DNA from: an uncultured Dehalococcoidales bacterium
GTDB lineage: Bacteria > Chloroflexota > UBA6077 > FW602-bin22
Length of the DNA: 64,000 nucleotides
Direction of reading: 5' to 3'
NCBI GenBank assembly: GCA_964536925.1
Contig: CAZHZF010000010.1
Span: 904-64,903, forward strand
In this document: positions 1 to 64,000 of the stretch, in pieces
How the letters are laid out: every line of letters begins with the position of its first letter
How positions within the stretch are numbered: the first letter of the stretch is position 1
Translations under genes and position numbers: made by a program
Notes under the pieces: model-generated
Told to the model about the DNA's origin: nothing
The model's database searches: none
What the model saw: only the letters and a program-made list of their open reading frames with translations

Positions 1-16
1 TGGATTCGGCGAGCAG

Positions 17-205
17 CTAGAGGTCTGGCTCGCTCCCGCGGACCCCGAGCCTTCCGGCGACGATGCGCACGGCGCGCCAGCCGAGCACCACTCCAGCGGC
101 GATGCAGGCGAGGATGAGAATCACCCAGACCATGAACGCATCGATCGCCACGTCGAGTCGATTTTTCCGTAGCGGCTCCAAGGGCGTCTCGGTGTCGGCG
201 TTCAA
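17..205 (-). CDS. hypothetical small membrane protein (62 aa)
   Basis: ORF track. TTG start overlaps the ruvB stop (TTGA, 202-205). One hydrophobic helix [20 protein letters not shown]. No family recognised. Confidence 0.35.
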
Positions 206-1260
206 AAGAGGGCCTGCTGGGCACCAATGGCGGTCACGGACGGCGGCTCGGGATGGCCGAGATGTCGATAACCGAGGCGCGTCGCGACGCGGCCACGTGG
301 TGTACGCTCGAGGAAGCCGAGCTGCAGCAGGTACGGCTCATAGACATCCTCCAGCGTATCGGCATCCTCGCTAATCGCGGCCGCCAGCGTGGTGAGTCCG
401 ACCGGGCCGCCATCGTACTTCTCGATGATCGCGGAGAGGACTCGGCGGTCAATGTCATCGAGCCCCAGCGCATCGATCTCCAGGAGCGCGAGCGCGGCTC
501 TGGCCGCCTCGAGCGTGATCACGCCAGCGGCGCGCACCTCCGCGAAGTCCCGCACCCGCCGCAGAAGTCGATTCGCGATCCGCGGTGTACCGCGCGCTCT
601 CCGAGCGATCTCGACGGCAGCCTCAGGCTCGATCTCGATATCGAGGATGCGCGCCGACCGAGTGACGATCCGTTCGAGATCATCGGCGGTCTGGAAGTCG
701 AGACGGAACGTGGTGCCGAAGCGATCGCGCAGGGGTGAGGAGAGGAGCGCGTAGCGCGTCGTCGCGCCGATGAGCGTGAAACGTGGAACCTGCAACCGCA
801 TGACCTTCGCCGCCATGCCCTTGCCCAGGATGAAATCCCACGCGAAGTCCTCCATGGTCGGGTAGAGGGCTTCCTCGACCAGTCGACTGAGTCGGTGAAT
901 CTCGTCGATGAACAGGATGTCGCCGGGCTGCATGGACATGAGCGTCGAGGCGAGGTCGCCAGGGATTGCGATCGCGGGCCCGGACGTGACCTTGATCTGC
1001 ACGTGCATCTCGTTCGCCACAACATTCGCGAGTGTCGTCTTGCCCAACCCCGGCGGACCGTGGAGAAGCAGATGATCGAGCGGTTCGTCCCGCGCGCGCG
1101 CCGCTTCGATGGCGATGCGAAGGTTCTCCTTGACGCGCTCCTGCCCGATGTACTCGTCCAGTGTGCGCGGACGCAGTCCGGCATCGACCTGGGCCTCGTC
1201 GCCCTGCCGCTGCGGCGCGACGATGCGCTCGTCATTGGCGAGGCGGTTGCCCTCCGACAT
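202..1260 (-). CDS. ruvB: Holliday junction branch-migration helicase RuvB
   Basis: 352 aa. Walker [10 protein letters not shown], Walker [10 protein letters not shown], typical RuvB C-terminal domain ([14 protein letters not shown]...[18 protein letters not shown]). Confidence 0.97.
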
Positions 1261-1264
1261 GCGC

Positions 1265-2695
1265 CTAGATTATGTAAGCTGGATCCGTACGCCGACTGCG
1301 GCGAATCTCGTCCCGCCGCGCCTCGTAGCCAGCGCGCCCCATGAGGGCGAACGCGGCGATCTTCCCCGCCTCCACTCCCGGCTGATCGTACGTGTTGATC
1401 CGGAACAGTTCTCCGATGTAGGCGGTCTGCATTTCGAGCAGAACAAGCAACTGGCCGACGGTGAACGGGTTCACTTCCGGCAATTCGAACGTCACATTCG
1501 GGCGCCCGGCCTCGGTCAGCGCGACGATCGTTCCCTCCCGCTCAACGGCCATCAGCTCATTCAGTGTGTGCCCACCCAGGAAGTTGACGCCGGCCGATGG
1601 AGGGAATCCAGCCGGTATCGTCACCGTCTCGCGGAAGTCGCGCACCGCGATCACGTTGACGATCTTGTCGAACCGGCCCTCGGTGTACAGCTGGACCTGT
1701 GAGTGCTGATCGGTGACCCCGAGCGCCTTGATGGGCGTGGGGCCGACATGGACGACCTCGCCGCCGAGATTGACCCGTTTGCCGAGGCTCTCCGCCCAGA
1801 GCTGACAGTACCAGTCGGCGACATCCTTCAGCGCCTGGCTGTAGGGCATCATCACGGAAAGGGTCCGTCCCGCGCCGTAACCGAGGTAGTGGATCGTCGC
1901 GTTCATCGCCGCCGGGTTGCGCCAGACGTCCGGTTCGGCACAGATCTCATCGGCGTAGCGGGCTCCAGCGAGCAACGCATCGACATCGATCCCCGTGATC
2001 GCAGCGGAGAGAAGCCCGACCGCCGAGAGGACGGAGAACCTGCCACCAACCCCTGGCGGTATGGGAAAACTGCGGTACCCCTCGTCGTCGACGATGCGCC
2101 TCAATTCGCCGCTCGTAGGATCGGTCGTCGCGACGATGTGCTCGCGATGCCGATCGCCCAATCGTTCGACGAGCATCTGGCGCGCGATCAGGTACTGCGC
2201 CATGGTCTCGCTGGTGCCACCCGACTTGGTGATGACGTTGAAGAGCGTCTTCTCCGGGTCGATGACGCGGAGGAAGCCCCGGAACTGATCGGGATCGACG
2301 TTGTCGAGGACGAACAGGCGCGGTTTGCCCCCGCGTTGCGTGGGCGTGAGGAGGTTGTGGTACGGCGCGTTGAGCGCCGTGCTCAGCGCGGTGTTCCCCA
2401 GTGCCGATCCGCCGATGCCGAGAACGACGAAGTTCTCGAATCGACCATCGATCGACTCCACGAAGGTGAGGATGTCCCGCGCGACATCGGTCGCGTACGC
2501 CAGGTCCATCCACTCGAGTTCGCCCGCGCGTCGCCGCCGGGTCAGCGTCGCGTGAGCCTGCCGGATCGATGCGTCGAGTTGCGAGATGTCGCGATCGACC
2601 AATCCCTGCGCGCCGACAGCAGCCGACATCGCGTTGTTGAAATCGAATCGGATGCGCATGCTCTCGCGCCAGGCAGGCTGATCGTGGCGGGCCAT
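1265..2695 (-). CDS. pgi: glucose-6-phosphate isomerase
   Basis: PGI/SIS motifs [34 protein letters not shown]. Start ambiguous: ATG 2695 or 2659; the ORF-track start at 2794 would overlap tgt. Confidence 0.9.
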
Positions 2696-2725
2696 CGTCC
2701 CCCCTGTGCGGAACCAGGGCAATTC

Positions 2726-2731
2726 TACAAT
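2726..2731 (+). promoter_or_regulatory. -10-like TACAAT placed 6 nt upstream of the tgt GTG (leaderless-type arrangement)
   Basis: Sequence reads TACAAT-cgcggt-GTG. No Shine-Dalgarno fits in between. Confidence 0.4.
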
Positions 2732-2737
2732 CGCGGT

Positions 2738-3850
2738 GTGCGGGTCCACGCGCGCGATGGGCGCGCTCGGGCCGGTTCGTTCGCGGTCGCGCACGGTGCC
2801 ATCGAGACCCCCGTCTTCATGCCAGTGGGTACTCAGGCAACCGTAAAGACTCTCTTACCCGAGGAACTCGCGCGCGTTGGCACGCGCGTCCTGCTCGCGA
2901 ACACGTATCACCTCTGCCTGCGCCCCGGCGTGGAACTCATCCGACAAGCCGGTGGGCTTCACCGATTCATGGCCTGGAGCGGCGCGATCCTGACCGACTC
3001 GGGCGGATTTCAGGTCGTCAGCCTGGCCGACCTCGCAAGGATCGATGACGACGGTGTGACCTTTCGATCCCACATCGACGGCTCGCAGCATCGATTCACG
3101 CCCGAAAGCGCGATCGGCGCCCAGGAATCGATCGGTGCCGACATCGCGATGGCCTTCGATCAACCCGTCCGTTGGGGTGCCTCGCGCGAGGAGACCCGAG
3201 ACGCAACCGAGCGAAGCGCGGCATGGGCCGAGCGATGCCTTCGATCCCACCGCAGGACCGATCAGCAGTTGTTCGGAATCTGTCAGGGAGGATTCGACCC
3301 CGCGGACCGCCGGGAGAGCGCCCGGCGTATGGCGGCTCTGGGCTTTCAGGGCAACGCCGTCGGAGGCCTGAGCGTTGGCGAACCGAAGAATCTTCTCGGC
3401 CCGCTGCTCGACGCGAGCCTCGGGGCGCTGCCCGAGGACCGCCCTCGGTACGTGATGGGCATCGGCGCACCCGACGATCTGGTGGACGCGATCGGGCGTG
3501 GCGCGGATATGTTCGATTGCGTTCTGCCCACCAGGCTCGGGCGTAACGGCGCGTACTTCCATCCCGATGGCCGCCGCAACATCCTCAACGCGCGCTACCG
3601 GGATGACTTCGCACCGCTCGTTCCCGGATGTGACTGTACGGCCTGCCAGACGTTCTCGACCGCGTACCTGCATCACCTATTTCGCGCGCGCGAGATCCTC
3701 GGTCTGCGCCTTCTCAGCCTGCACAATATCCGCTTCCTGATAACCCTTGTCGCCAACGCGCGTGCGGCGATCGAAACAGGAAGTTTCACCGCGTTCGCGG
3801 CCGACTTCCTCTCGCGTTACAAGACCAGTCGGTCGGATGAGAACCGGTAG
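2738..3850 (+). CDS. tgt: queuine tRNA-ribosyltransferase
   Basis: ETPVFMPVGTQATVK, LLANTYHL, LTDSGGFQV, zinc site CDCTAC...HH. The 5' 1 kb of the 715-aa track ORF is a shadow frame of pgi. GTG at 2738 matches the usual Tgt N-terminus. Confidence 0.93.
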   Translation: MRVHARDGRARAGSFAVAHGAIETPVFMPVGTQATVKTLLPEELARVGTRVLLANTYHLCLRPGVELIRQAGGLHRFMAWSGAILTDSGGFQVVSLADLARIDDDGVTFRSHIDGSQHRFTPESAIGAQESIGADIAMAFDQPVRWGASREETRDATERSAAWAERCLRSHRRTDQQLFGICQGGFDPADRRESARRMAALGFQGNAVGGLSVGEPKNLLGPLLDASLGALPEDRPRYVMGIGAPDDLVDAIGRGADMFDCVLPTRLGRNGAYFHPDGRRNILNARYRDDFAPLVPGCDCTACQTFSTAYLHHLFRAREILGLRLLSLHNIRFLITLVANARAAIETGSFTAFAADFLSRYKTSRSDENR

Positions 3851-3895
3851 TTCTTCGAGCGGGGGGACACCGGGCATATAATCGGCGATCATCAG

Positions 3896-3967
<72 letters not shown>

Positions 3968-4008
3968 CCGATGGGCGGCTGGCATCTTCGCCAGCAGCGC
4001 ACGTGCGG

Positions 4009-4022
4009 TTCCGAATTCGGAA
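4009..4022. promoter_or_regulatory. perfect 14-nt palindrome TTCCGAATTCGGAA (possible operator)
   Basis: Read directly. Lies between the tRNA and a small Cys-rich ORF. Function unknown. Confidence 0.25.
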
Positions 4023-4097
4023 TGACGCGCATGCACCCTCCCCGGAGCTTCCCGTCGATCCACTGCACTGGCGCGAGCACGACAATCCCTGACCTGT

Positions 4098-4274
4098 ATG
4101 GAACGTATGTTCTCTTCCGCCGGTCCGCCGACATCGGTGCGCTGCGTGTTCTGCGGACGCCAGATTCCGGGCGCGCGGTGCATCTGGGTACGCCTGGTGG
4201 ATGACACGGACTTCTGCGTCTGTGCGATCGCCTGTGACGGCCTCCGCCGCCGCCTCGAATCGGTGCGGACCTAG
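4098..4274 (+). CDS. putative small Cys-rich zinc-binding protein (58 aa, TRASH/zinc-ribbon-like)
   Basis: Below the ORF-track size cutoff; translated by hand as MERMFSSAGPPTSVRCVFCGRQIPGARCIWVRLVDDTDFCVCAIACDGLRRRLESVRT. High third-position GC. CxxCG...FCxCxxxC pattern. Its stop shares the CTAG with the convergent response-regulator stop. Confidence 0.4.
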   Translation: MERMFSSAGPPTSVRCVFCGRQIPGARCIWVRLVDDTDFCVCAIACDGLRRRLESVRT

Positions 4275-4648
4275 CGCGGGCGGGCGCGCTCGCTGAGCAG
4301 GCGTTCCGCCTCTGCCACCAGGCGCGCCGGAGAGAACGGCTTCTGTATCGCCGCGTCGGCACCCGCGCCACGCCAGATGCTGGGATCGGCGACCACCTCG
4401 ATGTGCGCGGTGACGAGGATGATGGGCGTCGAGGCCGTGTCCGCGTCCTCGCGCAGGATGCGACACACGTCGAGCCCGTCGATGTCGGGCATGCCCACGT
4501 CAAGGAGGATCAAATCCGGTTTCAGGTCCTTCGCCATGCGGATGCCACTCGTGCTGTCGGGCGCAAGGAGCATGTGGTGCCGCTCGAAGATCACCGACAG
4601 CATCGTCAGGACCTCATCGTGATCTTCGATGGCGAGGATGACCGCCAT
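4271..4648 (-). CDS. single-domain response regulator (CheY-like receiver)
   Basis: 125 aa. Receiver residues are present: acidic pair in IEDHDE, phospho-acceptor in LILLDVGMPDIDG, LVTAH, QKPF. Confidence 0.9.
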   Translation of the reverse strand: MAVILAIEDHDEVLTMLSVIFERHHMLLAPDSTSGIRMAKDLKPDLILLDVGMPDIDGLDVCRILREDADTASTPIILVTAHIEVVADPSIWRGAGADAAIQKPFSPARLVAEAERLLSERARPR

Positions 4649-5392
4649 TCAGCGAGCCGGTGTTTCCGTGGCCAACTTGACCGCGCGGTCCCGTACTGCG
4701 GTGAGACGGAGCCGGTCCGATTCCTGGGTGATTGTCCCCTTCAGCGCCTCATTCGCTACCTGCGCCACCCGCCCGGGCATCGCCGGCGGCGCATAGACGA
4801 CGCGCTCGAGCAGATACATCGCCCGCTCGACCGAGATGAGACCGTCGAAGATCAGCGCCCGCTTGAATTCATCGCCGGCGCGTTTGGTGAGTTCGACGCA
4901 CTCGTTGAGGATCGGATTATGCATCTCGATCAACTGCTCGATGGGGACGGTGGGACGCTTCGGCGCCGCCGGGGCCGGGGATCCTTCGCCCTCCGCGCCG
5001 TTCGATCCAGACTGGTCGGCGGCCGCGGCCTGGCGTGCGGCCGGCACCGGGGCCTGAGATGGCGGCGCGCTGCCCGGCTGCTCGGCTCCTTCGATCGGAG
5101 AGAGAGCGAGCAGATTCCGCAACTGAGCGAAGACCGCGAGATGCTGCCAGTCCGATGTCGGTCGATTGCGCCGCACCCATTCGCGCTCGAGCTGTTCGTG
5201 CGCCTTGTTGTATCGCTCGAACTGCGCCTCGGCGATCGGTGCCCGGCCGATAGCGCGGACTCTCGCGACATACTCGGGGTAGGGACCCTCGGTTTCCTCA
5301 CGCTCCAGCCGCTCCAGCTCCTGCTGAAGCGCGGCAATCTGCTGCCGGATCTCCGCGATTCGAGTCGCTCGACTCTGAGGTTCGACGGCCAT
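4649..5392 (-). CDS. hypothetical coiled-coil protein (247 aa)
   Basis: N-terminal heptad-like RIAEIRQQIAALQQELERLERE, a low-complexity A/P/G spacer and a globular C-terminal part. Its stop abuts the response-regulator ATG (TGAATG). Confidence 0.6.
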   Translation of the reverse strand: MAVEPQSRATRIAEIRQQIAALQQELERLEREETEGPYPEYVARVRAIGRAPIAEAQFERYNKAHEQLEREWVRRNRPTSDWQHLAVFAQLRNLLALSPIEGAEQPGSAPPSQAPVPAARQAAAADQSGSNGAEGEGSPAPAAPKRPTVPIEQLIEMHNPILNECVELTKRAGDEFKRALIFDGLISVERAMYLLERVVYAPPAMPGRVAQVANEALKGTITQESDRLRLTAVRDRAVKLATETPAR

Positions 5393-5562
5393 CGACGCCG
5401 CTCACTCTACCCCGTGAGATGGTCGGACGCAACGCCCGCCGGCCGGTTCCCTATGGTCTGGCGGATCTTCACAGCCGCCCAATGGGGCCGGGCCGCGGGT
5501 GCGTGCGACAATCCAGCGACGATTCTCGCGCGCACAAGGGCCCGAAGCCGGACGCGCCGGAT

Positions 5563-5574
5563 TCGCGATCGCGA
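5563..5574. promoter_or_regulatory. perfect 12-nt palindrome TCGCGATCGCGA, 22 nt upstream of the oxidoreductase start
   Basis: Read directly. Could be an operator or a chance GC-rich palindrome. Confidence 0.2.
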
Positions 5575-5595
5575 GACCGCTGGGGGTTAGACACG

Positions 5596-6612
5596 GTGGC
5601 GCAACTGCTTCGCGTTGGACTGGTTGGACTCGATCACTGGTACGCCGCGCTCGGAGCGGCCGACGACCTGGCGCGTTCGGGCGCCGGACGGATCACGCAG
5701 ATCGCGCACCGCGATCCGCTACGGGGCCGAGAGACGGCGGAGAAGTACGGCGCCACCTTCACCACGGACTATCGCGCGGTCGCCACGAGTCCAGAGATCG
5801 ATGTCGCGCTCACCGCGTGCTTCTGCAGCGAAAACGCCGATCTCGCCGTGGCCGCGGCCGGAGCCGGCCATCCGATTGTCTCGGTGAAGCCGATCGCGAT
5901 GAACCTCAGTGAGGCCCGCCGCATCGAGAGCGCGGTGCGCGGCGCGGGCGTGCGTTTCATCTCGCTCGAGTCGGGCTATCGGGTCAACCCCACGTTCACG
6001 ACGATCCGCGGCTGGGTGGATCAGGGGCGGATCGGCCGCCTCGTCACGGCGGCCACCGTCCTTCGCTCGTCGCTGCCCACGCAGCCGTGGCCGGGCGAGC
6101 GCGGCCGTACGTGGTGGCTGGACGCGGCAAAGACTCCGGGCGGCGGTTGGATCGACCACTCGATCTACCACATCGACTTTCTTCGCTGGATCCTCCGATC
6201 GGAGATCGTCTCCGTCTCGGGCGACGCGGGAAATGTCATCCATTCAGACATCGCGCCGCTGGAGGACTACGGCATCGCCAACCTGGTCTTCGCCAACGGC
6301 GCCCATGCGAGCGTCGAGGTCACCTGGACGGGTCAGCCTGGCGCATCGGTGCACCGGATCGAACTCATCGGCACGGAGGGCACGCTCATCTGGGATCCGA
6401 GCGTCAGCGGTCGCATTCTCATCGCGGGCAAGAACGAGCCGGCCGGATGGCTCGCCACGCCGATACCGCAGCCCACCGGCACCGCCAGCGGATACCTGAA
6501 GGCGCTGCAGACCGATGCACTGCCCGCCTCGATCGACGACGCGATCGCGAACCTCGCGGCGTGCGAGGCGTTCTATCGCGCGGCGAGGACCGGGAGCACG
6601 GTCCGCCTGTGA
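5596..6612 (+). CDS. Gfo/Idh/MocA family oxidoreductase
   Basis: N-terminal Rossmann motif RVGLVGLDHWY, plus family-typical mid and C-terminal regions. GTG 5596 was chosen because the upstream part of the track ORF reads as non-coding. Confidence 0.85.
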   Translation: MAQLLRVGLVGLDHWYAALGAADDLARSGAGRITQIAHRDPLRGRETAEKYGATFTTDYRAVATSPEIDVALTACFCSENADLAVAAAGAGHPIVSVKPIAMNLSEARRIESAVRGAGVRFISLESGYRVNPTFTTIRGWVDQGRIGRLVTAATVLRSSLPTQPWPGERGRTWWLDAAKTPGGGWIDHSIYHIDFLRWILRSEIVSVSGDAGNVIHSDIAPLEDYGIANLVFANGAHASVEVTWTGQPGASVHRIELIGTEGTLIWDPSVSGRILIAGKNEPAGWLATPIPQPTGTASGYLKALQTDALPASIDDAIANLAACEAFYRAARTGSTVRL

Positions 6613-7937
6613 GGCACGTGACCCGCCGCCGCGCACTGGCCATCGTGGCGGCGCTGCCCGTGAGCCTCGCCTGCGGCCCCGCTCCCACGCCATCGCCCGC
6701 CGCCGCCCCGACGAAACCGGCGGCGCCGCCCGTGGCCGTCGCGCCGACCAGTACCCGGGCGCCCACGCCACAGGCTACGCCGACCGCGCCACCCGTACCT
6801 CCGACGGCGACGCGCCCGCCGGCTCCGACCCCTACGGTTGCCCCGAGCCCGGATCTCCTGATGACAAGTCCGGATTTCTGCATCCACGTATTCCTCTGGG
6901 GCGGGTCCGAGACGACGCGTCGCGATCTCACCATGGTGCGGGAGATGGGCTTCCGCTGGGTCAAGCAGCGCTTCGAGTGGCGCTACATCGAGCCCCACGA
7001 GAAGGGTAAGTTCGAATGGAATGAACCGGATCGAGTCGTCGCCGCGATCGCCAGTGCGGGGATCAAGGTGATCGCCCGCATCGACAACCAGCCTCGCTGG
7101 GCACGATCCGACCCGACATGGCCGATCGATGGACCGCCCGATCGTATGGCCGACTTCGGAGACTTCCTGCGCGCACTGGCGACGCGATACCGCGGGCGGA
7201 TCCAGGCGTATCAGATCTGGAACGAGCCGAACCTCGCCCGGGAGTGGGGGAACAGGCCTCCTGACCCGCGACAGTACGTGGAGATGCTGAGGGTGGCGAA
7301 CGCCGCGGTAAAGGCTGCCGATCCTGCCGCGATCGTGATCTCCGGCGGACTCTCGCCCACAACCGCCTCCGGCGCTATCGCGATGCCTGACGTGGAGTTC
7401 GTGAGGCAGATGTACGCCGCGGGGGGCAGGGCCTATTTCGACCTGCTCGGCGTCCACGCCGCGGGTTTCAAGGCCCCGCCGGAGGCCAGTCCGACGGAGA
7501 TCGCCCAGAACCCCGCCTTCAACCACGGCGAGGGCGCGGCGGGCCGGATCTATGGGTTCCGCCACGCCGAGGATCTGCGTGCGGTAATGGTGGAGAACGG
7601 GGATGCGAACAAGCGGGTCGCGGTGCTCGAGTTCGGTTGGACCAGCGACGACCGCCCCAACTCGCTCTATCGCTGGCACGCGGTGACGGAACAGGAGAAG
7701 GCCGCGTACCTGGTGCGCGCCTACGAATGGGCCTATGCCAACTGGCGCCCCTGGATCGGCGTGATGAGCGTCATCTACATCGCCGATCCCGCGTGGACGC
7801 GCGAGCACGAGCAGTATCACTGGGCGATCACCGGGCCGGACGGCGCAAAGCGCGCCGCGTACGACAGTCTCGCTAAGATGGTGAAACGTTCCGATGCGGC
7901 ACCGCTCCGCCTGGCGGGCGCGGCCGGATCGCCGTGA
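6609..7937 (+). CDS. secreted/lipoprotein TIM-barrel glycoside hydrolase-like protein (GH5-type NEP motif)
   Basis: GTG overlaps the upstream stop (GTGA). Signal sequence RRRALAIVAALPVSLAC (possible lipobox), a P/T/A linker, then a catalytic-like domain with YQIWNEPN. Confidence 0.75.
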   Translation: MRHVTRRRALAIVAALPVSLACGPAPTPSPAAAPTKPAAPPVAVAPTSTRAPTPQATPTAPPVPPTATRPPAPTPTVAPSPDLLMTSPDFCIHVFLWGGSETTRRDLTMVREMGFRWVKQRFEWRYIEPHEKGKFEWNEPDRVVAAIASAGIKVIARIDNQPRWARSDPTWPIDGPPDRMADFGDFLRALATRYRGRIQAYQIWNEPNLAREWGNRPPDPRQYVEMLRVANAAVKAADPAAIVISGGLSPTTASGAIAMPDVEFVRQMYAAGGRAYFDLLGVHAAGFKAPPEASPTEIAQNPAFNHGEGAAGRIYGFRHAEDLRAVMVENGDANKRVAVLEFGWTSDDRPNSLYRWHAVTEQEKAAYLVRAYEWAYANWRPWIGVMSVIYIADPAWTREHEQYHWAITGPDGAKRAAYDSLAKMVKRSDAAPLRLAGAAGSP

Positions 7938-7980
7938 CGAGGGTCCGCGCGCCGCGACCCCAATGACCGGGAGGCATACC

Positions 7981-9939
7981 GTGCACATGCGCCTGTTCGC
8001 CCGTCTCTCCCGCTGGTTCCGTCTGGCACTGGCGGTCGTCGTTCTGGGTGCGGCCCTTCCGCTTGCCCCCGCGGCCGGTGCCGCGCCAGGCGATCCCCCC
8101 GGCTTCTTCTCCGAAACGGGGTTCGTGATCGACGACGCGAAGTTCTTCGACTACTTCCAGTCGCGCGGTGGGGTACGGACGTTCGGCTATCCGGTTTCCC
8201 GGGCCTTCACGCTCGACGGATTCAAGGTTCAGATCTTTCAGCGACGCGTTCTTCAACTGGGCGCCGATGGCAATGTGACCCAGCTGAACATCCTGGATGA
8301 ACCTTTCCTGCCGTACACCCGGTTCAATGGCGTCACCATTCCCGCGCTGGATCAGGGCTTCCTCAGCGCGGCGCCCGCGCCCGGTTCAGCGGGCTACGCG
8401 ACGGGCATCCAGTCCTTCATTGAGGGGAACTCTCCCAACACTGCATTCGGCCGTGCCACCAACTTCCTGAGGACTTTCCAATCCTCGGTGACGCTGGGCG
8501 AAGCATTTCCGAGGGGCGGCGGCAACGCGGGTATCCTCGGTCTCATTCACCTTGAGATGTGGGGTGTCCCGACATCTCGCCCGGCGCAGGATCCTAACAA
8601 TGGTAACTTCATCTATCAGCGATTCCAGCGCGGTGTGATGCACTTCGACGCCAACTCCGGGCTCACCCAGGGGATGCTCCTGGGCGACCACTTCAAGCAG
8701 GTGCTGACCGGCCAGAACTTGCCGCCCGACCTCGCCAGCCAGGCCGCGGGAAATCGATTCTTCCAGGCCTACGACAACTCCCAGGCGAACGGCATCCGGG
8801 CCGGCAAGGCGCTCGGCAACTCCAATCTGAAGGACGCGTTCGCCGGAGAGCCGCCGCGCGCCGCGCCGACAGCCCCGACTACAGCCGCACCCGCGCCCGC
8901 GGCTCCGGCTGCGCCACCGGCGGCCGCGCCCACAACCACCACCGGGCTACGCCTCGGGTGGCAGGCACACCTCTACGGCCAGCCTCACGATCGGATCTTC
9001 CGCGCGATCAATGACTCGGGCCTCACGTGGGTGAAGCAGCAGGTGCGCTGGGCCACGCATAACCCCAGCGACCTCGACCGCGCGGTGGATTCGGCCTCCG
9101 CAGCGGGTGTGCGGGTTCTCGTCAGTGTGGTGACCTCTCCTCCGGGTCTCCGCGGCGGCCGAGGCGAGCACGGGCCGCCAGACAACTTCGCCGAATTTGG
9201 TCGCTTCGTCGGCGAGCTCGCGCAGAGGTACCGCGGCCGCATCCATGCCTACGAACTCTGGAATGAACAGAACTACGGCCACGAATGGGGTGGACGGCAG
9301 ATCAACGCGTGCGAATACGTCGCACTCCTTGCGCAGGGGTACAGAGCGATAAAGGCGGCGGACCCGGCCGCGATCGTCGTTTCTGGTGGCCTGACACCAA
9401 ACGGACTCAACAATGTCAACCTCGCGGTCGATGACAAGCTGTATCTGGAGCAGATGTATCAGTGCAACGGTGGTGAGTTCCTGCGCGTTGCGGATGGCGT
9501 GGGGAGCCACATGGCCGGCTTCAACAATGCGCCCGAGGATGGACCGGGTCAGCAGAGCGTCAACACGGCCGGGTTCAAGGGCCATATGAGCTTCTACTTC
9601 CGACGGATCGACGATCTCTATGAGGTGATGCGCAAGTACGGCGATCGGCGTCAGATGTGGATCACCGAGTACCACTGGGCCTCTGCCCAGCCCCCGGTGC
9701 CCGGTGGTTACGAGTGGACGACGCACCTCTCCGAAGCGCAGGTCGGCGACTTCCTGGCGCGCAGTCTTCAGTCGATCCGGGCCTCGCGTCCGTGGGTGGG
9801 AGCGGTCTTCATCTGGAACCTGAACTTCCGCACGTTCCAGGACTATCGGCAGCACGAGACGGCGATCTTCGGATTCCTCAACGAGGACTGGACGCCCCGC
9901 CACATCTTCAATGTGGTACGGAGCATCGCGAGGGGTTGA
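7981..9939 (+). CDS. secreted two-domain protein: unknown N-terminal domain + P/A linker + GH5-like TIM-barrel paralogue
   Basis: GGGAGG lies 6 nt before GTG 7981 (ATG 7963/7987 are alternatives). Signal peptide RLFARLSRWFRLALAVVVLGAALPLAPAAGA. The C-terminal half parallels the previous gene (RYRGRIHAYELWNEQN, AADPAAIVVSGGL). Confidence 0.75.
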   Translation: MHMRLFARLSRWFRLALAVVVLGAALPLAPAAGAAPGDPPGFFSETGFVIDDAKFFDYFQSRGGVRTFGYPVSRAFTLDGFKVQIFQRRVLQLGADGNVTQLNILDEPFLPYTRFNGVTIPALDQGFLSAAPAPGSAGYATGIQSFIEGNSPNTAFGRATNFLRTFQSSVTLGEAFPRGGGNAGILGLIHLEMWGVPTSRPAQDPNNGNFIYQRFQRGVMHFDANSGLTQGMLLGDHFKQVLTGQNLPPDLASQAAGNRFFQAYDNSQANGIRAGKALGNSNLKDAFAGEPPRAAPTAPTTAAPAPAAPAAPPAAAPTTTTGLRLGWQAHLYGQPHDRIFRAINDSGLTWVKQQVRWATHNPSDLDRAVDSASAAGVRVLVSVVTSPPGLRGGRGEHGPPDNFAEFGRFVGELAQRYRGRIHAYELWNEQNYGHEWGGRQINACEYVALLAQGYRAIKAADPAAIVVSGGLTPNGLNNVNLAVDDKLYLEQMYQCNGGEFLRVADGVGSHMAGFNNAPEDGPGQQSVNTAGFKGHMSFYFRRIDDLYEVMRKYGDRRQMWITEYHWASAQPPVPGGYEWTTHLSEAQVGDFLARSLQSIRASRPWVGAVFIWNLNFRTFQDYRQHETAIFGFLNEDWTPRHIFNVVRSIARG

Positions 9940-9952
9940 GAGGACGCATCTC

Positions 9953-11626
9953 TTGGGCCTGATCAGAGATGAACTCGCCGCCGCGATCGTCGCGGCTGCG
10001 GAGGCCGCGCAGGCCGCGGGGGACCTCCCCGCGGTCGGCATCACCGACTCTCACCTCGAGCGGACGACAGCAACAGGCCGGGGCGACTATGCGAGTTCGC
10101 TCGCGCTTCGTCTGGCGCGTGCCGCGGGAATGCCTCCGCTGGCGATCGCGCAGCGGGTGGCGGCTCATCTCGCGCCCCACCCCGCGATCGAACGGGTCGA
10201 GGTGGCGCCTCCGGGGTTCCTCAACATCCATATCGCCGCGGCCTGGCTTCAGGCCCAGGTAGACGGAGTCCTGGAACAGGACGCCGATTTCGGTCGGGTG
10301 CAGGTCGGGGCTGACAGGCGACTCCAGGTCGAGTTCGTCTCGGCGAATCCCACGGGCTATCTGACCGCGGTGGCGGGCCGAGCCGGTGCACTGGGCGATG
10401 CGCTCGCGCACATCCTGGCATTTGCCGGCTATCGGGTGGAGCGAGAGTTCTACATCAACGACGCCGGCAATCAGTTGCAGGCGTTTAACCGCAGTGTCCG
10501 GGCGCGCTTCCTCCAGAGCCTGGGCATCGCCGAGGCCGTGCCGGACGACGGCTACCACGGCCCGGCCATCGTCGAGATCGCGAATCAGATTCGCGCGACG
10601 GAGGGCGATCGGTTCGCGCACATGGCGGCGGCGGACGCGGAACGCGCGCTGGGCGCGCTGGGACTTGCGATTGTGTTGCAGTCGATCAAGGAAGATGTCG
10701 AACGCTTCGGGATCCGGTTCGACGTCTGGTTCAGCGAGCAATCATTGCACGACAAGGGCGCGATTCTCTCCGCAATCGAGCACATCGACCGCCGCGGGTT
10801 TGTCGCGCAGCGCGAGGGCGCCGTGTGGTTCACTTCGACCGAACTGGGAGACGAGCGCGATCACGTGCTTATCCGGTCGAACGGTGCACCCACATATCTG
10901 GCCGCCGACATCGCCTATCACCACGACAAGTTCGTGACGCGCGGTTTCGATCGGGTGATCGACGTCTGGGGAGCGGATCACCACGGTCACGTCCCGGCCA
11001 TGAAGGCGGGCGTGCACGCCCTGGGCATTGAACCCGAGCAGTTCACGGTCCTGTTGCACCAGATGGTCACGATCAAACGGGGAACCGAGATCGTGCGGAT
11101 GTCCAAGCGCGCCGGTGACTACGTCGCTCTGCGCGATGTCATCGATGAGGTCGGAACCGATGCGGCGCGATATTTCTTCCTGTCGCGCTCCACAAACGCC
11201 CACATCGACTTTGACCTCGAACTCGCTGCCCGGCAATCGGACGATAACCCGGTCTATTACGTGCAGTACGGCCACGCGCGGACGTCGAGCATCATGAGAC
11301 GCGCGACGGAACTGGGCTATGACAGCCAGAGGGGAGAGGTCAGGCTCCTCGACACCGAGGCGGATCTGGCCTTGATCCGGAAGATCCTCCAGTTTCCAGA
11401 AGTGGTGGACCTGGCGGCTCGGAGCCTCGAACCTCACCACCTGGCCTATTACGCGCGGGAGCTCGCGTCCGCCTTCAGTCAGTTCTACGAGAACTGCCGC
11501 GTTCTCACCGAAGATCGGGACCTCTCGGCGGCTCGGCTCAAACTCGTGCGCGCGACGAAGATCGCCCTGCGGAACTGCCTCGCGCTCATGGGCATGTCCG
11601 CACCGGACCGAATGGATCGCGACTGA
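9953..11626 (+). CDS. argS: arginine--tRNA ligase
   Basis: Class I motifs SANPTGYL and RMSKRAG, and a C-terminal anticodon-binding domain (DALR-type) ending ...LMGMSAPDRM. TTG 9953 is preferred (GAGAGGA upstream); ATG 9911 would overlap the previous gene. Confidence 0.93.
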   Translation: MGLIRDELAAAIVAAAEAAQAAGDLPAVGITDSHLERTTATGRGDYASSLALRLARAAGMPPLAIAQRVAAHLAPHPAIERVEVAPPGFLNIHIAAAWLQAQVDGVLEQDADFGRVQVGADRRLQVEFVSANPTGYLTAVAGRAGALGDALAHILAFAGYRVEREFYINDAGNQLQAFNRSVRARFLQSLGIAEAVPDDGYHGPAIVEIANQIRATEGDRFAHMAAADAERALGALGLAIVLQSIKEDVERFGIRFDVWFSEQSLHDKGAILSAIEHIDRRGFVAQREGAVWFTSTELGDERDHVLIRSNGAPTYLAADIAYHHDKFVTRGFDRVIDVWGADHHGHVPAMKAGVHALGIEPEQFTVLLHQMVTIKRGTEIVRMSKRAGDYVALRDVIDEVGTDAARYFFLSRSTNAHIDFDLELAARQSDDNPVYYVQYGHARTSSIMRRATELGYDSQRGEVRLLDTEADLALIRKILQFPEVVDLAARSLEPHHLAYYARELASAFSQFYENCRVLTEDRDLSAARLKLVRATKIALRNCLALMGMSAPDRMDRD

Positions 11627-11684
11627 GGCGAGTCGGGGCCTACACTCCCCGCGACGCCGTACCACCACGGAACGAGGCGAGGGA

Positions 11685-12014
11685 TTGGACACCGTTCGGG
11701 ACATCGCGATCATCTTCCTGGCGGCACTGCACATCGTGTGGATGCTGCTCGTCTGTGCGATCGCCTTCGTCATCTGGCGTCTGTTCGTCCTGGTGAAGAA
11801 GCGCGCTCCGCACCTTCTCGATCAGGTCAATGACATCGCCGAGACGGGCAAGTCGATCGCGGACACGGGCCTGCAGACAGCACGGAGCGCCCGAGGGACG
11901 GTCGACTTCGCGGGCGAGACGGCCGTGATGCCGCTTATCCGCTTCGTGAGCTTCCTGGCCGCGTTGGGTCGTTTCCTCAGCGTACTCATGAAAGGGGAGC
12001 GCAACCGACCGTGA
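11685..12014 (+). CDS. small membrane protein, DUF948-like
   Basis: 109 aa. N-terminal TM IAIIFLAALHIVWMLLVCAIAFVIW followed by helical repeats. Pairing with a YtxH-like gene is typical in Firmicutes (from memory). Confidence 0.55.
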   Translation: MDTVRDIAIIFLAALHIVWMLLVCAIAFVIWRLFVLVKKRAPHLLDQVNDIAETGKSIADTGLQTARSARGTVDFAGETAVMPLIRFVSFLAALGRFLSVLMKGERNRP

Positions 12015-12295
12015 TGCGGTTTCTGTTCTCCTGCGTTCTCTTCGCGGTCGGTCTTGGCTGCGGCATCGCGGTCGGCTCCCTCGTCGCGTTCCTCTTCGCA
12101 CCTTCACCGGGAGATGAGACGCGCGATCGCCTCGAGGGCTTACTGGCCGCGAACAGCGATCCCGCCGCGATCGCGAGGCAGCGATGGCGTCAGGCGCGGG
12201 AAGCGGGCGCGACCGAGTTCGCCCGCTCGCAGGATCAACTGGTGATGCGGATGCGCGCCGCCCGGCAGGCCGGGGGCCTGGGGAATCAGGCCTAG
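12011..12295 (+). CDS. YtxH-like membrane protein
   Basis: 94 aa. N-terminal TM followed by LFAPSPGDETRDRL, resembling the YtxH APKSGKETR motif. 4-nt overlap with the previous gene. Confidence 0.6.
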   Translation: MMRFLFSCVLFAVGLGCGIAVGSLVAFLFAPSPGDETRDRLEGLLAANSDPAAIARQRWRQAREAGATEFARSQDQLVMRMRAARQAGGLGNQA

Positions 12296-12314
12296 GTCAC
12301 AAAGAAGAGTGAAG

Positions 12315-12363
12315 GGCCGACCACCCTCCCCTCTTCATCCACACAGCCACCGGGTGGTCGGCC
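12315..12363 (-). terminator. 12-bp GC hairpin followed (minus strand) by a U-rich tract
   Basis: ggccgaccaccc (12315-12326) pairs with gggtggtcggcc (12352-12363). The minus-strand downstream sequence is CTTCACTCTTCTTT. The 3' arm can alternatively pair with 12414-12423. Confidence 0.35.
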
Positions 12364-12436
12364 TCTGCGGAGAAGTATGGGCGGGCAAACGGACCGCCGG
12401 AATAGCCCGTTTGGACCACCCGGACTGACCCGGTAG

Positions 12437-12907
12437 TCATGGCATCGCGCCGCGGCGAATGCGGCGGCGGCGTAGGGGGACGTCGAACGACCACGGTCCG
12501 GTGATGACACGTGTCTCGGGGAGTGCACTCATCGAAGGCGTGTATGGAGCGTATTCGGACCGGGACAGAACCCGCGGAGCGCGGCGCGCCCGGACGCAAG
12601 CAAGCGCGGTGACCGTGATGCGAAGCCGCCGTGAACGGGTGGGGAAGCGAGGCAGACGCACGAAGAACCACGATACCGGCTCCTCGTAACGGGCTCCCCA
12701 CGACGAGGCATCGAATCGGCGGTCCCCTTCATCGCGGACATCGAGCGCGTCGGCGATGGTCATCTCGATACCCGCGCCCCATACGGACTGCGCCGAGAGG
12801 ATGAGAACCGAGTCGTCCTCGCGCACCACGAGGCCGGCCGCCCGCATCTGGGTGAAACCGACGACACACCGCTGGCCGAATCGGATGATTCGGCTGAGCC
12901 CGGTCAC
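12437..12907 (-). CDS. doubtful ORF (156 aa); may hide a structured RNA
   Basis: GTG start. The first ~85 codons look protein-like (LSRIIRFGQRCVVGFTQMRAAGLVVREDDSVLILSAQSVWGAGIEM...). The rest is Arg-rich low complexity. No family recognised. Confidence 0.3.
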   Translation of the reverse strand: MTGLSRIIRFGQRCVVGFTQMRAAGLVVREDDSVLILSAQSVWGAGIEMTIADALDVRDEGDRRFDASSWGARYEEPVSWFFVRLPRFPTRSRRLRITVTALACVRARRAPRVLSRSEYAPYTPSMSALPETRVITGPWSFDVPLRRRRIRRGAMP

Positions 12908-13011
12908 GGTAGCCCGATTCTACGGTTCGCGTGCGCGGTCCGACCTCCATTCCATCGTGGCCGCGCCCTCATCCGAACGGTGCCGCACAGAGCATCCGTA
13001 GAATTGACCCG

Positions 13012-13773
13012 ATGCTGTCGTTCACCCGCGCGCCGCTTGTCGAGGCGATTCTGCGATCCGCGGAGATGCAGGCCCTGTGGGCGAAATCCGATCGGGGCGT
13101 GCCGGTATTGGTCCATTCCCTGGATGTCGCGCTTCATGCGGGGGAGCGGGCGCGCAACCTGGATGGCGATTGCGTGGCTCTCGGCGGACTCCTTCACGAT
13201 ATCGACAAGGCGATCGACGGGGAGGACGAGCGGGAGTCCCACAGCCGGAGGATGCGCACCGCGCCGCAGCGGGGCGCGACACGCGCCACAGGGCTCCTGC
13301 GGGCGGCGTCCGCTACCGCGGGGATCGCTCTTCCGGCCGAGTGCTTCGAGCACGTCGCGCATATCGTGGCGTCCCATCACGGGGAGTACGGCAGCGTGCC
13401 GCCGACGACGCCCGAGGCACGCCTGGTTGCCGCCAGCGATGCGTACTGCGCGCGGCTCCATCGTCTGCCACCCGTCGACGCTAACGACATCCTGCCCCTC
13501 CTCATGGCGGGCTATTCCTGGCCGGGCGCGGCGCGCCGGCTCGGGACCACGCGCCACGTCGTCGCGCTACGGCTGCTGGACGCGACACGCGCCCACTCCG
13601 TTCGCGCCTGGACCGACCTCGTGCCGATCTACCGTGCGCACGGTCACGTGGTGGCCGGGCCGATCGATCTTGTGGACCGCATCGACCGCGTGCGGAGCGT
13701 CTGGCGGACGGCCGCCGCCGGGCCGCGCGTCTGCGCGGAGGCGCTGTGCGCTCCCGTGGCGGCCGCGGCGTGA
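13012..13773 (+). CDS. HD-domain metal-dependent phosphohydrolase
   Basis: H...HD signature (VLVHSLDVALH ... GGLLHDIDK ... IVASHHGEYG). C-terminal helical region with HTH-like GAARRLGTTRHVVALRLL. Confidence 0.8.
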   Translation: MLSFTRAPLVEAILRSAEMQALWAKSDRGVPVLVHSLDVALHAGERARNLDGDCVALGGLLHDIDKAIDGEDERESHSRRMRTAPQRGATRATGLLRAASATAGIALPAECFEHVAHIVASHHGEYGSVPPTTPEARLVAASDAYCARLHRLPPVDANDILPLLMAGYSWPGAARRLGTTRHVVALRLLDATRAHSVRAWTDLVPIYRAHGHVVAGPIDLVDRIDRVRSVWRTAAAGPRVCAEALCAPVAAAA

Positions 13774-14444
13774 CGACGCTCCGCGTCGACCTCCACTGCC
13801 ACACGCATCGGTCCGATGACTCCCAGCTCTCGTTCGCGGGCCTGAAGCGCGCCCTCGAGAGACGGGCGATCGACGTCATCGCGATCACCGACCACAATCG
13901 GATCGACGGCGCGCTGGAACTTGCCGAGCGCTGGGTGACTCCTCGCGTGATCGTGGGGGAAGAGATTCGTACCACGGAGGGGGAGATCGTGGGCCTGTTC
14001 CTCACGGACTACATTCCGCCGCGCCTATCGCCCGAGGAGACCGTGAGCGAGATTCGTCGGCAGGGCGGATTCGTTTACGTGCCCCACCCCTTCGATCGAA
14101 TCCGCCGTTCGGTTCTGCGTGAGTCGGCTCTGCACCGCATCGCGCGCGAGATCGATGCCGTGGAGGTTCTCAACGGGCGCCTCCACAGTATGGCCGACAA
14201 CGCGCGTGCCGCGGACTTCGCCCATGAACGCGGTCTTCTGGCCACGGCGGGAAGCGACGCGCACATCGGTGCCGAGGCGGGCCGGGTGGGTGTGGAGATG
14301 GAGCCGTTTACCTCGCGCGATGAGTTCGCGCGCGCCCTTGCCGGAGCCCGCGTCTTCGGCACGCCGTCCCACCCCATCGTGCACGTCGCGTCGGCCTTCG
14401 CCAAGTATCGCAAGCGGTATCTGCCCGGCTGGCGCTCTATCTAG
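13770..14444 (+). CDS. PHP-domain metal-dependent phosphoesterase
   Basis: VDLHCHTHRSDD, IAITDHN, VPHPFD, AGSDAH. GTG overlaps the HD-gene stop (GTGA). Confidence 0.85.
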   Translation: MTTLRVDLHCHTHRSDDSQLSFAGLKRALERRAIDVIAITDHNRIDGALELAERWVTPRVIVGEEIRTTEGEIVGLFLTDYIPPRLSPEETVSEIRRQGGFVYVPHPFDRIRRSVLRESALHRIAREIDAVEVLNGRLHSMADNARAADFAHERGLLATAGSDAHIGAEAGRVGVEMEPFTSRDEFARALAGARVFGTPSHPIVHVASAFAKYRKRYLPGWRSI

Positions 14445-15078
14445 CGTCGAGAAGGCGCTGAATCGCCGCGACGAGGCCAGCGACCGCGCGGGGATTCATC
14501 GCGCCCGATTCTCCGAGGGGATTGGGCACGATGAGGTCGGCGGCCCAACGGAGCGGATTGGTGAAGCGGGGGAAGCTGTTCATCACATCGTGGCGATACC
14601 ATGCCGTCGCCCCGACCAGGTCCGAACCTCTCTCGCTGATATCGCGGTTGATGCGGCGGAGCAACCTCTCATCGTCGGGGGAGTCGACAAAGATGGTGAG
14701 GTCGTAGCGTGCGCGCAGTTCCTCATCCCACAGGGCGAACAGCCCCTCGACGATCAGGAGGTCGTCGGCCCGAACTGTCGTGGGATCGAGTCTGCGCGCC
14801 GCACCCCGGGTACCTGGCACGGGGAATGTGGCCGCGCCGCCGCCGCGGATCGCATCGACCGCGTCCACCAGGTGAGGCCAGAGAACGGAATCCGGCCGGT
14901 TCGCGGTCCGAAGGCGGTCGCGCTGCTCGTCGCCCACTCGATTGGACCAATCGCGAAAGTATTGATCCTGATTGAGAATCGCACACGAGCGGTCGGCGAA
15001 GGCATCCACAATGAGTCGCGAGAGAGTTGACTTGCCAGACGCCGAGCCGCCCGTGATCCCGATCGTTACCGGAGCCAT
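14437..15078 (-). CDS. udk: uridine kinase family protein
   Basis: P-loop ITGGSASGKST, LLIVEGLFAL, FVDSPDDERLLRRINRDISERG. ATG 15078 gives the usual short N-terminus and avoids a head-on overlap with rlmN. Confidence 0.8.
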   Translation of the reverse strand: MAPVTIGITGGSASGKSTLSRLIVDAFADRSCAILNQDQYFRDWSNRVGDEQRDRLRTANRPDSVLWPHLVDAVDAIRGGGAATFPVPGTRGAARRLDPTTVRADDLLIVEGLFALWDEELRARYDLTIFVDSPDDERLLRRINRDISERGSDLVGATAWYRHDVMNSFPRFTNPLRWAADLIVPNPLGESGAMNPRAVAGLVAAIQRLLDAR

Positions 15079-15112
15079 TGAGCCGCGGATGATAGTGCCC
15101 TCACCATCTCCC

Positions 15113-16213
15113 ATGAAGGCCATCGTCGGCCTCCCCGTTGAGGACGTCGGCGAAACACTGCGGCGGTTGGACGAGCCCGCGTACCGCGTTGACCAGATAC
15201 TGACGTGGGTCTACCAGCGCGGTGCCGCCGACTGGGAGGAGATGACTGACCTCTCGCGGTCGCTGCGGGCGCGTCTCGCCGCCCATTTTGCCATTTCCCC
15301 GCTGCTCCCGGTCGACGCACAGGAGACCGACGGCGGGCGGACGCGGAAGATCCTCTTCGCACTGCCGGAGAACCCCGAGGGGGCTGGTTCCACGGGTCGC
15401 GCGCAGCGCCTCGCCCGCCTGAACACGGTCGAGGCCGTCTCGATGCTCTACCCGCGGCGGCACACCGTGTGCATCTCGTCCCAGGTCGGCTGCGCCATGG
15501 GCTGTGTATTCTGCGCCACCGGTCAGGTGGGCTTCGTGCGCGATCTGACGGCTGGGGAGATCGTGGCCCAGGTTCTGGCCTTCGCCAGCGCCAGCGAGCG
15601 TGATCGGGGACGTCAGCCTCCGAACCGCATCGTCTTCATGGGTCAGGGCGAACCGATGGCAAACTACGACGCGGTCTGGTCCGCGATTGAGGTCCTCACC
15701 GACCAGCGCCGCTACGCACTCGGCGCCCGCCACATCACTGTCTCGACCGTGGGAATCGTGCCGGGAATCGAGCGGATGTCGGCGGAACCCCTGCCCGTGA
15801 ACCTCGCCGTATCTCTCCACGCCACCGACGACGCGCTGCGCAGCAGCCTTGTGCCGTCCAATCGTCGCTACTCCATTGCCGATATCCTCGCGGCCTGCCG
15901 ATCGTACGTTCGGCACACGCGGCGGCGGGTCAGTTTCGAATACACCGCCATTGCCGGAGTGAACGACTCGCTCGCCGAAATGCGTGCACTCGCCTCGCTT
16001 CTGCGCGGAATCCTCGCGCACGTGAACCTCATCCCGGTAAATCCGTCGCTCGACGGACGTTGGAACCCGCCGCCCGATCTCCATCTCCGCGCAATGGCCG
16101 CCGAACTGAACGGCCGCGGAGTGCCCGCGACAGTGCGGGACACCCGCGGCCGCCAGATCGCCGCGGCCTGTGGACAACTGCGGGCGCGGGCGCTCGCCGG
16201 AGCGACTCCTTAG
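15113..16213 (+). CDS. rlmN: 23S rRNA/tRNA adenine-C2 methyltransferase RlmN (radical SAM)
   Basis: CAMGCVFCATG radical-SAM cluster, N-terminal YRVDQILTWVY, C-terminal IAAACGQL. Confidence 0.93.
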   Translation: MKAIVGLPVEDVGETLRRLDEPAYRVDQILTWVYQRGAADWEEMTDLSRSLRARLAAHFAISPLLPVDAQETDGGRTRKILFALPENPEGAGSTGRAQRLARLNTVEAVSMLYPRRHTVCISSQVGCAMGCVFCATGQVGFVRDLTAGEIVAQVLAFASASERDRGRQPPNRIVFMGQGEPMANYDAVWSAIEVLTDQRRYALGARHITVSTVGIVPGIERMSAEPLPVNLAVSLHATDDALRSSLVPSNRRYSIADILAACRSYVRHTRRRVSFEYTAIAGVNDSLAEMRALASLLRGILAHVNLIPVNPSLDGRWNPPPDLHLRAMAAELNGRGVPATVRDTRGRQIAAACGQLRARALAGATP

Positions 16214-16902
16214 TCGTCCCGACGCGACATCCCGAAGACCTGCAGCGCGAAGTACAGGACCATCAGGATGCTCGACACAAATCCGGCCACGTATGTCCAG
16301 GCCGCCGCGTTGAGAACATCCTTCGCGCCGTCGTACTCGGATCGACTGACAAGGCCGCCATTCTGCAGCGCGAGCAGCGCCCGTCGGCTCGCGTCGAACT
16401 CGACGGGGAGAGTGATCAGCGCGAACACCGCGCCGGCCGCGAACAGGACGAGTCCGGCCACCGCCAGACCCATGATGTTCAACACCAGACCGCCGAGCAG
16501 CGCGAAGTACCCGATCTGTGAGCCGAACTGGGCGACAGGCACGAACGCGGATCGCGCCCGGAGCGGCGCATACCCCTGGGCGTGCTGGAGCGCATGCCCG
16601 ACCTCGTGGGCCGCGATGCCCATCGCCGCGACCGACGGCACCCGTCCCACTCCTGGCGACAAACGCAGCACACGCTGGGTCGGGTCGTAGTGGTCGGTCA
16701 ACTCCCCCTCAACCTCCTCGACTTTCACGTCGTAGAGGCCGTTGCCATCAAGAATCGTGCGCGCAACCTGATAGCCGGTAATGCCCTGCATATTCCGGAA
16801 CTCGGAATACTTGTTGTACGCGCCCCGCGTCTTGGCCTGGGCCCACAGGGCGAGCAGAAGGCCCGGCACCATGAAGACAAAGTACAGAGGATCAAAGAAC
16901 AT
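16210..16902 (-). CDS. membrane zinc metallopeptidase (Zn_peptidase_2/PF04298-like)
   Basis: MFFDPLYFVF... N-terminus, HEVGHALQH zinc motif, C-terminal TM helices. Confidence 0.85.
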   Translation of the reverse strand: MFFDPLYFVFMVPGLLLALWAQAKTRGAYNKYSEFRNMQGITGYQVARTILDGNGLYDVKVEEVEGELTDHYDPTQRVLRLSPGVGRVPSVAAMGIAAHEVGHALQHAQGYAPLRARSAFVPVAQFGSQIGYFALLGGLVLNIMGLAVAGLVLFAAGAVFALITLPVEFDASRRALLALQNGGLVSRSEYDGAKDVLNAAAWTYVAGFVSSILMVLYFALQVFGMSRRDD

Positions 16903-16966
16903 CCTGCGTCACCTCCGTACGCAAAGGTACCAACGCGGCGGGAGCGCCATCAATCAGCAATTGTGC

Positions 16967-17914
16967 CTACGCAGGAGAGGACGCGGCCTCGGGAGCGATC
17001 GACGCGCCAACGATCGTTGGGGAGCCACGGACGTATTCGTCCGCGGTGAGCAAGCGCCTCCCCGCCTCGCGAACACGCCCTACTTCGAGCGCCCCGCTGC
17101 CACATCCGATCCGGAGTTTCCCCGCCGTGAAACCGACCTGCCCGACCCGGAGCCCGCCCCGATCGCTGCGTGCCTCCACATCGAACAGCCCGATCTGGCG
17201 GTCGTCCCACACGGCCGTCAGTCCCGGCCACGGCTGGAGCGCGCGCCAGCGTCGCCAGATCTCGATGGCTGGCGCACGGACGTCGAGCGCGGCATCAGCG
17301 CGGGTCAGCTTACGGCTGTACGTCGCCAGACCTTCGTTCTGCATCTCGGGATGAACCGTGCCCAAAGCGAGCGCGGCGATCGTCTCGCGTAGAAGCACTG
17401 CTCCGCGCTCCGCCAGGCGACTCTGGAGTGAGTCCGCCGTATCCCTGGCATCGATCGGCTCTGGTATCCGACCGAGGATCGGACCTGAGTCCAGGCGAGC
17501 GGTGACCTGCATCACAGTGGCCCCGGTGTAGGCGTCGCCGGCGAGCAGGGCGGCCGCCACGGGTGTGGGGCCGCGATGGCGGGGTAGCAGGGATGGATGG
17601 AGATTCACGGCGCCAAACCGAGCCAGTGTCCGCACATCTCTCCCCAGAATCGCGCCGTAGGCGACGACGACGAGGACATCCGGTTCACACGCCCGCATGC
17701 GAGCGACGGCGGCGTCTCCGAGCGTCTCCGGCTGAGCGATCGGGAGGCCGTGTGCCGCCGCGACGCGCTTCACGGGAGACTCGCGAAGTGCGTTCCCGCG
17801 GCCCGCGGGTCGATCGGGCTGTGTCACCACCAGCACGATCTCGTGGCTGGCGGCCAGGAGCGTCCGCAACGCGGGCACCGCGAAATCCGGCGTGCCGAGA
17901 AAGACGATCCGCAT
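16967..17914 (-). CDS. fmt: methionyl-tRNA formyltransferase
   Basis: MRIVFLGTPDFAVP, NLHPSLLPRHRG, C-terminal Fmt domain. Confidence 0.95.
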   Translation of the reverse strand: MRIVFLGTPDFAVPALRTLLAASHEIVLVVTQPDRPAGRGNALRESPVKRVAAAHGLPIAQPETLGDAAVARMRACEPDVLVVVAYGAILGRDVRTLARFGAVNLHPSLLPRHRGPTPVAAALLAGDAYTGATVMQVTARLDSGPILGRIPEPIDARDTADSLQSRLAERGAVLLRETIAALALGTVHPEMQNEGLATYSRKLTRADAALDVRAPAIEIWRRWRALQPWPGLTAVWDDRQIGLFDVEARSDRGGLRVGQVGFTAGKLRIGCGSGALEVGRVREAGRRLLTADEYVRGSPTIVGASIAPEAASSPA

Positions 17915-17926
17915 CGCGCCCCCGGG

Positions 17927-17932
17927 TATAAT
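17927..17932 (+). promoter_or_regulatory. consensus -10 TATAAT, 14 nt upstream of the uvrC ATG
   Basis: Lies in the 32-nt fmt/uvrC divergent spacer. No Shine-Dalgarno between the box and the ATG. Confidence 0.4.
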
Positions 17933-17946
17933 CGTCTGCTCGCATT

Positions 17947-19821
17947 ATGTCGATCGCAGAGAGGCCGATCGCGAAACTCGACCCCGAGAACCTGCGCCGG
18001 CGGCTGGGCACGCTGCCCGAGAGCCCGGGCGTGTACGTGTACCGATCAGCAACCGGCGAGGTTCTCTACGTCGGCAAGGCGATCAATCTCCGCAATCGCG
18101 TCCGATCGTACTTCGCGCGATCCGGCCTTGCGCGGAAGACCCGCCAGATGGTCGCCCAGATCGTCGACTGGGAGATCTTTGTCGTCGCGACCGAACTCGA
18201 AGCACTGGTCCTCGAGTGCAATCTCATCAAGAAACATCGCCCGCGATACAACGTCCGGCTTCGCGACGACAAGAACTACCCCTACATCAAGGTCAGCGTC
18301 GACGAAGCGTGGCCGCGCGTCTTCATCACCAGGCGAATCGCACGAGACGGTGCGAAGTATTTCGGCCCCTTCACGAACTCGCGCTCCGTCTGGAAGACCC
18401 TCGATCTGCTCAACAAACTCTTCCCGTACCGGACCTGCCACATCGCGATCACGGGCAAGGACGCGCGCCCATGTCTCCAGTATCACATCCATCGCTGCCT
18501 GGGGCCGTGCATCGGCGCCGCTGACGCCGAAGAGTACCGTGCCGTCGTCGACCAGGTCGTCCTCTTCCTCGAGGGCAAGCACGACCTCATCGTGCGCCAG
18601 CTTCGGCAACGCATGGAGGAGGCCGCCACTCAGTTGCAGTTCGAACGCGCAGCCTTCGTACGCGATCAGATCCAGGCCGTCGAGCGGATCACCCAGCGCC
18701 AGCGTGTCGTTGACGCCTCGATGAAGGATCAGGATGTGATCGCATTTGCCCGAGCAAACGGCGACGCATGTGTCGAGGTGTTCTTCATTCGGGGCGGCAA
18801 ACTCGTCGGGCGCGAGGATTTCCTGCTCGAGGGGACGCGCGACGAGGACGCGCGCGACATCATGACGTCGTTCGTCACGCAGTTCTACGACTCGGCGGCG
18901 TTCATCCCGCCCGAGATCGTGCTGCAGAATGCGGTGGCCGAGGCGCAAGTCATCGAGACGTGGTTGAAGCAGCGGCGCGGTGGACTCAAAGTCGCGCTGA
19001 CGGTTCCTCGCCGTGGAAAGGTGCGGCAACTGGTCGATCTGGTCGCCTCCAACGCCTCCGAGGTCTTGAGCCAGATGCGCGCGCGCTGGCTCGCCGACGA
19101 GCAGAAGACGTCAGGCGCGCTGGTGGAACTGGCCGATCACCTGGACCTCCAGGATCCACCCAGCCGCATCGAGTGCTTCGACATCTCGACCGTTCAGGGA
19201 ACTTCCACCGTAGGGGCGATGGTGGTTTTTGAGAACGGGCAGCCGATGAACCGTGCTTATCGGCGCTTCCAGGTCAAGGGCGTGGAAGGTCAGAACGACT
19301 TCGCCTCGCTGGCGGAGGTCCTGCGGCGCCGGTTCGCGCGGGCAGGTCGCGGTGAGGTGGGGGAGGCCGATCATCCACAGCGCGCCACGTGGTCTCGGCT
19401 TCCCGACCTGTTGATCATCGATGGTGGCCGTGGACAGCTGAATGCGGCACTTGAGACCCTCCAGAAGATGGGACTGGAGCGCATCCCCACCGTAGCGCTG
19501 GCGAAGCAGAACGAGGAGATCTACACGCCGACGCTCGCCGATCCGGTCATCCTGCCCCGTGAATCGCAGGCCCTCTATCTGGTGCAGCGCATCCGGGATG
19601 AAACCCATCGATTTGCGGTGACGTATCACCGGGTCGTGCGTGCCAGGCGCTCGGTTCGGTCCGCGTTGGACGAGGTTCCGGGCGTCGGGCCGAAGCGGCG
19701 CGCGGCGCTATTGAAGCATTTCGGATCGTTGGCCGCGATCCGTCAGGCGAGCGAACAGGCGATCGCAGCGGTGAAGGGAATCGACCGGCGAACGGCCCAT
19801 CTGGTCAAGGCGACCCTCTGA
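17947..19821 (+). CDS. uvrC: excinuclease ABC subunit C
   Basis: GIY-YIG (GVYVYRSATGEVLYVGKAINLRNR), UVR motif, endonuclease V-like domain and C-terminal (HhH)2. Confidence 0.97.
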   Translation: MSIAERPIAKLDPENLRRRLGTLPESPGVYVYRSATGEVLYVGKAINLRNRVRSYFARSGLARKTRQMVAQIVDWEIFVVATELEALVLECNLIKKHRPRYNVRLRDDKNYPYIKVSVDEAWPRVFITRRIARDGAKYFGPFTNSRSVWKTLDLLNKLFPYRTCHIAITGKDARPCLQYHIHRCLGPCIGAADAEEYRAVVDQVVLFLEGKHDLIVRQLRQRMEEAATQLQFERAAFVRDQIQAVERITQRQRVVDASMKDQDVIAFARANGDACVEVFFIRGGKLVGREDFLLEGTRDEDARDIMTSFVTQFYDSAAFIPPEIVLQNAVAEAQVIETWLKQRRGGLKVALTVPRRGKVRQLVDLVASNASEVLSQMRARWLADEQKTSGALVELADHLDLQDPPSRIECFDISTVQGTSTVGAMVVFENGQPMNRAYRRFQVKGVEGQNDFASLAEVLRRRFARAGRGEVGEADHPQRATWSRLPDLLIIDGGRGQLNAALETLQKMGLERIPTVALAKQNEEIYTPTLADPVILPRESQALYLVQRIRDETHRFAVTYHRVVRARRSVRSALDEVPGVGPKRRAALLKHFGSLAAIRQASEQAIAAVKGIDRRTAHLVKATL

Positions 19822-20395
19822 GGCGCTGGATCTCTGCGGCGACGATGCGTCGCAGCTCCTCGGGTGGCCCGCCATTCTCGATGACCAGCGTTGCCCGATC
19901 CCGGTAGAACGCGTCCTCTGGCTGCGCCGCGATCCGGCGCTCCGCGTCCTGCGCGCACATGCCGCGCGAGGATGTCAGACGGGCGATGCGCGTGGTGCGC
20001 GGCGCGGTGACGACCCATACCTCGTCGCAGCGATCCGCTGCCCCGGACTCGACGAGGCGGATCGCTTCGTAAACGACGATGTCGGACTGACTCGCGGCGA
20101 TGCGCGCCTCAGCGGCCTCGCGCACGAGCGGGTGGGTCACTGCCTCGAGTCGGGCCAGATCGGCGGGATCAGCGAAGACCCGGCGCGCAAGCTCGGCACG
20201 ATCGATCTCACCGGTTTCGTCCAGGACACTGGGGCCGAACTCCGCCACGATGGCGCGCCACGCCGGGCCTCCGGATCGGCTCAGTTCGCGGTACAGGGCA
20301 TCTGCATCAATGACATCGACCCCTGCTTCACGCAGGAACGAGCCGACGGCGGATTTCCCCGAACCGATTCCCCCGGTAAGCCCGATCCGCTTCAG
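19805..20395 (-). CDS. coaE: dephospho-CoA kinase
   Basis: The track ORF starts at GTG 20248, but the in-frame upstream codons encode the P-loop KRIGLTGGIGSGKSAVG. The only plausible initiator is CTG 20395-20393, which overlaps the groEL TGA. GGGAG lies 9 nt upstream. Confidence 0.85.
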   Translation of the reverse strand: MKRIGLTGGIGSGKSAVGSFLREAGVDVIDADALYRELSRSGGPAWRAIVAEFGPSVLDETGEIDRAELARRVFADPADLARLEAVTHPLVREAAEARIAASQSDIVVYEAIRLVESGAADRCDEVWVVTAPRTTRIARLTSSRGMCAQDAERRIAAQPEDAFYRDRATLVIENGGPPEELRRIVAAEIQRLRGSP

Positions 20396-22044
20396 TAACC
20401 GAAGCTCCCTGTCCCGTCTGGCTGCATACCAATGCCGGGCCCAACCCCCGTTTCCTTGACCTCCGGTTTCTCATTCACCAGGACGTCGGTGGTCAGGATG
20501 ATTCCCGCGATGGAGATCGCATTCTCGATGACTGACCGCGTCACCTTCGCCGGGTCGATGATCCCCGCCTCGACGACATCGATGAACTCGCCCGTCACGA
20601 CGTTCCAACCGATACGCGAGGAGCCAGCATCCCACTGTCTGCGGCGCACCTCGTCGACGATGACCGACGGATCGGCGCCCGCGTTCGCGGCCAATTGCCG
20701 GAGGGGTTCCTCCAGGGCTCGCTGTACGATCCGTCCGCCGACGGCTTCGTCGCCGGTCAGCTCCAGGGCGTCGATCGCGGACTGAATCGTCAGGAGCACG
20801 ATCCCGCCTCCTGGAACGACGCCCTCCTCGATCGCCGCGCGCGTCGCGGCCAATGCGTCCTCGACGCGGAACTTCTTCTCCTTGATCTCGGTCTCAGATC
20901 CGGCGCCCACGCGAATGACACCGACGCCGCCGGAGAGTTTGCCGAGCCGCTCCTGAAGCTGCTCCCGTTCGTATTGCTGGGCCGACTCGGCGAGCATGGT
21001 GCGCAGCTGGGCGACGCGCGCCCGGATGGAGGCCTCAGTACCCAGCCCACCGACGATCGTCGTCTCATTCGCGGTGGCGCTCACCCGGCGAGCCCTCCCG
21101 AAGTCCTCGACCATGATGCTCTCGAGCTTGCGGCCCGCCTCCTCGGTCATCACCCGCCCGCCCGTCATGACCGCGATGTCCTCCAGGAGCATCCGCCTCC
21201 GGTCGCCCCAGCCCGGAGCCTTGACGGCGATCACATCGAGAGTGCCGCGCATCTTGTTCACCAGCAGCGTGGAGAGCGCCTCGCCATCCATATCCTCGGC
21301 GATGATGCAGAGAGCCTTCGTGCGGTTCATGGCCCGCTCGAGGATCGGTACCACGTCCGTGAGCTCCGACACCTTCTTGTCGGTGATCACGACCCACGGA
21401 TCCTCGACGAAGGCCTCCATGCGCTCGGAGTTGGTGACGAAGTACGGCGAGACATACCCCTTATCGAAGTTCAGTCCATCGACGAACTCGGTCTCGGTCA
21501 CAGTGCGCTGAGATGCCTCGACCGTAATCACGCCGTCTCGTCCCACGCGGTCCAGCGCGTCCGCGAGCAGATCGCCGATCATCCGATCGCCGGAGGAGAT
21601 GGCGGCGATGTGACCGATGTCGTCACGACCGACCACCGGACGCGCCACCTTCTTGATCTCGCCGACCAGCGCGATCGAGGATTTCTCCAGACCTCGCTTC
21701 AGGCGAGCCGGATTGACCCCGGCCGCGATCGCGCGCAGGCCCTCGTGGACGATGACCTGGGCCAGGAGCGTCGCCGTAGTCGTACCGTCTCCGGCAACAT
21801 CGTTCGTGCGCGTCGCCGCTTCCTTCAACATCTGCGCGCCCATGTTCTCGAACGGGTCAGCGAGTTCGATCTCCTTCGCGACCGTCACGCCATCGTGGGT
21901 CACGGTCGGAAGACCGAACTTCTTGTTGAAGGCGACGTTGCGACCCTTGGGGCCAAGCGTGGTCTTGACCGCGTCCGCCATGATGTCGACGCCCCGTTTC
22001 AGGGCGGCGCGCGCCTGATCGTCGAATCGTAGAAGCTTGGCCAA
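20392..22044 (-). CDS. groEL: chaperonin GroEL (no adjacent groES)
   Basis: 550 aa. The TTG start gives the conserved MAK... N-terminus. VAGDGTTTAT, GGGIVLL and other motifs are present. The tail ends GIGMQPDGTGSFGY rather than a GGM repeat. Confidence 0.97.
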   Translation of the reverse strand: MAKLLRFDDQARAALKRGVDIMADAVKTTLGPKGRNVAFNKKFGLPTVTHDGVTVAKEIELADPFENMGAQMLKEAATRTNDVAGDGTTTATLLAQVIVHEGLRAIAAGVNPARLKRGLEKSSIALVGEIKKVARPVVGRDDIGHIAAISSGDRMIGDLLADALDRVGRDGVITVEASQRTVTETEFVDGLNFDKGYVSPYFVTNSERMEAFVEDPWVVITDKKVSELTDVVPILERAMNRTKALCIIAEDMDGEALSTLLVNKMRGTLDVIAVKAPGWGDRRRMLLEDIAVMTGGRVMTEEAGRKLESIMVEDFGRARRVSATANETTIVGGLGTEASIRARVAQLRTMLAESAQQYEREQLQERLGKLSGGVGVIRVGAGSETEIKEKKFRVEDALAATRAAIEEGVVPGGGIVLLTIQSAIDALELTGDEAVGGRIVQRALEEPLRQLAANAGADPSVIVDEVRRRQWDAGSSRIGWNVVTGEFIDVVEAGIIDPAKVTRSVIENAISIAGIILTTDVLVNEKPEVKETGVGPGIGMQPDGTGSFGY

Positions 22045-22078
22045 TCGTCCTCCGGTGCCGATTCTACAGTGAACCTTC

Positions 22079-23164
22079 GTGCGACTGGCCGTAGACGCGA
22101 GCCGCGTGAACCTCGCACGGATGACCGGTACCGAGATCTACAGCCGCGACCTCACTGCCGCGCTGTGTCGCCGGGCCGCGGAGCATCAGGTCACGCTCTA
22201 CTGCCGCGACCCTCTTCCTGAGACCTTCGCGCCCGCCGCGTCCCGGCGGGTGATCGGCCCACGGCGACTCTGGACGCATATAGGACTCTCCGCGTCGATG
22301 GCGCGGGACCGCCCCGATGCCCTGTTCGTGCCCGCTCATGTGATCCCGCTGATCCACCCCGCCGCGGCCGTGGTCACGATCCACGATCTCGGGTACCTTG
22401 TTCACCGGGGGGCGTATCGACCGGGTGACTGGGTCTATCTGCTCCTCTCGAGTCTGTGGAATGCTCGCTCCGGTCGGCGATTCCTCGTCGATTCCCGGGC
22501 GACCGCGCGAGACGCACGGATCCACCTGGGTATTCCCCGCGAGAAGCTCGCGGTTGCCTACCCGGGCGTGCACCCGGCGTTTCGCCCCGGCCCCCCCGAG
22601 GAGCCGCCGTTCGGGCTGGAGCCTGGCTATCTGCTGTTCGTGGGGACGCTGCAACCGCGCAAGAACCTCCATCGCCTCGTGCGTGCCTATGCCACGGCGT
22701 CCCGCACGACTCCGATGCCACCTCTCGTCCTCGCTGGCGCGGCGGGACATCGAAAGGAGCGCCTGGACGCCGAGATCGCGCGGCTACAGCTCGTCGGGCG
22801 CGTCCTGACACCTGGCTACGTCGCGGATCGCGACCTGCCCGCGCTGTATCGGGGCGCGCGGGCGCTTCTCTTCGTCTCGCTCTACGAGGGCTTCGGCATC
22901 CCCGCCGCCGAGGCGATGGCATGTGGGCTACCGGTTATCGCGAGCGACAGGGGGGCACTCGCCGAGGTTGTGGCCGATGCGGGGCTGCTGGTATCGCCGA
23001 CGGATGAGGATGCGATCGCGGCGGCGATGGTGCGCGTCCAGGAAGATGTCGCCCTCCGCGACCGGATGCGGGCTGATGGGCTGAGACAGGCTCAGCGGTT
23101 CTCGTGGGACGCCGCGGCGGCGGTGTGCCTGGCGACGATCGAGGCCGCCCTCAGCGACGCCTGA
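22079..23164 (+). CDS. glycosyltransferase family 4 (GT-B, GT1 Pfam clan)
   Basis: GTG start, MRLAVDASR..., C-terminal EGFGIPAAEAMACGLPVIAS motif. Confidence 0.85.
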   Translation: MRLAVDASRVNLARMTGTEIYSRDLTAALCRRAAEHQVTLYCRDPLPETFAPAASRRVIGPRRLWTHIGLSASMARDRPDALFVPAHVIPLIHPAAAVVTIHDLGYLVHRGAYRPGDWVYLLLSSLWNARSGRRFLVDSRATARDARIHLGIPREKLAVAYPGVHPAFRPGPPEEPPFGLEPGYLLFVGTLQPRKNLHRLVRAYATASRTTPMPPLVLAGAAGHRKERLDAEIARLQLVGRVLTPGYVADRDLPALYRGARALLFVSLYEGFGIPAAEAMACGLPVIASDRGALAEVVADAGLLVSPTDEDAIAAAMVRVQEDVALRDRMRADGLRQAQRFSWDAAAAVCLATIEAALSDA

Positions 23165-24197
23165 CAGGAAGACTGCGCCATCGCGGAACCCGGGGAGGAT
23201 CGGGAAGCGACCGCGCGTCGGGCATGTCCAGGCTCGGGACGGCATCCACCGTCAGATCGTCCGAGTAGCCGGATCGGGCGATGAAACATGCCGCGGCCGC
23301 GATCATCGCAGCGTTATCGGTACAGAGCGCGGGGGACGGCGCGAGGCACGGACGCCGGGCCATCTCGCGGACGGCGGATCGCAACGCGGAGTTCGCCGCG
23401 ACACCCCCGGCGAGCAGGATCGATCTTGCTCCCAGCGCCTCCGCGGCTGCGACTGTCTTCCGGGCGAGCACCTCGACGACCGCGTCCTGAAAGGCGCGAG
23501 CGACCAGCGCGGCAGGTGGTCCCTCCTCCGCGACCAGGCGCATCACCGCGGTCTTGAGCCCACTGAAGGAGAAGTCCCAGGATCCCTGCAACCACGCCCG
23601 TGGGAGCGTGAGTCCGCAGATTCCCTCGACCGCGGCGGCGGCTTGCTCGACGACCGGTCCACCCGGGTACCCGAGATCGAGGATCCGCGCGACCTTGTCG
23701 AACGCCTCACCGGCGGCATCGTCCCGCGTCCGCCCCAGCGAGGTGAAGGAGAGATGCTTCTCCATCCAGATCAGTTCGGTATGACCACCGGAAACCACCA
23801 GGCAGACCGCCGGCAACTCCGGTTCATCCGAGCCCAACCAGTTCGCATAGATGTGTCCGACCAGATGGTTGACCCCGAGAAACGGTGCGTCCCAGGCCCA
23901 CGCCAGTGCCTTCGCGGCGCTGAGACCGACGAGGAGAGAGCCCGCCAGGCCCGGCCCGTGCGTCGCGGCCACGAGATCGATGTCGGTCGCACGCGAGTTC
24001 GATTCGGCCAGAGCGCGCTCGACCACGGGAACGATCGCCGCCACGTGCTGGCGCGACGCGACCTCAGGGACGACGCCGCCCGTGGTCTCGTGCAGCGAGA
24101 CCTGCGACGCGACAACGCTCGATCGCAGCGTTCGGCCGTCGTCGACGATCGCGGCAGCGGTCTCGTCACACGAACTCTCAATGGCGAGCACCCGCAC
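23151..24197 (-). CDS. tsaD: tRNA N6-adenosine threonylcarbamoyltransferase TsaD
   Basis: VRVLAIESSCDETAAAIV, GVNHLVGHIY, GGVAANSALR. GTG 24197 matches the usual MRVLGIETSCDET start; the track start 24287 would overlap tal. Confidence 0.93.
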   Translation of the reverse strand: MRVLAIESSCDETAAAIVDDGRTLRSSVVASQVSLHETTGGVVPEVASRQHVAAIVPVVERALAESNSRATDIDLVAATHGPGLAGSLLVGLSAAKALAWAWDAPFLGVNHLVGHIYANWLGSDEPELPAVCLVVSGGHTELIWMEKHLSFTSLGRTRDDAAGEAFDKVARILDLGYPGGPVVEQAAAAVEGICGLTLPRAWLQGSWDFSFSGLKTAVMRLVAEEGPPAALVARAFQDAVVEVLARKTVAAAEALGARSILLAGGVAANSALRSAVREMARRPCLAPSPALCTDNAAMIAAAACFIARSGYSDDLTVDAVPSLDMPDARSLPDPPRVPRWRSLPVRRR

Positions 24198-24203
24198 CGC
24201 GTC

Positions 24204-24210
24204 TAGAATA
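24204..24210. promoter_or_regulatory. shared AT-rich box: TAGAAT (plus, toward tal) / TATTCT (minus, 7 nt before the tsaD GTG)
   Basis: The only AT-rich hexamers in the 36-nt divergent spacer. tal has AGGAG 8 nt before its ATG; tsaD has no Shine-Dalgarno. Confidence 0.3.
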
Positions 24211-24233
24211 GTGGGAGGACAGGAGTCGCGTTC

Positions 24234-24926
24234 ATGAAGATCTTCCTCGACACGGCGAACGTTGTGGAGATCCGTTCTGCCGCGCAACTCGGTCTGGTTG
24301 ACGGCGTGACGACAAACCCTTCCCTCATCGCGAAGGAAGGCACGACCTTCAAAGAGCGCATCAAGGAGATCTGTTCCGTCATTTCCGGCGATGTCTCTGC
24401 CGAGACCATCGCGACGGACTGGGAAGGCATGGTGCGAGAGGGCCGCGAACTCGCGACCTGGGCACCGAACGTCGTGGTGAAGGCGCCCTGTACGCCGGAT
24501 GGCCTGCGCGCCACCCGTGTCCTGGCGGACGCCGGTATCAAGGTGAACGTGACGCTGATCTTCTCCGCGACCCAGGGCCTGCTCGCGTGCAAGAACGGCG
24601 CGTACATCATCAGCCCGTTCGTGGGCCGTCTCGATGACATCGGCCTGGACGGGATGGAACTGGTGCGCGATCTGGTCCAGTTCTGCGAGATCTACGACTT
24701 CCCCACTCAGGTGCTCGCCGCATCAATCCGCACGCCCAACCACGTGATCGCCGCCGCAAAGGCCGGAGCGCACATCGCGACTATGCCCGCGTCGGTCTTC
24801 AACACCCTGTATCGGCATCCTCTGACGGACAATGGCATGAGCCGGTTCCTCTCCGACTGGAAGACGCTTCCCGCGTACGAGGAGGCCATTTTCCCTCGCC
24901 AGCCGTCTGCGCCCACCGCCCGGTAA
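24234..24926 (+). CDS. tal: transaldolase type 3B / fructose-6-phosphate aldolase family
   Basis: 230 aa. MKIFLDTANVVEI, GVTTNPSL, Schiff-base region VVKAP. Confidence 0.92.
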   Translation: MKIFLDTANVVEIRSAAQLGLVDGVTTNPSLIAKEGTTFKERIKEICSVISGDVSAETIATDWEGMVREGRELATWAPNVVVKAPCTPDGLRATRVLADAGIKVNVTLIFSATQGLLACKNGAYIISPFVGRLDDIGLDGMELVRDLVQFCEIYDFPTQVLAASIRTPNHVIAAAKAGAHIATMPASVFNTLYRHPLTDNGMSRFLSDWKTLPAYEEAIFPRQPSAPTAR

Positions 24927-24937
24927 CTGCGAGAGCC

Positions 24938-24946
24938 TGTTACAAT
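24938..24946 (+). promoter_or_regulatory. extended -10-like TGTTACAAT
   Basis: TGn+TACAAT sits 12 nt after the tal stop and about 190 nt upstream of the PAS-protein start. Confidence 0.35.
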
Positions 24947-25136
24947 CGCGTCGTTCTGTCGAGTTGGGGAACAGATTCCTGGCAGCGGTCGATGCGGGCA
25001 GGCGCGTTCTTCGCGGCGCTCGGCGTCGACACGTCTGGCGGTGGGCTGTGAACGGGCGCGACGATCGGCGCGAGATGGCGCTCTCGCATTCCGGGGTCGG
25101 CCAGTCGCCGGATGCGGGCCGAGCAGGAGCAGCGGT

Positions 25137-25820
25137 GTGATTCAGGCGAATCTTCAGGCGAAGATCGACGCGGACGTGCTCGAGGCCGTCTTCACCAACG
25201 TGGGTGAGGGGGCGATGGTGATCAATCGGCTGAGAAAGATCACCACCATGAATCCAAGCGCCGGCCAGATCACTGGATGGAAGCAGCGCGATCTCACCTC
25301 CATCAGTTGCAATGTCTTCCAGTGCCGTAACGAGAGTGGCAAAAGGACGTGTGAGGAGATGTGCCTCGCACAGCGCTGTATCGAGACGCCACAGCAAGTG
25401 GGCCCGATGTATCTGCGGCTGACGCGGTCCGACGGCACACCCGTTTCGGTGGAGGCGACGTTCCTCCCGGTCCACGCGGCCGACCCGCGCACGGGCGTCT
25501 GCCTGCTGCTGCTCAAGGACATCACGGTGCTCGAGCACTTCGATGCGTCAGTGCGACAGCTCAACCAGGAACTCGCCGAGAAGAACATCGTCCTTCGGGG
25601 CTTTTCGGACCAGATGTCCGTCGCCTGGAGGGCAGCCATGATCGACCTTCGCGCCGGCGCCGAGGGCCTCCGCGCCCGATTCTCGAAGGAACTGGGCGAA
25701 TCGGGCCTGCGTTCTATCGATAGGATGGTGAACGCGACGCAGAAGCTCGAGACGACCTTCGCCCAGTTGAAGTCGCAGATTCAGGCGACGCTTCAGCCGC
25801 GGCGCAAGCCGACCGCTTGA
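25137..25820 (+). CDS. PAS-domain protein with Cys cluster and a His-less DHp-like helix (no kinase ATPase domain)
   Basis: AGGAG lies 7 nt before GTG 25137. PAS-like core (VINRLRKITTMNPSAGQITGW...LLLLKDIT). Cys cluster CNVFQCRNESGKRTCEEMCLAQRC. H-box-like FSDQMSVAWRAAMIDL has Val where the His is expected. Confidence 0.65.
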   Translation: MIQANLQAKIDADVLEAVFTNVGEGAMVINRLRKITTMNPSAGQITGWKQRDLTSISCNVFQCRNESGKRTCEEMCLAQRCIETPQQVGPMYLRLTRSDGTPVSVEATFLPVHAADPRTGVCLLLLKDITVLEHFDASVRQLNQELAEKNIVLRGFSDQMSVAWRAAMIDLRAGAEGLRARFSKELGESGLRSIDRMVNATQKLETTFAQLKSQIQATLQPRRKPTA

Positions 25821-26506
25821 GCCCGGCGCCGCGAGGCGTCGTCTCGCTCGCTCCCTCCATCCTCGCGGCGGACTTTGCACGGCTCGGCGAACAGATGGCC
25901 GCCATCGAACAGGCTGGCCTCGCCGACCGCATCCACGTGGACATCATGGACGGGCAGTTCGTGCCGCCGATCTCCTTCGGAACGCTGATCTGCCCGGCGC
26001 TTCGTCGGGCCACGCGACTCGATCTGGACGTCCATCTCATGGTCGTCCGGCCCGATCGCTACTTCGCGGAGCTCACCGATATGGGTGTACGTACGGTCTC
26101 GATCCACCAGGAGGCGTGCCCGCATGTGCATCGCGACCTGGGCGAGATCCGCCGCCTCGGAATGCGCGCGGGGCTGGCGATCAATCCGGGCACGCCGGTC
26201 GCCCACGCCTCCGAGGTGATCGACCTCGTGGATCAGATCGTCGTGATGACCGTGAACCCCGGCTGGGGCGGGCAACCGTTTCTGGACGGGAGCGTGCGGC
26301 GCATCGCCACCGCACGCTCCCTGGCCGACAGCGCGGGCCACCCGATCGACATCGAAGTCGACGGCGGCATCACCGTGCGGACCGCGCCGACCGTCGTCGC
26401 AGCGGGTGCAAACGTGCTTGTGGCCGGCTCTGCCGTCTTCAACCATCCCGACGGCATCGCCGCCGGCCTGCTTGCCCTCCGGGAGGCGGCTCAGGCGCTC
26501 CGGTAA
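25817..26506 (+). CDS. rpe: ribulose-phosphate 3-epimerase
   Basis: APSILAADF, HVDIMDGQFVP, MTVNPGWGGQ. TTG start overlaps the upstream stop (TTGA). Confidence 0.93.
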   Translation: MSPAPRGVVSLAPSILAADFARLGEQMAAIEQAGLADRIHVDIMDGQFVPPISFGTLICPALRRATRLDLDVHLMVVRPDRYFAELTDMGVRTVSIHQEACPHVHRDLGEIRRLGMRAGLAINPGTPVAHASEVIDLVDQIVVMTVNPGWGGQPFLDGSVRRIATARSLADSAGHPIDIEVDGGITVRTAPTVVAAGANVLVAGSAVFNHPDGIAAGLLALREAAQALR

Positions 26507-26676
26507 TGCGTCCTGAGGCAGCGGGTGCAGACGCGGACGCGCTTTGGTTCGCCCTCGACCACGAGCGTTACCCCCTGGATATTCGGGCGGAACCGCCGCT
26601 TGGTATGGCGATAGGAGAAGCTGACATTACTGCCGGAGGCCGGCCCTTTCCCGCACATCTCGCACCGAACCGCCAC
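26491..26676 (-). CDS. rpmB: 50S ribosomal protein L28
   Basis: CEMCGKGPASGSNVSFSYRHTKRRFRPNIQ. GGGAGG lies 7 nt before GTG 26676, giving the usual ~61 aa. Confidence 0.88.
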   Translation of the reverse strand: MAVRCEMCGKGPASGSNVSFSYRHTKRRFRPNIQGVTLVVEGEPKRVRVCTRCLRTHYRSA

Positions 26677-26695
26677 CGTAGGGCCTCCCTGGGTC

Positions 26696-26704
26696 TGGTA
26701 TGAT
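26696..26704 (+). promoter_or_regulatory. extended -10-like TGGTATGAT upstream of degV-recG
   Basis: Read directly in the rpmB/degV divergent spacer. Confidence 0.3.
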
Positions 26705-26784
26705 CTGGTTCCCGGACCATGGTAGTACTGGCCGGCGCGAATGACCATCGGCCCGGGCTAAATCTTCAAACAGGCGCGGATTCC

Positions 26785-27618
26785 ATGAGTCACACCGTCA
26801 TCGTCACCGACACTGGCTGCGATCTGGATGGCTGCTCCCTGGCCGACATCGACGTCGACTCGGTCAGGCTGGAGGCCGCCGAGGCGTCCGAATCCACGTT
26901 ACCGTACGAGCCGTCGTTCGACGTCGTCGATGAGAGGCTGACGCGCGACCTGGTTGCGACGTACGAGCGCGCCTGGGAACGTGGAGCACAATCGGTCGTG
27001 TCGGTGCACACGTCAAGTCAGCTCGCGGGGGCATATCATGCCGCGCTCGCGGCGCGAGCGCGCGTGCGCAATCTGCTGAATATCGAGGTTGTTGACTCCG
27101 GCCAGTGCGGTATGGCGCTCGGATTCGTCCTTCGACGGGTTGCTCAGGCGCGAGCGAGTGGAGCAGCAACGCCGGATATCGCCGCCATCGCGCGTCGGGC
27201 CGCCCGGAACGTCCACTCCATGTTCTTCGCGGAATCGCTCTCTCGCGTCCAGTGGTCCCAGAAGTGGCTGAGAGTCCACGATGGGCACATCGCGGGGAAC
27301 GGCTCCCGCCCGATCATGGCGGTGGAAGACGGGGAGATGTTGCCTCTCGAGCGGGTACGCACGCGGGCGCGGGGCTTCGACCGGCTCGCCGAATTCGTGG
27401 AGCTTTTCCCGCGCGTGGACGCGCTCGCGATCTACCACGATGCGCCAGCAGCGGATCTCGAATCCCTGGTGCAGCGCATCATCCCGGTTTTCCCGCGCGA
27501 GCAGATTATCTTTGGCTCGTATGGGCCTACCCTTCGGGCGCGGCTCGGGCCACGGGCGATCGGTGTCTTCGTCGACCAGGGGCTCGATAGCGAGGAGTCG
27601 CCCGCCCGCCGTCGTTGA
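26785..27618 (+). CDS. DegV family (fatty-acid-binding) protein
   Basis: N-terminal VIVTDTGCDL plus DegV-like length and order. The rpmB / DegV-or-DAK2 / recG neighbourhood is common. Confidence 0.8.
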   Translation: MSHTVIVTDTGCDLDGCSLADIDVDSVRLEAAEASESTLPYEPSFDVVDERLTRDLVATYERAWERGAQSVVSVHTSSQLAGAYHAALAARARVRNLLNIEVVDSGQCGMALGFVLRRVAQARASGAATPDIAAIARRAARNVHSMFFAESLSRVQWSQKWLRVHDGHIAGNGSRPIMAVEDGEMLPLERVRTRARGFDRLAEFVELFPRVDALAIYHDAPAADLESLVQRIIPVFPREQIIFGSYGPTLRARLGPRAIGVFVDQGLDSEESPARRR

Positions 27619-30028
27619 TCGGCGCGCGCGCATCAAGCAGGTCCTCGAACACGAACGTCGGCGCGGATACGCGGACGACAGCGTCGTTGGCGGACTGGCC
27701 GCGTTCGTCCGCATCTGGTTCGAAGGATCGCCCATCGTCGGCCGGTTCGATGAGTATGCGACCGCCGGCCGCGAGCAGCGGGCCGCTCTGGTGGCGGAGG
27801 CGCTCCGCGCGTCCGAGGCTCCGGCGGGCACGCCTGAGGAGGTAGCGCCACCGAGCGTGCCGCCTCGTCCCACGGTCGGGGCGACCCCGCGCCCCGTCAC
27901 TCCCTTCCGCGAGCCCTCCCCGCCGGTCCAGCGGGCCGGTACCGGCCTGGAGACGCCGATCGAACGATTACGTGGCGTCGGTAGAACGCACCTTCCTCGC
28001 CTGGAGGTCCTGGAGCTTCGCCTGGTGGGGGACCTGCTCCGGCACTACCCGACGCGACACATCGACTATTCGCGCCTCCGCAAGATCGCCGAGTTGGTCC
28101 CCGGGGAGACTGTGACGGTCGTCGCCTCGGTCTGGGATGTTGCCACCGCGCGCACGCGTCGTGGGCTTGATCGCATCGAGGCGACCATTGGCGATGAGAC
28201 CGGGACGCTCGTGGCGACCTGGTTCCGGCGGCGCGACTACATGAGCCAGAAGCTACGCGGACGCCAGGTGGTGCTGAGCGGTCGGGTCCACGCGCGCTAC
28301 GGGATGATGACCATCGAGGATCCGGAGGTCGAGTTCCTCGAGCAAGCGGACCTTCTGAATACAGGCCGCCTGGTGCCGATCTATCGGGCGACGGAGGGCC
28401 TGACCCAGCGATGGCTCCGGCGCGTCGTCCGCCAGGCACTCGACCTGTTCCACGGGTATCTGGTCGACCCGCTCCATCTCAGCCTTCGGCTCCGGGAAAA
28501 CCTGATCGAGTACCGCCGCGCGATGGCGTGCATCCACTTTCCGGAAGACGAGAACGAATTGCGCGCCGCGCGCTCACGGCTCGCCTTCGACGAATTCCTC
28601 GCGATTCAACTCGGTGTGGTACGGCGACGATGGCGGCGACTGCGCGACGAGGCCGCGCCGGCGATCACCGCTGATCCCGATGTCGACGCGGCGCTGCGGC
28701 AGAGCCTGCCCTTTCGACTCACTGACGCGCAACTGCGCGCGATGGCCGAGATCACAGGGGATCTCGGCCGGCGCGCGCCGATGGCGCGCTTGCTCCAGGG
28801 AGACGTCGGGTCCGGCAAGACCGTGGTCGCAGCATCCGCTCTCCTCTCGGCGGCAGTGAATGGCTGGCAGGGCCTGCTGATGGCTCCGACGGAGATCCTC
28901 GCGGAACAGCACGGCCGCAGCGTCGTCGGTCTTCTGGCCAGTGAGCCGGTTCGCGCCGCCTTTGAGAGGCGACGCGGGAGGCCTGGACCAGTCGCTCGTC
29001 TCCTGATCGGTGGTACGCGGAAGAGAGCGCGCGAGGAGGCGTACCAGGGGTTGGCGGACGGCAGCATCGACATCCTGATCGGTACGCACACCCTGGTGCA
29101 GGAGGGTATCGCGCCGCACCGACTGGGTATCGCGGTGATCGACGAGCAACACCGGTTCGGCGTCGAGCAGCGCGCCGCCCTCGCCGCGAAGGGCGGAAGT
29201 CCCCACGTCCTGGCGATGACCGCGACGCCAATCCCGCGGACCCTGGCCATGACGGTGTATGGCGAGTTCGACCTGAGCCTGTTGGACGAGATGCCGATCG
29301 GCAGGCTGCCGATCAAGACCCGGGTCTTTCGGGACGAGGATCGCGCCGATGCGTACGATTTCATCCGCGCGCAGATCAGGGCCGGGCACCAGGCATACAT
29401 CGTGTGTCCGTTGGTTGAGGAGTCTGAGAAGACCGAGGCGGCCGCGGCCACCGCGGAGTACGAGCGCCTCTCCCGTGACGAGTTCCCGGGTCTGCGCACG
29501 GGGCTGCTCCACGGGCGGTTGCGGAGCGCCGAGAAGGAGCGCGTGATCGGTGCGTTTCGAGGGGGCGAGATCGATGTTCTGGTCGCGACGACCGTGGTGG
29601 AGGTCGGTGTGGATGTACCTAACGCGACGGTGATGATGATCGAGGGAGCGGAGCGCTTCGGCCTATCCCAACTGCATCAGTTGCGCGGCCGTGTAGGGCG
29701 CGGCGAGGCTCAGTCCTACTGCATCCTTCTGGCCGGTCGCGGCTCTGCCGAGGCCGAGGAACGGCTCAAGGCGGTCGAGTCGACCACGGATGGCTTTCGG
29801 CTCGCCGAACACGATCTCCGTCTTCGCGGCCCCGGCGAGTTCCTGGGCACGCGACAGAGCGGCCTGCCCGAACTGCGCATCGCCCAGATCTCTGACGTGG
29901 ATCTGATCGTGCGGACCAGACGCGTCGCGGAGGAGATTATCGGCTCGGATCCTGAACTGGCTCGCCCGGAACATCAGGGGCTACACCTGTTGCTCCGAGG
30001 TGTGGCCCACGAAGGCACCGCAGCGTGA
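27563..30028 (+). CDS. recG: ATP-dependent DNA helicase RecG with ~110-aa N-terminal extension
   Basis: Wedge region LRGVGRTHLPRLEVL...RHYPTRHIDY, helicase motifs GDVGSGKT, DEQHRFG, TATPIPRT, QLHQLRGRVGRG. Start is uncertain (GTG 27563 or ATG 27521); both overlap the degV 3' end. Confidence 0.9.
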   Translation: MSSSTRGSIARSRPPAVVDRRARIKQVLEHERRRGYADDSVVGGLAAFVRIWFEGSPIVGRFDEYATAGREQRAALVAEALRASEAPAGTPEEVAPPSVPPRPTVGATPRPVTPFREPSPPVQRAGTGLETPIERLRGVGRTHLPRLEVLELRLVGDLLRHYPTRHIDYSRLRKIAELVPGETVTVVASVWDVATARTRRGLDRIEATIGDETGTLVATWFRRRDYMSQKLRGRQVVLSGRVHARYGMMTIEDPEVEFLEQADLLNTGRLVPIYRATEGLTQRWLRRVVRQALDLFHGYLVDPLHLSLRLRENLIEYRRAMACIHFPEDENELRAARSRLAFDEFLAIQLGVVRRRWRRLRDEAAPAITADPDVDAALRQSLPFRLTDAQLRAMAEITGDLGRRAPMARLLQGDVGSGKTVVAASALLSAAVNGWQGLLMAPTEILAEQHGRSVVGLLASEPVRAAFERRRGRPGPVARLLIGGTRKRAREEAYQGLADGSIDILIGTHTLVQEGIAPHRLGIAVIDEQHRFGVEQRAALAAKGGSPHVLAMTATPIPRTLAMTVYGEFDLSLLDEMPIGRLPIKTRVFRDEDRADAYDFIRAQIRAGHQAYIVCPLVEESEKTEAAAATAEYERLSRDEFPGLRTGLLHGRLRSAEKERVIGAFRGGEIDVLVATTVVEVGVDVPNATVMMIEGAERFGLSQLHQLRGRVGRGEAQSYCILLAGRGSAEAEERLKAVESTTDGFRLAEHDLRLRGPGEFLGTRQSGLPELRIAQISDVDLIVRTRRVAEEIIGSDPELARPEHQGLHLLLRGVAHEGTAA

Positions 30029-30639
30029 AGCCGCGCATTATCGCCGGCGAACACCGAGGGCGCCGACTCTTCGTCCCCAAGGAGGAGATCCGGCCGACTG
30101 CCGACCGCACCAAAGAGTCGCTCTTCTCAACGCTCGAGAGTATCCTGGCACGCGTGCGCCCCGAGGCGACGGTGGGATCGTCTGAGATCTGGGCCGGTAT
30201 CCGGGTGATCGACCTCTTCGCGGGCACGGGGGCTCTCGGCCTCGAGGCGCTCTCCCGCGGCGCGGCCTGGGCCACCTTCATCGACGCGGCGCCGGCGTGT
30301 GTGGCGGTCATCCAGCGAAACCTGACTCTGTGCGACCTCGCGGCCCGGGCGCGCGTCCTCCAGGCGGATGCGCGTCGCCCGCCTCGCCTCGATCCAGACG
30401 CGACGATCCTGTTCGTCGATCCCCCCTACGATCTCGATCCCGTGACGCTTCTGCAGACGATTGCGCGCGCGCGCAATCCCGTCGGCGATGCCGTCCTCGT
30501 GGTGGAGCACCGTCGGACCGTCGCGTTGCCGGATACACTGAGCACGTGGGAACGCCTGCGCGAGCGTCGTTTCGGTGAGACTCAGGTGACCCTGTTCGGG
30601 TCAGGCGCATTCCGACCGGCCGCGGATGTCGCGGAGTGA
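30025..30639 (+). CDS. rsmD: 16S rRNA (guanine966-N2)-methyltransferase RsmD
   Basis: RIIAGEHRGRRL, DLFAGTGALGLEALSRGA, DPPY. GTGA overlap with the recG stop. Confidence 0.9.
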   Translation: MKPRIIAGEHRGRRLFVPKEEIRPTADRTKESLFSTLESILARVRPEATVGSSEIWAGIRVIDLFAGTGALGLEALSRGAAWATFIDAAPACVAVIQRNLTLCDLAARARVLQADARRPPRLDPDATILFVDPPYDLDPVTLLQTIARARNPVGDAVLVVEHRRTVALPDTLSTWERLRERRFGETQVTLFGSGAFRPAADVAE

Positions 30640-31154
30640 CCACCGTTCTCTATCCCGGAACGTTCGATCCCATCACGCGTGGCCATGTCGACATCGCCAC
30701 GCGCGCGGCCGCCCTGTTCGACACCGTGGTCGTCGGCGTGTACGACACACCCAACAAATCGCTGCTATTCGATACGGCCACGAGGGTCCGCCTGGCGACG
30801 GGCGCACTCATGCGCATCAAGAACGTGCGGGTCACCGCCTACCAGGGCCTGACGGTCGACTTCGCCCAGGAGTGTGGGGCGGGTGCCATCGTCAGGGGCC
30901 TGCGCGCGTACTCGGATTTCGAGAACGAACTGCAGATGGCGCATCAAAACCGGGCGCTGAGACCTCGTATCGAGACCGTCTGCCTTATGACAAGCCTTGA
31001 ATATAGTTACCTGAGTTCCACGCTCCTGAGGGAAGTCGCGCGACTCGGAGGAGACATACGATCGCTCGTACCGGAGAATGTCGAGTTGGAACTTGAGGCA
31101 CGATTCGGCGCCGAGACGCACCACGACGCGATTCCGCGCCACCTGCACTCGTGA
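30636..31154 (+). CDS. coaD: phosphopantetheine adenylyltransferase
   Basis: YPGTFDPITRGHVDI, LRAYSDFENE, SSTLLREV. GTGA overlap upstream. Confidence 0.95.
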   Translation: MTTVLYPGTFDPITRGHVDIATRAAALFDTVVVGVYDTPNKSLLFDTATRVRLATGALMRIKNVRVTAYQGLTVDFAQECGAGAIVRGLRAYSDFENELQMAHQNRALRPRIETVCLMTSLEYSYLSSTLLREVARLGGDIRSLVPENVELELEARFGAETHHDAIPRHLHS

Positions 31155-31684
31155 TGACGAGCCTGGAACCAGACGGTCTCGCGCGGCTTAACGAGGTTCT
31201 CGAACGCCTCGAGACACTCGTCACCGGCGCGTCACGCGTCCCCTTCACCACCCGCTTCATGGTCGACGAGCAGGAGTTTGTCGGCCTGATGGATCAAATC
31301 CGCGGGATGATCCCGGAGGACTATCGCGTCGCGAGGCGCGTCGTCGCCGAGCGAGACAAGATCCTCAACCAGGCACGCTCTGAGGCAGAGAGGATGATTG
31401 CCGAGGCCGAGGAGAAAGCGGCGGAGCGACTGAGCACGGACACGCTGGTCCAGCAGGCACGGGCCCGCGCGGACGATCATGTTCAGGAAGCGCTCTCACG
31501 TGCCGAGGAAGTGCGGCGCGGCGCCGACCACTATGCTCTGGAGACTCTGGAGACTCTGGAGGGCCAGTTGATGCGCCTGCTGACCACCATCCGTCGGGGC
31601 AAGGACACCCTCCGGGACGCGCTCTTCGAAGGGTCGGACGCGGAGGTGCGTCAGACGGACTCCGAGATCAGTTTTCGCTCGTGA
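31151..31684 (+). CDS. hypothetical coiled-coil protein (177 aa)
   Basis: Overlaps the coaD stop. Long helical, charged sequence (ARSEAERMIAEAEEKAAERL...). Family not recognised. Confidence 0.55.
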   Translation: MMTSLEPDGLARLNEVLERLETLVTGASRVPFTTRFMVDEQEFVGLMDQIRGMIPEDYRVARRVVAERDKILNQARSEAERMIAEAEEKAAERLSTDTLVQQARARADDHVQEALSRAEEVRRGADHYALETLETLEGQLMRLLTTIRRGKDTLRDALFEGSDAEVRQTDSEISFRS

Positions 31685-32109
31685 GCCCGCGCGTCGGCGG
31701 CCGAGGGAACACCGGGGTCACACGCACCGCCCGATTCGACGACCCGCGTGACGCCAACCGCGCCACCCGCGCGCTGATGAAGGAACTGAAGCTTCGGCCA
31801 ACGGACGTTCGGGCGGTTCTTTCGCCAGGCCCGGTGAGCGAGGGCGCGGGATACCTCGGCATCACCCGGTCGATGCCGGTAATCGTCCACGTGTCGGCAA
31901 GACAACCGGATCAGGCCGACGCGATCGCCGCGATCCTCTTGAGAAGTGGTGGCGAGATGCTCGATGACATCGCCACGCGATCGACGGGCGGATACGGGCC
32001 GACCAGCGCCCACGGCCGCGAGTCCATCATCGGCGGAGCCTCGACGACGTCGGCGATGGCGACGCATCGGTTCACGGAGGCACCCGAAACACCCGCCGCG
32101 GGGGAGTGA
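31681..32109 (+). CDS. hypothetical protein (142 aa)
   Basis: GTGA overlap with the previous gene and high third-position GC. The competing minus-strand ORF 31651..32367 looks like a shadow frame. Confidence 0.45.
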   Translation: MSPRVGGRGNTGVTRTARFDDPRDANRATRALMKELKLRPTDVRAVLSPGPVSEGAGYLGITRSMPVIVHVSARQPDQADAIAAILLRSGGEMLDDIATRSTGGYGPTSAHGRESIIGGASTTSAMATHRFTEAPETPAAGE

Positions 32110-32157
32110 TTCACACCCCCCAACGGCGCCACTTCCGATACACTCAGGTTCTGAGCC

Positions 32158-32685
32158 ATGCGATACAACGTGGCGCAACTCCTCCACGAGGACGTGGGCG
32201 CCCGGCGCGTCGTGGAGATTGGCGATGCGCGAGGTACACTCGATTGTCTGACTCTGCTCGCTCCCCTCAAGGGGACGGTCCGACTGATGCGCACGAATCG
32301 TGGCATCCTCGCCACGGGCGTCGTCGAGACGATCGCCGAGAGCGAGTGCAGTCGATGTCTGGAGCAAACTCGTGTGCCGCTCCGCGTGGAACTCGCCGAG
32401 GAGTTCTTCCCCCTTGTCGATCTCCGTACGGGCCTACCCGCGCCGCACAAGGATGACGTCGAGGGGTTTATGCTGACGGAGACTCACGAACTCGATCTCG
32501 AGGAACCGGTTCGACAGGGAGCACTCGTGCAGATGCCAATGCAGCCGCTCTGTCGAGACGATTGTCGCGGGCTCTGTCAGCAATGCGGGGCGAACCTCAA
32601 CGAGGCTCCGTGCACCTGCGCCGCCCGAGCGGCCGATCCACGGCTCCACGATCTGGCGCGCTGGCTCAAGAATTCAGGCGATTGA
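32158..32685 (+). CDS. yceD: YceD/DUF177 family protein
   Basis: CSRCLE...CRDDCRGLCQQCGANLN motif. Lies immediately upstream of rpmF, as in most bacteria. Confidence 0.88.
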   Translation: MRYNVAQLLHEDVGARRVVEIGDARGTLDCLTLLAPLKGTVRLMRTNRGILATGVVETIAESECSRCLEQTRVPLRVELAEEFFPLVDLRTGLPAPHKDDVEGFMLTETHELDLEEPVRQGALVQMPMQPLCRDDCRGLCQQCGANLNEAPCTCAARAADPRLHDLARWLKNSGD

Positions 32686-32698
32686 GTGAGGACGTAGA

Positions 32699-32896
32699 AT
32701 GCCGCCACTTCCAAAGCGAAAGTACGCCAAGGCCCGCCAGGGCGACCGCCGCCAGCACCTGGCCGTGGCCGTGCCGAATCTGGTTGAGTGCAGCAGCTGC
32801 CGACAGCTCCGGCAGTCCCACCACGCGTGCCCGCATTGCGGTCAGTACCGTGGCCGCCAGGTGATCGCGATTCAGGCGTCCGGCCGGACAGACTGA
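32699..32896 (+). CDS. rpmF: 50S ribosomal protein L32
   Basis: PKRKYAKARQGDRR..., zinc-ribbon C..C...CPHCG. Confidence 0.93.
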   Translation: MPPLPKRKYAKARQGDRRQHLAVAVPNLVECSSCRQLRQSHHACPHCGQYRGRQVIAIQASGRTD

Positions 32897-32903
32897 CCAC
32901 GAG

Positions 32904-34253
32904 GTGGGCCGTGGGCTCATCTTTCCGGGCCAGGGTTCCCAGGCCCCCGGTATGGCGCAGGCGGTCGCGAGCGAATCGCCGGCGGCTCGGGCGACGCTCC
33001 TGCGGGCAGAGAAGATAACCGGCCTTCCAATCCCGCGATTGTGCATTGAGGCCCCCGACGAGGAGTTGCGGCGCACCGACGTCGCTCAGCCGGCGATTCT
33101 CGCGACCGAACTCGCGATTCTCGCGAGCATTCGCGAGTCCTTCGCCCTTGAGGCGGAGGACTCCCTGGCACGACTCAACGTCCTCGCCGTCGCCGGGCAT
33201 TCCCTGGGGGAGTTCGGCGCGTGCGTCGCCGCGCAGAGCCTGAGCGAGGAGACCGCGCTGACCCTGGTGCGCGAGCGCGGTCGCCTGATGGCCGAGGCGC
33301 GCGACGGAGCAATGGCGGCCGTGCTCGGCGGCGAGGCGGACGTCGTCGCGGCGACCTGCGCCACGATTTCGGGGCTGGTCATCGCCAACGACAACGCGCC
33401 CGGGCAGATTGTCATCTCTGGTCCGCCGGCGGCGATCGCCGAGGCGACCCCACGATTGCTCAAGGCGGGAGTCAGACGCGTCGTGCCCCTGAACGTCAGC
33501 GGCGCCTTTCACTCGCCCCTGATGGCTGCGGCACAGAGTGCCTTCGCGCCGCTCGTTGCCGAAGCGGAGATCCGAGAACCTCGTGTCGCGATCGTTGGGA
33601 ATACGGATGCGCGCGCGCTCCTCTCCGCGGCGGATGTCCGCGCGGAACTCGGTGCACAGATGACCGCGCCAGTTCGGTGGCGGGAATCCATGCTGCGCCT
33701 GGTGGAGATAGGCGCCACATCGCTGATCGAGTGCGGTCCGGGAGAGGTCCTCATCGGACTCGCCCGCCGCACGGTGAGCGGGATCGCGCTCCGAACGGTC
33801 CATAGCCGGAGCGACACGGGAGTTCTGGGCACCGCCTATGTACGCGAACTCGCGCTCCAGGCGCTCTATGAGGGAGATGCCACCGATCATCCCGCGCACG
33901 TTGTGATCGGGCGCCTCGTCGAGGCCCTCGACGTGCCATTCGCGCTTCGGGAGGAGGCGCGCCACGCCGTCGCGCGCGTCGTCCGGAATCGTGCCCGCAT
34001 CGACGAGGAGATCGCGATCGGCGCACCCGCCTGGCCAGTTCCCCAGATGGCGCGTGTCGAGCGGGGAATCCTTCGTCTTGCATTGTCCGAGGGCATTGGG
34101 GATAATGCCGCGACGCTTGATCGGGCTTCGATCGATGGAGCGTTGGAACTGGCGAGGACGTTCGGCGGCGAGACATCGGTCAAGTTTGTAAACGGGGTGC
34201 TGAGTTCGCTGGCCGAGAGACAAGCGCCGCCCACGCAGCGGGCAAACGCCTGA
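32904..34253 (+). CDS. fabD: malonyl-CoA:ACP transacylase (FabD) fused in frame to a NusB-like domain
   Basis: FabD motifs FPGQGSQ, GHSLGE, NVSGAFHSPLM, ECGPG up to about residue 305. From 33831 the frame shows NusB-like RELALQALYEGD, RIDEEI, ERGILRLALSE, ELARTFGGETSVKFVNGVLSSL. No intervening stop. Confidence 0.85.
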   Translation: MGRGLIFPGQGSQAPGMAQAVASESPAARATLLRAEKITGLPIPRLCIEAPDEELRRTDVAQPAILATELAILASIRESFALEAEDSLARLNVLAVAGHSLGEFGACVAAQSLSEETALTLVRERGRLMAEARDGAMAAVLGGEADVVAATCATISGLVIANDNAPGQIVISGPPAAIAEATPRLLKAGVRRVVPLNVSGAFHSPLMAAAQSAFAPLVAEAEIREPRVAIVGNTDARALLSAADVRAELGAQMTAPVRWRESMLRLVEIGATSLIECGPGEVLIGLARRTVSGIALRTVHSRSDTGVLGTAYVRELALQALYEGDATDHPAHVVIGRLVEALDVPFALREEARHAVARVVRNRARIDEEIAIGAPAWPVPQMARVERGILRLALSEGIGDNAATLDRASIDGALELARTFGGETSVKFVNGVLSSLAERQAPPTQRANA

Positions 34254-34310
34254 CACATTTCGCTGGCTCAGCGGCGGCGACGCCGGCTGTGAATCCTGTG
34301 GAGGTCACAA

Positions 34311-34550
34311 GTGGCTGAGGACACCTTCCCCCGCGTCAAGAAGATCATCGTCGAGCAGCTGGGCGTCGAGGAGGATGAAGTCATCCCGACTGCCTCCTTC
34401 GTCGAGGACCTGAACGCCGACTCCCTGGACCTGGTCGAACTGATCATGTCCTTCGAGGAGGAGTTCGGTATGGAGATCTCGGATGAAGAGGCCCAGAAGA
34501 TCGTCTCCGTACAGGACGCGGTGGACTACATCACCGAACATCTCGACTGA
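34311..34550 (+). CDS. acpP: acyl carrier protein
   Basis: 79 aa, [13 protein letters not shown] phosphopantetheine site. GGAGG upstream of GTG. Confidence 0.95.
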
Positions 34551-34551
34551 T

Positions 34552-34578
34552 CGCCGCACCGGGCGATCCGGCGGTTTT
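34552..34578 (+). terminator. weak hairpin + TTTT after acpP
   Basis: cgccgcaCCGGgcgatCCGGcgg followed by ttttggttgg. The stem is imperfect. Confidence 0.3.
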
Positions 34579-34638
34579 GGTTGGCCCCCCGCGGAGTCAG
34601 TCCTTACACTCCGTGCGGTATGAGGGCCTTGCGGCACG

Positions 34639-35463
34639 ATGTTTAACATCGGGCCGGTCGAGTTCATCGTCATCGTCGTTCTGGCGCTGGTGGTGTTCGG
34701 CCCGGAGAAGTTGCCCGACCTCATGCGCGGCGCCGGGCAGGCGATCCGGGAGTTCCAGCGCGCGTCGCGAGAACTGACCGAGGTCTTCCAGGAGACCCAG
34801 GAACAGTTCACTGAAGTCATCCACGATACGCGGGAGGAGTTCAGTCAGGCGCTGTCGCTCGATGAGCCGCTGATGACGAGTTCGTCCTCCGCGGGCGCCG
34901 CCACAGGTCCCGCCGCAACGGAGTCCACAGCGACAGCCGCCCAACAGACCGAGGATCTGGTACCCGTCGAAAGCGAGGTCGCGATCACCGCGAACGCCCC
35001 ACCGCCGCCACGCGAGATGGAAACCGCGGCGGGAATGCTGGATGATGTTGTCGCGCTCGACCCAGAACCAGCCTCCGTGAACGGCATCGCGGAGCACGCC
35101 TCGGCGTTGCCGCCGGTCGCCCCGGCGTCGCCGGGCGTCAGCGCGGCGGTCGCCGCACGCAGGCCGCGGCGCCGCAAGGCCGAACAGCCGGCCACACCGG
35201 TGGATGAAGGGCACGCGCCCGGGGACTCCACATCCAACGGTGCAGGGGGCGAGGACTCTTCTCCCGACATGAAGCCGGTCGGCCCGGGCGCGCGACGCGG
35301 TCGACGGGTGCCAGAGGCGAGCGCGAGCACGGGAGACGCTGCGGCGCCTGCAATCGGCTCGGCCGCGGGTGATACGGGCCATCCCCGGGTGCCGGAAGGC
35401 GCCGCGCTGTCCGCGCCGCGCTCGCGCCGCCGGGCCGCGGCTCCCCCCGAGGCAGGCGCCTGA
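34639..35463 (+). CDS. tatA: Sec-independent translocase TatA/TatB-family protein with long low-complexity tail
   Basis: MFNIGPVEFIVIVVLALVVFGPEKLP + amphipathic helix, then ~200 aa rich in A/P/S/G/E. Confidence 0.8.
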   Translation: MFNIGPVEFIVIVVLALVVFGPEKLPDLMRGAGQAIREFQRASRELTEVFQETQEQFTEVIHDTREEFSQALSLDEPLMTSSSSAGAATGPAATESTATAAQQTEDLVPVESEVAITANAPPPPREMETAAGMLDDVVALDPEPASVNGIAEHASALPPVAPASPGVSAAVAARRPRRRKAEQPATPVDEGHAPGDSTSNGAGGEDSSPDMKPVGPGARRGRRVPEASASTGDAAAPAIGSAAGDTGHPRVPEGAALSAPRSRRRAAAPPEAGA

Positions 35464-36245
35464 TGTCGTTCCTCGATCGCGTACGGGTCGGCCCCCTGGC
35501 GCCGCTTCCCCCTGAGGAGACCGCCGAAGAGGCCGAGGAAGAACTCCAGCTAACTCTGGTCGAGCACCTCTCCGAGCTTCGGGGCCGCATCCTGGCCTCC
35601 GTGATCGGACTGGTGGTGACCACGGCAGTCGCCTTTCTGTTCACCCCCTGGCTGGTCGGGGTACTGCTCGCGCCCGCGCCCGCCTCGCTCCGCGAGCGCG
35701 GCCTCATTTTCACCGAGCCAACTGAGGCCTTCTTCACCTACTTCCAGATCGCCCTCTATGCCGGGGTGGGGCTGGCATCCCCATGGCTTCTCTTCCAGAT
35801 CGGTCGATTTGTCTTCCCCGCGCTGACGAAGCGTGAGAAGGCGATGTTCTGGCGATTTCTGCCCCTTTCTTTCATCTGTTTCTGCGCGGGAGTAACGTTC
35901 GGCTACACGATCACGCTTCCGTTCGCTCTCCGGTATCTTCTGGATTTCACCATTGGCGGTCTGCTCACGCCCTACATCACCGTGGGCAACTACATGGGCT
36001 TTGTGACCGCGATCGTGTTCTGGATGGGTATCGCGTTCCAGACCCCCTTAATCGTACTGTTCCTCACAAAGATCAACGTGGTGACAGTGCCGCGACTCGT
36101 CGCCTTTCGCAAGTATGCCGTCCTGGGCGCATTCGTTATCGCGGCCCTGATCACGCCAACCCCGGATCCCCTGAACCAGGCGCTGGTCGCGATCCCCCTG
36201 TGGTTTCTGTATGAGACGGGGATCATCCTGGCGCGGATCTTCTGA
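35463..36245 (+). CDS. tatC: Sec-independent translocase TatC
   Basis: LVEHLSELRGRI, six TM segments, typical TatC length. The ATG shares one base with the tatA/B stop (TGATG). Confidence 0.93.
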   Translation: MSFLDRVRVGPLAPLPPEETAEEAEEELQLTLVEHLSELRGRILASVIGLVVTTAVAFLFTPWLVGVLLAPAPASLRERGLIFTEPTEAFFTYFQIALYAGVGLASPWLLFQIGRFVFPALTKREKAMFWRFLPLSFICFCAGVTFGYTITLPFALRYLLDFTIGGLLTPYITVGNYMGFVTAIVFWMGIAFQTPLIVLFLTKINVVTVPRLVAFRKYAVLGAFVIAALITPTPDPLNQALVAIPLWFLYETGIILARIF

Positions 36246-36328
36246 CAACCGACAGCAGCGCGAAAGACCCACTCGCCGAAACAGCGTATCGACTCGCGAG
36301 GCTGCATGCGCTGCTTTCCCCAAGGATT

Positions 36329-36823
36329 GTGGCGCATGAACTGGGCCTGGATCTCGACAGCGCGCGCGCCTACCTCGCCGAGATGGAACGACGCGGCTGG
36401 GTCGGGCCCGTTCTGATCAGTTCCACCGGTGCGCGGGAGTCCCTGGTGAATATCGTTCTGGACGAGTCGCCCAGGCCTTCAGTGACCCTGTCGCCGGTCG
36501 ATCCGCTCTCGGGGCGCCGTGCGGTCGCGCGCGCCGGCGTGCTCGCTCTGGTCGGCATGGTGGGGATGGCTGCACTCGCGTGGATCGGGGCGGGAGAAGC
36601 GATCGCCCGATGGTTCGCGGTGGATGCCGCCTCGCCCTTCGCGGCAGCGCTCGTGCGCTCCGGAACCCCGGCCGCGGCACCGCTCGCGGCATGGGTCACG
36701 GATCAACTCATCGGTCTCGGCGATCCGGAATTGGGAGCGAAGCCCGAAAGACTGCAAGCGGCGATCTGGCAGACCATCGCTCTCGCGAGCGTCCTCGCGG
36801 TCTCGCTATCCCTGCTCCGCTGA
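36329..36823 (+). CDS. hypothetical membrane protein with N-terminal winged-helix-like segment
   Basis: GTG 36329 in the ORF track. The in-frame upstream codons remain open back to a CTG at 36242 that overlaps the tatC stop. The C-terminal half is hydrophobic. Confidence 0.45.
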   Translation: MAHELGLDLDSARAYLAEMERRGWVGPVLISSTGARESLVNIVLDESPRPSVTLSPVDPLSGRRAVARAGVLALVGMVGMAALAWIGAGEAIARWFAVDAASPFAAALVRSGTPAAAPLAAWVTDQLIGLGDPELGAKPERLQAAIWQTIALASVLAVSLSLLR

Positions 36824-37354
36824 GGAGGAGATCGTCACCGCGACGCACCGGCAACCGCCGGAGCACTGGCACCCATCGATCGGCAGGCGCGGCGCCATCG
36901 CCCGATCGTATCGACCCGCCGCGATGCGACAGATGCGGCACGCACCAGCGTGCGCGCGAATCTCGATGTCCGAGCCATCATCGACGCTGTCCCGGTGGGT
37001 CGCACCGCCCTCCAGACGGGTGCGCCGCCGGACCACCGGGTGATTGGGCGGGGCATCGACCGTATTGGCCTCGGTCTGATCTGGGGTCTCGTCGCGACGA
37101 CGGACAAGCACGCCGCGCTGCCAGCGTGCATCGCAGCGCGGACAGACGTTGTAGGTCGGCGTGCCGATCCAGTACAGGAGCGCGATCGGCAGGATGATGT
37201 AGGCGATCAGACCCAGCCCGGATCGCGCGGGCATGTTCTTGACCCGGCGCAACCCCTGATTGCCGCACCAGGGACACACGTGGTCGGTCCGAACGCCGGA
37301 CCGAACCGTCGGCGGCGTGGGATCGCGATCGGGGTCTGTCTCACCCTGAAACAC
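36806..37354 (-). CDS. hypothetical Cys-rich membrane protein (zinc-ribbon-like)
   Basis: CPWCG ... TM (LGLIAYIILPIALLYWI) ... CPRCD, and a C-terminal CRICR...GCQCSGGCRC. Confidence 0.5.
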   Translation of the reverse strand: MFQGETDPDRDPTPPTVRSGVRTDHVCPWCGNQGLRRVKNMPARSGLGLIAYIILPIALLYWIGTPTYNVCPRCDARWQRGVLVRRRDETPDQTEANTVDAPPNHPVVRRRTRLEGGATHRDSVDDGSDIEIRAHAGACRICRIAAGRYDRAMAPRLPIDGCQCSGGCRCVAVTISSSAEQG

Positions 37355-37356
37355 GG

Positions 37357-38016
37357 TTATCGCACCGGAGGCACAGGCGGACCTGCCGTCTCACGCCTGG
37401 GGGCAGAACCGCCCGCCAGAGCGTCTCGGGGGGTCAGGCACGCTTCGAGCGCGGCGAAAACATTCGCGTGCTCCCGCCGCCCTTCCCAGGGGGTGATCCA
37501 CGCCGCCACAAGCGCCTGCCAGGCGACGTCGATGCGTAGCCCGTGCCCATCCGTATCGCCGCTGCCGAGGCGATGGCGGTCCTCGCCGGGATCGACCCAG
37601 GATGCGAGCGCCCATCCGAGAGTGAACAACGTCTGAAAGTACTCTTCGTATGCATCCAGCACCCGAAGTTCGCCGCGCGTGGCCGGCCCACTGAGCAGCG
37701 CCGCGAGTTCGTCCATGTGGCCACGCATACGCGGTTCGAGCTGCGTGTTGCGCTGCTCCCAGCGCTGGTGGCGCGCGAACGCCGTGGCCCAGTTGCGCCA
37801 GATGATACGCGCGCGCGCTGCTATCGGCTGCGTGGCCCATCGCTCGGCGAGGAAGGTGTTGCGGCCGCTCCGATCCACGTTCTCTCGCGCGGTCCGGAGC
37901 AAGCCGAGGCGCAGAGGGCCCACGGGAGCGGAGAGGCCGGCGACGGCCGTGGCCCCCAGGTCAAGCGTCGCGGACCTGACACGAGTCACCACCTCGTGCG
38001 GCGATTCCTGACTCAC
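37357..38016 (-). CDS. hypothetical protein (219 aa)
   Basis: 4-nt overlap with the SDR stop and 2-nt spacing to the next gene. Trp-rich helical sequence. No family recognised. Confidence 0.5.
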   Translation of the reverse strand: MSQESPHEVVTRVRSATLDLGATAVAGLSAPVGPLRLGLLRTARENVDRSGRNTFLAERWATQPIAARARIIWRNWATAFARHQRWEQRNTQLEPRMRGHMDELAALLSGPATRGELRVLDAYEEYFQTLFTLGWALASWVDPGEDRHRLGSGDTDGHGLRIDVAWQALVAAWITPWEGRREHANVFAALEACLTPRDALAGGSAPRRETAGPPVPPVR

Positions 38017-38795
38017 GCGGTGAGAGCGGGCCAGGGATTACCGGCGAGGAACCCCCCATCAACCGCGAAAGTCTGACCTGTGATGTAGTCCGAGGCTGGG
38101 CTTGCGAGGTAAACCGCGAGGTGGCCGATGTCGGCCGGAGTCCCGAAACTACCGCGCGGTACGTGCTCTTCCACCCACTGTCGCCGCGACGGCACCATCG
38201 TCGCGGTCATGGGCGTCTCGATCCACCCCGGTGCGATCGCGTTGACCTGGATATCGTGCTTGGCCCATTCGACCGCCATGTAGCGGGTCATGCCGACGAC
38301 GCCCGTCTTGGCGATTCCGTAGAGAGCGATGTCGGAGAATCCTCGGTACGAGGTCATCGACGCGATGTGGATGACCTTCCCGCCCCCGTGCGAACTCATG
38401 TGCCGCCCGGCCGCCTGACCGACAAAGAACGCGCCCCGTAGCTGAACGTCCAGCACGAAGTTCCAGTCGTCAAGCGTCACATCCAGGATCGGGCGGCGAC
38501 GCTGGTTGCCCGCCACGTTCACCACAATGTCGAGACCACCGAGATGCTGGATGGACTGTTCGAAGGCCGGGCCGATCTGGTCGAGACGAGAGATGTCGAA
38601 CGGGACCACATGTGCCCGACGCCCGAGGGCCTCAACCCGTGCCTGCACGCGGCAGAGATCATCCATACCGCGGGACAGGAGGGCCAGGTCCGCACCGGCA
38701 CCGGCGAGCGCCAGGGCGATCCCTTCGCCGATGCCATGGCTCGCGCCCGTGACGATCGCACGCTTGCCCGCCAGCGAGAAGGGGTGGCCCTGCAT
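38013..38795 (-). CDS. short-chain dehydrogenase/reductase (SDR)
   Basis: TGASHGIGEG cofactor motif, Y-x3-K (YGIAK), NAIAPG. Confidence 0.9.
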   Translation of the reverse strand: MQGHPFSLAGKRAIVTGASHGIGEGIALALAGAGADLALLSRGMDDLCRVQARVEALGRRAHVVPFDISRLDQIGPAFEQSIQHLGGLDIVVNVAGNQRRRPILDVTLDDWNFVLDVQLRGAFFVGQAAGRHMSSHGGGKVIHIASMTSYRGFSDIALYGIAKTGVVGMTRYMAVEWAKHDIQVNAIAPGWIETPMTATMVPSRRQWVEEHVPRGSFGTPADIGHLAVYLASPASDYITGQTFAVDGGFLAGNPWPALTA

Positions 38796-39424
38796 CAGCG
38801 CTCGCCTGCCACGGCGAAAGTCAGCCCACGCAGGCGCTCTGGCAACGCGGCTTCGTGCGCCGCGATCCGCGATTCATGCGTCAGAGTGATCCCGATGTCA
38901 TCGAGGCCATTGAGGAGGAGATGCTTCCGATACGGATCGACATCGAACGGCGCGATCACACCCTCCTCGTCCGAGACCGTCTGCGCATCGAGATCGACCG
39001 AGACGCGATACCCGGGTCGTTCCTTCGCGCGAGCCAGGATCTCATCGATGACGGCCTCGGGCAGAACCACCGGCAGAAGCCCGTTCTTGAAGCAGTTGTT
39101 GAAGAAGATGTCGGCATAGCTCGGCGCGAGAATGGCCCGGATCCCGAGGTCCTGCAGCGCCCACGGGGCGTGCTCCCGCGATGAGCCGCACCCGAAGTTC
39201 CGTCGCGAGACCAGGATCGACGCCCCAGCATAGCGGGGCTCGTTCAGTTCGAACGACGGATCGAGCGACCCATCCGGACGATAGCGCCAGTCGAAGAACG
39301 CGAACTCGCCAAAGCCCGTTCGCTCGATCCGCTTCAGAAACTGCTTGGGAATGATCTGATCGGTATCGACATCCACCCGGTCGAGTGGCGCGACGATTCC
39401 GGTCTCCTGTCGAAACGGCTGCAA
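38795..39424 (-). CDS. leuD: 3-isopropylmalate dehydratase small subunit
   Basis: [29 protein letters not shown]. Confidence 0.95.
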
Positions 39425-39442
39425 TGTCTTCCCTCCTCGGAC

Positions 39443-40849
39443 CTATGACCAGTGACGCACATCGACGAACCGCCCGGCGATCGCGGCTGCCGCGGCGGTC
39501 TCTGGCGAACAGAGATGGGTACGACCGCCCTTGCCCTGTCGCCCCTCGAAATTGCGATTCGATGTCGATGCGCACCGCTCTCCGGGACTGAGGATGTCCG
39601 GGTTCATCCCCAGGCACATCGAACACCCCGCCTCGCGCCATTCGAAACCCGCCTCGCGGAAGACGGCATCGAGTCCCTCGCGTTCCGCTTGCCGCTTCAC
39701 CAGCATCGACCCGGGGACCACCATCGCGTGGACGCGGGAGGAAATGCGTCGGCCACGCACGATACTCGCGGCGGCGCGCAGATCCTCGATGCGTGCGTTG
39801 GTGCACGAGCCGATGAAGACGCGATCGAGCGCGATTTCCGCGATAGGTACGCCTGGCTCGAGGCCCATGTAATCGAATGCGCGCTCGTAAGCCCGGCGAT
39901 CTGACTCCGACGGCGCCTCATCGAGCGTGGGCGCGCGTCCGGTCACCGGCGCGACCATCCCGGGGTTCGTTCCCCACGTGATATGCGGAACGAGGTCGGA
40001 AGCATCTACAAGGACCTGGCGGTCGTACGACGCGCCCGCGTCCGTCGCCAGCGCGAGCCATTCCGCGCTGAGCCGTTCGAATTCCGCTCCGCGCGGAAGG
40101 TTCGGCCGCGCCCGGAGATAGTCGATCGTCGTCCGATCCGGCGCGATCATCCCCGCTCGCCCCCCGCCCTCGATCGACATATTACAGACGGTCATGCGCC
40201 CCTCCATCGAGAGGGATCGGATGGCGGGACCGGTGTATTCGATGGCGTGTCCGGCGGCCCCGCCGACACCGATTCTCCCGATGATCGCGAGGATGAGATC
40301 CTTCGCCGTCACGCCCCGGGCGAGAGCCCCATCGCACCGGATCTCGAGCGTCTTCGGGCGCGCTTGCGGCAGCGTCTGTGTCGCCAGCACGTGCTCGACT
40401 TCCGATGTACCGATCCCGAATGCCAGTGATCCGAACGCACCGTGCGTCGAGGTGTGGGAGTCGCCACACACGATCGTCATCCCGGGCTGCGTGAGGCCGA
40501 GTTCGGGACCGATCACATGAACGATCCCCTGTCGCGCACTGTGGATGCCAAAGAGCGGGATGCCGAACTCAGCGCAGTTCCGCTCAAGGGCATCGATCTG
40601 CCGGCGAGAGACCTCATCCTCGATCGGAAGCGAACGATCGGTCGTCGGTACGTTGTGATCGACCGTTGCGATCGTCAGGTCGGGGCGGCGCACGGTGCGC
40701 CCGGTCAGGCGAAGGCCGTCGAACGCCTGTGGAGACGTCACTTCGTGGACGAGATGCAGATCGATGTAGAGGAGGGCCGGCTGCCCGGGTTCCTCGACGA
40801 TCACGTGTGAATCCCAGATCTTCTGGAAGAGTGTGCGCGGAACGGCCAT
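39443..40849 (-). CDS. leuC: 3-isopropylmalate dehydratase large subunit
   Basis: CGDSHT, GSCTN and CSMCLGMN cluster ligands. AAGGAGG lies 5 nt before the ATG. Confidence 0.97.
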
Positions 40850-40869
40850 GAAACCTCCTTCGGGTATTA

Positions 40870-41076
40870 TTGAACGGGGGCGAAGTGATGTGCGATAGCG
40901 CTGAAGGCAACTACGTCTGGTCTGTGCGCGAGCGCACCTCGGGCCGAGCGATCTGCTCTGCAGAGGGGTACCCTTTCAACTTCTCATCTGAGGAGGATGC
41001 CCGCGCGTTCGCAACGCGCTTTCCAGCGGGGTCGGTGACAATCGCCCGCGCTCACGAACCGGGATCGACACGATGA
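40870..41076 (+). CDS. hypothetical small protein (62-68 aa)
   Basis: TTG 40870 or ATG 40888. Its stop overlaps the next start (ATGA). Confidence 0.35.
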
Positions 41077-41393
41077 GTTGGTCCGCGACAGGGCGGCCGT
41101 CGCCCAGCGACTCGGTGCGCCTGGATATCGGCCAGATCGTGATTGCCGGACTGCAGTCGAGCGCTCGGCGAACCAGGCTCTTCGGAGAACTGGCGATCGA
41201 CCTTGCCCGACAGCGGCGGCCACCCCTGGCGGCCGTGCTCGCGTACCTCGATGGCAACGAGGCGGAGATCGAGGAACTGATGCTGCGGTGGCGCCTTGCT
41301 GGCGTTCGCTGGCCGCTCCTGGCCCTGATCGCCTTCGCGAGTGTTCTCAGCTATATGCGTGGACGCCGGGACGGGCGCCGCGCCCGAAGCTAA
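41073..41393 (+). CDS. hypothetical protein with C-terminal TM helix (106 aa)
   Basis: ATGA coupling to the previous ORF, high third-position GC, TM WPLLALIAFASVLSY. Confidence 0.45.
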   Translation: MSWSATGRPSPSDSVRLDIGQIVIAGLQSSARRTRLFGELAIDLARQRRPPLAAVLAYLDGNEAEIEELMLRWRLAGVRWPLLALIAFASVLSYMRGRRDGRRARS

Positions 41394-41395
41394 CC

Positions 41396-42493
41396 TCAGA
41401 ACGTCGTCGCGAGGTCGAGTGTCCTCCCGCTGCGGGCAGACTCGATCGACTTGATCATGATCTCCAGGGCGTGCCGGGCATGCTCGGCGCTGAGAATCGG
41501 TCGGACGCCCTCGCTCACGCAATCCACGAGGTGTTCCACCACAATCGCACGCGCGATCTCGCGCCGATGCACGGCCGTGCTCTCGAACGCGCGGAGTCGC
41601 GGCTGAATCCATCCATCGACCCCCGGCAGCGCATCCAGGCGGAAGATCTCGAGCGGCGTCGCGTCGGTCACGTTGTCGTTGTTCAAGACGATGGTGCCTG
41701 CCCGGCCGAAGATCTCAATCTGGGGACTGCGTGACGCGTTGACGTTGAATGTCCCATCCACCACGGCAAAGGTGGAGCCGCCGAAATCGAGCATCAGAAG
41801 CGTGTTGTCATCGGCCGTGACGTCGATCTTCTTGCCCTTGAATGGGCCGCCTCGCACGTAGCGGGTCGGCTCGGTGATCCCCGAGAAGGCGACGACACGC
41901 TGTGCTGGCCCCAGGATGCCCGTGATGTCGTGGATGCCGTAAACGCCCATATCGAAGAGCGGCCCGGAGCCTTCCTGGTAGAACCAGGTCGGATCGAGCG
42001 GCCAGTTACCCGCGGCCGGCCCGCCGTGCGAACTTCGGACGCGGGCGAACGCCACCTTACCGATCGCCCCTTCGGCGACAAGGCGCTTCGCCTCCTGCCG
42101 GTTCGGCAGGATCATATTCGGCGGCGCGACAACAACCGTCAGGTTCCGCTCGGCAGCGAGGCGTATGATCGCGTCAGCCTCCGCCATGGTGGTGGCGATC
42201 GGTTTCTCGACGATGACGTGGCGACCGGAATCGAGGATCTCCAGGCAGGTCTTGCCATGGAACGGAATGGGCGTGAGGTTCAGGACCGCCTCGACATCGG
42301 AACGCTCGAGCATCTCGGAGAGTTCGCTGTAGTGGGTCTTGAAGCCGTACTCGGCGCTCACTGCCTTTACCCGGTCGGTCACCGGGTCGCAGGCGGCCTC
42401 CAGGGTCACCTTGTGTGAGAGCTTCCGCATGCCTCCCAGATAGCCGATCGGTGAGGTCGCGATGACCCCGGTCCCGAGAACTCCGAACTTCAC
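41396..42493 (-). CDS. Gfo/Idh/MocA family oxidoreductase
   Basis: MKFGVLGTGVIA Rossmann start and a family-typical EKP motif (VIVEKPIA). Confidence 0.88.
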   Translation of the reverse strand: MKFGVLGTGVIATSPIGYLGGMRKLSHKVTLEAACDPVTDRVKAVSAEYGFKTHYSELSEMLERSDVEAVLNLTPIPFHGKTCLEILDSGRHVIVEKPIATTMAEADAIIRLAAERNLTVVVAPPNMILPNRQEAKRLVAEGAIGKVAFARVRSSHGGPAAGNWPLDPTWFYQEGSGPLFDMGVYGIHDITGILGPAQRVVAFSGITEPTRYVRGGPFKGKKIDVTADDNTLLMLDFGGSTFAVVDGTFNVNASRSPQIEIFGRAGTIVLNNDNVTDATPLEIFRLDALPGVDGWIQPRLRAFESTAVHRREIARAIVVEHLVDCVSEGVRPILSAEHARHALEIMIKSIESARSGRTLDLATTF

Positions 42494-43407
42494 GATCCAT
42501 CCCCTTCGCGATCTTTGCGACGTCGCAGGAACTCCTCGAGCGACCGCACCACTTCCTCACCAGAAGGCAGGTCGGCCGGGGGCTCGGGAACGCCCGCCGC
42601 CTCATCCACCGGAGGCGCATCGTCCCGTTCTTCCAGTTGCCGCACGTACGCCTGGGCATCCTTGTCGCGCGCGATCGCCTCTCCCACCTGGCGCTCGAAG
42701 TCCACGACGCTCTCTTCGAGCGGCGCCAGATCGAGTCCCAGATCCAGCAGCGTATCGAGTCGTCGCAGCATCGCGCGGGCGACCTTGGGATTCGGCGTGT
42801 GATTGATGTAGTGCGGGACGTTTCCCCACAGCGATACCGACGGCAGTTCACGCGCTCGCGCGGCCTGCCCGAGGATGCCGAGGACGCCCGTGGGGCCCTC
42901 GTAACGGGAACTGCGGACGTTCAGGCGGCCCAGACGTTCCGCCAGGTGCGGCTCCGTCGCCCCACCCGTGAGACGCACCGATCTCGTATGCGGCACATCG
43001 GCGAGCAGGCCGCCGACCGTCACCAGGAGCGGCACGCGGAACTCGTCGATCTGGTTCAAGATGGTGTCGACGAACACTCGCCATCTGAGATGCGGCTCGG
43101 TCCCGATCACGAGGATCAAGTCGCGCCCCGAACCGCGCGCTTCCCGGCAGTAAAACGTGTTGGCCGGCCACTCGATGCGCCGCTGGTTCCCGTCCGCGAT
43201 GCGCACCGTCGGCCGCAGCTCCGTGAACACGAAGAAAGTCTCCGGATCGACATCTGCGTATGGCTCGACGTGCAGGGCATCGGCGATGAATCGCAGCGAG
43301 TGGGTCGCTACCTCCGCGGCATCGTTCCACCCGCTGAGGGCAACTAGCATCGTCGGCTCGCGCAGATCCGGCGCCCGGCGTCGACGGAACCACTCCACAG
43401 CCGGCAT
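42490..43407 (-). CDS. PAC2 (proteasome assembly chaperone 2-like) family protein
   Basis: LVALSGWNDAAEVAT..., YEGPTGVLGIL, NVPHYI. Pattern recalled from actinobacterial PAC2 proteins. Confidence 0.7.
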   Translation of the reverse strand: MPAVEWFRRRRAPDLREPTMLVALSGWNDAAEVATHSLRFIADALHVEPYADVDPETFFVFTELRPTVRIADGNQRRIEWPANTFYCREARGSGRDLILVIGTEPHLRWRVFVDTILNQIDEFRVPLLVTVGGLLADVPHTRSVRLTGGATEPHLAERLGRLNVRSSRYEGPTGVLGILGQAARARELPSVSLWGNVPHYINHTPNPKVARAMLRRLDTLLDLGLDLAPLEESVVDFERQVGEAIARDKDAQAYVRQLEERDDAPPVDEAAGVPEPPADLPSGEEVVRSLEEFLRRRKDREGDGS

Positions 43408-43487
43408 TATAGGAACGCCCGTCCCGGCTCACCGCCGGTGCTGGGCAGATCGAAAGCGTCTATTCGTGAGCATCTCGATCAAGTAGC

Positions 43488-43493
43488 TATACT
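43488..43493 (+). promoter_or_regulatory. -10-like TATACT upstream of the rhodanese gene
   Basis: Lies 11 nt before the GGAGG Shine-Dalgarno. No clear -35. Confidence 0.3.
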
Positions 43494-43516
43494 ATGCAGC
43501 CCTCGGAGGTGTGACC

Positions 43517-44389
43517 GTGGCCGACTATGCGAATCCCGGCGTTCTCGTCAGCACTCAGTGGGTGGCGGACCACTCCTCAGATTCCGGAGTGCGCGTTCTG
43601 GAGTCGAACGAGGACATCCTCCTATACGACATCGGACACGTGCCGGGCGCGCTCAAGATCGATTGGCAGCAGGACCTCAACGATCCGGTGACACGCGACT
43701 TCATCGGGCCCGCCGCGTTCGCGGCGCTCGCCCAGCGCCTCGGGATCTCCCCGACGACCACTGTGGTCGTGTACGGAGACCGCAACAACTGGTGGGCGAC
43801 GTACGCGTACTGGATCTTCAAGCTGTTCGGACATCGGGATGTGCGGGTGATGAACGGCGGCCGCGCTAAGTGGATCGAGGAGGGGCGTCCGCTCTCGAAG
43901 GACGTGCCGAGTGTGGGTGCGGCTTCGTATCCGGTGCCCACCTACGACGCGACGTATCGGGCCTACCAGGACGACGTCCTCGCGTTCATCGGCGCCAGCC
44001 GTGGCAAGACATCCGCCACCCTGCCCGCGGGTCGAGCCCTCGTCGACGTGCGGTCGCCGGGCGAGTACAGCGGTCAGGTCACCCATATGCCGGACTACCC
44101 TCAGGAAGGAGTCCTTCGCGGCGGTCACGTGCCCGGCGCCCAGTCGATCCCGTGGGCGCAGGCTGCCAACCCCGATCAGACATTCAAGTCGGCCGACGAC
44201 CTGCGCGCCCTTTACCAGGGCAAGGGAGTGACGCCGGATAAGGACGTGATCGTCTACTGCCGCATTGGAGAGCGGTCGAGTCACACCTGGTTCGTCCTGC
44301 ACGAACTGCTCGGATATTCGAAGGTGCGGAACTACGACGGCTCGTGGACCGAGTGGGGCAATTCCGTTCGGGTCCCTATCGAGAAGTAG
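43517..44389 (+). CDS. thiosulfate/3-mercaptopyruvate sulfurtransferase (tandem rhodanese)
   Basis: Two rhodanese domains with active-site loop [12 protein letters not shown] 43517 has GGAGG at 7-nt spacing (the track start 43511 is too close). Confidence 0.9.
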
Positions 44390-44400
44390 AATCCTCGCCG

Positions 44401-44859
44401 GTGGATCGGCAGGAACAGATCGAGGTCTTGCTCGATCACTTCCGGAATCCCCGGAACCGGCATGTCATCGACCCGGTGGACATCACTATGCCCGGGGGAA
44501 ACCCCGGGTGTGGCGACGTGGTGACGATCTACTTCCGTGCCACGGAGGATGGGGGAAGGCTCGACGCCGCGTCCTTCGTCGGCAGCGGATGCACGATCAG
44601 TCAGGCAGCCGCCTCGGTACTCATGGAGATAGTGAACGACCGCCGGCCACCACTCGAGGAGATCCTCGACATGGACTACGAGGATATGGTCGACACGCTG
44701 GGCCGCGAGACGGTCAGTTCCCGGCCGCGGTGCGCGACTCTCGCGCTGGGCACCCTGAAGGCCGCGGTCCGACGCTACACGCGGAATCGCCTGCGGGCCG
44801 AGCACGGCCTGCCTCCCGAGCCGGGCGGTGAGAGCGAGGCCGAGGAATTCCTCGTCTGA
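44401..44859 (+). CDS. SufU/IscU-like Fe-S cluster scaffold
   Basis: LLDHFRNPRN, NPGCGD, GSGCTIS, RPRCATLA. Confidence 0.85.
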   Translation: MDRQEQIEVLLDHFRNPRNRHVIDPVDITMPGGNPGCGDVVTIYFRATEDGGRLDAASFVGSGCTISQAAASVLMEIVNDRRPPLEEILDMDYEDMVDTLGRETVSSRPRCATLALGTLKAAVRRYTRNRLRAEHGLPPEPGGESEAEEFLV

Positions 44860-44865
44860 CCCTGG

Positions 44866-45405
44866 TTAGCGGCTCATCAAGAGCAGCATCAGCATCGCGA
44901 GTATCAGGACCGACATTCCGGCGAGCATGACGGTCACATCCTGGCGGAACGATCGGAGCCGGTGATCCAGACGATGATCGAAGGAGGTCACGATCGTCGA
45001 CCAGCGCTCCCGCTCTCTGGTGAAGTCATTCTCAAGGCGGCCAACTCGGCTGACCACATCCGTCACCGATTCGGCCGTGGCGCTCAAGTGCTTCCCGACC
45101 TCGCCCGCGATCAGGCCGGGCACTTCACCGCGCAACTCGGCAACGGAGGCCCGAGCATTGGACTCGCCCTGCTCGACGCGCTGGCGAAGTGCCTCGTGGT
45201 CGGCCTCGAGCTTGATGATGCGCCCCTCGTATTGCCGCAATGCCGCCACATCTGCCGCCGCGGCGACGGCACCGGTGGCCGACGCAAGACCGCCGGCGCC
45301 CTCCATGGCAACCCCTTCGCCCACATCGGCGATCGGCGGGGCAAGCCCAATGCTCTCGCGTTGCGCGCGAAGTCTCTCGATGAGTCCTGTCTGACCCGTG
45401 TCCAT
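44866..45405 (-). CDS. hypothetical tail-anchored coiled-coil protein (179 aa)
   Basis: Helical repeats followed by a C-terminal TM VMLAGMSVLILAMLMLLLM. Confidence 0.5.
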   Translation of the reverse strand: MDTGQTGLIERLRAQRESIGLAPPIADVGEGVAMEGAGGLASATGAVAAAADVAALRQYEGRIIKLEADHEALRQRVEQGESNARASVAELRGEVPGLIAGEVGKHLSATAESVTDVVSRVGRLENDFTRERERWSTIVTSFDHRLDHRLRSFRQDVTVMLAGMSVLILAMLMLLLMSR

Positions 45406-45413
45406 CGGCCGCG

Positions 45414-45419
45414 ATTATA
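45414..45419 (-). promoter_or_regulatory. consensus -10 TATAAT, 8 nt upstream of ATG 45405 (leaderless-type)
   Basis: The minus strand reads TATAAT-cgcggccg-ATG. Confidence 0.4.
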
Positions 45420-45491
45420 CGGACGTGAGAAAACGCACGGTCCTAGGGGATCGCCCGATCCGCCCCGATCCGTTTCCCCGAAGAAGGCACC

Positions 45492-46766
45492 TCAGAGGTC
45501 GTCGAGGATCCGGCGCGCCGTCCGAACGCTGGATGAAGGACCGACGACCGAGAGGTAGCAGTTCGACGGGATCATGATTCGACGGGCCAGATCGACCATC
45601 TCCTCCACCGTGACCGCCCGAAGGGCGTCGATCTCCGCATCGACGGTCGTGGGGTGTCCGAAGACCTGCTCGTCTCGCCCGGCGAACGACGCGTGGAAGT
45701 CGGTTCCCTCGACGCAGAGCCAGCGCCCGATCAAGTAGTCACGTGTGGACGCGGCCTCCTCGATAGCGATCGTCTCCCGCATCGCCCGAAGTTCCTCGAC
45801 AATCGCCCGCACGGCATCCGTCAGGCGATTCGGATGGACTCCCGCCACGATCGTGAGGAGTCCCGTGTCCGCGTACTGTTCGAGCGACGCCGTGACGTCG
45901 TAGACGAGCCCCAGTTCCTCGCGGAGCTTCAGTTCGAGACGAGATGTCGCCGGACCCGCGAGGCAGGTGGTGAGGACATCCAGGGCGTGGCGCCCCGGTT
46001 CGGCGCGGGAGGGCACCATGAAGCCGATCCTGAATCGCGCCTGTTCGCCGCGGCGAGACTCGACGATCGTTGCTGGACCGGTCGGCGGGGCGGGCGCTGG
46101 CCGAAGCGGACCAATCGGCTCGCCGCTCCAGGCGCCAAAGGCAGCCTCGACGCCGCGGACGACCTCCTCCGACGGAAGCGGACTCGCGACCGAGATCACA
46201 GTATTCGCGGCGGAGAAGACAAGCCGCCGATGTCGATCCAGGTCATCGGCGGTGAGCGATCTGATGGTCGCCTGCGTTCCGAGGATCTCGCGGCCGAGGG
46301 GATGGCGCGGCCACAGGAGGCGCTCCAACTGGGTCTTCGCGAGATCGTCCGCATCGTCCCGGCAGGCTCGCAACTCCTCCGCGATGACCGCGCGCTCTCG
46401 TTCGATTTCGCCGGGATCGAGCAGCGGGGCGATCAGAAGATCGGCCAGCACCTCCGCGAACAGCGCGAAATGAACGGCGGGACCGTGAATGACGAAACCG
46501 CTGTGATCCTTATCCGTGAATGCATCGGCCGATCCCCCGAACCGCTCGGTGGCGAGGCCGATCTGCCGGGCACTGGGCCAGCGGCGCGTGCCCTTGAACA
46601 CAGCGTGCTCGAGGAAATGCGCGGCGCCGGCCCGGTCATCCGGTTCGGCGCGCGAGCCGCCGTCCAGGTATGCGCGGATTGAGACGGCGCGGGACTCCTG
46701 CAGCGTGCAGGTGACGAGTCTGAGCCCGTTGGCCAGACGATGCCTGATGTAGCGCGCTGGACTCAC
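45492..46766 (-). CDS. M16 family zinc peptidase (insulinase-like)
   Basis: HFLEHAVFKGT (HxxEH). GTG 46766 overlaps the scpA stop (GTGA) and gives a typical ~424 aa. Confidence 0.88.
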   Translation of the reverse strand: MSPARYIRHRLANGLRLVTCTLQESRAVSIRAYLDGGSRAEPDDRAGAAHFLEHAVFKGTRRWPSARQIGLATERFGGSADAFTDKDHSGFVIHGPAVHFALFAEVLADLLIAPLLDPGEIERERAVIAEELRACRDDADDLAKTQLERLLWPRHPLGREILGTQATIRSLTADDLDRHRRLVFSAANTVISVASPLPSEEVVRGVEAAFGAWSGEPIGPLRPAPAPPTGPATIVESRRGEQARFRIGFMVPSRAEPGRHALDVLTTCLAGPATSRLELKLREELGLVYDVTASLEQYADTGLLTIVAGVHPNRLTDAVRAIVEELRAMRETIAIEEAASTRDYLIGRWLCVEGTDFHASFAGRDEQVFGHPTTVDAEIDALRAVTVEEMVDLARRIMIPSNCYLSVVGPSSSVRTARRILDDL

Positions 46767-47479
46767 CCCGCGCGCGACAGTTCGATATCGTCGAACTGGC
46801 CCGCCTGTGTCACGTGCGCGATGCCCAGACGCATGAGTTCGAGCAGCGCGAGGAAGGTCGCGACCCACGCGGCCCGCTCGCTCCCTCGCAGGATGGTCCC
46901 CAGCGTGAACCGCTCATGGGAGGCGAGGCACTGGCGCAGCATGTCCATCTGCCCGCCGATCGTGAACTCCTCGCGGGGCAGGTCGTCGACCGGCATCGTC
47001 CGGGTGCGCGCGATCAGCCTCTGCATCGCCCGAACCAGGTCACGTGTGGATCCCGGAAGCAACGCCGGCACGGGGAGTTCACCCGGGCTCGGCGGGATCA
47101 GACTCGCGTACGAGCGGAGCCCGCGAATCTCGCGTTCGCGGAGCGCCTCGGCGGCGCGCCGGAAGTTCTGGTACGCGCGGAGCCGCTCGATCAGATCCGC
47201 CGCGAGCGCCTCCGCGTCCTCCTCCTCGTCCTCTGCCCGCTGGCTCGGGAAAAGCGCCAACGCCTTGATCTGCAACAGGCGCGCCGCAACGGCGACGAAA
47301 TGAGACAGCTCGTTCGGGTCGATCTCGTCCAGTGACCCGATGTACGAGACGAAGTCGTCGGTCACGATGGCCAGCGAGATCGTCGTGATCTCGAGCTCTC
47401 GCCGCTCGATCAGGCTCAGAAGGGCGTCGAGAGGGCCGCTGAACCCCGCTACCGCGACGCTATACGCACGCGCGCTCAA
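46763..47479 (-). CDS. scpA: segregation and condensation protein A
   Basis: FSGPLDALLSLIERRELEITTISLAIVTDDF. TTG start overlaps the upstream stop (TTGA). Confidence 0.88.
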   Translation of the reverse strand: MSARAYSVAVAGFSGPLDALLSLIERRELEITTISLAIVTDDFVSYIGSLDEIDPNELSHFVAVAARLLQIKALALFPSQRAEDEEEDAEALAADLIERLRAYQNFRRAAEALREREIRGLRSYASLIPPSPGELPVPALLPGSTRDLVRAMQRLIARTRTMPVDDLPREEFTIGGQMDMLRQCLASHERFTLGTILRGSERAAWVATFLALLELMRLGIAHVTQAGQFDDIELSRAG

Positions 47480-48666
47480 TGCAGCTGTAATCCGGTCTTC
47501 ACTGACCCTTGCTTGAGTCCACGTTCGATCGTCGAAACGCGATCCCGCACCGGTGCCGGGATCTTCGGCTCCGCCTCGCGGTACGGGGCGAGGCGCGTCT
47601 CGCCGGTCACGTTCCCACCCTTGATCGTCCCCTCGCTGATGCCTTTGACGAGAGCCTTGATCGAGTCCGTCGTGATCACCTTGTAGAGGCTCGTCAGCAG
47701 TACACCGCGGGCGTTGGGCAGAGCTTCGTACTGATCCACCTCAGCGCCAATCGCGAGGACGTTGCGGGCGCGGGCCGCGTCGATCGCCGCCTGGCCCGTC
47801 GCGCCCCCTGCCGCGAAGATGACGTCCGCGCCATCGGCGATCATCTGGTTCGCCGTATCCCGACCCCACCGCTGATCCGCGAATCCCTCGGGCAACTCCC
47901 CGGGGTGGTACTCCACGAAGGACACCACGTTCGGATTGATGTATTCAGCGCCAAGCGCGAATCCCTCGCCATAGGCGACCATGTTCGACATCCAGCCCGG
48001 ACCGACGATCGCCCCCACGAAACTGGTCTTCGTCATGAGCGCGGCCAGAGCTCCGGCAAGGAAGCCCGCCTGGTCGTCATCGAACACGAGGCCGATCACA
48101 TTGGGCATCACGCGATCCTGATACTGGTCGATGCCGATAAAGCGGACCTGCGGATTGCGTTCGGCGGCATCCTGCGTCGCCTGGACGAGATCGGGCCCGA
48201 TGGTGATCACGACGTTGGCTCCGCCGCGGATCAACTGATCGATCGCCCGGACGTACTCCTCCGGGTCTCCCGAGTTGACCTGCCGGATCTGCGCGGAAAG
48301 ATCCTGCTCCTGCAGACGGATCGGCTCCCAAACCGGCCGGACGATGCCGATCTGCACTGTCTGCGGTTTCGACACGGCTGGCGCGGGTGCCGCGGGCGGA
48401 GGAGTCGTAGGCGCCCCGGGTTTCGCGACCGGAACCGGGGTCGCCTGAGGCTTCCCAGCCGCGGCCAGGGCCTGCGCCGCCGCGGTGGCCGCGAGCGCGG
48501 CGGGATCGTTCTTCCCGACCGCGATGGGCGTCTCGTTCTGGATCACGATAGGCGACTGCGCAGACGCACCGGTCGCTGGCCGTCCCGTGTCCTCAGCACC
48601 GGTGCAGCCGATGACGATCAGACAGGCCAGACCGGCGCCAACGGTCACCAACCACCGGGCCACCAT
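47476..48666 (-). CDS. BMP family (Med/PnrA-like) ABC-transporter substrate-binding lipoprotein
   Basis: Lipobox LIVIGC after MVARWLVTVGAGLA, A/P linker, BMP motifs (FIGIDQYQ, AGFLAGALAA, GAIVGP). Confidence 0.88.
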   Translation of the reverse strand: MVARWLVTVGAGLACLIVIGCTGAEDTGRPATGASAQSPIVIQNETPIAVGKNDPAALAATAAAQALAAAGKPQATPVPVAKPGAPTTPPPAAPAPAVSKPQTVQIGIVRPVWEPIRLQEQDLSAQIRQVNSGDPEEYVRAIDQLIRGGANVVITIGPDLVQATQDAAERNPQVRFIGIDQYQDRVMPNVIGLVFDDDQAGFLAGALAALMTKTSFVGAIVGPGWMSNMVAYGEGFALGAEYINPNVVSFVEYHPGELPEGFADQRWGRDTANQMIADGADVIFAAGGATGQAAIDAARARNVLAIGAEVDQYEALPNARGVLLTSLYKVITTDSIKALVKGISEGTIKGGNVTGETRLAPYREAEPKIPAPVRDRVSTIERGLKQGSVKTGLQLH

Positions 48667-48713
48667 CTCAGTGTAGGTACTGGCCGGAGGTACGCGCATA
48701 TCGCCTGAAAGGG

Positions 48714-48962
48714 TCAGTCGCCGCGGAGGACGCCTACCGTTCCGGCCCCGATCGCATCGGCCACGATCGCGCAATCGACCGTTTGAGCCGCACGCAGATT
48801 CTCCGCCACGATCTCATCGTGTAGCTCCTGCCGAAGGACGCTCACCTCACGCGGAGCAACGATCCCTAGCTTCACGCGGTCGCCGGAGACCTCGAGTATC
48901 GTGATGCGGATAGACCCGCCGATCACGATCGACTGATCGATCTTCCGGCTGAGGACGAGCAT
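48714..48962 (-). CDS. csrA: carbon storage/translational regulator CsrA
   Basis: MLVLSRKIDQSIVIGG...VKLGIVAPREV, with a C-terminal extension as in FliW-partnered CsrA. Confidence 0.93.
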   Translation of the reverse strand: MLVLSRKIDQSIVIGGSIRITILEVSGDRVKLGIVAPREVSVLRQELHDEIVAENLRAAQTVDCAIVADAIGAGTVGVLRGD

Positions 48963-49369
48963 CAGGCCGCGACCGGATGCCGGACGACGTACGGTGATCC
49001 GTTGAGGACGACCTGGCGGCCCCGCCCTGTGGCAGCATTGACGATCAGCGGCCCCAGCAGGTTCGCCGTGATCGAGCGCGGGCTCTCGCGCACAGTGAGC
49101 GTCACCAGGACAAGGGCCTCGCTCGGATCGCTGAGATCCAACTCGGCCGCCTCCTCATCGGAGAGCTCCACACTGAAGTCCGGGTCGATTGTAAAGGGAT
49201 CGACCACGAAGAGACTCACGTCACTGTCGAGGCCACGCAAGCGATGGACCGTGGGACCGGCGGCGCCCTGTTCGAACCGGAATCGACGCCACGTGGGGCA
49301 GCCGACCAGCCCGGCCGGAAAGACGAAGACCTGCCCGTGGAGGGGCGACGCGCTCGTCAGATCGATCAT
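48962..49369 (-). CDS. fliW: flagellar assembly factor FliW
   Basis: FPAGLVGCP, FVVDPF, ITANLLGPLIVN. One-base overlap with the csrA start. Confidence 0.9.
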   Translation of the reverse strand: MIDLTSASPLHGQVFVFPAGLVGCPTWRRFRFEQGAAGPTVHRLRGLDSDVSLFVVDPFTIDPDFSVELSDEEAAELDLSDPSEALVLVTLTVRESPRSITANLLGPLIVNAATGRGRQVVLNGSPYVVRHPVAA

Positions 49370-50259
49370 CGGAGGAACTCGATTAGGCTGGCCTGGACAA
49401 TGCGCGCGCCAGTGGCGAGTGCGGCCTGTAGCGCGGACTGCTGGGCATTCAGGCGAATGATGGCCTCGCTCATGTCGACCTCTTCGACCTGACTGAGGAC
49501 ATCGGCGTTGTTCAGCCTGAGCGCCGAAAGTTGCGCCCGCGTCAGATCCAGTCGGGTTCCCTTTGACCCGACCTGGCTGAGCAGCGCGTCGAGGACATCG
49601 TCGTGCACGGTCTCCAGCTCGTCGAGGCGATCGAGCGACAGCGACTCCTGATTGTGGGCCCGCAGATCATCGCGGACGCCGATCAGGACATCGAAGACCT
49701 GAGGGAAGACGCGATCTCCTGTCGTATTGATCGTTAACTTGACACCCGGGGAGACGGCACGCTGAATCTCGCCGTTGTCGCCGTTGTACTGCCAGCCCGT
49801 CTTGGCACTATCGAGGAACTCGAACGGCGTGGTGCGCGTATTGAAGCCGCCGAAGATGAAGCGATCCCCGTAACGGGTGTTCGCCATCTGCATCGCGTGA
49901 TCGAGAAGCTGATCGACCTCATTCGCCAGGGCATCGGTCTCATTGGGGGAGAGCGTCTCGGTCGCCCCCTGCACCGCGAGCTCTCGTACGCGCTGAATGA
50001 TCGCGCTGAGGTCCTGCAGCGCCACATCGGTCGCGTTCAGCCAGCCCTCGGCCAGATCGATGTTGAGTTGCGATTGCGCGAGTTCGGCGTCATTGGAGCG
50101 CAGGACGAGTGAAGTTACCGTTCCTGTCGGGTCGTCCGATGGGCGGATAATGCGTCGGCCGGTGGCGACCTGCTCCTGAAGACGATCGAACCGCTGGGTA
50201 TTCGATTGGAGATTGCCCAGCAGTTTATCGACGAGCAAACGATCTGTAACGCGTACCAT
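49366..50259 (-). CDS. flgL: flagellar hook-associated protein 3 FlgL
   Basis: Flagellin-like N-terminus (MVRVTD...LQEQVATGRRIIRPSDDP) and C-terminus (LNAQQSALQAALATGARIVQASLIEFL). Confidence 0.88.
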   Translation of the reverse strand: MVRVTDRLLVDKLLGNLQSNTQRFDRLQEQVATGRRIIRPSDDPTGTVTSLVLRSNDAELAQSQLNIDLAEGWLNATDVALQDLSAIIQRVRELAVQGATETLSPNETDALANEVDQLLDHAMQMANTRYGDRFIFGGFNTRTTPFEFLDSAKTGWQYNGDNGEIQRAVSPGVKLTINTTGDRVFPQVFDVLIGVRDDLRAHNQESLSLDRLDELETVHDDVLDALLSQVGSKGTRLDLTRAQLSALRLNNADVLSQVEEVDMSEAIIRLNAQQSALQAALATGARIVQASLIEFLR

Positions 50260-50262
50260 TTC

Positions 50263-51708
50263 TTATCGCCCCACGATTCCCATATTGTTGATGATGCGAT
50301 CGAGCATCTCGTCGAACGCGGTGACGATCCGCGCTGCGGCGTTGTAGGCGTGCTGGAAGCGAATCAGATTCGTCGCCTCTTCGTCCAGCGAAACGCCGCC
50401 GTTCGATTGCCTCAATTGACTCAACTGGCTGCTCAGCAGTTGCTCGTTCTGCTGCATGCCGTGTGCCTGCTGCCTGAGGATGCCGATCTCCGCCACGAGG
50501 CCGGCGAAGAAGTCCTCCATCGTCGCGCTGCCGTTGTTCATGGTCAGTTCGCGCTGGATGTCGTGGATGAGCAGCGCGTTCGATCCGTCGCCCGGTGACA
50601 GCTGCGCGCTTGCCGCCGCGATGTTGTCGAGGTCGCCGGTGATGATCTCGGAGACGGTGATGTCGTCCGCGCCGGTGCCCTCGAAGAACGGGAGTCCCGT
50701 CTGATCGTTGAGGCCAAATCCGAGCGCGTGCGCCTCGTTGACGCGGGTGATGAGCGTGGCACCGAGCCCCTGCAGGCTCTGAAGCGCCCTGGCGATCACC
50801 GTGTCGCGCGCGTAGATGTCACCGAAGAGCTGGCCACTTGAGATGCTCACCGGGTCCAGGGCCAGCGGGGGCGTCTGCTCCAGGCGAAAGGCGTCGTGCC
50901 ACATCACCTGGTTGAACCCATCGGGATTGGTCGGGTCGGCCTGAACCGTGAGCGCGAACGACTGATTCGAGAACACCGCCGTCCGACCGCCGATGTTGAT
51001 CGTCACGGCGCCGTTCGCGCCCTCCGTGTAACTGACGTTGACGATCTTCGCGAGATCGTCGATGAGGGTGTCACGCTGATCTCGCAGGTCGTTAGGCTGG
51101 TCGCCAGCGCCCACGATCCGGATGATCTGATCGTTGAGTCTCGCGATACGCGTCGTCAGATTGTTGATGTCCTGAACCCGCAGCACGAGTTGACGATCCA
51201 GATCGCGCTGCATCGTCTCCCACGTCCGATACATGTTGTTCATCTGAGTCGTGAGCGTGAGCGCGCTTTCGGCAAGCGCCTTGCGACTGGCCTGGCTCTC
51301 CGGGCTGTTTGCCAGCGCGCTCCAGTCGTTCCAGAACCGACTCATGGACCCCGCGAGCCCTTCGGTCGACGGTTCGTTCAGGCTCTCCTCGAGGCGCGCG
51401 ATCGCGGTGTGCGAGGCCTCCCACTGGCCCAGCAACTGCTGCTCCTGGCGGAACTGCAGGTCGACGAAGCCATCGCGGAACCGCTTGATGTTCGCGACCT
51501 GGACACCCGTTCCAAGCTGGGCCGGCTGTTGCGGCCGCGTCGTACCGACAACCGTGAACGGTACCGAGGCGATCATTTCGGCAGCTTGACGGGTGAAGCC
51601 GTCGGTATTCGCGTTGGCGATATTGTGCGCCGTGATGTCCAGCGCCAGTTGCTGTGCGACCAGAGCGCGATTGGCGAGAGTCAGCGACGCGAACGTCGAG
51701 CGGATCAT
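50263..51708 (-). CDS. flgK: flagellar hook-associated protein 1 FlgK
   Basis: ITAHNIANANTDGFTRQ at the N-terminus, NLIRFQHAYNAAARI at the C-terminus. Confidence 0.92.
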   Translation of the reverse strand: MIRSTFASLTLANRALVAQQLALDITAHNIANANTDGFTRQAAEMIASVPFTVVGTTRPQQPAQLGTGVQVANIKRFRDGFVDLQFRQEQQLLGQWEASHTAIARLEESLNEPSTEGLAGSMSRFWNDWSALANSPESQASRKALAESALTLTTQMNNMYRTWETMQRDLDRQLVLRVQDINNLTTRIARLNDQIIRIVGAGDQPNDLRDQRDTLIDDLAKIVNVSYTEGANGAVTINIGGRTAVFSNQSFALTVQADPTNPDGFNQVMWHDAFRLEQTPPLALDPVSISSGQLFGDIYARDTVIARALQSLQGLGATLITRVNEAHALGFGLNDQTGLPFFEGTGADDITVSEIITGDLDNIAAASAQLSPGDGSNALLIHDIQRELTMNNGSATMEDFFAGLVAEIGILRQQAHGMQQNEQLLSSQLSQLRQSNGGVSLDEEATNLIRFQHAYNAAARIVTAFDEMLDRIINNMGIVGR

Positions 51709-52196
51709 GCTCGGTAATCCAGTACCGCCACCGCGCGTCGGCTGGTCGCGGGACCGTCCGGCTGGTAGAGGACGTTCCCACCATCCACCTGCGCGGCAGC
51801 GAGCGTCCGGTCGACGATCGCGAGAGCGGAATACAGCAGCCGTGCGTTCTGGGCATTCGCCCGCTCCAGGTCGCGCACCGAACGCAGGAGGTCATCGCGG
51901 ACGCGTCCGAGGCGCTCGGCTTCGGGACCCGGAAGCCGGTCGATCAGGCCGGTGACCGTAACCTCTCCCCCGTCCGAGTTGCGGGCGCGCAGCCAGGCGT
52001 GGCGATTCGCCTCGAGACGGGCCGCATCCTGCAGGAGAGCCATCTTGCGCTCGGTCACGTCATTCAGCCGATCCGGCGTCCGCGCGACGATCGCCAGACG
52101 CTCCTCGATCGCGAGGTCGGCGAGCCCGCGGTAGGCCGCCACCTCCTGCTGGAGGATTTCGATGAGGTCATCGCAGCGCGCACTCGTTCGACTCAC
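51705..52196 (-). CDS. flgN: FlgN-like flagellar export chaperone
   Basis: Position immediately upstream of flgK (4-nt overlap). The helical 163-aa sequence (LIEILQQEVAAYRGLADLA...) fits the FlgN family loosely. Confidence 0.6.
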   Translation of the reverse strand: MSRTSARCDDLIEILQQEVAAYRGLADLAIEERLAIVARTPDRLNDVTERKMALLQDAARLEANRHAWLRARNSDGGEVTVTGLIDRLPGPEAERLGRVRDDLLRSVRDLERANAQNARLLYSALAIVDRTLAAAQVDGGNVLYQPDGPATSRRAVAVLDYRA

Positions 52197-52231
52197 GTTA
52201 CGTCACCCATTCCATCTTCGGCGGTGCGCGC

Positions 52232-53053
52232 TCATCGGCGCAGGTTGTTGGCAAGACCGAGCATCTCATCGAGGGACTGGAGGACACGCGCGCTGAGGCC
52301 ATAGGCTCGCTGGCCGATCAGCATCGACGTCATCTGCTCGGCGATGTCGACATTGGATGTCTCGAGCGCTCCGGCGCGGATGCTCCCCAGGCCGTCGGCA
52401 GCCGGATAGCCCACGATCGGATCGCCGGATGCGTCGGTCGCGGCGAAGAGGTTGCCGCCGAGCGCGGCGAGTCCGCGCGGATTGACGAACCGCGCGAGCT
52501 GCACTTCACCAACCAGGACGTCGAATTCGGTGCCATCCTCGGCCACCAACCGCGCCATCACCAGGCCAGCATCATCGATACGGATGTCGGTGGCGTCCGC
52601 AGGAATCCGGGTCTCCGGCAGCACCACGTCGCCGTTCGCCGTCACCAGCCTCCCGATCGAATCGAGCTTGAACGATCCATCTCGGGTGTATGACGCGCCG
52701 CCATCGGCGCTCTGCACGATGAAGAATCCATCACCCTCGATGGCGAGGTGGTAGGGATCGGCATCTTCAATGATGCGACCGGCCTCGAAACTGTGTGCGA
52801 TCGTTCCCACCCGCACGCCTGCGGTCAGGAGATCGAGCAGTCCGGACGATCGTCCCGCGCCGCCGGTGGGTTCGTCAACCGCGCGCCCGGTGCCCCCTCC
52901 GAGGGGAAGGTGCTGCTGCAGCAGATCCTGGAACTCGACATGACGCGCCCGGTACCCGGTCGTATTGACGTTCGCCAGGTTCGCGGCGATGACGTCGATC
53001 GCCTGCTGCTGGGCGAACATACTGCTCATCGGTCCGGCCAGGACAGGTAGCAC
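52232..53053 (-). CDS. flgG: flagellar basal-body rod protein FlgG
   Basis: IDVIAANLANVNTTGYRA at the N-terminus, SNVDIAEQMTSMLIGQRAYGLSARVLQSLDEML at the C-terminus. GTG start. Confidence 0.88.
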   Translation of the reverse strand: MLPVLAGPMSSMFAQQQAIDVIAANLANVNTTGYRARHVEFQDLLQQHLPLGGGTGRAVDEPTGGAGRSSGLLDLLTAGVRVGTIAHSFEAGRIIEDADPYHLAIEGDGFFIVQSADGGASYTRDGSFKLDSIGRLVTANGDVVLPETRIPADATDIRIDDAGLVMARLVAEDGTEFDVLVGEVQLARFVNPRGLAALGGNLFAATDASGDPIVGYPAADGLGSIRAGALETSNVDIAEQMTSMLIGQRAYGLSARVLQSLDEMLGLANNLRR

Positions 53054-53076
53054 CGGCGATCACCTCTCAGACGCGA

Positions 53077-53859
53077 TTACACGCGTCCGATATCGTTCAC
53101 CGATCGCTCGAGAATGGCATCGCTCATTTGCAGTATTCGCTGGGCCGCTTCGTACGAACGGGTAGCCGAGAGCATCTCCGCCACGGCCCGGGATGGATCG
53201 ACGTTCGAGTATTCGATCGCGCCCTGCTGGACGATCGTCCCACCATCGGAGAACGCGGGAGTCAGATTGGGGTCGACGGGGATGAAGTTCCCGTTGCCCG
53301 TCTTGCGGAGAGGGGTATCCACCGGGAACTCCCGGATCCACATCTGGCCGACCGGCTGGCCATCCGCGTACACGGAACCATCCGCTGCGACCGTGACCGA
53401 GCCGAATCCGACCACAATCGGCCCATCGTTACCGACGACGAAGTTGCCGTGGGCATCCACGAGCCGCCCGGCGGAGTCTCGCGAGAACTGACCGTCGCGC
53501 GAGTAGAAGGTTGCGCCGTCCGCCGATCTCATCTCGTAATAGCCCGGCCCGATCAACGCCAGGTCGAGTTCGCGACCGGATTCCCGAACATCCCCGTCGG
53601 AGAAGTCGGTGATCACGGGGTCGTTCAAAACCCCTGTTCCCACCTCACCAACCTTCAGCGGAAACGGACGTGTGGGGTAGGCGACGGAGAGGAGACCCTC
53701 GAAGTTCCGGACTTCGGTCACCGAGGGGGCGGAGCGCGCCACGAAGGTATCGCGCTTGTACCCCGGGGTATTGATGTTGGCGAGATTCGCGGCGGTCTGC
53801 TCCTGCCGCTGAAACGCGGCGAGCATCGCCGACGCCGCCGAGTAGATCCCTCGTAGCAT
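53077..53859 (-). CDS. flgF: flagellar basal-body rod protein, FlgF/FlgG family
   Basis: MLRGIYSAASAM...AANLANINTPGYKRD at the N-terminus, SNVDPSRAVAEMLSATRSYEAAQRIL at the C-terminus. Confidence 0.85.
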   Translation of the reverse strand: MLRGIYSAASAMLAAFQRQEQTAANLANINTPGYKRDTFVARSAPSVTEVRNFEGLLSVAYPTRPFPLKVGEVGTGVLNDPVITDFSDGDVRESGRELDLALIGPGYYEMRSADGATFYSRDGQFSRDSAGRLVDAHGNFVVGNDGPIVVGFGSVTVAADGSVYADGQPVGQMWIREFPVDTPLRKTGNGNFIPVDPNLTPAFSDGGTIVQQGAIEYSNVDPSRAVAEMLSATRSYEAAQRILQMSDAILERSVNDIGRV

Positions 53860-53862
53860 CGA

Positions 53863-54531
53863 TCAGCGCCTCCGAGAACCGGTCAAGAGAGCCGCTCCCA
53901 GCATCGCGACCGCGAACACTGCCAGAGCACCGAAGCCCGGGTCGCCCGTGCGCGGGAGCGTGGTGGGAACCTGAGTGCTCACACCAGCCGGTAGAGTGAC
54001 CAGCGGCGCCGCGGCCGTCGGCGTCGCGATCGGAGTGCCCGCGATCGGGGTGCCCTGTGCGAGCGCTGTAGCCTGCGCCGCCGCCTGCGCGCCTACCGGT
54101 TCCTTGCCGGGCCAGTATCCCGCCAGCACGATGCGGCTATCAGCCTCGATATTTGGATCGGGTTCCGGCTCGACCGTGATCACGAAGAGGTTGAACTCGC
54201 GATTCCCGATCGCGACGATGGAGTGCGTGCGCGACGTGCCTTCGGCCGTCACGTTGAACTTCCCAACGCTGACTCGCTCGCCAGTCGCCGAGTTCACCAA
54301 CCACGACTGATACAACTCGTTCGTCAGGCGAGGGAGACCGTCGGTCACGACCACCACGTCGCCCTCGACCGCGGTGATCTCGGCGAATCCGCTGGCGGGA
54401 TTCGTGCCGAACGTGACGACTCCGGCGAGCTTGCTGAGCTGAATCCGGATCGGAGCCCCATTCGCATACGCAATTCCTAGCGATGCGGCTGTGAGCACGC
54501 ATACGACAAATGCACGAATCAGCATCATCAA
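53863..54531 (-). CDS. secreted, sortase-anchored (LPRTG) protein with RskA-like ectodomain
   Basis: Signal peptide ...SLGIAYA/NG. Domain with LYQSWLV...VGKFNV...ITVEPEP. P/A/T linker. LPRTG (53944-53958) + hydrophobic segment + SRRR. Confidence 0.7.
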   Translation of the reverse strand: MMMLIRAFVVCVLTAASLGIAYANGAPIRIQLSKLAGVVTFGTNPASGFAEITAVEGDVVVVTDGLPRLTNELYQSWLVNSATGERVSVGKFNVTAEGTSRTHSIVAIGNREFNLFVITVEPEPDPNIEADSRIVLAGYWPGKEPVGAQAAAQATALAQGTPIAGTPIATPTAAAPLVTLPAGVSTQVPTTLPRTGDPGFGALAVFAVAMLGAALLTGSRRR

Positions 54532-55253
54532 CGGGGATCGCCACTCATCCGCATGATCAGTTCTACCTCCTCTCGCCCGAGCTGCGATTCACGAGCGATC
54601 TCAGCGACGCTCAGGCCCTGGTCAGCCAGACGTCGCACGACCTGGAACTTCGCGGTATCCGCGGGGTCGATCTCCACGAACCCGGTCGCGGTCTCAGCGG
54701 GCCGAGCAACCGTTCGATAGGCGGACGCGGCGGTCGCTGTTGTCGCGGTGACTCTCGGCAACTGGACCTCAGGCACCACGGGCGCTGCAGACGTCGTGGC
54801 AATGGGCTCCGGCGGCGGTCGGGGCGCACGAACCGGCGCGGGCGACTCGGGCCGGGCGGCGCGGGTCGGCACCGGAGATCGACGCGGCTCCGCGGGCTCC
54901 GTCGAATCGACCGAAGCGACGCCTCGCGGGCGACTGCCCGCGGCGCGACCATCGCGGCGCACCGGCACCGCAGCACGGCTGGCCGCCGCGTCAAGCCGTC
55001 GCAGCAGGTCGTTAGCCTCGTCCACCAGTTTCTGGAGCGTCGCGGCACGCGCCGCCATGTCGCCGTTGATCTGAGTCGCCGTCTCACGCAGTTCGGCGAT
55101 GAGGTCGTTGACTCCCGAACGGAGCCCGGCCGGTTCACCACGCGCGAGCGACGTCCGATCGGTGCGCAATTGCTGATACATCCGATGCATCAACAGAAGC
55201 AGCGCGAGGAAACAGACAAGCTGGAAGAAGAAGATGAGCGCCGTGGCGCTCAT
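54528..55253 (-). CDS. hypothetical membrane protein: N-terminal TM, coiled coil, C-terminal HTH-like motif
   Basis: ATG 55253 overlaps the fliA stop (ATGA). TM ALIFFFQLVCFLALLLLM. C-terminal GLSVAEIARESQLGREEVELIMRM. Confidence 0.55.
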   Translation of the reverse strand: MSATALIFFFQLVCFLALLLLMHRMYQQLRTDRTSLARGEPAGLRSGVNDLIAELRETATQINGDMAARAATLQKLVDEANDLLRRLDAAASRAAVPVRRDGRAAGSRPRGVASVDSTEPAEPRRSPVPTRAARPESPAPVRAPRPPPEPIATTSAAPVVPEVQLPRVTATTATAASAYRTVARPAETATGFVEIDPADTAKFQVVRRLADQGLSVAEIARESQLGREEVELIMRMSGDPR

Positions 55254-56032
55254 GCCGCCTCCCCGAGCCGCATGCTGGCCCGAAGCCGCAGCACCGCCTG
55301 TGCGTGCAGTTGACACACTCGCGACTCGGAGATCTCCATCACGCGACTGATCTCCTTCATGGTCAGCTCTTCGTAGTAATAGAGCGAGAGCACGAGCCGC
55401 TCTCGCTCCGGCAGCCGCTTCACAGCCTCCACGAGCAGGCGCTCGGCCTCTCGGCGCAGCGCCGTGTTCTGAGGGTCGGGGCTGTCCTTGTCCTCGAAGA
55501 CGAAAGCGCGCGGCCCGCCCTCCTCGTCATCGCTCAGGAGCAGCGAGTCGAGCGAGACCGTGGTCGTCCCGGATCGCACGATGACATCGCGGTACCGCTC
55601 GAGGTCCATCCCGAGGTGGCGCGCGACCTCCTCCTCGGTCGGCGGTCGACGCATCTTGCTCTCGAGCTCCACGATCGCGGCCTCGATCTCGCGCGCGCGT
55701 TGGCGCGTCGTCCGCGGAATCTGATCGAGCGATCGCAGCGCGTCGATGATGGCGCCCCGAATGCGCGAGATCGCGTACGTCTCGAACTTGATGCCACGCT
55801 CGGGATCGAAACGCTCGACCGCGTCAATCAATCCTATCGTGCCATAGCTCAGGACATCGTCCGAGTCGACGACCGAGGGCAGGTTCAGCGCGATGCGGCC
55901 GACGACGTATTTGACGAGCGGCGCATACTGGAGGATCAGGCGCTCGCGCGTCGCACCGTCCCGCCGGGCGGTGTAGTCGTTCCAGAGTGCCTCATTGGCC
56001 TGAAGATCGAAGGTGCCGGCCGGAGTCGCCAA
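55250..56032 (-). CDS. fliA: flagellar sigma factor FliA (sigma-28/SigD)
   Basis: Region 2 (YAPLVKYVVGRI...FETYAISRIRGAIIDALR) and region 4 HTH (LTMKEISRVMEISESRVCQLH). Confidence 0.93.
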   Translation of the reverse strand: MATPAGTFDLQANEALWNDYTARRDGATRERLILQYAPLVKYVVGRIALNLPSVVDSDDVLSYGTIGLIDAVERFDPERGIKFETYAISRIRGAIIDALRSLDQIPRTTRQRAREIEAAIVELESKMRRPPTEEEVARHLGMDLERYRDVIVRSGTTTVSLDSLLLSDDEEGGPRAFVFEDKDSPDPQNTALRREAERLLVEAVKRLPERERLVLSLYYYEELTMKEISRVMEISESRVCQLHAQAVLRLRASMRLGEAA

Positions 56033-56035
56033 CCC

Positions 56036-56296
56036 TTACCTCGGCTCTCGTTCGCCGATCGTTATGTCGAGGTGCGAAGTAGATCCCGATGGGGTGGTGA
56101 GGAGCCAGCGGGCCACCGCGGCGGCGCCGACCAGAATCGGCGCGAGGACGAGCCAACCCACGAGCGCACGGCCGGCCGCGCCCTCGACCGACACGCCGGA
56201 CGCCACGGCCACGATGAAGAGACTTCCCGCCGCGACGAGAGAGCCGGCCAGGGCGAGAATGCGAAGCGAATCCAACGGGCCGACTTTCGAGGCCAC
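56036..56296 (-). CDS. hypothetical small two-TM membrane protein (86 aa)
   Basis: ORF track. Two hydrophobic helices. Lies 3 nt upstream of fliA. Confidence 0.4.
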   Translation of the reverse strand: MASKVGPLDSLRILALAGSLVAAGSLFIVAVASGVSVEGAAGRALVGWLVLAPILVGAAAVARWLLTTPSGSTSHLDITIGEREPR

Positions 56297-56301
56297 GGGC
56301 G

Positions 56302-56973
56302 CTACAACAGGGCCTTGGCTCGGAGCTCCCGCTCGCGCTGGAACACGAACTTGATCAGGCGGTCCTGCTCGCGCTCCGGGAGCTCGACGAACTGGCAGTG
56401 GCTGCGGAAGGTGCGAACGCCCAGGTCCGAAACCCGCTCGTAGTTGCGAAGGATTTGGATGCTCGCCATCAGACTGCCGGCCTGCCGCGAGAGTGTGAAC
56501 CGGGTGAGAACGGTCGATTTCTCCGGAAGCCCCTCACGGCTCATCGCCAGAAGACCGCCGGCCGAGATATCCAGAATCGAACCGGTCTGTGTCGGGCCGA
56601 ACTTCCCGTCCTCCCCCTCGACCCAGAACTGGGCGTCGGAGATCGTGACGTTGACGCGCACGTGCCGCCGCAGCGTCTGGCCCGAATTGTCCGCCGGACG
56701 GCGGACCACTGTCATCTGCTGGCCGTCGCTCCATTCTGGCCCAACGACGCTCGACTCATAGAAGTACGGGCTGTTGCGCCGGACAATCTGGAGCATCACG
56801 CGCCGGCCCTGCGGCAACTGGATGTACTCGCGCTGACGCAACGGCGTCGCGATGACGAGCGTGTCGGCCCGCACCTCTTCGATGCGGGTGGGGTAACTCT
56901 CTGCTTGACCGTTCAGTTCGAGCGTGACCGCATTGCCTGCCTCGAAGACCTGGGAGCGCTGCGTCGCCATCAT
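56302..56973 (-). CDS. PilZ-domain protein (YcgR/MotI-like candidate flagellar brake)
   Basis: PilZ motifs RRHVR and DISAGG. 4-nt overlap with the flhG stop. Confidence 0.85.
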   Translation of the reverse strand: MMATQRSQVFEAGNAVTLELNGQAESYPTRIEEVRADTLVIATPLRQREYIQLPQGRRVMLQIVRRNSPYFYESSVVGPEWSDGQQMTVVRRPADNSGQTLRRHVRVNVTISDAQFWVEGEDGKFGPTQTGSILDISAGGLLAMSREGLPEKSTVLTRFTLSRQAGSLMASIQILRNYERVSDLGVRTFRSHCQFVELPEREQDRLIKFVFQRERELRAKALL

Positions 56974-57878
56974 GGAGTCTCCCGGCCCGCGCCGGCAACG
57001 GGTGCTCGTCTCGCCACGCGGTTCAAGATCTGAATGATACCTGATCTTGTTCCGTCAACCTGAGTGCGCGACCCCAGCAACTCGCGTGCCAGCCGGGCGA
57101 TCGCCAGCGAGGCGGGCGAGGAAGGGTACCGCACGACGAGTGGATTTTGCTGCCGTATGGCGCGCCCGACGTACGAATCAGAGGGGATTGACCCCAGGAG
57201 CGTCAGTTCGACGTCGAGAAACTCGCGTGCCACGGCGATGATCTTGCGGGCAACCTCGCGGGCCTCGCCTACGTCATGCGCCTGATTTACCACCAGGTGG
57301 AGTCGCGGGGCCGTGGCTGCCTGGCGTGTCGCGACCTTGATGAGCGCATAGGCATCGGTGATTGCCGTGGGTTCCGGAGTCGTCACGACGATCACCTCCG
57401 GGGCGGTGGCGACGAAACTCGACACCTCGGCGCCGATACCCGCCGCCGTGTCGATCAGGACGATCTCGGCTTGCGACTCGAGCTGAGCGAGCGACTCCGT
57501 CAGATGCCGCCGCTGCTCGGGACCAAGGTTCGCCATCTCTTCGATCCCGGACGCACCCGGCAGGATGAGAATCCCCTCTGGCCCCGCCTGAAGTACATCC
57601 ACCAGATCGCACGTACCGGCGATGACATGTTCCAACGTCCACCGCGGCACGATCCCGAGCGCGACATCGACGTTCGCCAGGCCCAGGTCGGCGTCGAGGA
57701 TGATGACCCGTGCGCCCTCGCGCACCAGACAGATGCCCAGATTGATGGAGAGGCTGGTCTTGCCGACGCCACCCTTCCCGCTCGCGATGGCGATGACGCG
57801 CGACGCCCCGGATCTGCCGGCGCGGCGCGGCCCGCGCATCATCTCGCGAAGGGCCGCCGCCTGATCGATCGTGGTCAT
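56970..57878 (-). CDS. flhG: flagellar number regulator FlhG (MinD/ParA-type ATPase)
   Basis: Deviant Walker A SGKGGVGKTS, followed by DADLGLANVDV. Confidence 0.92.
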   Translation of the reverse strand: MTTIDQAAALREMMRGPRRAGRSGASRVIAIASGKGGVGKTSLSINLGICLVREGARVIILDADLGLANVDVALGIVPRWTLEHVIAGTCDLVDVLQAGPEGILILPGASGIEEMANLGPEQRRHLTESLAQLESQAEIVLIDTAAGIGAEVSSFVATAPEVIVVTTPEPTAITDAYALIKVATRQAATAPRLHLVVNQAHDVGEAREVARKIIAVAREFLDVELTLLGSIPSDSYVGRAIRQQNPLVVRYPSSPASLAIARLARELLGSRTQVDGTRSGIIQILNRVARRAPVAGAGRETP

Positions 57879-59131
57879 GAGGCCAGCGCGACCGCCGGCC
57901 GAGATTCCGACCCGTAGAGGGCGTTGAGAATGAGGTCGCAGAGACCGGCGGTGGTGGCCCTTTCGATGTCGGCGGGAACATTCTGGCCCGTGGTGAGGTA
58001 GGTGATCGGTCTCCCGGTCTGGCGCGAGAGATTGAAGATCGGCCCGAAGGTCGACGTCTCATCGACCTTCGTGATGAGCAGTGCGTCGTACGGAATCGCC
58101 CCGAACCGCGTGACGACGTCCAGCATGTCGCGATAGCGCGAGCCGGCGGCGATGGTGAGGAAAGTTCGCCGGGAAGGGACGGACAGGACGAACCTCCGCA
58201 GTTCCGCCAGTTGCCCCGCGTTCCGCTGACTGCGTCCGGGCGTGTCCACGATGATGAAGTCACGATCGAGGAAGTCCACCACGCGCTGGGTGAGTTCATC
58301 CGGCGTATACGCGACCTCGAGCGGAACGCGGAGGATGTCCGCATAGGTCTTCAACTGCGGGATCGCCGCTATGCGAAACGTGTCGCAGGTGATGAGAGCC
58401 ACGCGTGCTCGATCGACACCGAGATTCGCGGCAAGCTTGGCGATTGTCGTCGTCTTGCCCACGCCGGTCGGACCGATCAGGAAAAGCACCGTGGGCTCGC
58501 TCGGGTGAGGGAGCAGAGGCTCGGCCGCCCGCAGATGATGGCGGATATGTTTCGCCAGGCACTCCCGAACGATGGACGGATCCTCGGCCGCCTGCAGCGA
58601 CAGCTCGCCGTCGATGGCCGTCACGAGGTCGCGCGCGAGTGGCCCATCGATCTCCTGATCGATGAGGCGCTCGTAGAGATCGACCAGCGGGGGCGAGAGC
58701 TTCGAGACCCCCGGCCAATCGGAAGTCTGCATCAGGCGGCCGAGGGCGCGACGCAACTCGCGCACGTGCGTCTGCATCTCATGCATGGCGCCGTTGTCCG
58801 GGCTCTCCGCCGCGACCCGTGCCGGGGCTGGTGCCAGAGGGCGCGCGGGAGCCGCGGCGACGTTCCCCGTGCGTGGGCGAGCGGCGGGCGCCACTGTCGG
58901 GACGGAAACACGCGGCGATGCAGTGCGTGAGGTGCCCGCTGCGCGCGCCGTCGGCCGTGTCCCGCCATCGTCGACCGCGGCCACGACCTCCACCATCGGA
59001 CGGCTCAGAAGACCGAGCGGTCCTCGCTTCACTTCAGAGGAATGCAGAATCACCGCGTTCGGACCGAGTTCGGCGCGGATTACCGCCAGGGCGTCCGCCA
59101 TCGACGGCGCCTGGTACTTCTTCATACGCAC
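57875..59131 (-). CDS. flhF: flagellar biosynthesis GTPase FlhF (SRP-type)
   Basis: N-terminal MKKYQAPSMADALAVIRAELG, G1 GPTGVGKTTT, DTPGRS, TKVDE. Confidence 0.92.
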   Translation of the reverse strand: MRMKKYQAPSMADALAVIRAELGPNAVILHSSEVKRGPLGLLSRPMVEVVAAVDDGGTRPTARAAGTSRTASPRVSVPTVAPAARPRTGNVAAAPARPLAPAPARVAAESPDNGAMHEMQTHVRELRRALGRLMQTSDWPGVSKLSPPLVDLYERLIDQEIDGPLARDLVTAIDGELSLQAAEDPSIVRECLAKHIRHHLRAAEPLLPHPSEPTVLFLIGPTGVGKTTTIAKLAANLGVDRARVALITCDTFRIAAIPQLKTYADILRVPLEVAYTPDELTQRVVDFLDRDFIIVDTPGRSQRNAGQLAELRRFVLSVPSRRTFLTIAAGSRYRDMLDVVTRFGAIPYDALLITKVDETSTFGPIFNLSRQTGRPITYLTTGQNVPADIERATTAGLCDLILNALYGSESRPAVALAS

Positions 59132-59148
59132 CGGGGGCTAGCTCCCAT

Positions 59149-61224
59149 CTACTCCTCGAGCGTGACGAGGCCCGCTGAGGTGACACTCGTCTGCGGAACG
59201 ATCTCCCCGAAGGAGAGCACCACCAGATTCGGCAGCGATCGCTCGGTAAGACGTTTGATTGGCGCCCGCAACCGTGAGGAACAGATAAGAATCGGCTGCA
59301 GCCCCTGCTGAGCGAGCCGTTCCATCTCGCGCCCAATACGCCCGATGAAACCCTGGGCCATCGTCGCGTCCAGCGCGAGCATGCTGCCCTGATCGGTCTG
59401 CTGGAGCGCCGTGGCGAGCCGCTGTTCCGCCTGGGGCGCCAACATCAGCGCTGTCAGCGTGTTGGTGGTCTCATCGCGATACGCACCGGTAATCGTGCGG
59501 GCGAGAGCCCGCCGCGTGTACTCGGTCAACTGGTCGATATCCTTGGAGACGCGCGCCTGATCGGCAAGTGCTTCGAGGATGGTCACAAGGTCGCGCACCG
59601 TCACACGCTCGCGCAGCAGGTTCGCGAGCACCCGCTGGATCTCGCCATAGGTCAGCAGATTCGGTACCAGCTCATCGACCAGAGCCGGGTAGTCTCGGCG
59701 CATGTTGTTGACCAGAGCCTGCACATCCTGACGGGTAAGGATCGAAGGCGCGTGGGTCTTGATGATCTCCGTCAGGTGAGTCGTCAGGACAGAGGATGGA
59801 TCGACGACCGTGTACCCGAGAACCTCCGCGGTCTCCCTCTGCGCCGAGGTGATCCACAGCGCGGGCAGACCGAACGCGGGCTCAGTGGTGGGTATCCCCT
59901 CGAGGCCCTCTTCGGCGGTCCCCGGATTCATGGCCAGAAAGTGATTGGTCATCAGGTCGCCGCGCGCGACCTCGACCCCCCGGAGTTTGACGACGTACTG
60001 GTTCGGCCGTAGTTGCAGGTTGTCCCGCACGCGGATCGTGGGAAGCACGATGCCCAGATCGAGCGCGAGCTGACGGCGAATGAGCGTGATGCGACTGAGC
60101 AGGTTCCCTCCCTGCTCCTGATCGACCAGCGGGATCAGGCCGTAGCCGATCTCCAACTCCATCGGATCCAGCTGCAGGAGATCGATGACATTCTCCGGCG
60201 CGGCAGGCGCCTGCGGTACGGCGGCGAGCTGCTGTGCGTACGCTGCCGTCTGACGCCGCCACAGGGTCGCCGCCATCACCAGACCCGAGCCACCCACGAT
60301 CACGAACGGCAGGATCGGCAGACCGGGCACCGCCGCGAGCGCCACGATGACGCCGGACGCAATGCCGATCGCGCGTGGATTGGCCGCGATCTGAGAGACG
60401 ACGTCCCGGCCGAGGCTCGCTTCCGAGGCCGACCGGGTCACGATGATGCCCGTGGCAGTGGAGATCAGCAGGGCCGGAATCTGTGTGACGAGACCGTCAC
60501 CCACGGTGAGCAGGGTATAGGTCTGGAGCGCCTCGACGAGGTCGATCCCTCGCTGGAACACGCCGATCGCGAAGCCGCCGATGATGTTGACGAGGACGAT
60601 CACGACGGCCGCGATCGCATCTCCGCGGACGAACTTCGAGGCGCCGTCCATCGCGCCGTAGAAGTCGGCCTCCTGCTCCACCTGGCGGCGGCGCTGCCGT
60701 GCCTGCGCCTCGTTGATGAGTCCCGCGTTCAGGTCGGCGTCGATCGCCAGTTGCTTGCCAGGAAGGGCATCGAGGGTGAACCGCGCCGCAACTTCGGCGA
60801 CCCGGCCCGCGCCGCTGGTGATCACCGCGAACTGGATGATCATGAGGATGATGAAGACCACGACGCCCACGACGTAGTTGCCGCCGACGACGAAGGCGCC
60901 GAACGCCTCGATGACGGCGCCTGCTTCGCCATTCAGAAGGATCAGCCGGGTCGCCGCGACGTTGAGTCCCAGGCGGAACAGGGTCATCACCAGGAGCAAC
61001 GCCGGGAATACCGCGAACTGGAGCGGTTCCGTGACGTACATCGCGACGAGCAGGATGGTGAGTGCCGCCGCGATGTTGACCGCGAGCAGGAGGTCGAGAG
61101 CCGGCGTCGGCAACGGGATGACCATCAGCCCGATCACAAGCACCGCGACCAGTGCCATGATCGCGTCGCTCAACTGGAACGGACGGCCCTGAGCCTCCGC
61201 GGTGCCGGGGATATTCGTCGCCAT
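59149..61224 (-). CDS. flhA: flagellar type III export gate protein FlhA
   Basis: 691 aa. N-terminal TM domain with FPALLLVMTLFRL and LINEAQARQRR, plus the typical cytoplasmic domain. Confidence 0.97.
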   Translation of the reverse strand: MATNIPGTAEAQGRPFQLSDAIMALVAVLVIGLMVIPLPTPALDLLLAVNIAAALTILLVAMYVTEPLQFAVFPALLLVMTLFRLGLNVAATRLILLNGEAGAVIEAFGAFVVGGNYVVGVVVFIILMIIQFAVITSGAGRVAEVAARFTLDALPGKQLAIDADLNAGLINEAQARQRRRQVEQEADFYGAMDGASKFVRGDAIAAVVIVLVNIIGGFAIGVFQRGIDLVEALQTYTLLTVGDGLVTQIPALLISTATGIIVTRSASEASLGRDVVSQIAANPRAIGIASGVIVALAAVPGLPILPFVIVGGSGLVMAATLWRRQTAAYAQQLAAVPQAPAAPENVIDLLQLDPMELEIGYGLIPLVDQEQGGNLLSRITLIRRQLALDLGIVLPTIRVRDNLQLRPNQYVVKLRGVEVARGDLMTNHFLAMNPGTAEEGLEGIPTTEPAFGLPALWITSAQRETAEVLGYTVVDPSSVLTTHLTEIIKTHAPSILTRQDVQALVNNMRRDYPALVDELVPNLLTYGEIQRVLANLLRERVTVRDLVTILEALADQARVSKDIDQLTEYTRRALARTITGAYRDETTNTLTALMLAPQAEQRLATALQQTDQGSMLALDATMAQGFIGRIGREMERLAQQGLQPILICSSRLRAPIKRLTERSLPNLVVLSFGEIVPQTSVTSAGLVTLEE

Positions 61225-61228
61225 TCAG

Positions 61229-62302
61229 TCAGGCTCCTACTGGCTGCGCCACGCGGGCGCGAAGACGGAAGACGAAGGCGAGTAATTCCGCGACCGCCGC
61301 ATACATGTCCGCCGGGATCTCATCGCCGATCTCCGTAGAGCGCAGCAGAGCGCGGGCGAGCGGCGGATTCTCCATCGTTGGCACCCCGTGCTCGCGCGCG
61401 ATCTCCTTGATGCGCTGCGCGATCAATCCTTCGCCCTTGGCGATGACGCGCGGGGCTTTCATCGAGTCCCCGCGGTATTCGAGCGCGACCGCGACGTGGG
61501 TCGGGTTGGTGATCACCACGTCGGCCCGCGGCACGGCCTGCATCATGCGGCGCTGCGCGACCGCCCGCTGGAGTTGGCGCACACGCTGCCGGATCACCGG
61601 GTTCCCTTCGGTCTGCTTGAGTTCCTCGCGAACCTCATCGCGGCTCATCCGAATCTGCCGCTCGAACGAGAAGCGCTGATAGCCGTAGTCCGCCACCGCG
61701 AGGATGAAGAGGACGACCGCCGACCACGTAGCGAGATCGAAAACAATGTTGGTCGCCAGGGCGACGCCGCTCAGAAACGGCACGAGCGGCATGAGCGCGA
61801 TATCGTCGATGCGATCCGCCAGCACGCGGTACACGACGAATCCCACCACGGCAAGCTTGGCGATCGACTTCAGTAGTTCGACCAGCGATCGGGGTGAGAA
61901 CAACCGCTGAAAGCCCTGCGCGGGGTTGATGCGAGAGAAGTCCGGCTGCAGGGGCTGGGCCGTGAAGGAGATCCCCACCTGCGCCAGGCTCGCGCTCGTG
62001 CCCGCGATGACCATCACCGCGAAGACCGGCCCGAGGATCGGGAGCGCGATCATGAAGCCCTCCGTCCCCGCGTTCCAGATCGTCTGAGGGGTGAGGTCGG
62101 GGCGATCGAGGGAACCGAGTGCCTGCCTGAGCGCGGCCAGAGATTGCGTGACGAAGGCGTCGCCCCACCAGCGAAGGAACAGGACGCCCACGAGCAGGGC
62201 CACCGCCGCGTTGACGTCGGCGCTTCGGGCAGTCTGGCCGCGCCGTCGTACTTCTTCGCGTCGACGTGGTGTCGCGGATTCTGTGCGCTCCTGTGACGGC
62301 AT
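61229..62302 (-). CDS. flhB: flagellar export switch protein FlhB
   Basis: ERTESATPRRREE N-terminus and NPTH autocleavage site (VITNPTHVAVAL). Confidence 0.96.
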   Translation of the reverse strand: MPSQERTESATPRRREEVRRRGQTARSADVNAAVALLVGVLFLRWWGDAFVTQSLAALRQALGSLDRPDLTPQTIWNAGTEGFMIALPILGPVFAVMVIAGTSASLAQVGISFTAQPLQPDFSRINPAQGFQRLFSPRSLVELLKSIAKLAVVGFVVYRVLADRIDDIALMPLVPFLSGVALATNIVFDLATWSAVVLFILAVADYGYQRFSFERQIRMSRDEVREELKQTEGNPVIRQRVRQLQRAVAQRRMMQAVPRADVVITNPTHVAVALEYRGDSMKAPRVIAKGEGLIAQRIKEIAREHGVPTMENPPLARALLRSTEIGDEIPADMYAAVAELLAFVFRLRARVAQPVGA

Positions 62303-62305
62303 CGA

Positions 62306-63088
62306 TCAGGCACCCGCACCGAGGATCTTGATGAGGTCCGCCGGCATTCGTGTGAAGGTCTGCCCCATCAGACTCACCATCGGCGGCATCGCGGCGAAGA
62401 ACGCGATGAGCCCGATGCCGATCTTCAGCGGCTGTCCGACGAAGAACACGTTCATCTGCGGTGCCGAGCGACCGATCATCAGGAAAGCCACGTCGCTCAC
62501 AATGAGCGCGACCGCGACCGGGAGACCGATACGGAGCGCCAGCACGATCGACTCCGATGTCAAGCGGACAAGGTCGCTGGAGACCGCGGGCGCGAGCGCG
62601 AACGTGCCGAGCGGGACGAGGTCGAAGCTCTGCTGCAGCGCCTGTATCGTGAGGTGATGGCCGTTGATGGTGAGAAACAGCAGCCCGGCCACGATCGCAT
62701 AGAGCTGGTCGATGTAGTTGGTCTGCTGGGCCTGCGTGACCGGATCGAAGGTCCCGGCGATCGTGAGGCCCATCTGCGTCCCGAGCAATTGCCCCGCGGC
62801 CTGAATACCGCTGAAGACGACCTGGGCGGCGAATCCAAAGAGCAGGCCCAGCGCGAGTTCCTGCGCGATCAGGATGACAAAAGGGAGAAACGCATTCGGG
62901 ATCGTCACCGGCACCGGTGGCGCGGTAGGGGTCAGGGCGAAGGCGAGAAATCCGGCGAGTCCAATCTTCGCCAGCGGGGGAATGTTGCGACTCCCCAGCA
63001 CAGGCATCGTCACGACCACGCCGCCCACGCGGGTGAAGACGAGGAAGAATGTCTGGAAGTACGTCGCCTGGATCAGCAGGGGATCCAC
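62306..63088 (-). CDS. fliR: flagellar export apparatus protein FliR
   Basis: FFLVFTRVGGVVVTMPVLG plus multiple TM segments. GTG 63088 lies just after the fliQ stop; the track's upstream 111 codons are a shadow of fliQ. Confidence 0.9.
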   Translation of the reverse strand: MDPLLIQATYFQTFFLVFTRVGGVVVTMPVLGSRNIPPLAKIGLAGFLAFALTPTAPPVPVTIPNAFLPFVILIAQELALGLLFGFAAQVVFSGIQAAGQLLGTQMGLTIAGTFDPVTQAQQTNYIDQLYAIVAGLLFLTINGHHLTIQALQQSFDLVPLGTFALAPAVSSDLVRLTSESIVLALRIGLPVAVALIVSDVAFLMIGRSAPQMNVFFVGQPLKIGIGLIAFFAAMPPMVSLMGQTFTRMPADLIKILGAGA

Positions 63089-63093
63089 CGCCG

Positions 63094-63363
63094 CTACCGG
63101 CTGAGGTTCGCGATACTTGTGAATACCGTGGACGTATAGGCCCCAAAGATCTGCAGCATCCAGGGACCAAGAATAATGAGCACGACGGCGATCGCGATGA
63201 TCTTTGGAACGAACGTAAGCGTCATCTCGTTGACCTGCGTGACCGCTTGAAAGATCGACACGATCAGACCGACCGCGAGGCTTACCAGCAGCAGTGGTCC
63301 CCCCACGAGCAGCATCATCAGTGTCGCCTGCTGCCCAACGGCGATGATCGCCTCGTGTGTCAT
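63094..63363 (-). CDS. fliQ: flagellar export apparatus protein FliQ
   Basis: 89 aa. [37 protein letters not shown]. Confidence 0.93.
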
Positions 63364-64000
63364 CCTCCGAAGCTCTGAACCAGAGATCGGACGATGAGAT
63401 GCCAGCCATCCACCATGACAAAGAGCAATAACTTGAACGGCAGTGAGATCATCACAGGTGGCAGCATCATCATACCCATCGACATCAGCGTGCTGGACAC
63501 GACGATATCAATGATCAGGAAAGGCACGAAGATCAGGAACCCCATCTGGAACGCCGTCTTCAACTCGCTGATCACAAACGACGGCACTATCACGTACGTC
63601 GGTATCTCATCGGCCGTGCGGGGGCGCTCGATCTTCGCGAGGTTGATGAAGAGGGCCAGGTCCTTCTCCCGCGTCTGCGTCAGCATGAACTCCCGTATCG
63701 GCACCATCGCCAGGTCGAGCGCCTCGGCCTGCCGAATCTGTCCCGCCACGTAGGGCTGGATCGCGGTCTCGTTGATCCTGTTCCAGGTCGGAGCCATTAC
63801 GAAGAATGTGAGGAACAGCGACAGCCCGATGAGCACCTGGTTCGGGGGGAGCTGGGGGACACCGATCGCGTTCCTGATGAGGCTCAGCACGATGACCGTG
63901 CGCGTGAACGACGTGAGCATGATCAGGAGCGACGGGGCGAGAGTCAGGATCGTGAGCAGTATGAGGATCTGGATTCCGCTCGAAACGTCCTCGGGCGCCT
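63360..64000 (-). CDS. fliP: flagellar export apparatus protein FliP (5' end outside the window)
   Basis: [33 protein letters not shown]. The reading frame stays open to the window edge. Confidence 0.93.

Follow-up and report, generated by a model that had tools for sequence, protein, structure and literature searches.

How does one reading frame come to carry both a fatty-acid enzyme and a transcription factor, and is the product a true, inherited fusion? The core rRNA antitermination factor NusB works beside ribosomal protein S10 at the periphery of RNA polymerase, and FabD is the malonyl-CoA:ACP transacylase. In the stretch of DNA analysed here (64,000 nt in full, hereafter the window), a preliminary description reported a single 449-codon frame in which FabD motifs are followed by NusB-like motifs, and it offered a genuine fusion, a lost stop or an assembly indel as explanations. 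Here, we show that the frame is a genuine inherited fusion of neighbouring fabD and nusB genes, and we argue that it probably (roughly three chances in four) arose by deletion between them, with each domain keeping its own job.

The frame occupies positions 32904–34253 of the forward strand as one uninterrupted ORF of 449 codons plus stop, opening with GTG. No stop separates its two parts, and the FabD and NusB-like motifs originally quoted are all present. The FabD domain (residues 1–292; 32904–33779) is delimited by Pfam, NCBIfam, structure alignment and AF2 modelling, and the NusB domain (residues 313–438; 33840–34217) by Pfam, NCBIfam, AF2 and Foldseek; full-length FabD corresponds to residues 6–292 and full-length NusB to residues 313–438. 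Between them lies a junction (residues 293–312; 33780–33839), defined by alignment with relatives in which the genes are split. As read from the sequence, the frame ends with an 11-residue C-terminal tail and a TGA stop (34218–34253). The predicted junction peptide of the fusion protein contains ...SDTGVLGTAYVRELALQ..., and the junction is also spanned by ...SDTGVLGTAYVRELALQALYEGDATDHPAHVVIGR. The correct start codon is GTG 32904, where the equally long orthologue on contig L001 (8008–9357) has ATG. The database call instead begins at ATG 32952, giving a protein of 433 aa from which the GQGSQ motif is cut off, and the fused gene is currently annotated as 'acyltransferase domain-containing protein'. 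Because of this mislabelling and the too-late start, the fusion clade would appear to lack nusB in automated pipelines.

An architecture this rare, from a metagenome-derived and high-GC source, might be an assembly or sequencing indel or the product of a chimeric contig. However, the same 449-codon frame recurs with zero indels in eight sequences, each assembled independently, that come from four repositories (JGI, NCBI, ENA and Logan). These sequences form two lineages that are 87% identical in protein and 14.6% divergent in DNA, with no indel over 1,350 nt, and the differences between the fusion gene of the window and its L001 orthologue fall mostly at third codon positions (36/29/132 at positions 1/2/3). 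With a dS of 0.47, dN/dS is 0.12 in FabD, 0.13 in NusB and 0.34 in the junction. Purifying selection acts on both halves, and the C-terminal ~70 residues of the NusB half show no differences between the lineages. Orthologues of identical length are found on the syntenic contigs L001 and L005, and synteny is kept on both flanks of the fusion (L001). An artefact has thus effectively been refuted already, its probability being close to nil: the assembly-indel option is excluded, and a genuine fusion, which the preliminary description proposed to look for in related genomes, is indeed present there.

An exhaustive architecture search of 1.84 billion representative proteins recovered the FabD–NusB architecture in only one cluster, and its carriers form a small group within the Chloroflexota, uncultured and from fresh water. 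Several further candidates among the database hits were rejected as fusions of this type: P0028 is a FabD that continues, out of frame, into the gene after it, P0030 is a FabD in tandem or chimeric form and P0123 a tandem NusB, while in P0217 and P0261 NusB is preceded by a long disordered N-terminal extension, and in P0164 and P0173 FabD is followed by an unrelated tail. Our literature search found no paper linking FabD and NusB as a fusion. The domain combination is real and, it appears, previously undescribed.

Profile models recognise each half separately. In the FabD half, Pfam Acyl_transf_1 matches residues 6–292 (E 5e-35; 121.8 bits, cutoff 32.7), and NCBIfam fabD (TIGR00128) is matched from position 5 to 287 of 290 with 252.3 bits, slightly short of the equivalog cutoff of 260.9. 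The corresponding score is 248.5 bits for L001 and 275–287 bits, above the cutoff, for the split sisters. The motifs G9-Q-G-S-Q13, G98-H-S100-L-G-E, R125 (in ERGRLM) and G200-A-F-H203-S align with the catalytic motifs of solved FabD structures and do not vary among the seven fusion sequences. They supply the GQGSQ oxyanion motif, the catalytic Ser and His, and the Arg to which the malonyl carboxylate binds. The AF2 model of this region has a pLDDT of 95–99, and the branch leading to the FabD half is 1.4 times the length of those of its sisters.

The gene neighbourhood is that of housekeeping fatty-acid synthesis rather than of a polyketide cluster, with rpmF upstream and acpP immediately downstream in all relatives. 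As first described, the cluster runs, entirely on the forward strand, from yceD and rpmF through the fusion to acpP, tatA/B and tatC. It comprises yceD (DUF177, large-subunit rRNA accumulation protein; 32158–32685; Pfam YceD, E 1.4e-25; same position in L001–L004), rpmF (ribosomal protein L32; 32699–32896; Pfam Ribosomal_L32p, E 3e-20), whose stop lies 7 nt from the start of the fusion gene, acpP (acyl carrier protein, the FabD substrate; 34311–34550; Pfam PP-binding, E 1.4e-12; position kept in L001–L004), and two genes that form the conserved downstream end of the cluster, a tatA/B-like gene (34639–35463; Pfam TatA_B_E) and tatC (35463–36245; TatC is annotated at the equivalent position in L001–L004). 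A six-frame tblastn search of the 64 kb window found no second nusB or fabD, and the window holds no rRNA leader and no rpsJ. Six BoxA-like elements with 3 mismatches were matched in it, against 2.1 expected; as 3/100 shuffles reach six, this is not significant.

The NusB half is likewise recognised by Pfam NusB on residues 314–437 (E 1e-17; 65.2 bits against a gathering score of 23.1). On NCBIfam nusB (TIGR01951), matched over positions 5–129 of 131, the fused domain scores 79–85 bits (80.9–84.8 for the copy in the window) against an equivalog cutoff of 88.35, and the free sister proteins score 115.7–119.4 bits, above it. When the C-terminal 140 aa are put to the NusB models, as the preliminary description proposed, they pass the Pfam model and fall just under the NCBI equivalog cutoff. 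An AF2 model of this half, built from a 70-sequence alignment, shows the seven-helix NusB fold (pLDDT 90.8, pTM 0.86), and in a Foldseek comparison with the PDB the top 16 matches are all NusB, with TM scores of 0.69–0.85. A full-length structure predicted from mixed alignments was discarded. MAFFT had placed all free NusB rows on the FabD region, so the NusB half of that model rested on two sequences, and neither its low NusB pLDDT nor its apparent continuous helix at 302–324 is reliable. An RsmB/Fmu-type identity is ruled out, as no SAM-dependent m5C methyltransferase domain follows the NusB-like domain; RsmB models reach only E 0.004–0.08, and every NusB structure ranks ahead of those of RsmB. 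By fold and synteny, the C-terminal domain is still the nusB orthologue.

In E. coli NusB, Y18, E81 and F122 belong to the BoxA U8 pocket and the S10 interface, and the basic N-terminal arm (K2–R8) contacts the 5′ part of BoxA (PMC3177189). The former are retained in the fusion as Y322, E386 and F428, invariant throughout the clade. The arm is replaced by ...GVLGTAYV, leaving 0 basic residues among the 8 positions that precede the conserved Arg, where at least one is present in 67/68 free NusB proteins and at least two in 57/68. Furthermore, the equivalents of the near-invariant P99, N105 and E106 on the BoxA-binding helix are substituted (P99L, N105D and E106G), the branch is about 3 times as long as those of the sisters, and the equivalog score has dropped from 116–119 bits to a sub-cutoff value. 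Canonical NusB function cannot therefore be taken for granted. Such changes would suit a neofunctionalised or partly disabled NusB that has lost canonical BoxA recognition and taken on another role (with another RNA or protein, or in regulating FabD), while a second, free nusB elsewhere supplies antitermination.

We nevertheless regard such a change of role as unlikely. The fused domain occupies the orthologous nusB locus, selection on it is now strongly purifying (including the unchanged C-terminal stretch), and the three pocket and interface residues are kept. In addition to the lack of a second nusB within 64 kb, the database holds no free NusB more than 46% identical to the fused domain. 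At first the BoxA surface seemed exceptionally remodelled, but this was downgraded: the fusion departs from the NusB consensus at 10/45 positions, a count that is high but equalled or exceeded in 9/68 free NusB proteins. Loss of the arm is the only clearly unusual change of this surface. As to the covalent attachment, roughly one free NusB protein in three is extended at the N-terminus by 15–43 residues or more, and N-terminal appendages are therefore tolerated.

The preferred reading, a fusion in which each domain keeps its job, also supposes that the frame yields one protein. One ORF could instead give two, with free NusB released by internal initiation, which the preliminary description had raised, or by proteolytic cleavage at the junction. 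The junction is the least constrained part of the frame (dN/dS 0.34, as above), an in-frame GTG is conserved at codon 291, and a GGGAG lies at 33818–33822. However, this GTG (33774) lacks a Shine-Dalgarno sequence, as had been noted, and falls within the region of the last FabD strand; the other in-frame start codon nearby, GTG 33903 (codon 334), lies further in, inside NusB. Codon 313 is GTA in the window and GTG only in L001, and the GGGAG is 15–17 nt from any candidate start, leaving no conserved start codon with a ribosome-binding site at the junction. The RNA fold of the junction is not unusually structured (z = +0.79), and no promoter-like site or convincing terminator was found inside the fusion gene or operon. 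Internal initiation is thus unsupported, recoding and separate transcription at the junction were likewise rejected, and we deem a two-protein outcome improbable. A single translated product from the fusion ORF is what these observations suggest.

The route to such a product is indicated by the nearest split relatives (L002–L004, of which L002 is GCA_036506375.1, contig DASXRS010000268.1). Their operon reads yceD-rpmF-fabD-nusB-acpP-tatA-tatC, and gene order from recG to tatC is identical to that around the fusion. The free nusB sits between fabD and acpP, in the same slot as the fused domain, to which it is 52–53% identical, and identity is about 52% in both proteins. Relative to these genomes, about 16 codons are absent at the junction of the fusion, covering the FabD tail, the stop, the nusB start and the basic N-terminal arm of NusB. 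Junction residues 293–312 are what is left, in degenerate form, of the FabD C-terminal helix, which runs straight into NusB helix 1, and the fused NusB domain starts at the equivalent of E. coli A9-R10. More widely, Chloroflexota present a graded series of arrangements: fabD-fabG-asp23-nusB, fabD-asp23-nusB, fabD-nusB and fused. The origin of the fusion is explained by this conserved neighbourhood of fabD and nusB across Chloroflexota.

We infer the following course of events. In the ancestor, fabD and nusB would have been adjacent and translationally coupled within the conserved Chloroflexota operon yceD-rpmF-fabD-nusB-acpP. A single deletion of roughly 47–52 nt, of a length not divisible by three, would then have taken out the stop along with the final ~5 codons of FabD, as well as the nusB start and ~11 codons at the beginning of NusB, thereby setting nusB in the fabD frame. 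The lost-stop option accordingly stands in a historical sense only, the stop having gone with the segment of about 16 codons. The presumed product is one 449-residue polypeptide whose N-terminal domain would transfer malonyl from CoA to ACP, and whose C-terminal domain, after a burst of sequence change, would play the NusB role by forming a pair with ribosomal protein S10 and by attaching to BoxA RNA without the basic arm. Both biochemical activities have probably been retained. Most likely, the fusion persisted because it was tolerated and ensured that both domains are made in a 1:1 ratio; cooperation between the two activities is not the likely reason. On this view, it is no new mechanism but a by-product of the close packing of the operon that the cell tolerates.

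Against this stands the possibility that the covalent link is itself functional, with the NusB tether physically linking membrane-lipid synthesis, at its first committed transfer step, to rRNA transcription and the biogenesis of ribosomes. We consider this a long shot. If it were true, FabD might, for example, be recruited to the antitermination complex on rrn, or the substrate or ACP-bound state of FabD might govern how available the NusB domain is. The accelerated remodelling of the BoxA surface after fusion would then represent adaptation to a new role, and the fusion would stand at the far end of a broader nusB–lipid linkage that extends from fabD-asp23-nusB in Chloroflexota to accBC-asp23-nusB in Firmicutes. 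In this clade, NusB has long been passed on as the C-terminal part of a metabolic enzyme of 33 kDa and lacks the arm implicated in BoxA binding, which sets bounds on what NusB function requires. Moreover, the fusion serves as a 'Rosetta-stone' pointer to the conserved, unexplained linkage of nusB with fatty-acid genes in Terrabacteria, which could reflect co-ordinated production of ribosomes and membranes.

Among known systems, the split pair of L002, L003 and L004 is the direct counterpart. Here, each gene has its own stop or start, the two genes abut or overlap by 4 nt with frame offsets of 1 or 2, and the products are a FabD of 316–321 aa and a NusB of 147–152 aa with an intact R-x-x-R-R-x-A arm. 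Free-standing FabD (TIGR00128/PF00698; E. coli FabD, PDB 1MLA and 2G2Z; Synechocystis FabD, 4RR5) has the same full-length domain and motifs, including Ser100, Arg125 and His203, whereas the fusion adds a 137-residue C-terminal NusB domain and lacks about 5 residues of the C-terminal helix. Free-standing NusB (TIGR01951/PF01029; Aquifex NusB–NusE–BoxA, 3R2C; E. coli NusB–S10, 3D3B; Thermotoga NusB, 1TZT) shares with the fused domain the all-helical fold, the orthologous locus of the sisters, the Y18/E81/F122 equivalents and the KFVNGVL motif, but in the fusion the NusB N-terminus is tied to FabD and has lost its basic arm.

Two further systems resemble the fusion in part. In Bacillus subtilis, the gene order is accB-accC-yqhY-nusB. 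YqhY has a role in lipid synthesis (PMC5437119). The Firmicutes pair asp23(yqhY/rfaA)-nusB beside fatty-acid genes shows the same nusB–lipid gene linkage as Chloroflexota fabD-(fabG)-asp23-nusB; however, it is an operon linkage only, without fusion, and asp23 is absent from the fused and abutting Chloroflexota lineages. Finally, the 16S rRNA m5C967 methyltransferase RsmB/Sun/Fmu (PDB 1SQF) provides a case of a NusB-fold domain working within a larger polypeptide, and it matches the fused domain weakly in structure and in sequence. There, the NusB-like domain is a paralogue that lies N-terminal to the methyltransferase, whereas in the fusion it is C-terminal and its best match is true NusB.

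The FabD-NusB fusion gene (window 32904-34253, +) is a single ORF of 449 codons that opens with GTG and runs through without a stop. Pfam places Acyl_transf_1 on residues 6-292 (E 5e-35) and NusB on residues 314-437, and among the NCBIfam models fabD is covered almost whole by the N-terminal half (positions 5-287 of 290) and nusB entirely by the C-terminal half (positions 5-129 of 131). The uninterrupted frame claimed in the preliminary description was thus recovered, as were the flanks it named: yceD, rpmF, the fusion, acpP, a tatA/B-like gene and tatC. Judging from sequence, we give a probability of about 0.75 to a genuine, inherited, bifunctional fusion that would have arisen by a small deletion between the translationally coupled neighbours fabD and nusB, with each domain keeping its own role. 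A six-frame tblastn search of the 64-kb window found no second fabD or nusB. The window (66% G+C) contains tRNA-Arg(CCG) (3896-3969, +) as the sole RNA gene detected in 64 kb and otherwise no Rfam feature; no rRNA leader was found in it, and BoxA-like elements were not above chance.

The preliminary description had also proposed an assembly indel, and a search for the fusion in related genomes. The same two domains recur in a second protein cluster, P0002 (449 aa, 87% identity to the window protein; eight members from JGI, NCBI, ENA, Logan and MetaClust), whose JGI contig L001 matches the window in synteny from recG past tatC, and in the GTDB representative 'Chloroflexi bacterium K_Offshore_80m_m1_189' (VGOZ01000005.1), in one ORF each. 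The latter, a MAG from Tanganyika with 97.7% completeness (3.4 Mb, 66.8% G+C), was unclassified below phylum (PMC8245535 supplement). Seven full-length fusion proteins, window included and some called from a later ATG, were aligned. Between the window and L001, the fusion gene is 85.4% identical at the DNA level, with zero indels over 1,350 nt, differences distributed 36/29/132 over codon positions 1/2/3, and dN/dS (Nei-Gojobori) of 0.12 in FabD, 0.13 in NusB and 0.34 in the 20-codon junction (overall dS 0.47). Independent assemblies, the lack of indels, the third-position bias and the low dN/dS rule out the assembly indel; the shared ORF and dN/dS support the genuine fusion that the description had put first, and it is scarcely credible that an artefact explains it. 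An antisense ORF of 559 codons (window 32577-34256, -) spans the whole fusion gene; the same codon-position bias marks the + strand as coding, and the antisense frame is most likely a high-GC artefact.

The gene begins with GTG 32904 in the window and with ATG in L001, which pins the true start to 32904. Database calls of 433 aa start at ATG 32952 (the window's own NCBI protein P0001 and the Logan proteins P0270 and P0271), which would delete the essential GQGSQ motif of FabD; our first homologue search, over 5.8 billion proteins, likewise returned the window's protein in the 433-aa form with the later ATG. GenBank labels an orthologous protein 'acyltransferase domain-containing protein' only. 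With a name lacking NusB and a late start call, the clade would appear nusB-less in automated surveys.

All 1.84 billion 50%-identity representatives were searched with a query across the junction, made of the C-terminal 105 FabD residues and the whole of NusB. Both parts were matched by the window's own cluster only (515 bits), all other matches reaching at most 115 bits and covering one half each. Matches with two stretches or junction-crossing alignments were inspected, and none is a FabD-NusB fusion. Of two odd-length matches from the first search, one is a tandem FabD. The other, P0028, is a frame-shifted read-through: this 369-aa FabD ends in ~50 residues that resemble the downstream gene read out of frame, through either an independent fabD stop loss in another Chloroflexota lineage or a sequencing frameshift. 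No description of a FabD-NusB fusion was found in the literature searched, and the architecture appears to be undescribed and limited to a single narrow clade of uncultured Chloroflexota from freshwater. It is built from two well-known families through a well-known process.

The closest unfused FabD homologues (51-53% identity) lie in three Chloroflexota contigs, L002-L004, in the operon recG-rsmD-coaD-two unknown ORFs-yceD-rpmF-fabD-nusB-acpP-tatA-tatC. Here, FabD (316-321 aa) and NusB (147-152 aa) are encoded by two genes that abut or overlap by 4 nt, and the reading frame of nusB is shifted 1 or 2 nt relative to that of fabD. Alignment of the fusion with these concatenated pairs leaves a single gap of ~16 residues, at the junction (...SDTGVLGTA/YVRELALQALYE): FabD has lost its final ~5 residues and its stop, and NusB its start codon and initial ~11 residues. 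One deletion of ~47-52 nt would be the simplest event, and a multi-step route is also possible. All 29 further Chloroflexota loci with both genes have them split, in a graded series: fabD-fabG-asp23-nusB in Anaerolineae, Thermoflexales and Roseilinea, fabD-asp23-nusB in Ktedonobacterales and others, a spacing of 70-180 nt in some Chloroflexia, and abutting genes in L023, as in L002-L004. The fusion thus stands at the end of this progressive operon compaction. Between coaD and yceD, the window carries ORFs of 177 and 142 aa (31151-31684 and 31681-32109, +) with no significant Pfam match; like-sized ORFs occupy the same positions in L001-L004, making them conserved unknowns within this ribosome/lipid operon. 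Downstream, the TatA/B-like protein (34639-35463, +; 274 aa, 257-304 aa in relatives) is far longer than typical TatA, its TatA_B_E match being confined to residues 4-52 and the rest being a long Ala/Pro/Glu-rich low-complexity tail.

Internal initiation had been suggested as a source of free NusB. Near the junction, the window has only two in-frame start codons, GTG 33774 (codon 291), which lacks a Shine-Dalgarno as previously seen, and GTG 33903 (codon 334), which lies within NusB; codon 313 reads GTA in the window and GTG in L001, so a junction start is not conserved and the suggestion finds no backing. We found no promoter-like site or convincing terminator within the operon, and no junction RNA folding beyond that of shuffled sequence (z = +0.79). 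Therefore a single translated polypeptide is the most likely product, and release of free NusB is unlikely. Some natural NusB proteins are extended at the N-terminus by 15-43 or even ~110 residues, which shows that such an appendage is compatible with the family.

By sequence and model, the FabD domain is well preserved: its GQGSQ, GHS100LGE, R125 and GAFH203S line up with solved FabD structures and do not vary within the clade, and pLDDT is 95-99. On the NCBIfam fabD model (TIGR00128, cutoff 260.9), fused FabD scores 248-252 bits and the split sisters 275-287. The C-terminal half is predicted to be a real NusB domain: the model from a 70-sequence alignment (pLDDT 90.8, pTM 0.86) has NusB as all of its best 16 PDB matches (TM up to 0.85). 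The profile check proposed for this half was passed with Pfam (E 1e-17) and narrowly missed with the NCBIfam nusB model TIGR01951, where fused NusB scores 79-85 bits, under the 88.35 cutoff, versus 116-119 for free sister NusB. This is consistent with faster evolution. Mean distances to 13 outgroups are 1.138 (fusion) versus 0.764 (split sisters) for NusB (1.49×) and 0.914 versus 0.780 for FabD (1.17×), and three-point branch lengths, hand-derived from the same distance set, are about 3× and 1.4×, so the NusB half sped up after fusion; these rates assume that L002-L004 are nearer the fusion clade than the outgroups, and the distances agree (0.72-0.75 versus 0.91-1.14). The sub-threshold score and the acceleration also speak for the main rival, in which canonical BoxA function has been altered or lost in the fused NusB and a further nusB lies elsewhere, as does the loss, through the deletion, of the basic N-terminal arm. 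Within the eight residues that precede the conserved Arg, free NusB has at least one basic residue in 67 of 68 cases and at least two in 57, the fusion none; BoxA contacts are reported to start at the NusB N-terminal amino group, and E. coli A4-R8 to gain order upon BoxA binding (Stagno et al., PMC3177189). Near-invariant positions of the BoxA-binding helix α6 are altered as well (P99→L405, N105→D411, E106→G412), with 10 departures at 45 conserved NusB positions versus 5.1 ± 3.7 in free NusB; an exceptional substitution load was rejected, as 9 of 68 free NusB reach at least 10. This rival nonetheless seems rather doubtful to us, given a position orthologous to nusB, strong present-day constraint and retention of key residues equivalent to E. 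coli Y18, E81 and F122, the latter two forming the BoxA U8 pocket (Stagno et al., PMC3177189). Residues 382-439 are identical in both fusion lineages, which indicates that the new NusB state is itself conserved. Within the bifunctional reading, the fusion is probably tolerated rather than advantageous, and a tether that functionally couples rRNA transcription and lipid synthesis is quite improbable.

Textbook NusB is a 140-aa protein. The family is more diverse in architecture: P0217 and P0261 carry a ~110-residue basic, Pro/Ala-rich disordered N-terminal extension, and P0123 consists of two NusB copies in tandem. Linkage of nusB to fabD is consistent across Chloroflexota, the two being separated by fabG, an Asp23-family gene or both (L006 6913-8351, L017 2109-2999, L046 7143-8032, L013 6963-8193). 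Bacillus has an asp23-nusB pair beside lipid genes as well, in accBC-yqhY-nusB. YqhY has a role in lipid synthesis (PMC5437119), and the Chloroflexota arrangement of asp23-nusB near lipid genes resembles this Bacillus locus.
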